Shown here: piece after piece, positions 1 through 45,689 of the stretch | Layout: each line of letters begins with the position of its first letter | Numbering within the stretch: the first letter of the stretch is position 1 | Origin: Asterionella formosa | Taxonomy: Eukaryota | DNA: 45,689 nucleotides | Reading direction: 5' to 3' | Assembly (NCBI GenBank): GCA_002256025.1 | Contig: NKIB01014224.1 | Location: forward strand, 1-45,689 | Notes under the pieces: model-generated | Seen by the model: the letters and a program-made list of their open reading frames with translations, nothing else | Told to the model about the DNA's origin: nothing | The model's database searches: none | Position numbers and translations under genes: made by a program

Positions 1-45
1 AAAACTTCACATGAAACAGTTAAAACTTCACATGAAACCGTTAAA
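1..45. repeat. 21-bp tandem repeat (aaaacttcacatgaaacMgtt x2), possibly truncated by the window edge
   Basis: Two near-identical adjacent copies at 1-21 and 22-42. Confidence 0.75.
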
Positions 46-559
46 AGTAATCTTTTTTACGTGAAGAGTGGCATTAATGCATGTGAAGTACCACATAATT
101 AACACTCATACGTAGACGAAATTTCGAAAAGTGGCATATTTCGCGGCTTAGATGATAGTCGATACATACTTCTATTATTATTGTACTATTATTGTCATTG
201 TTATTGTATATTTTTAATATTTTTATCGTTTTTGCTATGATTATTATTAATTACATTCTTATTCTTATGATAATAATAATAATTGCAACATGAGCGAGTT
301 CATGAGTTCTCCACCAACTTTATTGTCAACCTTCTTGAAGCAATTTCAACAGTGTGTCCAGCCATGGAAACAACAGTGGTTGTCATGGCAACTACTAGAT
401 ACTTGCAGCCTTGCCAGCTGCATTGCAAAATGGGCTGGTATCCCAGTTCAAATTCCAATCTCAATCTGAGAGAGTAAACAAGAAGTACTGATTCAGCAAT
501 CAGCAAGCAACACTGGCTAAGCGAATAAGAATAAAACAAGAACCTCAATTTTCAAGGCA

Positions 560-1460
560 AGACTAATGTTGGTGGAAGGAGTACCACCTCATGAACACTT
601 CGTAACACATGAAAATTTCTTGTTCCATTTAGCATATTCATAGTGGTTTATGGCATGACAATCCAAAAAGCAATAATCAGCTGGTATGATTTGTTAAAGA
701 ACTAGTCACCTTATCTGCAAGGATCTCGACTTGCTCCTAGAACTGGTGGGTGTACTCTATATGCTAACAATTGGCGCTTCCCCTTCACTGGACTTAAAAA
801 TTTGCAGAAAAGAATATTGAACATATGTATATTTATTCATATTGAGGAGGAAGAGGATCATGATGTGCACCTGAAACAAATTCTAGATGATTACACTTCC
901 CTTAGACTGCCAGGAGTGTGTATAGGCTCCCCTGTTGGCTGATTGTGTGCAGATTGGCTGGAATCAACTTCCCTCCTACTACCAAAAGAACATTAACAAG
1001 GGTTCCAAGAGGTATTCATCAGTTTTTTCGAGGCGATTTCAGATCACCATAGAATGAAATTGTCGATCAGCTACCTACACCCGGGAACAAGAAACGTCAA
1101 AAACATAGTCGAATTCCATGCTGCTGTTTCTAATCTAAATAATAGCTATTGATTTCTGGTGGGTCTGAGGTTTTATCTCTTCCATGTAAAGGTTGATTTT
1201 TATATGTGATGTAGGATACATACAATGGCCTGTCTTGATTGGTCCAATAAGATATGGAAATTTATCATGGTGGAAAAGAAAGGGCATGGGGTACGATGGT
1301 AGAGTCTGTTCGAAAAGAGGTTGAATGTTCTTTTGGTGTGTTGAAAGGTCAATAGTTACTTCTTAAGAACTGTAACAACCTGACTTAAACCGAGCACATC
1401 GAAAATGTGTTCACACATGCTGTATACTCCACAATATGCTATTAGAGGAGGATGGTTAGT
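560..1460 (+). mobile_element. Degenerate PIF/Harbinger-type transposase remnant
   Basis: Broken frames translate to DYTSLRLPG..CIGS..DCVQIGW (~890-965), LHPGTRNVKNIV (~1075-1110), ICDVGYIQWPVLI (~1200-1245), ESVRKEVECSFGVLKG (~1300-1350) and CCILHNMLLEEDG (~1420-1455). These match the order of Harbinger/Plant_tran DDE motifs (FPGCIGSxD, GxxND, xDxGY, RKDVExxFGxLK, CCILHNM). Stops and frameshifts throughout. Confidence 0.75.
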
Positions 1461-1691
1461 AGATACCTTTGTAATGTTTTTTCTGTTTAGATTTCATGAT
1501 AACAGACTGATTACCGATGGACACATCGACTCTATATACAGACGAAAATAAACAGGAAGCATATACACAAACAAGCAAAAAGAAAAAAAAAATATACATG
1601 TAGCTAATGCTAGCTACACAAGAAAGGCCAAAGCTTTGGTCAATGGGTACAATGCACAGGGTGTCAATCCAATCTGTTCTCAATCATTGCT

Positions 1692-1990
1692 TCATTGAAT
1701 TCCATAAGTTTTATCTTCTGGATGCACTTCCATATTTAACCAATCTGATGAGGCAATATCGGTCAAACACCTTTTAAAGTAGTATGAAAGGGTATCTGTT
1801 CTCCATGATGTCATAAATTGACTCACTCCAATCAACAATGCCTCCACAGAGCTTCCATCAATCATGACATCTTGGTTGAATGATTCAAACCTTCCACCAG
1901 TCAAAGCAACTCGAAACGTCTTAGTTTTAATGGTCAATATGTTGTCATCCTTAATCAAGGGGGCCGGATGACAGGAACCCTTGAAGACAT
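1692..1990 (-). mobile_element. Possible LTR-retrotransposon gag-like fragment
   Basis: Fragment DGSSVEALLIGVSQF...YYFKRCLTDIASSDW resembles gag-like ORFs of diatom retroelements as I remember them; it lies in TE debris. Weak. Confidence 0.25.
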
Positions 1991-2790
1991 TGCCATGTTT
2001 AGTTCTAGTAATTGGACTCTTTTTGAATTCAAAGTGAAGTATCTAACTAGAAGTAGTAGTATTTGTTGAGTACATGAGCTCGTTAGTTATTCCTTGCATG
2101 CATTTCATTCTCCTAGGTTGACATCAAAGTATTCATGAAAAATGTTACTGGTAATCGAGTTCTTTCGTGATAGAGTTCTGATTTAATCTATGTAACCCTA
2201 AACCAAACCCTATACATACATTTGTAGTTGCGCGGGATACCTTGTCATCTGGTGGTACCAGGTACCTTAAGTAGCAAACCGTCACTCCTGGCCTTGCCTC
2301 ACTGCCTGGCTGAAACATGCACGGGCGGTCGGTTATACATAGCAATATTGTTTGCCGGTAGCTCTCCGATTACGAGGTTACCAGGAAGGAGTAGTCTACC
2401 AGATGCCACTGCCTACTCCGATCACATCCTGCCGCAAGCGCGCAGCCGCACTACTAATTAGCCCCCCGCCAGCTAGAAAACGAGCAGGAGCGCGGAGGCC
2501 ATAATTTGACCGTTAAATACTCGTTATTAAAAGCGCCAGCTCATGCAATGAAGCAATCCCATCTTTCATGTATATATATTCAATAATAATTAATAATTAT
2601 TCGTCTTTGTCCATTTGAATCCTCATGCAGTGCAAACAAGCCCTCTTTATTATTCGTCAGCAGATTCACTCTCACTTTGTGTCACACAAAACAGAAATTC
2701 AATAAGCTGGGGTTGACTATAAATTATAGTGAAATACTATTTTTCAGCCTCCCTTATTATGCGGGTTTCATCGACCATCGACCATCGACC

Positions 2791-5700
2791 ATGAGTAACG
2801 GTGCCCTTGACCGACAGTTTCATGAATTAGACGATGCAGGGTCATTTTCTTCGGCAAGCCAAACCGATAGTCCACAGCTGCTACAGGAACAGAATGATTC
2901 CGGAATAACTTCTCCAAAATATGCTTCGTCCGCTTTGTCCGCCACTAGCGCCGCTTACCAATCTGAAATGAGTACAATTGATAACAAGTCGTCGCAACCG
3001 CCGTCTCCGGACCATTTTCCGCAAGAGAACGAGTTCAATACCTTTCAATGCTACGATTCTGATACAAGCGATGGAAGGTGAGCAGAGTTTGAACGCCTAA
3101 TCCAATTGTCCGGACAACCAGCGTTTCACGCTATACTTACCTTCCTCTGCATAATACACTTCTCAAAGCATCGTTGTTTCATTCAATCCAAACGCCCTGG
3201 TTGGAGCGCCCCTTAGCAACGAACAGGATTCTCCGCAGCGATTGAAAGCCCACGAACGGTTTCCATCCTTTGATTCGTTACAATCCACAGGTAGCTTTCA
3301 GATTATCCCCAATCAAAACAAGCCACGCCTCCCAAACAATAACTTGCTTCCTTACGATCAACGACGGCTGAAAAGAGACCACCCCAATTCTATGGATCAT
3401 CAAAATCAAATGCCTGTACACCCTCTACAAATCAATCCAGGTCCGCCTCAAATACAGACACAGCAACACAATATGCACTTCCCGCAGCCCCTCTACGTCA
3501 CTCAACCTCCCGCTGTCCCTAGTCGACAAACGCCGCCAAGGGGGTTTCAAGTAAATACAATTTCATCAGTGGCTGCTGCTCCACGTCCAGGTCAGCTCCC
3601 CCCACTATCAAGGCCGCGACTGTCATCAGCTGATTCAGGAACAGGGCCTCCTCGACCTCAACGAGTTCAAAGGCAACGAACTCCTCCTACAGAACACCCC
3701 CCTCCACCACCTCCACCACAAACGAACCAGCAATACCATGTTCGAACGGACAGTAGTGGCAGTGTCAGTAGTCTGGGTTCTACGGGAAGCAAGGGCCCGG
3801 GGTTCTTTTTTACAGATAGATTCAGTGGAGCGATTCAAGGGGTGTTGCAATCACCGAGCTTTGACGGGAGCGAATTGGACGATCCGAGGAGACATAGCTC
3901 AATCGTTTTAAGTTCATCTGATAGGCAGCCGTCAACTGAATTCATAGACCAGCATACACATAGTGACCCCGGTGGTACCGTTTTCGGGATATTCCATTGG
4001 CCAGCTGACTCTCAGACCCGACCAGTAACAGTGGAAGAGTTTCATCGACGCAATCAATTCTTTTTACAAAGTCCTGAAGGTGATCGAGATCGTTCCATGT
4101 ATCAGTCGCAACAGGCATCACATCAACAGATGCGACGGCCTGTTCCATCAGACACACCACGAAATACTCGTGGTCAACACCAGCCCGGGATCCATAGTGT
4201 CGACAATGACATCTGGGACGAGCAAGGGGCCGCCCATGTTGGAGTGCAAGAAAAGCAACCACAGGGTCTCGTCTTCAGACAAAATCCTCACCAACTTTTC
4301 CTTCACGATGCTGGAAGTGGTGAAGCATCATCAAACAGCCTTTTATCATCCAGTGAATCTGAGTTATCGTTCCAAGACGAGCACACCTCCTTGCTGCCAC
4401 CATCAGGAATAAGTTCTCACGAACATCGAAGTCATCGGTACACTGAAGAACCAGAACCGCGTCGGGGTTTACGACGATCTGGAGACCCGCTTCTGGAACA
4501 CAGAGAAGACACAACAACGAGGCGGGACAACCGAATACATGATCAGGTCATGGTGACTCGAAGCGCTGCTACCAAATCGAAAAAGAAATCCAGAAAGCAT
4601 CGTCGCAGAGCACGTCGGAATTCATGGGAAGGGGCCTCTGACGAAAATTCATCGTCAGATTCTTCACCTGTGGACTATCGTGACTGGAGCAAAAAAGGCG
4701 CAAGGATGTTGGCAAGGGAACGGACAAAGCTTATTGACCAGTGGAAAGCAGAAGCACGCGCAGAAACCGAGAGAGTAAGAAAGGAAGTAGAAATGAATCG
4801 ATGGTACAGGCGACTATCGCGATCGTTGGAAGCGCACATGAAAATCCTTTTAATGCATGTTATGAATTTCTTGGGGTTCGTCGTGATCTTCATTTCCAAC
4901 TTGCCGATAACAATTGGAGCTGTTGCGCTAGCAATTGTGACGCTTGGAGTGGTCTGGTTCAAGTTTGCAGAAGAAAACATGGATTCCTGTCAGCCAGTCC
5001 ACTTCCATTCCTCTCAGTGCACCTTTCCCGAATTCCCCGGTACGAATTAACGTTGTTTGCTCTTCTTGAGTGAGAATCTTCAAGAACTCATGACTGCTTT
5101 CACAGGTTGTTTCTTTTGTGACACGAGTGCGCACATGTACAAGGTGGCGGTCCTATTTCACTTTATGTGCTCGGCTATTGCTGGTGTAATGGCAATGACT
5201 TTTGTTCTCAAATGTGTTTTGGCCACTAGAGTTGTTCTGGATGAAATGAGTTCACCAACAACATCCAGCCCCGCTGGTTTGATTTGTATGACCATAGTTT
5301 GCGTTTTTGCTGGTCAAGGGTGGATCGGGCAAGTTCTCGTTTCATCCGCCGCCGCAGTGCACCTTTGTTTGGCCATTTGGTTTATTTATGTGGCATTGGC
5401 TTATCACATAATGCCCGACCCAAGCTGGTTTCCCAACACAGTCGGGATTGGCTTAAGTGCGGTAAAGATATGGCTGTACTATCCCATGACCGGGCATTTG
5501 TTGATGGCGATTTCATTGTCGTTGAATTTCTTCTTCTTCCCAATTAGTTTAATTCGTGTTACTTTGAACCGGAAGATATCTGCACCCGTTTGCTGGATTC
5601 AAATGTCAGCTCCAGCAGTTTCTTTGTGTACGTTTGTGTGTGATTTCAAGCAATGCAATTCGGTATCATCGGCCTCCCTAACTTTTTGATTTCCTCGTTA

Positions 5701-6708
5701 CAGACGCACTCACAATCATGGCCCAACCTTCGTTTGAAGAGGAGCATCCTGACATAAATAAATTTCAGCGAGTTCATAGGTTAGTGTACCTACCGTGTAT
5801 GCACTTTCTTTTTGGTTTGGCATGCATTGGTGTTTTCTCCAGCTTCCAAAGCTTAGCCGTTCGCTGGAATGATTTCAAGAAACGGGAATTTTCACCAGGT
5901 AAATTGCTCTTTGAGAGAACTTGGTGATTGCTCTATACATCATTATTATCTAACCATACATATGCATCCGCACGTTTATGTGCCTTATCGGTGGTGTTTC
6001 TTTGTAGCCCACGCTGCTTTTTGTTTCCCGACGCTAGCACACACAAATGCCATTCAAGCGTATCGAGCTGCAGTCAACACCTTCAGTGATCTACCACCTG
6101 GTTCTCCTTTCAAAGTTGGTTTGTACACTTATTGGGTCATTATGTTATGCTTCGGCACGATTGCGACTCTAGTTGTTACCGCGAAGTTCATCTATATGCT
6201 ACCGTCATGGACACTTATTGACACAACAAACGAAGAAGAACCTCCTGCACCCTACGAAACCTCGTTGAATCTTCAGCGTATTATAACAACTGGAGAAACA
6301 TTACGACAACCTTTCGTTAGTCCTGCAATTTTGCAGGCAAATGAAACTGGTGCATTGATTGTGCGTTCCCGCGACTATTGTCCTGGCCGATTTGTACGAA
6401 CTCGACGATTGACTGCTCTTGGTTTTGATCCGATCATGAATTGGAGCGAAATGAACCGTGAACGGGACGTGTTGCTCGACTGGGTGGGGAAGAATCCTCC
6501 TCGTCGTCGAGCGCAAACTCTCAGTGTGCCCGGCATCGATTTCAACTATGGCTACGGAGATTTCGGCAATGGCCACTCATGTGTGTACGAAGATGTAATG
6601 GAACGTGGCCACCCTAGATTGATACCGTTTGAAGCTCAACGTTCGAGAGCCGCGACAACCAGTGGCCAGTTCCAAGCAATAGGGGAGTTGATATCCCCAC
6701 CTGGATAG
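2791..6708 (+). CDS. SLAC1/TDT (tellurite-resistance/dicarboxylate transporter) family membrane protein with a very long disordered N-terminus; exons 2791-3077, 3169-5039, 5106-5627, 5704-5898, 6008-6708
   Basis: Four GT-AG introns (91, 66, 76, 109 nt) join the ORFs in frame. Multi-TM C-terminal half with TDT-like motifs PDPSWFPNTVGIG, WIQMSAPAVSLY and FSPAHAAFCFP. Pro/Gln/Ser-rich N-terminus of ~650 aa. Confidence 0.8.
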
Positions 6709-6966
6709 GCAACTGAGACATAAACATGCACACTCCCGAACGCTAATATATTTAAAGCACCACATGGGTAACCAACAGAGACATCTATTTTTCACAAATG
6801 AAGAAGATACAATAAGAGCGCTGTAACTTCACACTTTGACCAAAAGCGTGCCTCCAGGCCAAAAGAAATTAGTCTATATGCCACTCAGCTAGATAGTGCC
6901 TAGATAATGTAACAACTGCACACGCAGAGAGAAAGTTAAGAAAACCCATTGATCAGTTGTACAAAC

Positions 6967-8592
6967 TCATGCGCGCGATGGTCGATTTGAGAACGAGAGA
7001 AGTGCGTTGCAACCAGCCATAACGTCTTCATCCTTCGTCATCGCTTTCGTCCCAAAATGCCAAGTAGCCGTCGCAGCTCGGTAGCATAATTCATGACGGG
7101 TTGCCGGGACAGTGAGATCAAGAATAACCCTGAGATTACGCTCATCTTCTTCGTCACTAGTAACAGGCGACGCACTGAGGGGAGAAATGATAGACGGAGT
7201 CAACTCAGAGTCTAGAGGCTTCCGAGACTTCTTGCTGGATGTCGCTGGTCTTTGGCCGGAACTCCACCGCCTCCTTTTGGGCGGCGGCAAGTGGACAACC
7301 GGGACAAGACAACCAACCTTAGCGATGCATTGATCACGTTGATCACTTCTTACAGTAGTTTCACTGGGTTCTACAATAGCAAAGTCCTCATCGATGGACA
7401 CAGCGGGGGCAGCGGCAGTAGATCGACGCTTGAGGTACAGAATATCATTTAATTCGACAACGCCCTCATTGCAGTAGGTCGCTCCGCGCTGACGGCCTTT
7501 TCCAAGACGTGTAAAGGAAAAGTAATTCAATTGTCGACGCAAGGAGGCAAACGAAGCGTGATTGAAGTACTTGGGAAGAATCTCGGATTCGACTCTGGCA
7601 CGATCGTGAACAATGATTTTACCAAGTACTTTTTGGTCGTTATTGCAGCCTAGAGGACAGAAACATAGTTAGCGACAGCAGTTACTAAGGCCTAGACCAA
7701 ATCGTCATCTCGATGCTCCTTTGGTGCGTAATACTTACTTCCAGGATTGAACGAGATTACATCATCATTTTCTATGAGCATGTCCGCTAGGCGCCTGCAA
7801 GACAGATAGGACAAATGTGAGTGCACGAAATAGATATAATTTGTGTATCACCCCTTCCGACAAACGAAAATAAGAAATGCTGTCGCGATCAAAGATACTA
7901 GCAGACGATGATTACTCGAAGGAACTAGGAACCAAAAGCATAATACTTCCTTCGCCTCGTCATTAATACCATCAACTCCTGAGTCCAGAATTATTGTATT
8001 TCATACAAATATGTATTAAGTCGCAGAATCGTAGAGTCACTCAGTTCAAATGCCAGGAATTTAGAGTGTGACCATCCCACCACGTGCAAGGCCAAGTACC
8101 TGGTACGAGAGTGTACCATACAATGTTGTGCGAGTGGCGGGGTTTCATGCACATCAGAAATTTTTTAACTCCTCTAGAGTTCGAGTCGAAGTGATCAAAG
8201 TTCCAACTGGAGAGGTATGGGCCACAAAATAAGGGTTCTGAAGACATGCAGGACGGAAGAACGCAATTTGAAGAAAGCGAAGAAACCCTTTGTAAAATCG
8301 ACGAGGAACACCGATGAACAGATGTTCACGATAGTTTGCAATCATGTTGTCCCTTTCGTCTCGAAACAGTCATATCACTAAAATAGAATGCAATGGATAG
8401 TGGCTATCACAACTAGAAGCGATCATTGTCGGTTGCAATTGTGATTTGATCTTATCGGATGGATCTGCGAGAATTTTCTTACCTTAGGAAAGGTATTGTC
8501 TTCTCCTGTCCATCCCTTTCCACGAACCCCTCATCTTCGCAAACCTCATCTTGATATGGATTCTTACGTCTTGCAAATGGTCGGAGGCTCAT
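6967..8592 (-). CDS. Heat shock transcription factor (HSF-type DNA-binding domain), 282 aa; exons 8592-8483, 7794-7739, 7649-6967
   Basis: Spliced product MSLRPFARRKNPYQ...IPFLRRLADMLIENDDVISF...IIVHDRARVESEILPKYFNHASFASLRRQLNYFSF is the HSF DBD signature. Exons total 849 nt, in frame, with canonical GTAAG donors. Confidence 0.9.
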
Positions 8593-9837
8593 GGCGCCGA
8601 ATGCTTTCTTGTTCATTCAGGACGCAAGTGGAAGTGCTGGAATGAGAATTTTTTACTACAATTGCTGGTGATGGGTTGTGTCTTTCCAAGTTGCGTTTCT
8701 ACGGGTCTTCCTATATTGATTTGTTCGCGACAGATGCTTCGTAGAATTTCTTCCACGGTTGAAGGGCTATAGAAAATGAGAACTCTCCCTAATTGATTGG
8801 ACGAACCTGCCAACACACTGACGTGAGAGTTCACTAGGCAAGGTTGGGCTTTGATGTCATGCTGATGTCACGCACCTTTTTCTTTCGTGAATTTGGTCGA
8901 ATTACCTTTGTACCGTTTTATACATACACATTTGAAAATTTATCTGCGGTATGCCGATACCTGGTACCAGGTACCTGGTACCTTTCATCTGTGCGTAATC
9001 CTCTCCTTGTTCTTATGTACCGTATGTACCTGGTACCTACATGTTACATAAGACACCAGATCGATAAAACTACATTTTTCTATATACAGAATTATTATTG
9101 ACAAGGTTATGGATAAGACATAAAATACAAGAAATTTATATCCATCATGGCACACAATATAAGATGAGAACTCCAAACTTGGGATAATCCATTCTTTTCA
9201 CCTTTTTTTCCAATCACCACTTTTGACCTAGCTAAATTAATGAAAGATCAACATCCAATCGGCTGAGAACTAACAGTATGACTCCATCTGGTATATGCTC
9301 ATGATCCATTCTGGACCATTCTAGAGCTTAAGAAATAGAAAATGACTGATTTTTATAATAAAACGTGTTTTTTATATATACTGTCAGTGGGTCAATGCAG
9401 TTTTTTACTGATACAGTGCCAGGTACTGTAACCGGGACCAGGTACAAGTAAGAAACTTCCATGATCCATTGAGTTAGTGTGTTTGTTTGACTCCTCTGAC
9501 TAAAGCTAAATTCTATCGAATTTTGGACCCGTTTTTTTAATAGTTTCAGAGCAGCATCAATCAATCAAGCTGTTGTGTGAAAATTCTAATTGAATGATTT
9601 CATCAGAAGGTACAGTGATAATAAAACAGCTAAAAAGTGATTTTAATAGGTCACTGCAGTGTATACTTTTTCCTGGATAAATGTTTACAAATAAACATGC
9701 AACATGTTGTGCTTCAAATTAGCTGAGACAAAAAGGGCAATATTTTGGTGGTTATTTACAGCTAAATTAATTTTGTTTTGTCACTGCAATCAAGAGAAAG
9801 GAAATGAGGGGTCAATCGAAAACAATTTCTTTCATTG

Positions 9838-9920
9838 TCAGACAATCTTGGCCACATTTTAGACTTCAGCTAATACATATGCGGCAAGCTTAATTCTGAA
9901 ATGTGGCCAAGATTGGCTGA
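9838..9920. repeat. Inverted repeat/hairpin with a 17-bp perfect stem
   Basis: caatcttggccacattt (9843-9859) is the exact reverse complement of aaatgtggccaagattg (9899-9915); it extends by tcag/ctga after one mismatch. Confidence 0.85.
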
Positions 9921-10348
9921 AAGATGCAGCAGTTGAAAATCGTGAAGTAGCTATAAATTTTTTCGGAGTTTTAGCTCTGCATGTATCGTTGTAGAAACGT
10001 CATGTAGAAGTAGGTTCATCACGATGAAGGTAGACAAAACTACCGGGACACATATATAAAAAGGATTGTCGCAAAGATGAGCTTGAGTCAAGCGCTAACT
10101 GTGATGTTTTGCTCCGCTTTTCCATAGTGCTGTTGTCCTCGAAGGACACTAACGTTGTACCATGTACTACCATTTTACAGAAATAAATCGAAAAGTTATC
10201 TGAATTTGAAGAATGCAGCTAGTGGAAACGATAATCATCAGGTTGATGCAAGCACCCTCTTCATCCAACAACCAACAATGCCGCAATGGAAATGTAACCC
10301 ATTAAAGCATCACATGCTAGCAGAAGTGCCACAACAGCAACAAACGAC

Positions 10349-10635
10349 ATCTACAAAATCAAGAACAAGAGGACTGTTTTCTGCACACACAAGTGACAAC
10401 AAGCAACAAGCAACAACAACAAAGCATGCAATCACCGAAGTGACAATGAATGATACCGGAAGATCTCACTGCCAAGAATCAACACAAGGCAGAGCGAGCG
10501 CCGCAGCAGTAATGACATCAACGAAATCAAGAACAAGACTGTTTTCACAAACACAACCGCCCACAACCAGTAACAAGCAACAAGCAACAAGCAACAAGCA
10601 CAATGGCACCGGAAGATCTCACTACCAAGAACGAA
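10349..10635 (+). repeat. Diverged ~170-bp tandem duplication containing (caacaag)n microrepeats
   Basis: aaatcaagaacaaga..ctgttttc...acaagcaacaagcaaca...accggaagatctcact.ccaagaa occurs twice, starting ~10355 and ~10523. Confidence 0.75.
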
Positions 10636-11419
10636 GAACACCAGGCATAATGAAAATCACATCTACGATTTCATTAAGAAATACATTGTTAGCAAAACAC
10701 TACTCCTTTACATTGCAGCTTCAATTGATATTTCTTGATTGTTTGATTATTTTTGAATAGAGATAGTACAGGTTTACTAGCGAATATGCCTTAGTACTAT
10801 CACACCATGATACATGTAAAATACGCGACGAAGCTACTAAATTCTGGTTCCACTGTACTGTCCCTATTTTTGTATAGAAAAACCACCCGTTTACTGTAAC
10901 AGTCGAATATAGTATCCAATGAAAACAAATAGACAGGCATGTTGCCTTAAAGGTCGTTTTTTGATCCATAATGGTCTTGGAAGAGACCGCCATGGCCGTT
11001 TGAAAGTCACTAGCTTCGTCGTGTTCATTGATTTTTGGGGTATAAAATAATCAATTTTGACCGATGAGTAATATGGACTACTTGTCTTAAAAAGTACTAT
11101 AGGGTTTAATTTACAAGCCTCATAAAAAACTCGGGGACACTAGCGAAACAAGTTTTAGCTTTAACAATGAACCCAGAAAACTGGAAAAGTTTGACTATGG
11201 GCATTATTGCATGTATTTATATACATTTTTGAAGATAGATAAGTTCATGTGTTTATGCAATTTTATTACATTATACCTTTTTTTAACATATATTCATGAT
11301 GCGCCACACCTTCCACCATCATGATGCTAACCCAACTTTCAAGTCCAATGGTCAGATCATTGCAATTCCATTGGCCACAGCATAATCTGCATCTTTAACA
11401 GCATGCTGAGGATCAGGAA

Positions 11420-12160
11420 GCTGTGCTACAGTAGCTAAGAAGTGAATTTCCTGAAATATGCTCCCCACAATGGCAAGTGTCGGTGTACCTTTGAAGCAGC
11501 TGTTGCCTTGGGATTCAGTACTAGTGCATCACCCTCAAATTTATACCAAATAACAAGAGTTCTGATATCAGACATTGTATGATTTAATCGTCTTTTATTT
11601 GCTCTCACAGCATCAACCTTTTCCAGCATTGAAAATTTGCTCGTTTTTCCTTTTGGTCTTGTGAAACCTGTTGTATTTTCATGACTTGTTTTGCATAATT
11701 CCAGAGTTCTGGACCAAGTCGACAGTTACCAGCATCAAAGTGTTGGAGTCCAACAGTAATCCTTTGTGAGAATCTATTGCAGCCTGTGCTGTTTCCTTTC
11801 GTTTCCTCGCAAGATCATCAGCATCTATTTCATTTCTTGCATCCTCTCTCTAAAGAAAAACAACAATTTTTCTGTCAGTGACACAGAATATTTTTCGTTC
11901 AAATTCATCATTTCAGTAGTTTCATTCGAATTTAATTTGGTTCTGGCATGTGATGAATTGAGTTGAGTGCATGAGTGCTTGTGCTCTGTTTTTTTCGCAG
12001 TGAGCAGAAGGTTATAGTTGTGAGGCCCCCACACTTTTTCTGAGATTGCTTTTCTGATTGTTCTTTTATTTGCAAAGCTTTTCCCCAGGCAGTTGAAAAA
12101 AGGGCAACAATATCAGATTTGTCATAGGGATGACAGCAGGAATCCTAACTGCAGTAGTTT
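11420..12160 (-). mobile_element. Degenerate C-terminal part of a pogo/Tc1-like (DDE_1) transposase
   Basis: Frameshifted translation KSDIVALFSTAWGK/SFANKRTIRKAISEKVWGPHNYNLLL, then MSDIRTLVIWYKFEGD. Resembles the post-catalytic 'DIxxLVxxAWxxSF...AIxxRGWxPxN' segment of DDE_1 transposases. Confidence 0.55.
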
Positions 12161-13148
12161 TCATAGTTGCAGATAATAATTCATTACTAATAATAGCAAC
12201 GATATAATCATCTAATATCATGTCGTCATCCTCTTCCCTTGTCAAAGTAGATGTTCCATTTCTTTTTATGCTCCAACCCTAGGCATTGTTCCCTCCCAGA
12301 GTTTCATTATTTTGCCTGTATTGCTACATTGATTATCATTTCTATCATTTCAAATGGACTAAAAGAATCAATCCCTCTCTCTCTATATATAGAATGAGAT
12401 CCAGATTAGTACTGATTTGTTATTGATATAAGAGCAGCTAGGTTCAGGACCACCTCCCCAAGACACAGGGAGCCACTACTCAAGATAGTTCTGGTTAGCT
12501 CAAGTAGAAAATCCCTACTACTAAGGTACTCTGCCTGGCTACTAGGTTCTGGTAGTTTAATAGAAATAGTAGGAGTAGCTACCGTGTTCTAATTACTGCA
12601 TACATCATAACAGGGACTCTGACAGCGTTCATACAGTCACACTTTGCCATGGCTAGCTGTCAATGATATAGAAGTGGGTGTAGGGAAATTGATAAATTAA
12701 ATGAAAGAATTGGCCTTTGTGTGAGATTGGGGAATTCAAAGTATGCATTTAAGCAATCTGGCACTTGTTTTACATGCTGATAGGGTTAAGAGGTCGAGAG
12801 TGCCTTGGATGTTTGAGTGATGTTGTATGCTATCTTCAAGGCCTACCTATACTATAGCTATGAGCAGCACCTCACAAAGTCTGGTACTGGTATCTGGTAC
12901 AAGCTTGAAAACACATTGCCTATTGTATATTGCACTTTCCTTTCAGTCGTCAATATAGATGGATGAAACCATGTCCTGGTAGCTATCACGGTGTAACGTG
13001 CAATGCCACTACTGCAACATTTTTCTGCAGTGAATGTAATACAAGAAGCACTATTTTAAGGAACACTCCAACGATTCTTGAAAATTAGATAGTGGATTAG
13101 AGGTAGCTGCTGCGGACATCAGCTCCGGTCTCACGCATCATGATGTTC

Positions 13149-14016
13149 CTACACGTCTGCGTCATCAGCAATGGAATTTAGATGCCCGTCAATTGACTCC
13201 TCCGACAAAACCATAAACTTGCCATTAACACCGCAAAGTGTTCCTACCTCAATTTCATTTCCACGGAAATCACTTCCCAAGACGCTCCCCAAGCAAGTGA
13301 TGGCACATCGAATGGCTTGATCCTGAGTATAATCTTTCATTTCATCCACTCGTTTTTCCAAAAAGTTCATAGCCTCTTGTTCCTTGGGCCCACTGGCAGT
13401 CGCAATGAAGGGCAGGTAGTGTCCTGCACAGTCCACTTTGTAGATCGTCGGACCATCTTCGTCATCTACACCGATCATTAGGGCAATGCAGGCCAGTGGT
13501 CGCATAGAGGCCGATTGTGTATTGACCTGAGCTAGATCCGCCATGCGCTTGGCCAGAACTTTGACAGGAGTCGAGTATCCATTGTCGAACTCCCACTTGG
13601 CGCCTTCGTAGCGCGCTCGTTGAACCAGAGCCTTCGAGTCTGCCATGACTCCCGTGACGCAGCAGCCGATCTTGCTGGTCAGGGAAAAAAGGTGAGAAAC
13701 GGAGTCAGCCTGCATCAATCGGTCCGGCACTTTCTTTTGAGTAACTAGCACGACGCTGTCCTTTCCCTTGACAGCAACGCCGGTAAGTCCACTGTTGGCA
13801 GCCTTGAATGCATATTCCATCTGGTAGAGGCGACCTTGCGGCGAAAAGATGGAAATGTGGTGATCATAATTGCTGCATTGTTGTTAGTTTACCAAAAAGG
13901 GGACGGTCAGATAGGTTTTGGTCCAATTCAAGTGATCTATGAAACGAATTGCAAACTGAAACTATGGGCATATTGTCTGCGATCTTCAGTTGGTTCACTT
14001 ACGAATCCCGACTCAT
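13149..14016 (-). CDS. PSMA6: Proteasome subunit alpha type-6 (alpha1); exons 14016-14003, 13872-13149
   Basis: Spliced N-terminus [29 protein letters not shown] is the alpha-subunit signature. QKKVPDRL and KEQEAMNFLEK are typical of alpha1. 130-nt GT-AG intron. Confidence 0.95.
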
Positions 14017-14202
14017 TGTGAACCTCTTCTGCGATTACTAGCTGATCTGATAGGAACGGCGGGGATGTTACCAACAAACGGAAGTTGCTTCGGTGGTAAG
14101 GAGAGTGTGAGGAAACAACAAATGGGCGCACGATATGGAACAACCAGACGATTAAGATATGATGTATTTGGGACCGGTAGGCGATGATGTTATCATATAC
14201 AG

Positions 14203-14846
14203 TGTACCAGGTACCGGAATGGTGGAATGGTGTACTGGTACCGATGTGAATGTAAGTTAGTACATACCACATGGTACATAGTGCCGGTAATTATAATGGC
14301 TACCTGCACATGATAGCCTGTTGTGGTGATAGCAAATCATTGCTAGCTCATCTTGTAGTATACCGGCAGTATAGTACCAGGTACTGGTACCTGGTACCCA
14401 GGGGTACCTGGTGCGATAACCTCGACTCTCAAGAACAATACCAATGCTCCTACATGGTATACCCTCCTGGTACGATCATTCATGCATGCCTCCTCCTGCT
14501 TCTCCAACATGATCATCAATCGAAGACTGCCGAAGGTTCCATAACGACAGGAACAGAACCGAGTCGGGTCGACTTTGACTCGACTTGTCCAGCAGGGTCG
14601 GATAAGTCAACTGCAAGGCGCGCCATTTTCGACCACACTGAACATGTACCGGTACCAGGGGTACTGTGCAATTGTGAATTAATTACCGGGTAGCTAACCG
14701 TACAGTGCTCAGCACGTATACCGATACCGGTATATACATTTAGTTAGTTAACATTACCGTAGACTATTGAAACGGAAAAACAGAAATTTAGCTATTACAT
14801 TACCTGCTATGATATTGTAGTTATACTGGTTGTACCTGGTACCTGG
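14203..14846. promoter_or_regulatory. Divergent promoter region PSMA6/MSH1 rich in (GGTACCW)n arrays
   Basis: Clusters such as gtaccaggtactggtacctggtacccaggggtacctgg (14372-14412), plus 14203-14243, 14646-14666 and 14833-14846. The regulatory role is inferred from position only. Confidence 0.5.
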
Positions 14847-15035
14847 AACTGCCGCTGGTAATCCCTGTAGCTATTTTTAAACCATATAAACCAATTAAAA
14901 AGCCTGTCGTTTTGTCTCTGCACACCTCCATCATTCGTTTCTAGTTTCGATGCAGAGTGATGTCCCAGCAACCCGCCGCAACTAATCTCATCATTTCTCT
15001 CAGCATTGACAGGCTAAAAAGGCTTTTGTTCACGC

Positions 15036-18000
15036 ATGATATTTCCTTTTCTATCCTTTTTCGGTACAGGCTCTCTTTTCCTGTGTTTCGTGCTGTCCTT
15101 GTCTGGGAAATCTCGCGCGCTTTCCACAATGCGGCGTATAGCAATTCGGCAATGCACAGTCCTCTACGCACAGAAGCGCAATAAAACTTCCTCGAAGCTA
15201 AGGCAAGTTCAGCAACAACTCACTCAACTCAATGGTGGCCAGGAGATCAACGTTATGTCGCCAAAACAAGTGTCGCAAGCTATTTTCAAAAGGTTTCAGT
15301 CTACGTCCAGACAAACGCTGCTAGAAGCATCGTTGGACGAGGCCTCGCTGGACGAGAAAGGAAGAGCCATGGCGAAGCTAGTATTGGAAATTCGTGATTT
15401 GAACAAGATTGAACACGAAGAGGAGCAGGTTGGGCTCGAAGATTCCCCAGAGACTGGCTTTGCGGACCACCGTGACACAGGCGAGCGGAAGCAGAAACAT
15501 GCGGTTTCCGAAATAGATCCACTAACGTCACTGAAATCATCGTATGAATCACATGTACAGTCACTTTTTCAAGGAAAGGCATCGAAAATTGATAAATATT
15601 GGAAGGATCCCATGCTCAAGCTCACCAAGCCATCTGCTCGTAACATTGTCTTACAGTTTGCCCCGGATTGTCCCATGGGGTACGACCCTCTGGCCACACC
15701 ACTCGGTACAATTAAATCAGGAACGACGACCGCGGGAAAGCAGGGATCGCTTTTACACTATTGTCGTGAGCAAAAATACCGTTATAGTCACTGTGTCGTT
15801 TTGACCAGAGTTGGTGACTTTTACGAAGCCTTTGGGGTAGACGCAGCCCTGCTTGTGGAGCACTGTGGCCTCAATCCAATGGGCGGCAGAGGTCGAGCAG
15901 GTTGCCCTGTTAGAAATGTACAGGCGACGCTAGACGATTTGACGCAAAGGGGATATTCTGTTGCTGTATTAGAAGAAGTCAGTGACACTGACAGTGAACG
16001 CGGACCTTCAATGAGCCCGCCCCGACTCAAGCCAAGAATGTTGGGTCAAATTGTCTCGCCTGCAAATCCAACTTATTTGCACGATTTGCTCTTGGAAGAC
16101 AATGCTGTCTTGTTCAATGCATCACCTTCGAGACCATATGTTGCTATTTTGTCCAAATTTAGTGGGGCGACTTACTTGGAGGTCAGTGTCGAAGAAAGAT
16201 CCGTCCGAGTAACAAGTGGCTTGACACCGGAAGCCGTATCGTGCAGATTGACGGCATACCCGCCTGCTGAACCCATCGTGTACGCTGGTACCACAAAACC
16301 TAATTTCAAAGTACGAACAGAAACAGTTCCACTTGCTTTGCTACCGGAAATGGAGCCCGAAAAAGGACTATTGATACAGCTATTGCAGAGAATTGACGGG
16401 GAAGACCTTGCAACCGAGGACTTTCGATGGGTCTCCCAGGAGCAGAAAGGTGTCAATCCCTTGTACGTCGAAACGGCAACTCAGCTGGGTTTAATGAATG
16501 ATCCTAGTATTCCGTCTCTTATTCATTACATTTTGCCTGATTTCGCTCCTGCTGCCTCGAAACGATTCTTGCGCAAGTGGTTGTTGATCCCTCCACCTGT
16601 TCCGGTTAGTGAAAGTATGGCCACAGTTGTAAAATATATGAAAGAAAAAGGAGGAGCTCTCCCTCCCTTATTGGTGCCTCCTGTAGGGAAGATCGTTGCA
16701 CTGTTGCGAGCAGGGCAAGCAAGTGCGGAGGTGTACGGCAATTTACTTTCGGCCATCGACTCAACACTTCATTCTCTCACTGCATTGAAGCAACTGCACA
16801 ATCCCTTCATGCTTCTTTTACAACACGAAAGCGGGATAGCAAGCACCGTTGAATCGTTGGAAGAGCGATGCATACAAGCATCTGCAGTCATGGAAAGAAT
16901 CGTTAGCCCTATTCACCATGTCCGAGGACATGGAGAGGACGCCGTTTCTAACTACGGTGACTTAATACCAAGGGCTTTTTTTGAACGGAACGAAGGGAAT
17001 TGGAGGGGCAGAGTAAAATCTAGCGCTGCGCCAAAGGCTTACCAACGTGTAGACGAAACGGCATTGACCTTAGCTGTTGCCGTCGCCAGGGATTTGTGGG
17101 GATTTCAAGAGCCACAGATCAGCAGAAACATTGAGGCTGCGAAGAACAAGAAGTCGCCCATTCTTCAGGATATCTTTAACAATTGTTTTGCTGTGAAGGA
17201 CATGTCTAGTGCAGGCATGGAATCAGCGTACATTCATCCTAAAGATCGCTTTGGAAAACTTATCCGGAATCGGTACACAACAGACAGTGTTCAATCTGCG
17301 TTATCCGAGTATGTGGAAGCTTGCGACAAAGCTTGTCGGGAAGTAACCTCGGTTTTAGCAATGCTCAGTCAAAGAATTTGCGAAGAAGGACACCTCCCGG
17401 CAATTGTCCAAGCTGCACATTTCAACCTTATCCTCTCAACTGCGTCCCATCACGCTGCTAAGGCGAATGGGCTAGGCTGGAGCATGGCAACAACCTATGA
17501 CTGTGCATCAGTGTCACCACTGGCAGATATAGCTGGAAAATTTGTCGATATGTTTCCGTACTGGATGGATAGATCCGAGGCTGTTTCGAATTCGTTTGAG
17601 GTTGAAGGCATGTTTCTTTTGACAGCCCCCAATATGAGTGGCAAGAGCACGTTAATGAGATCAACTGCAGCAGCGGCTTTGTTAACGAATTGCGGTCTCT
17701 GTGCACCACTTAGTCCTGAGTCAGCAATTCGGCGATATGATAACATTTTTGTTCGTGGGGCATCTGCAGACGTGCCGACCGAAAACAAATCTGCCTTTGG
17801 AGCAGAAATGGTCGACATTGCGTCTCTTCTACGGTCAGCAGGGCCAGATTCACTGGTTTTCGTGGATGAGCTTGGAAGAGGAACGTCGCCACGGGATGGG
17901 GCTTGCATTGCTGCCGCTGTACTAGAATCGATGTCAGAAGCTGGAGTCAGTGGAATTTTTGCTACTCACCTTCATGATATCCTTGACCTTCCCCTTAATG

Positions 18001-18644
18001 GCTGGGATCGGATACACCTGAAGCGAATGGCTATCGAAACCGACCACTTGACTGATGCCAACTACACATGGACATACCGAATCGAAGATGGAGTGTGCAA
18101 AGACAGTTTAGCTTTGGTGACTGCTGCGAGGTTTGGGCTCCCGACAAACATATTGAGCCGTGCTGCTTCCTTTACTGCCATTTTGGATCATTCTCGAAAC
18201 GACATCGCTTGCCTTGATGGATGTAAATGCCCCGAGATTGGGCAAAATTTTCTACCAAGAGCAAGCCTTGCAAACGATACACATGGACTAAGCGAAGCGT
18301 GCAAAGTCGTTGGTTGCAGTGATACAGCCACTATGATTCCGCCACAATGGCAATCGCCCGCGTCACTGGAGGGCACTTCCTGCGTCTATATCCTTGAATT
18401 ACCCAATATGCCAAGTTGTAGGTACTACGTCGGAGAAACTGACTCGATTTCAAAACGTTTGCGACAACACCGAGCCAAGGGTGGGGCGTGGTCAGAGGCA
18501 ACCGCTGCGGTCTTTCCCATTTCTGGTGGCAAAACTCAAGCTCGAAACATGGAAAGTTTGGCAATTCAGCGACTAGCTCAAGCGGGGTTCCAATTGATCA
18601 GTGTTTCAGATGGTAGGTCAATCCGTCCAGCTGGTCGGCAATAA
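15036..18644 (+). CDS. MSH1: Plant-type organellar MutS homolog 1 (MutS I ... ATPase + C-terminal GIY-YIG endonuclease), intronless, 1202 aa
   Basis: Mismatch-recognition motif RVGDFYEAFGVDAALLVEHCGLNPMGG..AGCPVRNVQATLDDLT; Walker A TAPNMSGKST; FVDELGRGTS; IFATHLH; C-terminal VYILEL..YYVGETDSISKRLRQHR. Hydrophobic then basic N-terminal presequence. Confidence 0.92.
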   Translation: MIFPFLSFFGTGSLFLCFVLSLSGKSRALSTMRRIAIRQCTVLYAQKRNKTSSKLRQVQQQLTQLNGGQEINVMSPKQVSQAIFKRFQSTSRQTLLEASLDEASLDEKGRAMAKLVLEIRDLNKIEHEEEQVGLEDSPETGFADHRDTGERKQKHAVSEIDPLTSLKSSYESHVQSLFQGKASKIDKYWKDPMLKLTKPSARNIVLQFAPDCPMGYDPLATPLGTIKSGTTTAGKQGSLLHYCREQKYRYSHCVVLTRVGDFYEAFGVDAALLVEHCGLNPMGGRGRAGCPVRNVQATLDDLTQRGYSVAVLEEVSDTDSERGPSMSPPRLKPRMLGQIVSPANPTYLHDLLLEDNAVLFNASPSRPYVAILSKFSGATYLEVSVEERSVRVTSGLTPEAVSCRLTAYPPAEPIVYAGTTKPNFKVRTETVPLALLPEMEPEKGLLIQLLQRIDGEDLATEDFRWVSQEQKGVNPLYVETATQLGLMNDPSIPSLIHYILPDFAPAASKRFLRKWLLIPPPVPVSESMATVVKYMKEKGGALPPLLVPPVGKIVALLRAGQASAEVYGNLLSAIDSTLHSLTALKQLHNPFMLLLQHESGIASTVESLEERCIQASAVMERIVSPIHHVRGHGEDAVSNYGDLIPRAFFERNEGNWRGRVKSSAAPKAYQRVDETALTLAVAVARDLWGFQEPQISRNIEAAKNKKSPILQDIFNNCFAVKDMSSAGMESAYIHPKDRFGKLIRNRYTTDSVQSALSEYVEACDKACREVTSVLAMLSQRICEEGHLPAIVQAAHFNLILSTASHHAAKANGLGWSMATTYDCASVSPLADIAGKFVDMFPYWMDRSEAVSNSFEVEGMFLLTAPNMSGKSTLMRSTAAAALLTNCGLCAPLSPESAIRRYDNIFVRGASADVPTENKSAFGAEMVDIASLLRSAGPDSLVFVDELGRGTSPRDGACIAAAVLESMSEAGVSGIFATHLHDILDLPLNGWDRIHLKRMAIETDHLTDANYTWTYRIEDGVCKDSLALVTAARFGLPTNILSRAASFTAILDHSRNDIACLDGCKCPEIGQNFLPRASLANDTHGLSEACKVVGCSDTATMIPPQWQSPASLEGTSCVYILELPNMPSCRYYVGETDSISKRLRQHRAKGGAWSEATAAVFPISGGKTQARNMESLAIQRLAQAGFQLISVSDGRSIRPAGRQ

Positions 18645-18735
18645 TTTTTTCTAGTTGAGGATATCCAACATCAAACAAATACAAGATTCTTGTCTTGTGA
18701 AAAAGGATTTAAGGTCCTAATAGGATATACAGTTT

Positions 18736-18937
18736 CTGGATTCTGTGATTTAAGCAGACAGCCAGCACCAGGGGAGCAGTTTCATGCATGCTTTGTTGGC
18801 AACAAAATTCTAGCAATGGATCAATAAAAACCTTCAGCAACTGGATTGTGTGATTTAGGCAGACAACCAGTACCAGGGGAGCAGTTTCATGAATGCCATG
18901 TTGGCAATAAAATTCTAGCAATGGATGAATTAAACCC
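18736..18937. repeat. 105-bp diverged tandem duplication between MSH1 and the MYST gene
   Basis: ctggatt.tgtgattta.gcagaca.ccag.accagggg.agcagtttcatg.atgc..tgttggcaa.aaaattctagcaatggat starts at 18736 and at 18841. Confidence 0.85.
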
Positions 18938-19043
18938 TGCCGCAACTGATAGTATAACAACGTCTAATATGCCTGTGTCACCAATTCTCAGTAGTAATTA
19001 CGCAAATTAAGTGCAGTGTAGTTATCCCTTGAACGGCTCATTC

Positions 19044-20285
19044 CTAATGCTTCTTGGCTGGAGGCTCCCACTTCAAAAAATCTGGACGGCAAAAAAGAAA
19101 ATCGTCGTCTGATTTCTTGTAATTATCCAGGATTTGCTGTTGCACGTAAATCACGTGCTGCGATCGAAAGCATCGGATCATCCCCAAACTCTGGAGCGTT
19201 GAGATAATGTCCTCTTGCTTGATTCCTGTCTGCTGTGACATTGACTTGATGGTTAAATCCTGCGAAGGTCCTTTTTTGAGCAAGCCGAACAAAACGTGTG
19301 TCCAATAGGACCGATAGGAAATTTTTCCCAAATCTGAAAGCGGCTTTTCCGGAGACCCCGTCGTGTCTTCTCGTTTGGTCAGCTCATAGCTCAGGGAAAT
19401 GATGAATTTGCCATAGCCACACTTTTGGTATTGAGGAAAAGTCAGAATGCAAGCCAGGTTGTAATCTTCCGCAGATACTTTTTCCTTACTGAAGTATCCC
19501 ACAATGTGCGCTCCGTACTCGTCGACTTGACAAATAATGTAGAATAAGAAGGGATCTGTGTCAAAGTATAAAGTCTTGTGGTCAAGGAACAGCTTGGCCA
19601 GCAAACACAAATTTTGGCAGTAAATCTTGCTGTCTTTCCCGTCCACTTCAAATGCGGAAATATTATCATAGCGGTATATCTCGTTACCTGGTGGCTTGCG
19701 TGATTCACATAATGCCTTGTGCCTGTGAAAAGTCCTCACTGATTTCATGTATTTCAAACAGTATTCACAAATGAACAGAGTGTCGCAATTGGCGTAGTCT
19801 TCGGGATACGGCGAAAAGTACCAAGCTTCCACTTCCCACCCTCCCATGATGATTTTACTTATATTCTTGACCTTAGTTATTTCTTCATGCTCTCGTTCCA
19901 GTTCCGCTAGTGTTGGGTCTCCCGACGCATGCCAATTGCCACCCGTAAGCCGAACGGGGGCATGCTCTGTTGCCACTCGCCGTTGCGGCCTGGAAGTAGT
20001 GTCTTCTTGCTGAGGTTCCAGTTCTTCTGATTTCGCTCGATATGTATCCAGTAAAAACTTGCTGAACGGAATCCACTCATCTAGGCGCCGATCCTGCGAT
20101 TCATAGTGGACGTAATACTCAAATTCATCCTTGCCCTTGGTCTCCTCTGGTTTGCGCTTTTTAGGAACTCTGCGCTCAATGACTTTGCCCATTAACGTTT
20201 CGAGGCCATTTCGCCACCGAACCATGCATCTATCGCCAATATTTAGTGCTGAAGGCACCAGTGGTGCTACTCCCGTTGTCGTCAT
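19044..20285 (-). CDS. MYST-family histone acetyltransferase (Esa1/Tip60/MOF type) with an N-terminal Tudor-knot chromodomain
   Basis: YYVHYESQDRRLDEW; WYFSPYP; C2HC finger CEYCLKY..H..C; CQNLCLLAKLFLDHKTLYFD; GYFSKEK; NLACILTFPQYQKCGYGKF; GSPEKPLSDLG. Confidence 0.96.
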   Translation of the reverse strand: MTTTGVAPLVPSALNIGDRCMVRWRNGLETLMGKVIERRVPKKRKPEETKGKDEFEYYVHYESQDRRLDEWIPFSKFLLDTYRAKSEELEPQQEDTTSRPQRRVATEHAPVRLTGGNWHASGDPTLAELEREHEEITKVKNISKIIMGGWEVEAWYFSPYPEDYANCDTLFICEYCLKYMKSVRTFHRHKALCESRKPPGNEIYRYDNISAFEVDGKDSKIYCQNLCLLAKLFLDHKTLYFDTDPFLFYIICQVDEYGAHIVGYFSKEKVSAEDYNLACILTFPQYQKCGYGKFIISLSYELTKREDTTGSPEKPLSDLGKISYRSYWTHVLFGLLKKGPSQDLTIKSMSQQTGIKQEDIISTLQSLGMIRCFRSQHVIYVQQQILDNYKKSDDDFLFCRPDFLKWEPPAKKH

Positions 20286-20607
20286 GGTTATTAGCTATTA
20301 CGAATGTATTGATCGTAGCGTCCAAAATAAGATGCCATCACGAAGAATGCACGAACAGACGTTGCCCGTTTGACCGATATGCATATAATATGCACAGTAC
20401 GGTACTAGCCGTAGTCTAGTTAGTCAAGTTCTGATATACTTGATATAACCCTAACCCTATTAATGCATTTATCGTTGCACTGGATCACTCACTCTCCTGG
20501 ACTAGCTAAGGGAAAACCTTTCACCAATGAAAACGTTTGATTACGCGAATACTAATTCATTCAGTAATATGCATAGTTCATTGAAATGTGACTGTACTGT
20601 TAGCATG

Positions 20608-20736
20608 CACTTGAATAATAGTATAAGGACCTTTTCCACATGTCATCATCCAAAGTATTTGGATTGTCTACTAAGTATACACTTGAATAATAGCTAGTAT
20701 AAGGACCTTTTCCACATGTCATCATCCAAAGTATTT
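20608..20736. repeat. ~53-bp direct duplication
   Basis: cacttgaataatag(ctag)tataaggaccttttccacatgtcatcatccaaagtattt at 20608-20660 and 20680-20736. Confidence 0.9.
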
Positions 20737-22039
20737 AAGAGAATTAAAATCTCTGACCTTCTCCAACTTGTAATCACAAGAAACAATAGAAGTTATCACT
20801 TGTTGATATTGATGAATTAATTGTAAATCTGCAATCAATGAAATATTTAATAACATATCACGTTGGAAAACCAATGCTCCTGGCGAAATACGAAATGTCC
20901 TATGAATAAAAGCTCAGCCAAGCTGCATATACAGCAGCAAAACATGTACCATTTTAAATTAATTATAGACTATCATCATCATTCTTGCAACACACAAATT
21001 GTAAAATATGCCGTAATCATGGAAAGCCGCATTGATGATCATGGTGGACTCTGCACAGTATTAGGTTCGATGCAATTGATACATACTCTGAGCTTCACCT
21101 TCTCACTCCTCGTACTCCTCTTCGCATCAATGATACAGTGCGTTTCAAGCTTAGAATGGTGGAGATTGGTGAGGAGAAAGAGCCGCAGATGGTGATAAAG
21201 GCTGTGGTTCTCAGAGATGGAACAGAGCTGTGTACAGTCGAGTTTTTGGATTTTGGGCAAGAACATTGCTGCTTTGGAGAAAACAAGATTTCGATATCAA
21301 GACAAGTTAGCTCAAATCATTGAGCTGTATGCTGATGAAAGCGACAATCGAAAAAAGAGGGCAAGGAGCAACCACAGCCTTGGAGTGGCTTCATTTCAAC
21401 TTTTTGATAACATCCAAATTCAAGAGTAAATGGATTCTAAGGGGTGCTTCTTTGAATAATGTTCAACAATCTTGATTGAACAAGGATAGTGTTAATACAT
21501 ATTAACTAGTACTAGTTGATCATTCTAAGACTCGAAACTGATCGTTTGATCTAATTTCTAGTCGTCAACAAGACATTGCACAATTATAAATTAAGGGATT
21601 TCATGTCTATTCACGTGGTGCGAATTTTCTAGTAGCGTAAAGAATTAGCAGTGCAATGCTGTGTGTCTACATGAATGTCTTTATTTACCTTCAAAGTGAC
21701 CTACTCAAGATTCCATAGAAAAATTAGTACCCACTGCAATTAGTGCGTACATGATAGTCAGTACAAAATATGCGCGCGTTGAGGTATTCTCTTGCATTTT
21801 GAGATGTTAGACCGTCTCCGAGATTTCCATTGCTCAAGTTTTCTCATCTATTTGTAGAAAAGATAGAAATAATTCTCTAATAGAAGTTATCAAGCTAGTC
21901 ACCGCAGACTCAACGATGTCTCGTTTTTGGTTCGTATCCTCAAAACTGGTACTGAGAAAACGACGACGAAAACAAATTCTAGCTGCAATTTCAACTTTTT
22001 GTTGCCAATACTTATGAAATTTTTTTTAATTGAGCGATT

Positions 22040-22700
22040 CCCTCATCTATGTAAGGCTAGATACAGGAAAGAAATAGCAATAGTTTATTGTCAATTTTCG
22101 ATGAGAAATTCGTTCCAATAAGTTCGCCATGGTCAAGACAAGCTGTTTTTTCATCGACCTACATACATGAGGCAGGACAAATCAAATTTTGACATTCATC
22201 TGAAATATTTATAATATTCCGGTATAAATATTAGTATAATTTGAACTGGTGCTGGTAGTTGACGGAAACTCCGAAGTACGAAACGTCACAGAGAAAGACT
22301 GTGTTTTATCTAAAATCGACCTCGTATCACGTTTTCCGAAAAGAATGCAAAGGAACGCGAAATTCGCAAAAGACCGCAGAAAAAAGTCGTATATGCGGGT
22401 TTTCCCTTCTTTTTGCGGTCTTTTAACGTCTTTTCATTCGAACTCTCCCAGTTTGATACTACCAGGTAAAGTACGATCTCTTGCCCTGTATTGGAAGCAA
22501 TGTTCATATTGCCCCTGGATTTTTAATGCATTACCAGAGCTCAAATTCGCTGTGGCGAAAAGATAGTTGCGCTTACTTTTCAAGAAGTAGGCGAACTTCG
22601 CAGGAGAACGCACGACTAGAATTTCGCATGATATTAGAAAATAAACAGCGAGTTCTGTGCACAATACGCATAAGGAATTTTTCACATACTGAGGAAGTAC
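22040..22700. mobile_element. Decayed foldback/MITE-like element
   Basis: Imperfect inverted arms 22084-22128 vs 22590-22648 (gtttatt..tc..atgMgaaattc; aagttcgcc/ggcgaactt). Inner perfect 11-bp stem aaaagaccgca (22368-22378)/tgcggtctttt (22414-22424). Confidence 0.45.
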
Positions 22701-23240
22701 CGAGTTTCCCATACCTCCCTGCCTGGTAGTCCCAAAGGTTAAGATGTAGAACATACTGGTACCTGGTACCTGGTACTCTAGCTATTAATAAACTACCAGT
22801 ACTGGCTGTCCATACCATCTTCTCATAATATCGTAATTACAAAATGCATTTGTTGAGCATTGTCTAAACATAGTAACAGAATTTAGCTAGGTATGACATT
22901 ACAATGCAGCGAATAACAACAGTATGTCATGAAAGCAACCCCGATTTACTGTCGATTTCAATGATAATATAAAATTCTTTTTTAGTAAACCAAAAAAGTC
23001 AAAATTTAGTTAGGAAAATTTTCTATCATTGGTATAAACGGTTTTTGATTTGCTAGATATGTAGTCCAAAAAAGTAAACTCGAGTTCCCTGGACTAACTC
23101 ATTGTGAATTTTCGGACACTTTTGTGCAATGAAGGTAATGGACTGTTCTCATAGATTTTCCATTCAAGTCAGACATGTAGTTTGAATGCGAAATGTTTAA
23201 CAAATAATCACTAAATGTAATCCAAATAGACTGCCTATAA

Positions 23241-24480
23241 TTAAAGAAAACCAGCTTTGTATCCAAGAATGCTGACCCAGGTATTTGTTATCGAAGACAC
23301 AGTTACCTGAGCCCATGCTTCCTCCACCCATGGGGCAACATTGTGCCTCTTAACCTTTTCATTTCTAGGCTTTGAACCATAAAATTCTCTCATGCAGCCT
23401 GCACATAGCCTTTGAATGGCTTGTTGAATCCCACTTCCAGTACCTGAAGCTGGGATCTGTAGCCAGGGGTAATATAATCGACCTCGCTTGGTGCCACAAG
23501 ATTTAATGGCATCTACACATTTGCCAACTTTGTAAACCAATAATCGTCCATTTGCAGTTTATTTGGCTCTCCAAGGAATTCCTGAGTCCAGGTCTTCCAA
23601 AACCAGCTCAATCCAATTCAAAAAGACAGTAGGGTTTACCCAAGCCCTGGCCTGGCAAAAGTATTTCAATGAAACCGGAAATTCGTTTGGTGGATTGATG
23701 GCTAACAGCCTGCATACCCGTCCATCACCGGTTCCCTTGATCACAATGAATAAAAATAGCTTTTCTCCACTCAGAGTAACACCTAAGAGCACAGTGCAAG
23801 GAGCGACCCCGAGGTACTTGAAGCAATTCTTCATTCCAATGGTCCTGGCACCATGTTTCTCCAATGAAAATTATCCATACAAGTCGAAGTTGATGTTTGT
23901 CTCATCAATATTGACAATGCACCTAGTGTCCATACCATAGGTCTGAATTTGTTGATTGGCATATGTTACAAACTCAAGCACTCTGGCTTGGTCGAGTCTT
24001 GTGTGCAGAGCAACATGTGTCACTCGCTGAAGAACAATACCCTCGCTCCTTCACCATTCATCGCTTTTCCCTCTTTGACGAAGGAGCCGCAAGAGCCACA
24101 TTTTCGTTCTCAGCCACCCTTTTAAGCTCAATAGCGAGCATTCGAATTGTGCAGTATCGATCTTGCTGCCTCAAATCATCAACAGTTGACCACAACATGG
24201 ATGTCAAATTCACCAACACTTTTTCCGACACCAACTTGGTGAGCTGTTTTCTTATTAAAAATCTGCGAGAGCTGATAATTTGGTTGATTGTCATTGTCCT
24301 CATCACTGTCTTCCCCTGTTGGAACAGGTTGGGAAGCAAACATGGTCCTCCATTGCCTGATCTGTTCAGATAAAATAGAATAGGCTTTAGTGGTCTGCTT
24401 GATGTTATTTGGCTTCGAAAACGCTTCACCAAAATCGTTTTCTTCAGCCTGAGGCTGATGAATCTTTTCATCATGATGCA
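23241..24480 (-). mobile_element. Degenerate pogo-like (DDE_1) DNA transposase pseudogene
   Basis: Fragments in order: CENPB-HTH-like region (~24300-24000), CIVNIDETNINFD (~23920-23885), CTVLLGVTLSGEKLFLFIVIKG, CQARAWVNPTVFLNWIELVL, VAPWVEEAWAQVTVSSITNTW. Multiple frameshifts. TIRs not identified. Confidence 0.8.
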
Positions 24481-25304
24481 CAAATAAATAACATGATGTG
24501 GTTGGCTTGCAGAAATTCTGGCAAGACAGAACCTTGTAGAACCTACACAAGATAATGTAGGTGTAGAAAGAGGTATATACAGCTAAGTCACTCTAGAAAT
24601 TAGTACGTAACTTGTGTGCTAATTTTCTTGTGCAAGTGCGCAAAGATTTGGAAAATCAAATGATCATAGTAGAAACCGATTCAACCAAGAACAAATCACT
24701 TCTTATGAACATTTGTATGTTTTAAACCATGGAGAAGACAATAGATATCACGTTTTGATCAATGGAAGTGGGCAATGCCAAAATCCCATTTAGTCGTGTG
24801 TGTGCACATTTCATGAGACAGGAGCATGGAATTCACGGTACCTGGTAAGCACAGATATTTCATTGAATCTCTGCGACGAAAACCTTATGTAGCAGTCCGA
24901 ATCTCATAGTACATACCTGACCAAAAAACCGGTACATATTCGCTTGGAACGAGCCAGAACTCTCAGAAATTAAGTTTACATGATACTAGTAGTGAGTTTT
25001 GATAGCCAAAAACGTGATATTCGTTTGTCCAGCCAAGCAATGGGTCAGAGCAGTACATACAATAATCCTGTTACTTGGTAACTGGCACCACAATCTACAG
25101 CACAGTATGTATGAGCGATCCTCTTGCTTAAACTGCCTTTTCTTTTGTCTCCCATCCTGAATCCATTGAGTCCACGCATTGGGCGTTTGGTGTTCTGACC
25201 GTTAACGCCGGCCCTGCGGGCTCGTCAGAACGAGTTGAAGGATTTTGCCGTCGCTTGTTGCAGTTACTATTCGCTTCTGCTACTCTTGTTTTCATTGAAT
25301 AAAA

Positions 25305-26037
25305 ATGTGCAGCGACGTTGGAGAATGCTCAAGAGGCTGTGCCGCCTACTCTGTGGTTGGTGCTATCTTTACTGTAAGATGCCTTCGTTTTTTCCAGTAC
25401 CAATAAGAAAACTAGGAGTTGTGCATTACCGGAATGCTCCCGTTCTCACAATTGACTCGTCATGACGAGGGGAATGTGGTGCTTTCGGGGATGCCTTAGA
25501 TGTGAAACGACTTTATCATGAGATCAGGAAATTACGCCTTTGAGATTGAAGAGAAACCCCCGAAATGAAGCCTCAATTCATCAATATGCCGTTGGTGCAC
25601 TTATCTACTTGACGTTAGGTGCTCACATGGCATCGTCCGTGGGCCTTTCTAGTACTTCGTTGTGTAATTATCCGATATTTGCATCTATAATTCCTCGAAA
25701 GACAGCGGATGTTGTAATTCTTACGTCTGAAATTTTTTAATGGCTTTACCTTCATGTACGATTCACGATCTAACTTTCCAATTTTCTTCTCCTTCAGGCG
25801 TGGGTGGGTATCATGATTAGCACTCAATCCTTTTTCATCGCCGGCATCGAGGATCCCGAAGAGGCGAAAAATTCTGCGTTTGGTGCCATGGGAATGTTCA
25901 TCTTTACTTTCATTGCCAGCATTGGAGGCATTGTGTACGATACTCAATTCAAGAAGGAAGTACCTCCCGTAGATGAAGCAGCAGAGGGATATCAGCTTAC
26001 CCAAGGCGACCAACCAACCTATGGAACTTCTGCTTAG
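25305..26037 (+). CDS. RNASEK: Small two-TM protein, RNase kappa / V-ATPase subunit f-like; exons 25305-25373, 25798-26037
   Basis: Spliced MCSDVGECSRGCAAYSVVGAIFT|AWVGIMISTQSFFIAGIEDPEEAKNSAFGAMGMFIFTFIASIGGIVY (102 aa). The Cys-rich start plus two TM helices fit the RNASEK layout. Phase-0 GTAAG...TTCAG intron. The gene model is firmer than the family call. Confidence 0.65.
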
Positions 26038-26451
26038 GCTGTAAGAGAAAAAGTATATTGAACAGAATGAAGGAGCTTTTGATGTCTTTATATTTTATAC
26101 AATTGTATTTTTCGCTTGTCAGTGAAATCAGCGTAACTTTCGAACTCTGTCTGGTTAGTGCATTGACTCTACAGTTAGGTGAAGCAGCATAGTCTACGTA
26201 TAGCAAGGCGGAAGATTTTGAAATAAGATGGAACGACTGGACTTTGTAGGGACCGAGAATGGCAGCTGTAAGCTCATTGCAGTAGTTACGGGGAGCGCTT
26301 CCTTTTATGTTCGTTGACTGAGCTGCAGAGTAGTGCGCTTTTCAGCGCAGAATCGTCTGAACTATCCATGTTCAATGCTATGTTGTATGGGGAATGAAGG
26401 TACGAGTCGCCTTCGAGTGGTCTACATCACTAACCCTCGTAAATCTTTAGT

Positions 26452-27540
26452 CTAGCAACCAGTCTTTGGCTTGTCTGGATTTAGAGCACATAATGTAGCA
26501 GCGCACTTGCTTGCATCTGGATGAGCTCCGAAGCAATGGGGTTCATGAAGCGATGGGAAAATAACCTTCCATTCTGGACATAACATGAGAAGCTGTTCTC
26601 GTACCGCCCATGGTATGTCGGTTTCGATGCCACTCATGACAAGGGAAGGACCAAACTGTTCTGCGTTCTCTCTGAGAGTGTTGTTCTGCGATACCAACGC
26701 AGCGCCACCAGCGAAAAGAATTTGCTCTTGATACGTTCCCACCCTGTACTTGGCAGGGGTCTTTTTGTTTAATTCCTCCAATCCAGTGGAAAAGTAATGT
26801 GTCTCAGTGTTCTCGCCTGCATCGCCCTTTGTAAAATCGATCACTTCCAGCATGGCTTGTCGATTTCGAATAGAATGCGCCATCACATCGCCACCCTTAT
26901 AAATCTTGGAAGGAGCTCCCAAGAAGTCAATGCCATCAAAAGCATCCCAAGATGCAATCGAATTCGCGCACCGAACTCCATTCCCAGAAAAGAAGAAAAC
27001 TCGGTCGTGGAGTAAATTTTCCCATATAAATCGATTAGTCATAATCAGTTTCGGTTTCTTTAAAGTGGCGAGATGCTGTGGCAGTTTAGTAATGTTGACC
27101 CGAGGGTGCTGTTCTAGCGACAACATCCCTCTATGAAATTTGTGAATTTCGTTGTTCCACCACGTTGGGTTGATGAAGACTTGCACAACGTAGGATTCGG
27201 GCGTATTTGCAATGATATTTTGTATCATGTTTGTATACCTCCGATGGAACCATTTGGGAGAGTGAAGCGCCAGAGTCGCCGCAACACCTGTCCATTTCTC
27301 GGGCGAGGGATGATTGACAGGTGTTGTGATGTCAGTAACATCTGACGTTGTTCTGTTGACATCGTTTGTAATAATTTGGTGTTGAGAAGAGTATTCCGCA
27401 AGCTGATGGAAGAGACGAGATGGGAGATCAGCTGATTGCTGAATTGTTGTGGATCCTTGCTGATCCGCAAGTAGAAAACTAAGCAGAATCCATTGTAGGA
27501 TGATAATGCTGATCAAAATGAAATATGACATTGATATCAT
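26452..27540 (-). CDS. DUF5672-like (putative glycosyltransferase-related) type II membrane protein
   Basis: First ATG at 27540 precedes a signal anchor. Motif FIWENLLHDRVFFFSGNGVRCANS..WDAFDGIDFLGAP...SIRNRQAMLEVI; Cys-rich C-terminus. Confidence 0.7.
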   Translation of the reverse strand: MISMSYFILISIIILQWILLSFLLADQQGSTTIQQSADLPSRLFHQLAEYSSQHQIITNDVNRTTSDVTDITTPVNHPSPEKWTGVAATLALHSPKWFHRRYTNMIQNIIANTPESYVVQVFINPTWWNNEIHKFHRGMLSLEQHPRVNITKLPQHLATLKKPKLIMTNRFIWENLLHDRVFFFSGNGVRCANSIASWDAFDGIDFLGAPSKIYKGGDVMAHSIRNRQAMLEVIDFTKGDAGENTETHYFSTGLEELNKKTPAKYRVGTYQEQILFAGGAALVSQNNTLRENAEQFGPSLVMSGIETDIPWAVREQLLMLCPEWKVIFPSLHEPHCFGAHPDASKCAATLCALNPDKPKTGC

Positions 27541-28083
27541 GACAATGATTGGTGTCTGGAGCGAATGAATAGTTGAGAAGGGATCAATCAAAACGAAGTT
27601 CTTGCTTTTTGATTGCTTATGCGTTCTCAAAAGTGTCCCACATCAGCCGCAGTTGTGCAGACATAGCATAAGTGTTCGCTTTGATTGTCTTTGCGAGGTG
27701 CTCGATGGACCACGAAAATGAAAGGGACGTACCGTATTGGTCAAGGAGGTGCATGCACTGACATTTGAAGTTTAACCCATCGAATGTTTGCTTTGAGATC
27801 GAGCTATAGCGGTAGCAGTCTAGATCTAACTAGGATAGTATTGTCTAGATTCACAAGTGTTGTGTTACATGAAAATAAATGTTAGATCGAAGCTGGCAAA
27901 GCGGTGGCTGGATTTTTTGCTGTCGATTTGCAAATCGTTTTCGACACAAAACACAAAACGAACATTTATTTCTAAAATACGGGTATAATAGACGAGTTTT
28001 TGAACATTATTACAAACGACAGCAAGAAGGCAGCCATGGAACCATATTAACTACCGGTAAACTAATTATCATCATCACCAGCC

Positions 28084-28683
28084 ATGCTATCCTGCTACTC
28101 ATTGGTACTCTCCTTGCTGTGGGGCAGTGTTGTTGAATCATTTATCGCTTCAACTCCATGCAGAACATATGCCACATCGTCTCGCTCCTCCTCTACCCGC
28201 AATGGACGGGTCAGTGATTTGGATCAATGGATCACATGGTCCAGCGATTCATTGCTGAAATTGACAGGGATTTCCCTCCTGGATAGAATGGAAGGCGTTG
28301 AGAATGTCCACGACGTGCATACCTGCATTAGGTATGCCGTCCTATCCCATGACACGCAACAAGATCCTATCTATATCTATTTTAATCAAGGGGCCTTCTT
28401 GACCTTTCAATGGCCCGACAACGAAGTGTACTCACTTCCTTCTCGATACTCGGCGCCGGGAGGTGAACTGAGGAACGAACGGGATATTTTGATGAAGAAA
28501 GTCGTCCAAGACCAGGTGCAAACCTTTTCAGAAGCCATTCGGCAGACTAAGAGTGGGCATCAATTTCGCCTCAAGGATGTCCTACTATGGAATGTCTATG
28601 ATACAGGGGGCAATCGAGTGGGACAAACTGCCCTTTTTGATCGCACACTGATTGTGCCGCTTGAAACATCCATCGAACAATAG
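28084..28683 (+). CDS. MEKHLA-domain protein with a putative bipartite plastid presequence
   Basis: YAVLSHDTQQDPIYIYFNQGA..F.W......LPSRYSA....ER...IRQTKSGHQFRLKDVLLWNVYD..G..VGQTALF matches stand-alone MEKHLA. Signal peptide ending VES-F, followed by a Ser/Thr/Arg-rich stretch. Confidence 0.85.
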   Translation: MLSCYSLVLSLLWGSVVESFIASTPCRTYATSSRSSSTRNGRVSDLDQWITWSSDSLLKLTGISLLDRMEGVENVHDVHTCIRYAVLSHDTQQDPIYIYFNQGAFLTFQWPDNEVYSLPSRYSAPGGELRNERDILMKKVVQDQVQTFSEAIRQTKSGHQFRLKDVLLWNVYDTGGNRVGQTALFDRTLIVPLETSIEQ

Positions 28684-29134
28684 GTGTGAATGCCATTCCC
28701 ATACATCGGATTGTATAGAGATTCTGAAAGCTAGAGTCTTTTTGTCTTTTATATCCATTTAGGTATTGCTAGATCGAAGTGATCACAGTGAATGTGACTT
28801 GAATGACACTTCGACCAAAAATTGACTATTTAACCTTCTATATGTATGGAGACGTCATAAACAGGTAAGCACGCAGAATAATACTACAGTACCCGAAAAG
28901 GAACCAAAAGTAGATCTCTCTATTAGCAATCTACTCAACTAGTTTTGGGCCTCTATATGTCATGGATATATCATTCCGGAAGTCTCCAATGTACTGTCAA
29001 TAATCAGTTCCTCCAAATCGAGCATTATACTTTTTCAACACTCAAGTTCTCAATTTCATTGCGACTGAACATAAAGTCGTTAAGTTTTTTTAGATTTACA
29101 GCGTGCTCAGAAATTGTTTAGGCCATCATTTTTA

Positions 29135-30238
29135 TCACATAGGTTTACGTCTGACAACTTGCTCCGGAATTTTGTTGAAGGGACATGACTTGTATTTACT
29201 TCCATCTCGCATCAAACATGATCGGATCTCGTGCTCAAGTTTGAGGATTGAACCTTGTGCTAAATCTTCTGGATCAACAATGTCTAAACAGCGAAACATG
29301 CAATCATCTAATGCTTGCTCGAGATTGTAGGCTTTGCGGCTAAATCGAGGATTTACATAGGCAAGATTCAAGGCATCTAGTCTCCTGTAAGTGGCTTCCA
29401 AATCGGTCACATACATTGACACATGCGGTCCATAGTTGCTTAGAAACGAAGGATAACCATCCATAGGCTCAGCCTGTTCATCTTTTAGATCGTCATGGTG
29501 GACGATAGCTGTCTTCTCGGGATGCCATTGGAATGTCAGTGTCTGCTTTGGGCCAACCGAGACACAACAAGACTCTGTTGTGACAGTGAGGATCGGACAG
29601 CCCATTAGTTGATCATAAAATCTCGCTATTCCTGCCATGTTTGCGTTGTAGGTAGTATAGAAAGTCAAATCGCGAATTGCCATTCCTTCCGAAGGGCCTC
29701 CGCCTTGCAAGCCTCGCGCATCCAACTCTCCTGAGTCACCTCGAACCAATTGAAATGGGGTACCCCATGGGTCGATGACAAGCATCGACTCGTCATTGAT
29801 TTCCTTGATGCGAAAACGACTGCCATACAAACGTGCCTTAACTTCGTCCAATCGTTGCTGCAGGGGTATAATGTCAGGAAATGACAAAGTCACTACTCCT
29901 TCCAGCCGCTGAGCCTCGGGCATGCCCTCGGGCAAATGAAATTGGTGTGCACCAATGTTGGCCCAAAGAGTCTTTTTCCCTTTCGCGAGATTTTCAGCTT
30001 TGCGAGGGTCGGGGACACATTGCAAGAAATCGAAATAGAATGCTTTGAGCCAGTCGTGGCGACCTTTCTCATGATTAATGTTCAAGTGATCGAGAATCAA
30101 AACATTTCCAAATTGGTGATTGACGTCAGAAGTTGACGCTGGTATCGTCCGAGGCGACGAAAGAGCCGAAACAATGGGCACAAGTACAGGCAATGCCAAC
30201 AAGAATCCGAAAAGAAGGGCCAGTGTGGTCTGCATCAT
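29135..30238 (-). CDS. Two-domain VOC/glyoxalase-like protein with an N-terminal signal peptide
   Basis: 367-aa ORF; ILDHLNINH..FYFDFL..DPR...LWANIGAHQFHLP, DPWGTPFQL, IARFYDQLMG, GPHVSMYVTDLEATY..LEHEIRS. Confidence 0.7.
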   Translation of the reverse strand: MMQTTLALLFGFLLALPVLVPIVSALSSPRTIPASTSDVNHQFGNVLILDHLNINHEKGRHDWLKAFYFDFLQCVPDPRKAENLAKGKKTLWANIGAHQFHLPEGMPEAQRLEGVVTLSFPDIIPLQQRLDEVKARLYGSRFRIKEINDESMLVIDPWGTPFQLVRGDSGELDARGLQGGGPSEGMAIRDLTFYTTYNANMAGIARFYDQLMGCPILTVTTESCCVSVGPKQTLTFQWHPEKTAIVHHDDLKDEQAEPMDGYPSFLSNYGPHVSMYVTDLEATYRRLDALNLAYVNPRFSRKAYNLEQALDDCMFRCLDIVDPEDLAQGSILKLEHEIRSCLMRDGSKYKSCPFNKIPEQVVRRKPM

Positions 30239-30403
30239 TGGTCAATGTTTATCCTCACTTTGGCAGCTTCGTCATCGTCATCAGCCAGGTGAGGTGAACA
30301 CACGACCTTTGGTCGGTGCGAACGAGTATTGTACCATGTACCAGGTAGACAACCATACTGGAAGGTTCAAATTCCACTGAGATTCGTACCAGGTACCAGG
30401 TGT

Positions 30404-31462
30404 GACCTACAAAAAATTGGGCCAAGCAACATTCGTATTTTTAATTTTTGTAACTCTGTTACGGCCTGCCCACTCCTACACATGGACTACCGGTAATCAA
30501 ACACATACCGGTACATTTTCACATCTAAAAATATATCTACATCACTACTCGGAGCTTTCACTATTGGACACCCTTTCCATTTACGTAGTAGATACAGTCA
30601 TTGGTCAAAGTATGAGTATAGGACAAATCTATATATCTTCGGGAGGATGTAGGATGATCTGGCGAGAAAGAAGTGCAGAAAATTAGGGGAAATTGGATTA
30701 TTTGGCATAGCAAGAAACCAAAGTTTCTTTCTGCACTTTCTCGTCGGAAGTTAACTTCTGATGCTACATAGTAGAGTTGACCTATGTATTTAAATCGCCT
30801 TCAAGCCTTTCCACTGTTGAGTAATTGTCACCCGAAAAGTCGACAAAATTGGTCTTCCCCAACTGTCTCCAAAATATTGGAATCAGAATCACTATGTGCA
30901 GAAATTTTATCAACGGAATAGGAATCTTGTGAAGGAATCCTTAGTCATAAAAACTATTTTTTATGTATATTGCGTGTATGACATTTTCAGATGATTTAAA
31001 AAATTCAAATGACATCAGCGTTCTTTGACCACGATTCCACTCATCAAATGAAAAATAAGAATATTGGCAATCGGAGAAGCAGATGAATGCAATGACAACA
31101 AGAGAAAAGCAAGAAGAATGAATGCACCTGTCACGGTGATCGGCATTAAACAAGGCAGATATCGACAAAAAGAGAGTTTCTAGCAGGATTAGTTAATGAA
31201 CATACAAAGCCTACACACTGCAACCTCGGGTTTATTTACAATGCACCACCTAGCCATCACAGTAAAAAACAAGGTTCTTTTCTGCTCTTTCTCGCCAGAT
31301 CCGCTTATATCCTGACGATATAAAGAGTTTTCTGTCCAATGGTGAAAGCTCCGAATAGCGATACCGTGAAAAGTAGGCGATTGATAAGTCTGAATCCTTT
31401 TTTAAACTAGTTCAAGCTATGTAGGGGATTGGCTACAAAAATGCGATTCTTTTGTAGTAGGT
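30404..31462. mobile_element. Non-autonomous foldback/MITE-like element with long decayed terminal inverted repeats
   Basis: 30541-30570 matches the reverse complement of 31333-31362 at 27/30 positions. gatctggcgagaaaga..gcagaaaa (30656-30682) pairs with 31278-31301. Weaker pairing continues outwards to ~30404 and ~31462. No coding capacity. Confidence 0.7.
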
Positions 31463-32188
31463 ATAAAATTCTACATAAAGTGTGGTTGTTGTGATCGGCT
31501 GGGGCATCCAGCATCATGGCTGTGTGTCACTCGTCTCACCAGCCAGCCTTGACCATGATGGAAAGAATAGCGAATACTATCTCAAAGAGAATTTAGAACG
31601 AAACTTTCCTATTTTGTATATTTACCATGCATGCACGACAAGAAAATGCAATTGTAAAAGAATTTTTTAAATACTAATATTTTATCAAGATTTATTATTG
31701 CATGCATATTAGTTCAGTTGAACTAATCAATCTTGAATAATAATCCAGCCAAAATCCCGGATTGAATTGCTGTGAAAATTCGAAAAGCATTGATTGGCAA
31801 GAAATATAACAGCAAATCAAGGTAAGCACTCGAATGAAGAATGCTCTAAGCAATCAATATTTCACTGAAGTAAATTTATATATGTAATGCAGATGGCAGC
31901 ATTTAATACTCACGATTGCTGCTGTTCTACTAAGTAAGTGGATTGAGTTGGCAGTTGAATGTCTAATTCAATAAAGAATATCTATAGGAAAGAGAACCTT
32001 AATAATTGGTCTTATAAACGATTACAAGATAGATCAAATAATCTCACAAAAGGAAGTCAACAAATAAATAGATTTTCCTTTAGTAATTTATTTAAATATT
32101 AAGCCATCATACATACAAATGTATATAGATATAATCAAGAAAGTAAGAAATGGGAATTAGTACGGAACAATAGGAAAATTATGATAGG

Positions 32189-32266
32189 AATCAAAGTGGA
32201 AATCAGATTCATAGCTGAATTTAAATTATAATAGCAATCAAAGTGGAAATCAGATTCATAGCTGAA
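32189..32266. repeat. 30-bp direct duplication
   Basis: aatcaaagtggaaatcagattcatagctgaa occurs twice, ~47 bp apart. Confidence 0.85.
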
Positions 32267-34017
32267 GTGTGATTATTTGATAGCCATAGTAGCAGAAGTA
32301 GTTTATTCCGCATTTTTTTGTCATCTACACAGATTGGAGATCAGCTTCTTTTGTATAAAATAGAATCAAAATCGGAAGTACAGATAAAATAATCCATGAA
32401 CCACGAAGAATCAGTCAAAATGGAAAATAGGAGGCAGCATTTAACATGGAAATCAATTGTACTGTAGTAGCTGCACGCCTCATTGCTGTGTTATTCCCCC
32501 CCACTAATCAACTATTTAAAGATGCCAAGCAGCAAGTCATGGGATTGATAGAAATTAGGGAAATATTGGTAGGTCCCTTATTGAAGACCTCATTGATAGC
32601 AACTCTTAACAGGACGGAGTGAGAATTTGCAATTGCAACAAAAAGTTGTCATCGAATCAGAGAAAGTATGAAGCACTTCATGATATTAATTTAGAAAGCA
32701 TCCTGCACAATGCACCTAAACATTATAACATGATGTTCAAAGCACACATTAAAGAACTTTGAAGAACATGCAGCAGTGCTAGATGTAGAATATCATGATC
32801 AGTGAGATCCTGCTGAAAACATCTGAAAGATATAATTTCTCACCAAAGTAGCTACTAATTTGAAATTCATATGATGCAGCAATCTGAATTGTACCGAAAG
32901 CTGAGTCATGCATCGAAGAATCCCCAGGTAAATGGGTTAGTGGTAAATTAACTCCAGACGTCCTTTTGAGGCAGCACTCCTTGTCCATCTTCCTTTTCTT
33001 ATTGATTCCCTAGGGTTCTTGGAGGTGTTGACAAGGATGGAAAGGCAGGTCTCATTGCACCGCCCATACAGAAAAAATACCAGTATTAACTGTTTTTATT
33101 CATTTGGGCATGATGAGCGCAATTATTGGATAGTAGCTTAAAAGTAATGAAAATTCTTTTCAGTCATCCATAAACCAACAAAAACCCATTTGGTGATGAA
33201 TTGCTATGTGCATCATCATCAATACACATTTTGCTTCTGTTAACAGTCTTTGTGTTATGATGGATGATGATCAGCATTTTTCAAGTGGTATTGCTGCCAT
33301 CTTATCTTGGAAGGACATAAACAGCAAGTGATTCAAATCTTGTTTATTCAATGATTTCCTACAGTAGTAGATCCCATGCCATTTTAGCACTAACAGGGAC
33401 ATGAAAGCAGAGGGGCAATTGTACATATCGAGAGCCAAGACTGGTGAAGGAATGAAGCATACAACAAATGTGAAATGATGAGAATTATACTGCACACATT
33501 GTCACACATAGCCATTTATTATATCTGATGCGATTTTGTATGTTTTTTAATCATCAGCAATCATGGCAAACTCAAAATGATTGGGTACATTTGCTCGTGA
33601 TAATAAGAAATATATTAAATACGGCCATATTAATGAGAGATGGTGTTTGTCCACACTTTTTGCCTTTGGTCGAGTTAGGATTTGTCTTGTCCACAAAGTG
33701 AATTCGAGCAAAAATCCATGATCATTTGGCATTAATTTTGTAACCAAATATCACGATTTCGGCTCTGTGATGGACAACCCTATATGTTAAGCATTTTTCC
33801 ATCGCAGGGTGGACAACAAACACCATTTCTTTGCAAATATTTATCACACTATTGATTATTTGCGTTTACCGGTATGTCGACTCCAAATATTGAGATGGGA
33901 TTGTTGTTATAAAACTAACTAGCGGAACGGGCATTAACTATTTCATCAACAGAAGAACTGAGGGTAATTTTTCTGTACTACATTCCTCATTCTGTCGAGC
34001 GAAAGTATTCCTCACAG

Positions 34018-36389
34018 AACGTGTCAACGAAACCCAAAGCAACGACAGCAATAAGCACTTGAATTCGCTCGTGATCATCGTACAGCCCACCATGCCAGCA
34101 TCGAACATGATCATTACCTTGAATGCTGTTCAATCGGAAATTTCTCGCTTTCCAGTTTCCTGCCAAGTAACCGCATTGGATATGAATATCTCTGGTACTG
34201 TCCGAATGGTCCAAATCGACCTGCTCAGTTCTGATCGAGGCAACCTGTACGTGTTGGAAAGTTCGCAGGAGGACGTCGAACCAATCCCGGAGCGTTCTTT
34301 AAGCTTTGCTCCCACCTGCATGGTTTGGTTCGAAGGCTCCCAAGCTGCTTTAATTCTAGCAGCATATCGACCTCCAAATTCGCAGGACGTGGTATATTCC
34401 GTTCGGCTAGATGATGGCGGCATTTTTCACGGAGTTACAAATGAACAGCTCAAGTTTCGCGAGGAAAAACCCAGGCCTGCTATTCCCTATGAGAATATTT
34501 ATGATGCTATTCATGCAGTTGATGTTCACACTCAACAATCTCAACCTGAAGAAGTCCAAGCATTCGAGCATGTACTTCCAACACTCATTGAGCGCGAGAA
34601 GGCTCTGAATTGTATCATTTTCTTGCAACTTCCTTTTTGGATGTCCGTTAGTCACGTACAAAATCATTTGAATACGGATGAAATCATCAACTGTCCATAC
34701 ATACAGATTTTCCCTCCAAACCTATCACAAGACCCACTGTGCCCGCCACCCTGCAAGGGGAAGCCACACATTTGCTTGGCTTCAACGTCGATGGCAGCTA
34801 CGTCTTTGGCTTCGCAAGTTGTTCAAGAGCAATTAGGAGACTCGTTAGAAGATCACGAAAATGTCAAGTTCCAGCGTGATGTAATAGAGTGGGATGTTCG
34901 GCTAGAATCTAGCGAGCCAACGGTGCTACAACAACAAGAAATGCACCTGCCTATCGCTGCATCAACGTCATCACGAACGATCAATATTTCGCACTGGTTT
35001 GGAAACTTGGATCTACTGAATGGTAAACATGGACCAGCGATATTCGTACCAACTCGTCTTTTGGACATCTGCTAAATTGTTGTTCTCGTTTCAAACAGAT
35101 CACATGCAACGTGCAAGAAATTTTTTGGAATTGCAAACGGATTGCACAATTACCACCACTTTTGTCGCACGCAACAAGTTGGGAGTTACGATCACAGGGA
35201 AAGATGGATCTAGTCTCGCAACAGCTGGAAGGTTCGTCGAGAATAGTATCTTGAGTCAGGTTGACGATGTCTTGCATTGTCTCCTCCTCTACGAGATGGC
35301 CCAGACCCCAGGCGAAGATTCAGCAGTGTATCAGCGATCCTCGGTTGACAGCGAGAAAAAGGTATGGATGGCAGTGGTGCCCATTCCTAATAGCTTGCCT
35401 TCTTCTTCAGAAAAAGCAGTGGAGGCTATAATTGCCAACGACGGGATCACACAGATTTTGCGAGATACTGGAAGCCGTGTTAAAATCAAGTATGCAATCA
35501 AGGATTCGATTCCTCCTTTTGTTTACATAGAGGGAACAACATTTCCTCAAGTAGAAAAAGCTGAACTTATGATTGTTGAAAAGATGATGTCTTACGTGGA
35601 TTGCACCAGCAATGTTGATGATACGGCGATAGCACCCTTAAGTGGGGACAGAAGATCTCCAGAACGATTAGCAGAAGACAATGAACCCGAAAAGAAGAAA
35701 TCAAAGCTGACAGGATTCTCTCGAGATTATGAGATACCTTCTTGGTATGGTGGCACTCGTATTTCTTACTGTAAGTTTTTTTGCTCTGAGTGCAATATTC
35801 GCTAAACATGCAATTCTAAACAGGGTCCGACACAGTGAACCTTCTAGAGTCAAAAGCCTCACTAGAAGCTCGAGCTGGATGCATCATACAAATCTGTCGT
35901 GAGAAATCACCTAGTGGTAATTCACTTGTTATTGTTCGGTTGAATGTTGAAAACGAGGCAGATTTGGATAAGGCGCACTCGAACGTGGTTGATGAATTGT
36001 TGGCTGTTGTCGCTCACGATATTCGAGGGGTCACCTATCATAGTTTTCTAGTTGGCCGACTTCGTTACCTATGGTGTAGGAGATTAAATGGAGAAGCCGT
36101 GAAGCAAGCGGTAGGGGTCGAAGGGCGGGGACACATTTGGCTTCTTGTTGTTGAACTCGGAGGCATTGACAAAAGCGAAATTGGGGCAGTGCTTGGGATC
36201 GACGGCAAAAAGAGGAAGATGCTAGAATCCATATTTCGCTCTTTTATCTTTCTGGTGCCTCACTCATCTCCTTTTATCTATATTGAGGGAATCGACAAAG
36301 AGCAGGTGGAGGCTGTTGGGCGATTGATTCAAAGATCGAAAGCAAGACATGCCGGAATATCTGAACATGAACCCATTTCGCTCCTGTAA
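34018..36389 (+). CDS. Protein with degenerate KH-like RNA-binding repeats; exons (5' unresolved) 34018-35022, 35099-35770, 35824-36389
   Basis: Introns 35023-35098 and 35771-35823 join three ORFs in frame. KH-like units AIIANDGITQILRDTGSRVKI..VYIEG..QVEKA and IGAVLGIDGKKRKMLES..IYIEG..QVEAV. The start exon upstream of the acceptor at 34017 could not be resolved. Confidence 0.6.
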
Positions 36390-36637
36390 GCCATGGTAAT
36401 CGGTTCGATTCTTCATGTACTTTACTCAGATATAGTGACTATAGGCGCCTTTGTGATCTGTATTAGCATGTTTATATAGTATTCATACCAAAATTTGTTG
36501 TTCGCCGTAAGTTATATCGTTACAAGGGTCCGAGGTACCTTATTAATGGTGCTTGTTATCAGTAGTTGTTCCAGTATCTATTCCAACAAGGATTTCAATT
36601 TTGCGTAGTGTTACCACCAAGTAAAAATGGAATCTGA

Positions 36638-37639
36638 TTATAGCCCGATCAGTACAACATTTCTCCCCTCATCCAGAAGCTCTTTTGTCGTGGCACAGAT
36701 GACGCTTTTGCTGTAAATGTCGAACTCTGTACCTTCGACATGATTAATCAACGCTTCTATGGCACATCCTGCCTCTAAACAAACAACAAGTGCTGCGCAA
36801 TAGTCCCATGGCTTCCATCCCTCTCCAGCCACACCCGAATAAACAATGTCTAGTCGTCCACTGGCAACATAACAAAGATCAAGCACACCAGATCCAATTT
36901 GTCGGGTTGTCCTACATCCGTGAGTCATTATATTTCCTAATGCTTTGAGCATTCTGTCCACTGCTGTTGTCGATCGCGCATATCCAAATTCAGTATTGAC
37001 AACGGCGCTCGATAGTGAAGTGACCTTTTTGATGGGATCAAGTTTCACTCCATTTCTATATGCCCCATGTCCCCTGACAGCAAGATATATTTCCAGCGTA
37101 GCAGGAGCGTAAATCACCCCTAGAACAGGTTTGCCGCCGACGCAAAGTCCCAAACTGACACAACTGAGCGGTAGGCCGCTTGCGAAGTTTGTGGTCCCGT
37201 CAATCGGATCAATGATCCAAGTGGGTGCTTCGGTGAGAGTAGGTATTTCACCAGTACCAGTTGACTCTTCTCCAATGACCACGTGCGAAGGAAAGTGCTT
37301 CTGAATACTCGCAATGACAAAATTCTCGTTCATCACGTCAATGAGCGTGCAAAAATCTTCTGGAGTTCCTTTCGTCGATATTCCAAGATCCCTCTCCGAT
37401 AATTGGCCAATAGTTCCCTTTCTTGAATAGTGCTGCATCATGTTGTTACCACATTGAAGCGCAAGGCAAAGTGCGAGACGAAGTTCTTTGGAATACCCAG
37501 ATTTCAACAGCTGTGAAGGGATGCGTTGGTGCCTTCTTTCTTCGCCCGCCTTGTACATCCATGCGAGGCTTGCACCCACCGAAGCCGCAGCAACAAGCGA
37601 GGCAATCGTCGTGGCTCTGTCCCGAGATGAAGAGGCCAT
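36638..37639 (-). CDS. Inositol monophosphatase
   Basis: VIGEES, WIIDPIDGTTNF, RQIGSGVLDLCYVASGRLD, WKPWDYCAA. N-terminal hydrophobic anchor-like segment. Confidence 0.95.
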   Translation of the reverse strand: MASSSRDRATTIASLVAAASVGASLAWMYKAGEERRHQRIPSQLLKSGYSKELRLALCLALQCGNNMMQHYSRKGTIGQLSERDLGISTKGTPEDFCTLIDVMNENFVIASIQKHFPSHVVIGEESTGTGEIPTLTEAPTWIIDPIDGTTNFASGLPLSCVSLGLCVGGKPVLGVIYAPATLEIYLAVRGHGAYRNGVKLDPIKKVTSLSSAVVNTEFGYARSTTAVDRMLKALGNIMTHGCRTTRQIGSGVLDLCYVASGRLDIVYSGVAGEGWKPWDYCAALVVCLEAGCAIEALINHVEGTEFDIYSKSVICATTKELLDEGRNVVLIGL

Positions 37640-38004
37640 GGTGTGACAGCGAGAGTTTGCGGAAAATTGCTCCGAGCAAAAGCTGTATTAAAAATTGATA
37701 CCGGTACTCATGTCTCAGCCAACATACGAAATACCGGTATTGCTCGTGGTACCTGGTACCTGGTACCATGGGGCATCAATCATTTTGAAGTCCACCATAC
37801 CATGACATACCGGCAATATTTATTCCTGGAGGTACATAAAATCAGTCAAATTCAGTCACAGCAGTGTACATTGCGGGGGAAGAAATATACCGGTACTGCG
37901 TATGTATTTGCTTCGTTGTGAAGCCCCGATAGTATACCGGTAGTCAGCTATAGACCAGTATGGATATAAATATATAAACCAACAGCTGATTTTAATTCAC
38001 CACC

Positions 38005-38949
38005 ATGGACACCTCTCCACCAGCGGCAGGACGCTCGACTCTCAGCTTTGCCATATTGATCTTCATTGCTCACAACTTGGCAAATTCATTATTGCTATCC
38101 GCTTGGAATCCATTGAGATGCGCTTATTGGAATCAGCTAGAATGCACACATGATGAAGGGTGGATGGCTAACTGGTTTTCCTTCGCTCATCTTCATGTGA
38201 CAACTGTCCTGGGATGTATGCTGGCTAAGTCAACGCCATCACAACAAGAAAAGCTCGCATACTTGATTTGTGCCATTATTACGACCTATCTTGCCGAAGG
38301 AGTGTTTACACTTGATCGATTGGATTGGCTCATGGCTGCATTGCAAACAATGTTCTATCTCGGCATCATGTCTTGGATATTTTATGACACGTACGACGAT
38401 CCAAACAAAATAATCTATCCCCAGCCCTATTTTCCGAAACTAGTAGGATCAAGGACGAACATGTCTCTAAGTATTAGCTTTGATGCCCGCTCGAAGTTTC
38501 CAATGGCAACCATTGCCCTTGGGATGCACCTCCTTTCCTCACTGATGAGAGTAGTCGATATGACCTTTGGTTCTGGACGAAGTGGTTATCGAGGAGACAT
38601 ATCGAGGTGAGAATTTCTGGCTGATTGCGCTTCTCTGTATACGTACATCTTATATGCTCATATTGGACCCTTGTTCATGTATTATCCGTTGACAAGTGCT
38701 ATTTACCAAAGTATATCGAGTTTCGCTGTATGTGACATGATGTTGGTCGCCTTCTTGTTAGTTTTTTGCTTAAAATTCTACACATCGGATCAACACAAAC
38801 TAGTTTTGTGGGGACAGGCAGGCGTTCTCTTTCTCTCGCAAGTTATGCTAGCAGGCAACCAAGGCGCCATGCTGGACCCCGAAATGGCGATGGCGGGTTC
38901 CATCGGGACTTTTGTTTTTATCGTTATTGCGATCGTGGGGGCTTTGTAA
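38005..38949 (+). CDS. Hypothetical multipass membrane protein; exons 38005-38606, 38697-38949
   Basis: A 90-nt GT-AG intron joins two hydrophobic ORFs in frame; about 8 TM segments. No family recognised. Confidence 0.7.
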
Positions 38950-39062
38950 TAGCTTTTGAAAAGAGTACTGGCATACTGATGAATGCGAGTTTATTTGTGG
39001 GATCAGCTACCGGTATGCATGATCAGGGGATTCGTTTCGACCAACAAATATCAAAATTCTAG

Positions 39063-39688
39063 TTAAAGATTGATCTTGCGAACGATTCGATAGAAATCGT
39101 CTTTTGAAATAAAGCCTTCCCCACTCAGATCGGCCTCGTCCACCATTTCGTGCAACATCTCATCAGAATAATCTTCGCCTAGCTCTACAGTGACTCGTTT
39201 CAGGTCTTCAAGACAAATGACACCCTTACCATCGCGGTCGAAGTAGTCAAAGGCGGTTTCGGACAGTTGCTTTTGCTCCAGTGTGATTGAGGCAATTTCG
39301 GAAAATAGAGAAAGGTCGAGAGTGTCGTTCCCTGGCGAGAGGAAAGAAATGATGTCTTCAGTCCTGACAGAAATCCCTAGAGACTGAAGTGCTGACTTGG
39401 CATCCTTAATCTGGATCATTCCTGCATGTGAGCATTAGAAAACCGCCCCCCAATGAATCCAGAGGGCTACCGGTAGAGTATTTCAAAGCACTTACCATTC
39501 TTTTCTGCACGACCAAATGCTACACGAAACGCTTCTTCTTGCTCCTTGTTGAGACGAGGAGCTACTCGCTGCTCTCTTGGTCGCTTCTTCGCGTTTTTCC
39601 TGGATGGCTATACACGGATGAGTTTTGTGGGAGCGGGTAGAGGCATCGTTCTACTTCATCGCATCCTTATTATTATGCTTACCACCAT
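39063..39688 (-). CDS. Centrin/calmodulin-like EF-hand protein; exons 39688-39683, 39607-39496, 39421-39063
   Basis: Spliced MV|PSRKNAKKRPREQRVAPRLNKEQEEAFRVAFGRAEKN|GMIQIKDAKSALQSLG...AFDYFDRDGKGVICLEDLKRVTVELGEDYSDEMLHEMVDEADLSGEGFISKDDF; the C-lobe is centrin-like. Confidence 0.85.
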
Positions 39689-40125
39689 TGTGTTGCGACA
39701 AAACGAGTTCCTGCCAAATCCCTTGATAGAGGTGCTGATATGACGATGCTAATGATGATAGGCGAACACTTCAATTGACCATCTCTTCATTATATTTTCT
39801 GCTGTTGCGATTAATAATAAAATCAATGCAGGTTCCGGTACCAGTAAGTCTAAACAAAATGTACGTACGGATATTGTCATATCATATAAAATATCATACA
39901 CGTACCGGTACCTGGTACCAGGTACAGAGGATGTGAGGAAAGGGTAGCTGGTATCGGACGTACCAGTAGCCTACCAGGTACTTACTATTAGCGAGGAGAA
40001 GGACACGTAGGTCTATAATTCATCGATTTTCGTTTCTTAGCATCCCACAATCGAACTAGATTGTATATATATATGTACTGTTCGTTCACAACAAAAAGTG
40101 TGGTGTAGTATGCTTTGGACGGTCC

Positions 40126-40611
40126 CTAGAATTCAGAATCCGTACTACCCGCCTTACCTAAAATCTCAATATCAAACAGTAAATTGGAATTTTCCGGAAT
40201 GAAAAATGCCCCTCCCTTTTGTCCCATGGGCTTTCCGCCATACCCCTTGGCCGATGGAACATGCAGAAGCGCACGTTCCCCTTCCTTCATTTGCAAAACA
40301 CCTTCGGTCCACCCAACAATCAAATTCAAACCGGGTTGAAATTCAAAAGGGGCGTCTACGCCATGGAGGGCGCCGTGTTCTTTTCGGGTAGACCAACCAG
40401 AAGGGGTTTTGCTGCCGTCGTCGTTTTCAATGTACAGAGTCACCATGGATGTATAGTAATGCTCGCTTGTCACCATGGGACTATCAGCTGGAGCAGCAGT
40501 TGTGATTTCTACCACGACGACACCTTGCTCGGCACTTATTTTTGTCATGATCAGCATACCAAATGCAAGGATTTGCAGGAGATGAAGGAAGAAGAATGAA
40601 TAATGCATCAT
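40126..40611 (-). CDS. FKBP-type peptidyl-prolyl isomerase, secretory pathway
   Basis: PFEFQPGLNLIVGWTEGVLQMKEGERALLHVPSAKGYG...IPENSNLLFDIEIL. Signal peptide from ATG 40611; C-terminal DSEF resembles an ER-retention variant. Confidence 0.88.
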   Translation of the reverse strand: MMHYSFFFLHLLQILAFGMLIMTKISAEQGVVVVEITTAAPADSPMVTSEHYYTSMVTLYIENDDGSKTPSGWSTRKEHGALHGVDAPFEFQPGLNLIVGWTEGVLQMKEGERALLHVPSAKGYGGKPMGQKGGAFFIPENSNLLFDIEILGKAGSTDSEF

Positions 40612-41500
40612 GTAGATAGATAACAATATGGTAACTCAGCAGTTACAAATGCTCTACCGGTACCTGGTAGCATTGTTTTGAGAGTGCGATCATGATTTAT
40701 TTCGTTTCGTCTCTAAGAGGGCGGAAGCCCTGTTCCTCCATGACCTCGAATGACAGGAACGAGGCAAGTGAGCGAAGTTCCGGTAAAAGACGGTTGAGAC
40801 TATGAGGAAAACAAAGCTAATTTCTCATTTACTGCTGCCACTTAATTATGGGTACCTGGTACCGGTACCCTGGTAGCCAGGGGGAGAAGGATACTACTTG
40901 GTACTTGTTATACATGATATACCGGGTATGTAGTCTACATACACAGTGAATATACCGGTAAGTACCTACTGGTTGTGACCACACTCGGTGTACCTAGAGC
41001 ACTCGTACCAGGTACTACCAGGTACCAGGAGGGTGCCAGGTCCTACCCGACCAATTACATATTCATTCTTCGTACTTGCTTCCTGCCGGCACTTACTCGT
41101 GCGCATGACTACCACGTACCTGGTACCACCGGTGCGTAGTACACCTTCTAGTTTGAACACAATGAGCGACAAGGGGAGGAACGTGGTAAAAAATAATTTA
41201 GTTCAACAGTGTGAAGTGTGTATGTTTTAGTACTATGCAGTGTTACACCCAGCGACCGAACCCATGCAATTATGAATATACCTTGGCCCAAAACAACGCG
41301 CCAAAATTTACTACTGTAATGTAGGTACGCCACATCATAGGTATGCATCGATTTTTTGCAAATCAATTTGTATAAAAATATACGGGTATCAATACACATA
41401 TTACATACATCACAGGCCTCAATGCATGACAGGCAAGAAAAAAAGGACTGTGTACTGCGAGACACTCATCAAGCCTCTCCAAAATCAAGAACGAACTAAA

Positions 41501-43399
41501 ATGGTTGCTGAAGCCATTGAACCCTCCGTAACTCTGGATTCCATTGCGCTCAAGATCAATCAGGGTCTGGAAGAACTAACTGCAACTGATTTGAAAGAGC
41601 TGCAATCGATCGCCGTCCACGACATAAATCATGAGGTATGCACTGCGACAGACTTGAACGCCATTACAGTTCAGGAACATGCATTGCTTCTTTGGGGTTG
41701 CAGGTTTCGTCACTCACTTTTTACACATTCTGCCAAATAGGTTATTCCGGCATTGAACAGGGCCTTTCTCCAAAATAAGGTAACGTCTGACCTTCAAATC
41801 GTTCGCTTTACTGGAATGGTCCAGGACATGCTCGAGCCGGAATTTTATGTATCTAAAGTCCAGGGTGTCAATACACACTTTCGAGACTTTTACCCGGAAG
41901 CCGTGGACGAAATGGATCTTTCTCAACATTTAGCGGAACGTCATCCACTTGTGGTTGTGCCACTTCCGTATTATTCAGGAGCATTCGGAATGGCCCTGGC
42001 GACGAAGGGGGAGGACTCCTTGCACGACAATACCGCCAACTCTAACGTCGCTCCGTCCAACAAACGCGAAATTGGTCAAGTCAACGAGGAAGAACATGAG
42101 ATTAGAAGGGCCCCCGGTTGTGGCAGCAGCACCGCTTCGCCTGTGTCGACTCGTGACGCTACCGTGTTGCTCAACTGCAGTAGTGCGACTACCTTGAAGC
42201 AGAACGATTGGTGGCCAGCAGGCACATTGGGATCCAATCATGGCGACTGCCCCGTATTGGCCAAGTTGTATTATGAGCAAACCAGCACTGATAACTGCCG
42301 CCTCAAATTGAACCAAATTGTTGAATTAATTGGTGTCTTGTCCCTTGACCCCTTCGAAGCAGATTTCGACGTCACTGACGATTCATTCGGGGTGGACAGG
42401 TTGATAATACCTCCTCCAAGTTTGCTACCAAGATTACACGTCCTGTGTGTAACACAGGTAGATTTAGAAGGTACAAGTCAAACTGAGAATTCCGTTTCAG
42501 AGGATGAAAAGAAACGAATCCTTCAATATTTGACGGAACAAGTCGGTGGAGAAACAACAGCTGAAGCACTTTTGATGGTTTTACTCAGTTTGGCGGAACG
42601 TCAACCAGATGCCCATGCTGCATTTATCCCGGTGATGACAATGTCAGAAACGACATTGGGATGCGCGTCTCTCAATCTTATTCTGCCAGACGAGGGAGCC
42701 TGCGTTGCTATGCAAGGAACACTGGAACATGTTTTGCGTCAATTCCTTCCCATTGTCGCATCTTGCTCACTTGCAGAGCTAGGTCGCAGCCTCGTGTCAC
42801 CGGAAAAAACAAATTCAGGCCGCTTGAACCCCTCACCACTGCAGCTTCCAAAGGGAGCGGCAATCATTATCAATGAAGCAACAATGCAACCTGGTCTGAT
42901 TGAGCCACGCTCACTAGCTACCCTGGCGGCTTTGTCGAATTTGAGTCAGTCTCACACAGTGCCCTATCATTTTAATGCCATGATACCCTATCAATGGGAA
43001 GCAGATTACCGTGTCATTGTCTTGTCCGCCAGCAATCGAGGTGTCGGCAGCAAGCTCATGCCATGTGGCTTACAACATGTTGTGCACGACGCAATTCCAA
43101 GCAGTAGAACATGCCTTCCCAAGGAAACAGTGAATGCGATCAGCTCGTACTTGACTAAAGTTCGTACCATGACGGCTCCACACCATAAAATTCTGTTGGA
43201 CGATGTCTTGGAGGATGCCCAACGTGAATTTATCAAGCGCCGAATCCAAGCCAGGCAATCAGGTACGACGGAATGTGGAGAGCAAGATTTGCATCGGTGG
43301 ATCGCATTGACAGCATTGCAAACACGAAGTCGTGGAGCCATGACGGCGACTTTGCAAGATTGGAATGCTTCACTTTGCCTCGACGAGACCATGCGCTAA
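41501..43399 (+). CDS. MCMBP: Mini-chromosome maintenance complex-binding protein; exons 41501-41635, 41741-43399
   Basis: IVRFTGMVQDMLEPEFY, LAERHPLVVVP, LKLNQIVELIGVL, PPPSLLPRLH, RLNPSPLQLPKG..IINEATMQPG, LHRW. Phase-0 105-nt intron. Confidence 0.88.
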
Positions 43400-43749
43400 A
43401 GAGAGTAACATGAACGTTGAGGGGTGAAAATAGGGGATACGTTCTTAAGGGTTAGGTCAACGAAACATCGAAAGGACAATGAAGGCTGCCAAGGAGTTGA
43501 CAGGGTCAGAGGACATCATGCGACCTCTATCCGATGCGACCACTAATTGCTCCTGGAAACGACATGGGCAGATATAACTTACAGTGCAGCAGGCACCACT
43601 TATAAGCATTCTAATTGAACCTTGTTCTGTACCTAGTTTGTAGCCGACACAAAAGGCGAAACTGACGGGGAGAGCGCATTCATTAGAATTCGTGAACATT
43701 TTTACTATGGCATTCAATACAGTTGGGTGTTGACACACACTTAAAATCC

Positions 43750-45096
43750 CTACTGCCAACCCATCAGTTTTGTCCAACCCATTAGTTTGGCTCCCAAATT
43801 TACTCGCTCCGCCAAAGTAGGTCCACCAACCGCGCCATCATTTCTAAGACCATGATCGGCGGCTAATACTTCCGGAGGAACGGCGGACCGAACACTGACG
43901 ATTGGTGTAATTGCCAATTTGGAGGCTTTCTCCACTTCCTTAGGTCCCCAACGAGACGCTTTGCCAGCAGCTGCAATTTTAATGTTACGAATGTGATAAT
44001 TCATAGTTTCATGGGTGACCGTTGGTCGTGTCACGACAGCGCCGGTGGTAAGCCTTTCCGCCAAGGTTAATCCCCCGACACCTCCATCGCTTCGAAGTCC
44101 ATGATCTGCTGCCGCAATGATATCTGGAGTCACAATAGCCCTGGCAGCCAGGGATGCAACTGGTATGGTCGCAGTGGACGGAGTGGATGCCGCGATTGGT
44201 GTGACGGCCACGCCTGCTGCCTTTTGCACCTCCATGGGTCCCCAACGTGAGGACTTCCCAGCAGCAACAACCCTTTCATTTCTCCTTTGGTAGTACATCT
44301 CTTGAGGTGACGCGAGTCTTGCAACTGTAGCAACTGGTTCTGCCATTTGCAAGGTATTTCCCCCAGTTACTAGGGATGCCCGATGTGACTCCAAGTCCCC
44401 CCAACGGGATTTTCCAGCCGCTGCTGCCGCACTGACCTTGGCATTACGAGTGCTATACAAATCATTTGCCACAGGAGGGATAGTTGCAACATCGGCAGGT
44501 CGTGCTACCGCCCCCAAAATAAGTAATTTTTCTTCGTACTTTTTGGCCACCGCAGCTTCTGCTTGTTGGACTGCAAGTCGCTTCTGTTCTTGGGCTTCAA
44601 CAATGTAGTTGGTTATGAAGGATTGATAGGACGACAATTTCGCTTGCAGCTCTTCCATGGATCCACTGGGAGCAGCAGAATTGCCGATGGTGACCATTGA
44701 ACCACCTGTGCCTGCTTTAAGTGCTTCCACTTCTTTTTTGAGTTCCTGATGATGAACGAGCATGAACAACATCATGTCAGCACAATATGCGTGTGTAGCT
44801 ATAAATGAATACTTGAACCTCCACAGTGCACACTTGAGGCATAGTTCCTTCTGCGATCAATCACTCACATCAATCTCCGCTTGCTTTTTCGCTTCGGCTT
44901 GTTTGACTGCTGCCAGTTTTGCTTCGTGAGCCTTGGCCATGTAATCGGTTAGCGCCTTGGCGGATTCTTCAGGTGTCGGGAGAGTCGCATGGAGCCAAGT
45001 GGTGGATTGAGCAGTATTTCTTTTTCTAGTCGGAGCAAAGCCCGTAGTAGTGCTCAAGAGCAGTGACGCGAGGACGCAGGATGGAATCAACCTCAT
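43750..45096 (-). CDS. Plastid-targeted hypothetical protein with coiled coils and internal repeats; exons 45096-44869, 44745-43750
   Basis: Presequence MRLIPSCVLASLLLSTTTG-FAP fits the ASAFAP rule; phase-0 123-nt intron; three 'YxxRNxxVxAAxKxSRWG' and two 'AADHGLRxDGxVGGxTLAER' repeats. Confidence 0.82.
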
Positions 45097-45499
45097 TGTC
45101 AACTGATGTTTGTCAATTTCCCTTTTTGTGGTTGTCAATGTAAAGCAGGAAGAATTACTGTCATTTAGTACTAAATGGATATAGCTAATAATACATATAT
45201 GTACCGGAAAATAAAAAAAGTTTATGCAAGACCATACGCACACGTATTTCTATGTATATAGTCTACTACGGTATCGTATCGTTTTCTATTTAACTAAATA
45301 TACTACCGGTATGCACTATGTGCCGACTTCACTGCATGACAGTACCTGGTACCCAGGGTACCACCAGGTACCTTTGTAGCAGGGACTTATGTTACCGGTA
45401 GCTACATCAAGATACGTCATGATAAAATATATGGAATCCAACGAATCGAGAATCAATATTCTTAGTAGTGATTAGAAACCAAGACCCAAAACATGCGAC

Positions 45500-45621
45500 A
45501 TTTATTGACAAATGACTGGAGATGTTTACTTATTGACAAGTGAATCAGATGCTCACTTATTGTCAAAAGAATAAGTGCTGCTCACTTATTGTCAAATGAA
45601 TATGCTTACTTATTGTCAAAG
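45500..45621 (+). repeat. Array of 5 degenerate copies of atgctYacttattgWcaaa, period ~25-30 bp
   Basis: ttattgWcaa cores at ~45502, 45530, 45557, 45586 and 45610. Confidence 0.8.
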
Positions 45622-45689
45622 TAAGCAAGATCATTTTGACGGGATCAAGGAAAGTGTGAGAAGTCTTGTTCGGGATTACATGAGTAATC

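What the first reader, a model, noticed from the sequence alone, without database searches (positions are those of the whole stretch)
15195..15415. MSH1 carries an N-terminal family-A DNA polymerase thumb-like module
Seen: after the presequence and ~110 aa before MutS domain I, the ORF reads LRQVQQQLTQLNGGQEINVMSPKQVSQAIFKRFQSTSRQTLLEASLD...RAMAKLVLEIRDLNKI. Established: the Pol I thumb reads roughly L..LE..A..IAGEEFNL.S.KQL..ILF...STSEEVLEELA...PL.K.ILEYR.L.KL, and it grips duplex DNA. The blocks N-x-x-S-P-K-Q, S-T-S-x-x-x-L and L-V-L-E-x-R-x-L-x-K line up in order. No palm, fingers or exonuclease motifs are present. Land-plant MSH1, as I know it, has only MutS + GIY-YIG. Inference: an isolated polymerase thumb was captured as an extra DNA- or primer-terminus-binding or replisome-docking module, giving a thumb-MutS-endonuclease organellar repair enzyme. 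I am not aware of this architecture having been described.
Basis: partly seen in the sequence, partly recalled or inferred. Interest (0 to 1): 0.85.

Follow-up and report, generated by a model that had tools for sequence, protein, structure and literature searches.

The report
Polymerase thumb module on diatom MSH1
A diatom organelle DNA-repair enzyme (MSH1) really does carry at its front end a small DNA-gripping piece derived from a DNA polymerase, an arrangement absent from land-plant MSH1 and apparently not yet described.

Summary
The 1202-aa ORF at 15036-18644 (+) is a plant-type MSH1 (MutS I, MutS V, GIY-YIG). Its residues ~42-133 are a true homologue of the family-A DNA polymerase thumb. 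Pfam DNA_pol_A matches profile positions 6-90 only (E 1e-7, just under the curated cut-off). A profile search of PDB gives E 6e-6 to Bst Pol I. The AlphaFold model (pLDDT 86-98) superposes on Klenow, Bst, Taq, Pol theta and Pol nu thumbs. In an unbiased scan of 48,161 chains, the nine best were all family-A polymerases. No palm, fingers or exonuclease is present.

A ~30-residue disordered linker separates the thumb from the MSH1 core. RNA-library contigs cover the start codon, thumb and MutS without a break. The thumb occurs in 69 of 79 diatom-type MSH1 proteins; the other ten are short at the N-terminus. It is absent from 3 of 3 land-plant and 1 of 1 apicomplexan MSH1.

New here: the same short-tipped "orphan thumb" sits upstream of a 5'-3' exonuclease in a second, probably diatom, family. 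Function is inferred: most likely a tethered duplex-DNA backbone grip, since the Pol I phosphate-contact Asn/Ser are invariant. I found no published description. I rate it a new variant of a known kind.

The parts
15036..18644 (+). Intron-less ORF of 1202 aa (stop included): plant-type MSH1 with an added N-terminal thumb
   Evidence: ORF list. Pfam MutS_I, MutS_V, GIY-YIG and a partial DNA_pol_A. Nearest named homologues are diatom proteins and, more distantly, land-plant MSH1.
15036..15158 (+). Presequence region (aa 1-41). It has a hydrophobic signal-peptide-like start (M1) and a second in-frame Met (M32, nt 15129) that opens an Arg-rich stretch
   Evidence: Read from the translation. A similar two-Met pattern is seen in several homologues. 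No targeting predictor was available, so targeting is inferred.
15159..15434 (+). Orphan family-A polymerase thumb module (aa 42-133). The helices correspond to H (aa 42-65), H1 (76-84), H2 (92-100) and I (107-133)
   Evidence: Pfam DNA_pol_A matches aa 46-127 to profile 6-90/381. AF2 models have pLDDT 86 and 96-98 over this part. Structural matches are to Klenow 552-641, Bst 500-590, KlenTaq 456-548 and Pol theta 2099-2212.
15249..15269 (+). N-x-x-S-P-K-Q motif (N72...Q78) at the start of helix H1. By inference N72 and S75 are equivalent to Klenow N579 and S582
   Evidence: N and S are invariant in 35/35 MSH1 thumbs, 45/45 exonuclease thumbs and 8/8 polymerases. A review passage lists KF N579 and S582 as phosphate-backbone contacts (PMC10520511). 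The residue equivalence is my own count along.
15300..15308 (+). S-T-S motif (S89-S91) at the start of helix H2. By inference T90 is equivalent to Klenow T609. The 8-13-residue basic tip loop of Pol I that precedes this motif is missing
   Evidence: hmmalign: 7 of 8 genuine polymerases have 8-13 extra residues here and the window has none. S-T is conserved in 22-23/35 MSH1, 41-43/45 exonuclease and 8/8 polymerase rows.
15441..15527 (+). Disordered, poorly conserved linker (aa 136-164)
   Evidence: pLDDT is below 50 for model residues 105-133. The distance from thumb end to the FYE motif varies from 120 to 341 aa among homologues. Linkers in homologues are low-complexity.
15540..15650 (+). Three conserved helices ahead of MutS domain I (aa 169-205, including Y/W-W-K-x-P...K/R-P-S). 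This part is shared with land-plant MSH1 and belongs to the MSH1 core, not the thumb
   Evidence: pLDDT 94-97. Alignment consensus. Land-plant N-termini show the WWKE...KKPS equivalent directly after their presequence.
15768..16067 (+). MutS domain I (aa 245-344) with the mismatch-binding G-D-F-Y-E motif (F262-E264, nt 15819-15827)
   Evidence: Pfam PF01624, E 5.4e-12, 46.4 bits, above the cut-off of 20.6. F262, Y263 and E264 are invariant in 14 sequences.
17616..18179 (+). MutS domain V ATPase (aa 861-1048) with the Walker A motif P-N-M-S-G-K-S-T
   Evidence: Pfam PF00488, E 2.2e-38, 132.5 bits. Columns are invariant.
18381..18500 (+). [quoted passage not shown]
   Evidence: Pfam PF01541, E 3.4e-4, 21.3 bits, just under the cut-off of 22.6. 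Homologues P0004, P0032, P0041, P0045 and P0046 pass it. Y1131, V1132, G1133, E1134, R1141 and H1145 are invariant.

Best explanation
SHOWN. The gene encodes a diatom-type, plant-like MSH1 (MutS I + MutS V + GIY-YIG). Its N-terminus carries an independently folding ~90-residue helical module (aa 42-133) that is homologous to the thumb subdomain of family-A DNA polymerases. It has no palm, fingers or exonuclease. A disordered linker joins it to the MSH1 core. The module is general in diatom MSH1 and absent from the land-plant and apicomplexan MSH1 examined. A sister version of it sits upstream of a Pol I-type 5'-3' exonuclease in a second, probably diatom, protein family.

INFERRED (mechanism). 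The module works as a flexibly tethered, sequence-independent grip on the sugar-phosphate backbone of duplex DNA. It uses the two helix N-termini (N-x-x-S-P-K-Q and S-T-S) that Pol I places across the minor groove. This would raise the local concentration or residence time of the MSH1 dimer on organellar DNA. In the exonuclease family it would hold the duplex next to a nick or flap, as the polymerase domain does for the 5' nuclease in Pol I.

INFERRED (origin). One 'orphan thumb' arose from a Pol I-like gene. It lost the basic tip loop and was then shared between the exonuclease gene and MSH1 by domain shuffling in the diatom lineage.
For: Homology:
- Pfam E 9.7e-8 to profile positions 6-90 only.
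- PDB profile search, E 5.9e-6 to Bst Pol I.
- AF2 model pLDDT 86 and 96-98 over the thumb.
- Z 10-11, rmsd 1.5-1.9 A over 78 of 87 residues on polymerase thumbs.
- The top 9 of 48,161 chains are all family-A polymerases.

Separate tethered domain:
- pLDDT is below 50 for aa 136-164.
- Linker length varies from 120 to 341 aa.

Real, expressed fusion:
- The ORF is continuous.
- RNA-library contigs from 4 runs in 2 studies span 14756/14872/14889/14897 to 16400 with no joint.

Conservation and distribution:
- 69 of 79 FYE-bearing diatom-type MSH1 carry the thumb.
- 15 of 16 diatom-labelled entries carry it.
- 0 of 3 land plants and 0 of 1 Cyclospora carry it.

DNA-contact logic:
- The N and S of N-x-x-S are invariant in 35/35 MSH1, 45/45 exonuclease and 8/8 polymerase thumbs.
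- A review passage lists Klenow N579, S582, T609 and E611 among residues coordinating the DNA phosphate backbone (PMC10520511).

Shared origin:
- Of 126 profile hits, 34 are MSH1-type, 45 are thumb-then-5'-3'-exonuclease and 8 are genuine polymerases.
- MSH1 and exonuclease thumbs share an extra residue (L-N-x-G). They lack the 8-13-residue tip insert found in 7 of 8 polymerases.
- On the tree, MSH1 thumbs are one clade (SH-aLRT 97). Polymerases are split from MSH1 + exonuclease thumbs at support 91.
Against: - No DNA-binding test was possible. The tools fold no protein-DNA complexes.
- The Pfam score (31.8 bits) is below the curated cut-off (34.3). Foldseek E-values were all 0.09 or higher.
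- Z of about 10 for an all-helical module lies in the range the aligner's own notes call possibly 'a common arrangement'. Here the sequence evidence carries the homology.
- The basic tip loop, which in Pol I is part of the DNA-contacting thumb tip, is deleted.
- The S-T motif is kept in only 22-23 of 35 MSH1 thumbs.
- An isolated thumb is only part of the Pol I DNA cleft and may bind weakly.
- The residue equivalences to Klenow are my own count, not a tool output.
- The tree rests on 79 columns. Its outgroup is 8 polymerases picked by their likeness to the query profile, and the forks that place MSH1 within the exonuclease grade have support of only 84-91.
- 'Diatom' for the exonuclease family rests on one ESM-Atlas cluster label.
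Confidence: 0.55

Rival explanations
1. The thumb is a protein-protein docking module. It recruits MSH1, and the 5'-3' exonuclease, to a common partner such as the organellar replicative polymerase, SSB or a nucleoid scaffold, and does not bind DNA itself.
For: - Two different repair nucleases carry the same module on a flexible tether, as expected for a shared recruitment tag.
- The basic DNA-contacting tip loop is deleted.
- In Arabidopsis the thumb-less OEX1 showed yeast two-hybrid interaction with POL1A/POL1B (10.1101/2024.11.05.621957 passage). Coupling of such nucleases to the polymerase is therefore biologically plausible.
Against: - The residues most strictly conserved across MSH1, exonuclease and true polymerase thumbs are the N and S that contact DNA phosphates in Klenow. 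A pure protein-binding role would not require them.
- No partner is known.
- No complex prediction was run, because no candidate partner sequence from this organism was available.
Confidence: 0.25
2. The module is a structural spacer, a dimerising coiled coil or an evolutionary vestige. It would be a left-over of a dismantled Pol I-like gene that persists without a specific DNA or partner function.
For: - Helices H and I form an antiparallel coiled coil (PMC10520511 passage; models).
- The tip is variable: some MSH1 thumbs carry 10-17-residue inserts.
- The exonuclease family looks like two Pol I pieces in permuted order.
Against: - The module is kept across pennate and centric diatoms, with 25 invariant positions among five sequences at 36-68% identity.
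- N and S are invariant across 88 thumbs.
- It is present in 69 of 79 MSH1 proteins, and the ten exceptions are N-terminally short models. A vestige would be expected to decay or be lost repeatedly.
Confidence: 0.12
3. The likeness is chance, or the fusion is a gene-model or assembly artefact. For example, an upstream polymerase remnant might be read through into MSH1, or the true start might lie downstream.
For: - The Pfam score is under the gathering cut-off. Foldseek E-values are weak.
- P0001, a 99%-identical predicted protein, starts at the Met inside the module.
- Contigs cannot prove a transcript's 5' end (notes).
Against: - Concordant sequence and structure evidence all points to one subdomain of one family.
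- The same architecture occurs in dozens of independently assembled homologues.
- There is one continuous ORF.
- RNA-library contigs of two studies begin 139-280 nt upstream of the first ATG and cross the module without a joint.
Confidence: 0.03

Closest known systems
Thumb subdomain of bacterial DNA polymerase I and other family-A polymerases (Klenow, Bst, Taq, Pol theta, Pol nu, T7)
   Same: - It has the same four-helix layout: a long helix, two short helices and a long helix.
- It superposes on Klenow 552-641, Bst 500-590 and KlenTaq 456-548 at rmsd 1.5-1.9 A.
- It shares N-x-x-S-P-K-Q, S-T-S and L-x-Y-R motifs.
   Different: - It stands alone, with no 3'-5' exonuclease, palm or fingers.
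- It has one extra residue in the H-H1 turn and lacks the 8-13-residue tip loop present in 7 of 8 polymerases compared.
- The H2-I connection is 6-7 residues longer in MSH1.
- It is joined to a MutS protein.
Land-plant MSH1 (MutS + GIY-YIG, dual-targeted organellar repair protein)
   Same: - It has MutS I with F-Y-E, MutS V, a C-terminal GIY-YIG and the conserved W-K-E...P-S helices just before domain I.
- Land-plant MSH1 proteins are retrieved as homologues at 28% identity over 80-84% of a diatom query.
   Different: Land-plant proteins go from the presequence straight into the core, with F-Y-E at aa 116-140. They have no thumb: 0 of 3, and no DNA_pol_A hit at E <= 0.1 for the one scanned with Pfam. 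The window protein has F-Y-E at aa 262.
Viridiplantae MutS1 with an N-terminal DPD1 exonuclease fusion (described in PMC12292046)
   Same: This is another organellar MutS-family protein that gained an N-terminal accessory domain related to polymerase-associated machinery (passages seen).
   Different: It belongs to a different MutS subfamily. The accessory domain is a different one (a DnaQ-like 3'-5' exonuclease, which is catalytic). No thumb is mentioned in that paper (0 occurrences of 'thumb').
Plant organellar 5'-3' exonucleases OEX1/OEX2 and red-algal plastid PolI
   Same: The second thumb-bearing family has a Pol I-type 5'-3' exonuclease (PF02739 + PF01367, E down to 1e-50; NCBIfam Pol I models E 3.5e-99 for P0114). 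OEX1/2 and the red-algal PolI N-terminus have the same kind of domain (passages).
   Different: - OEX1/2 are described with only a targeting extension ahead of the nuclease ('thumb' 0 occurrences).
- Red-algal PolI has the order exonuclease then polymerase.
- The diatom-type proteins have the order thumb then exonuclease, with no palm or fingers.

Membership tests
Family-A DNA polymerase (Pfam PF00476 DNA_pol_A), as an enzyme | Thumb subdomain (helices H, H1, H2, I) | tested here: met
   Pfam match to profile positions 6-90. Structural superposition on polymerase thumbs.
Family-A DNA polymerase (Pfam PF00476 DNA_pol_A), as an enzyme | Score at or above Pfam's curated gathering cut-off (34.3 bits) | tested here: not met
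   25.8 bits for the whole protein and 31.8 bits for the module alone. This is expected when only 85 of 381 profile positions exist.
Family-A DNA polymerase (Pfam PF00476 DNA_pol_A), as an enzyme | Palm with catalytic carboxylates and fingers with the O-helix (profile positions ~100-381) | tested here: not met
   There is only one DNA_pol_A stretch, aa 46-127, matching positions 6-90. The thumb is followed by a disordered linker and then MutS.
Family-A DNA polymerase (Pfam PF00476 DNA_pol_A), as an enzyme | 3'-5' exonuclease (or its inactive fold) preceding the thumb | tested here: not met
   No PF01612 or PF22619 hit at E <= 10. Only about 41 residues precede the thumb.
Plant-type MSH1 (MutS with C-terminal GIY-YIG) | MutS domain I with the F-x-E mismatch motif | tested here: met
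   PF01624, 46.4 bits against a cut-off of 20.6. G-D-F-Y-E lies at aa 260-264 and is invariant in the alignment.
Plant-type MSH1 (MutS with C-terminal GIY-YIG) | MutS domain V ATPase with Walker A | tested here: met
   PF00488, 132.5 bits against a cut-off of 30.2.
Plant-type MSH1 (MutS with C-terminal GIY-YIG) | [quoted passage not shown] | tested here: met
   PF01541 at aa 1116-1155, E 3.4e-4, 21.3 bits, marginally below the cut-off of 22.6. Aligned homologues pass it, with P0032 at 27.2 and P0046 at 27.6 bits. The Y-V-G-E...R...H columns are invariant.
Plant-type MSH1 (MutS with C-terminal GIY-YIG) | Closer to land-plant MSH1 than to canonical MutS1 | tested here: met
   With the diatom-type P0041 as query, land-plant MSH1 scored E 1e-77 to 1e-90, against about 1e-27 for canonical MutS. 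This was tested on a homologue, not on the window protein itself.
Plant-type MSH1 (MutS with C-terminal GIY-YIG) | Targeting to mitochondria and/or plastids | not testable with these tools
   Only presequence-like features were read by eye. No predictor or localisation data were available.
Orphan short-tipped thumb module (group proposed here: diatom MSH1 + thumb-5'-3'-exonuclease proteins) | Extra residue in the L-N-x-G turn, no 8-13-residue tip loop, F-G after helix H1, and no adjoining palm | tested here: met
   The window row in hmmalign has the extra residue and no tip insert. It falls inside the MSH1 thumb clade, SH-aLRT 97. The window has K, not G, at the F-G position.

The most novel reading that the evidence does not exclude
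Diatoms have taken a Pol I-like enzyme apart and reused its thumb as a portable DNA-grip domain. The same orphan thumb is fused to both the mismatch-directed nuclease MSH1 and a Pol I-type 5'-3' exonuclease/flap endonuclease. It would direct both enzymes to the same DNA structure, namely the duplex flanking a nick, gap or primer end in organellar DNA. That would physically couple mismatch-triggered cutting with 5' resection or flap processing. This would be a repair-coupling logic with no counterpart described in land plants.
Probability: 0.25. Interest if true: 0.75.

Novelty: new variant of a known kind. Interest (0 to 1): 0.6.

Why it matters
Plant-type MSH1 is the enzyme credited with the very low mutation rates of plant organelle genomes. 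Its role outside land plants is called an open question in the passages I read (10.1101/2020.02.13.947598).

A conserved extra DNA-polymerase-derived domain in the diatom enzyme says that the diatom version engages DNA, or the replication machinery, differently. It gives a precise, small target (aa 42-133; N72, S75, T90) for deletion and point-mutation tests in transformable diatoms.

The finding also shows that a polymerase thumb can exist and be selected as a free-standing domain, and that it has been reused on at least two repair nucleases. This is of interest for domain evolution and for engineering small non-specific duplex-DNA-binding tags.

Tried and rejected
- Own genome. None is held for this window. 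I could not look for the thumb-exonuclease gene or the organellar polymerase in the same organism.
Organism names come only from source labels and from ESM-Atlas cluster labels.
- Scans for viral and bacterial plant-type MSH1. Viral contigs gave 45 loci and genome contigs gave 3 loci. All were at 25-41% identity and matched mostly query residues ~245-1060. The one I opened (L001) is an ordinary bacterial mutS-mutL operon. The other 47 loci were not opened. Whether the viral or bacterial MSH1 reported in the literature carry a thumb therefore stays open.
- Foldseek against PDB gave no match at E <= 0.001 (best 0.094). Even so, every row shown, to rank 50, was a family-A polymerase.
- The ESM Atlas for the MSH1 lists only three Pfam families per cluster. 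It could not show the share of members with PF00476.
- A SAP-like motif in P0248, a thumb-less diatom-type MSH1 model. I read one by eye, but Pfam gave no SAP hit at E <= 0.1, so I dropped the idea.
- Possible palm remnant after the MSH1 thumb. In three homologues the Pfam DNA_pol_A match runs on to profile positions 118-137, but the sequence there is low-complexity linker. I do not read it as a palm remnant. In the exonuclease family a short conserved stretch (glycine, a hydrophobic residue, then H/Y and V) follows the thumb and may be such a remnant. This was not tested.
- A third architecture among the 39 unclassified profile hits. By motif, 14 look like MSH1 N-terminal fragments, 9 end at the start of the 5'-3' exonuclease and 16 are too short to tell. 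No third architecture was seen.
- The search of earlier findings returned nothing for this genome.
- Complex prediction was not used. No binding between named proteins is claimed and no partner sequence from this organism was available.
- RNA contigs show presence and continuity only. They do not show the transcript start, strand or level.
Full report
WHAT IS THERE. The window holds one uninterrupted ORF, 15036-18644 on the + strand, of 1202 aa. Pfam finds four families:
- MutS domain I, aa 245-344, 46.4 bits.
- MutS domain V, aa 861-1048, 132.5 bits.
- A GIY-YIG core, aa 1116-1155, 21.3 bits, just under its cut-off.
- One stretch of DNA_pol_A, aa 46-127, matching profile positions 6-90 of 381.

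The neighbouring genes are a proteasome subunit and a MYST histone acetyltransferase, so this is a nuclear eukaryotic locus. The nearest named homologues are diatom proteins.

IS THE THUMB LIKENESS REAL?

Sequence evidence:
- The module alone hits DNA_pol_A at E 9.7e-8. The score is 31.8 bits against a curated cut-off of 34.3.
- All 5 of 5 aligned homologous modules hit the same family.
- NCBIfam's Pol I model matches aa 40-126 to positions 510-599 of 890, E 9e-4.
- A single-sequence PDB search gave only E 0.025. A profile of five modules reached E 5.9e-6 on Bst Pol I chains.

Structure evidence:
- AlphaFold2 on the five-sequence alignment gave mean pLDDT 86.3 and the layout long helix, short helix, short helix, long helix.
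- Foldseek E-values were weak (best 0.094). Even so, every row shown, to rank 50, was a family-A polymerase.
- Re-alignment gave Z 10-11, rmsd 1.5-1.9 A and 78 of 87 residues. The matches fall on Bst 500-590, KlenTaq 456-548, Pol theta 2099-2212 and Pol nu 450-548.
- Z of about 10 is not decisive for helical proteins, so I ran the Foldseek-independent scan of 48,161 PDB representatives. Ranks 1-9 were all family-A polymerases: Klenow 552-641, Pol nu, T7, G20c, Aquifex, M. smegmatis, the apicoplast polymerase, a Taq variant and DpoZ. They scored Z 7.5-9.6 with 75-86 residues aligned.
- The best unrelated chain scored Z 6.1 with 53 residues aligned.

Sequence and fold thus point independently to one subdomain of one family. 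Nothing resembling palm, fingers or an exonuclease is present.

ANATOMY.
- A second model covers aa 32-360 and used a 31-sequence alignment (mean pLDDT 84.2, pTM 0.59). It puts the thumb at aa 42-133 with pLDDT 96-98.
- Next comes a stretch with pLDDT below 50 (aa 136-164).
- Then come three confident helices (aa 169-205), then MutS domain I.
- Those three helices carry the W-K-x-P...P-S motif. Land-plant MSH1 shows the same motif directly after its presequence. They therefore belong to the MSH1 core.
- Among homologues the distance from thumb end to the F-Y-E motif ranges from 120 to 341 aa, median 175. The intervening sequence is low-complexity.
- The thumb is thus an independent domain on a flexible tether.

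IS THE FUSION EXPRESSED AS ONE PIECE? Contigs of four RNA libraries from two studies lie on 14700-16400. Each is a single piece that starts at 14756, 14872, 14889 or 14897, which is 139-280 nt upstream of the first ATG. Each runs past 16400 with no joint. Contigs cannot prove a 5' end or exclude DNA carry-over.

DISTRIBUTION.
- A search with the C-terminal 363 aa found 669 proteins at E <= 1e-10 and listed the best 120. All named ones are diatoms except one labelled Alexandrium.
- 79 of the 120 contain the G-x-F-Y-E motif. Of these, 67 have the thumb with the narrow profile and 69 with a broader one.
- The ten without a thumb have only 5-203 residues before F-Y-E. They look like N-terminally short gene models.
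- Among entries with diatom labels, plus the Alexandrium-labelled one, 15 of 16 have the thumb.
- A search with a divergent member (P0041) brought in three land-plant MSH1 proteins, Cyclospora and a GC-rich unnamed relative. None has a thumb, even with all HMMER filters off and E up to 100.
- Pfam gave no DNA_pol_A hit at E <= 0.1 for the three of these that I scanned.
- The land-plant F-Y-E motif sits at aa 116-140, against aa 262 in the window.
- I could not obtain haptophyte, cryptophyte, viral or bacterial plant-type MSH1. The contig scans returned canonical MutS only, and I opened just one locus.

A SECOND HOME FOR THE SAME MODULE. The thumb profile was searched against 1.84 billion cluster representatives and gave 126 hits at E <= 1e-3. 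Pfam sorts them as follows:
- 34 are MSH1-type.
- 45 have the thumb 30-120 residues upstream of a Pol I-type 5'-3' exonuclease (PF02739 with or without PF01367).
- 8 are genuine polymerases, ranked at E 2.5e-6 or weaker.
- 39 are fragments. By motif, 14 look MSH1-like, 9 end at the start of the exonuclease and 16 are undetermined.

In the exonuclease proteins, everything ahead of the thumb is presequence and low-complexity sequence. Their nearest ESM-Atlas cluster has 62 members, all Eukaryota, most commonly Bacillariophyta. The domain order, thumb then exonuclease, is the reverse of bacterial and red-algal Pol I.

Aligned to one model, the thumbs show these features:
- MSH1 and exonuclease thumbs share an extra residue in the L-N-x-G turn.
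- They lack the 8-13-residue tip loop present in 7 of 8 polymerases.

A quick maximum-likelihood tree used 88 thumbs and 79 columns. It makes the 35 MSH1 thumbs one clade (SH-aLRT 97). It separates the 8 polymerases from all orphan thumbs (support 91). It leaves the exonuclease thumbs as a grade around the MSH1 clade. With so few columns and a biased outgroup this is only a lead. It favours one origin of an orphan thumb followed by sharing between the two genes.

HOW IT PROBABLY WORKS (inference).
- Across all 88 thumbs, the N and S of N-x-x-S-P-K-Q are invariant. The Q is almost invariant, and the S-T of the second motif is common.
- A review passage lists Klenow N579, S582, T609 and E611 among the residues that coordinate the DNA phosphate backbone (PMC10520511).
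- I counted along the structural alignment (model 1-87 on Klenow 552-641), allowing for the indels. By this count N72, S75 and T90 of the window protein fall on N579, S582 and T609. This equivalence is my own count, not a tool output.
- The thumb tip of family-A enzymes 'interacts with the primer template'. [quoted passage not shown]
- I therefore think the module is a small, sequence-independent grip on duplex DNA, tethered to each subunit of the MSH1 dimer.
- The loss of the basic tip loop argues against a specialised primer-terminus sensor. It leaves room for the rival that the module docks on a protein partner instead.
- In the exonuclease family the thumb could hold the duplex beside a nick or flap, as the polymerase domain does for the 5' nuclease in Pol I.

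WHAT IS KNOWN. I read passages only, never whole texts, and opened no supplements.
- Recent MSH1 papers describe plant MSH1 as a MutS module plus GIY-YIG and do not contain the word 'thumb' (10.64898/2026.06.11.731605; PMC12292046).
- The Wu et al. preprint reports plant-like MSH1 in stramenopiles and other groups, without any mention of 'N-terminal' or 'polymerase domain'.
- The OEX1 preprint does not mention a thumb fused to a nuclease. Nor do the family-A reclassification (PMC10201439), the organellar family-A encyclopedia (PMC10877234) or the organellar replication review (PMC4166229).
- Six full-text searches surfaced no such description.
- Automated annotation already flags PF00476 on some of these proteins (precomputed Pfam columns). 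The signal is therefore visible in databases, though apparently not discussed in print.

VERDICT. The function remains inferred. The 'capture' story should be widened to a portable orphan thumb shared with a 5'-3' exonuclease. I rate it a new variant of a known kind, with interest 0.6.

Noticed in passing
not in the window; proteins P0047-P0125 (45 representatives listed, e.g. P0051, P0079, P0114): A second family, probably from diatoms, has the order presequence/low-complexity region, orphan thumb, then Pol I-type 5'-3' exonuclease. That is the reverse of the domain order in Pol I. Several of its thumbs pass Pfam's DNA_pol_A cut-off (e.g. P0085 at 42.5 bits, P0103 at 46.8 bits). A short conserved stretch (glycine, a hydrophobic residue, then H/Y and V) after the thumb may be a remnant of the first palm strand.
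   Followed up: partly
window 15036-15170 (M1 at 15036, M32 at 15129): There are two in-frame start codons. The first opens a hydrophobic signal-peptide-like stretch and the second an Arg-rich stretch like a mitochondrial presequence. Several homologues show the same pattern, some with an A-F motif after the hydrophobic part (P0002, P0181, P0190, P0208, P0215, P0242). This would fit dual plastid/mitochondrion targeting by alternative initiation. No predictor was run.
   Followed up: partly
window 16307: RNA-library contigs of runs X2 and X6 carry an in-frame AAA insertion behind 16307. It matches the extra Lys in the 99%-identical protein P0001. Twelve single-base differences among runs were also listed. 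These look like strain or allele variation.
   Followed up: no
window 14719-14846: Separate high-depth RNA contigs in X2 and X6 (word depth up to 677) touch only 14719-14736 and 14823-14846. They have loose ends on both sides, and one letter stands in place of the 86 bases between (tables 5c, 7, 8). This may be a repeat or a fragment of a small RNA or mobile element upstream of the MSH1 promoter. It is unexplained.
   Followed up: no
window 13149-13820 (-) and 19044-20285 (-): The flanking genes are a proteasome subunit (PF00227) and a MYST-family histone acetyltransferase with Tudor-knot and zf-MYST domains. The X1 contig is 4593 nt, and 3064 nt of it lie beyond 16400. If colinear, it would run past the MSH1 stop into the 3' part of the convergent acetyltransferase gene. 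I did not lay it to check.
   Followed up: no
proteins P0052, P0094, P0095, P0238 (homologues, not in the window): Some MSH1 thumbs have regained long inserts, 10-17 residues or more, at the tip and in the H2-I loop. The tip is therefore a hot spot for length change, as it is in real family-A polymerases.
   Followed up: no
protein P0063 (409 aa, not in the window): This is the only genuine polymerase among the 126 hits with a short thumb tip like the orphan thumbs. Its DNA_pol_A match is 358 bits over profile positions 9-376, and its tip insert is 0 residues. Its origin is unknown. It could be a lead to the donor lineage.
   Followed up: no
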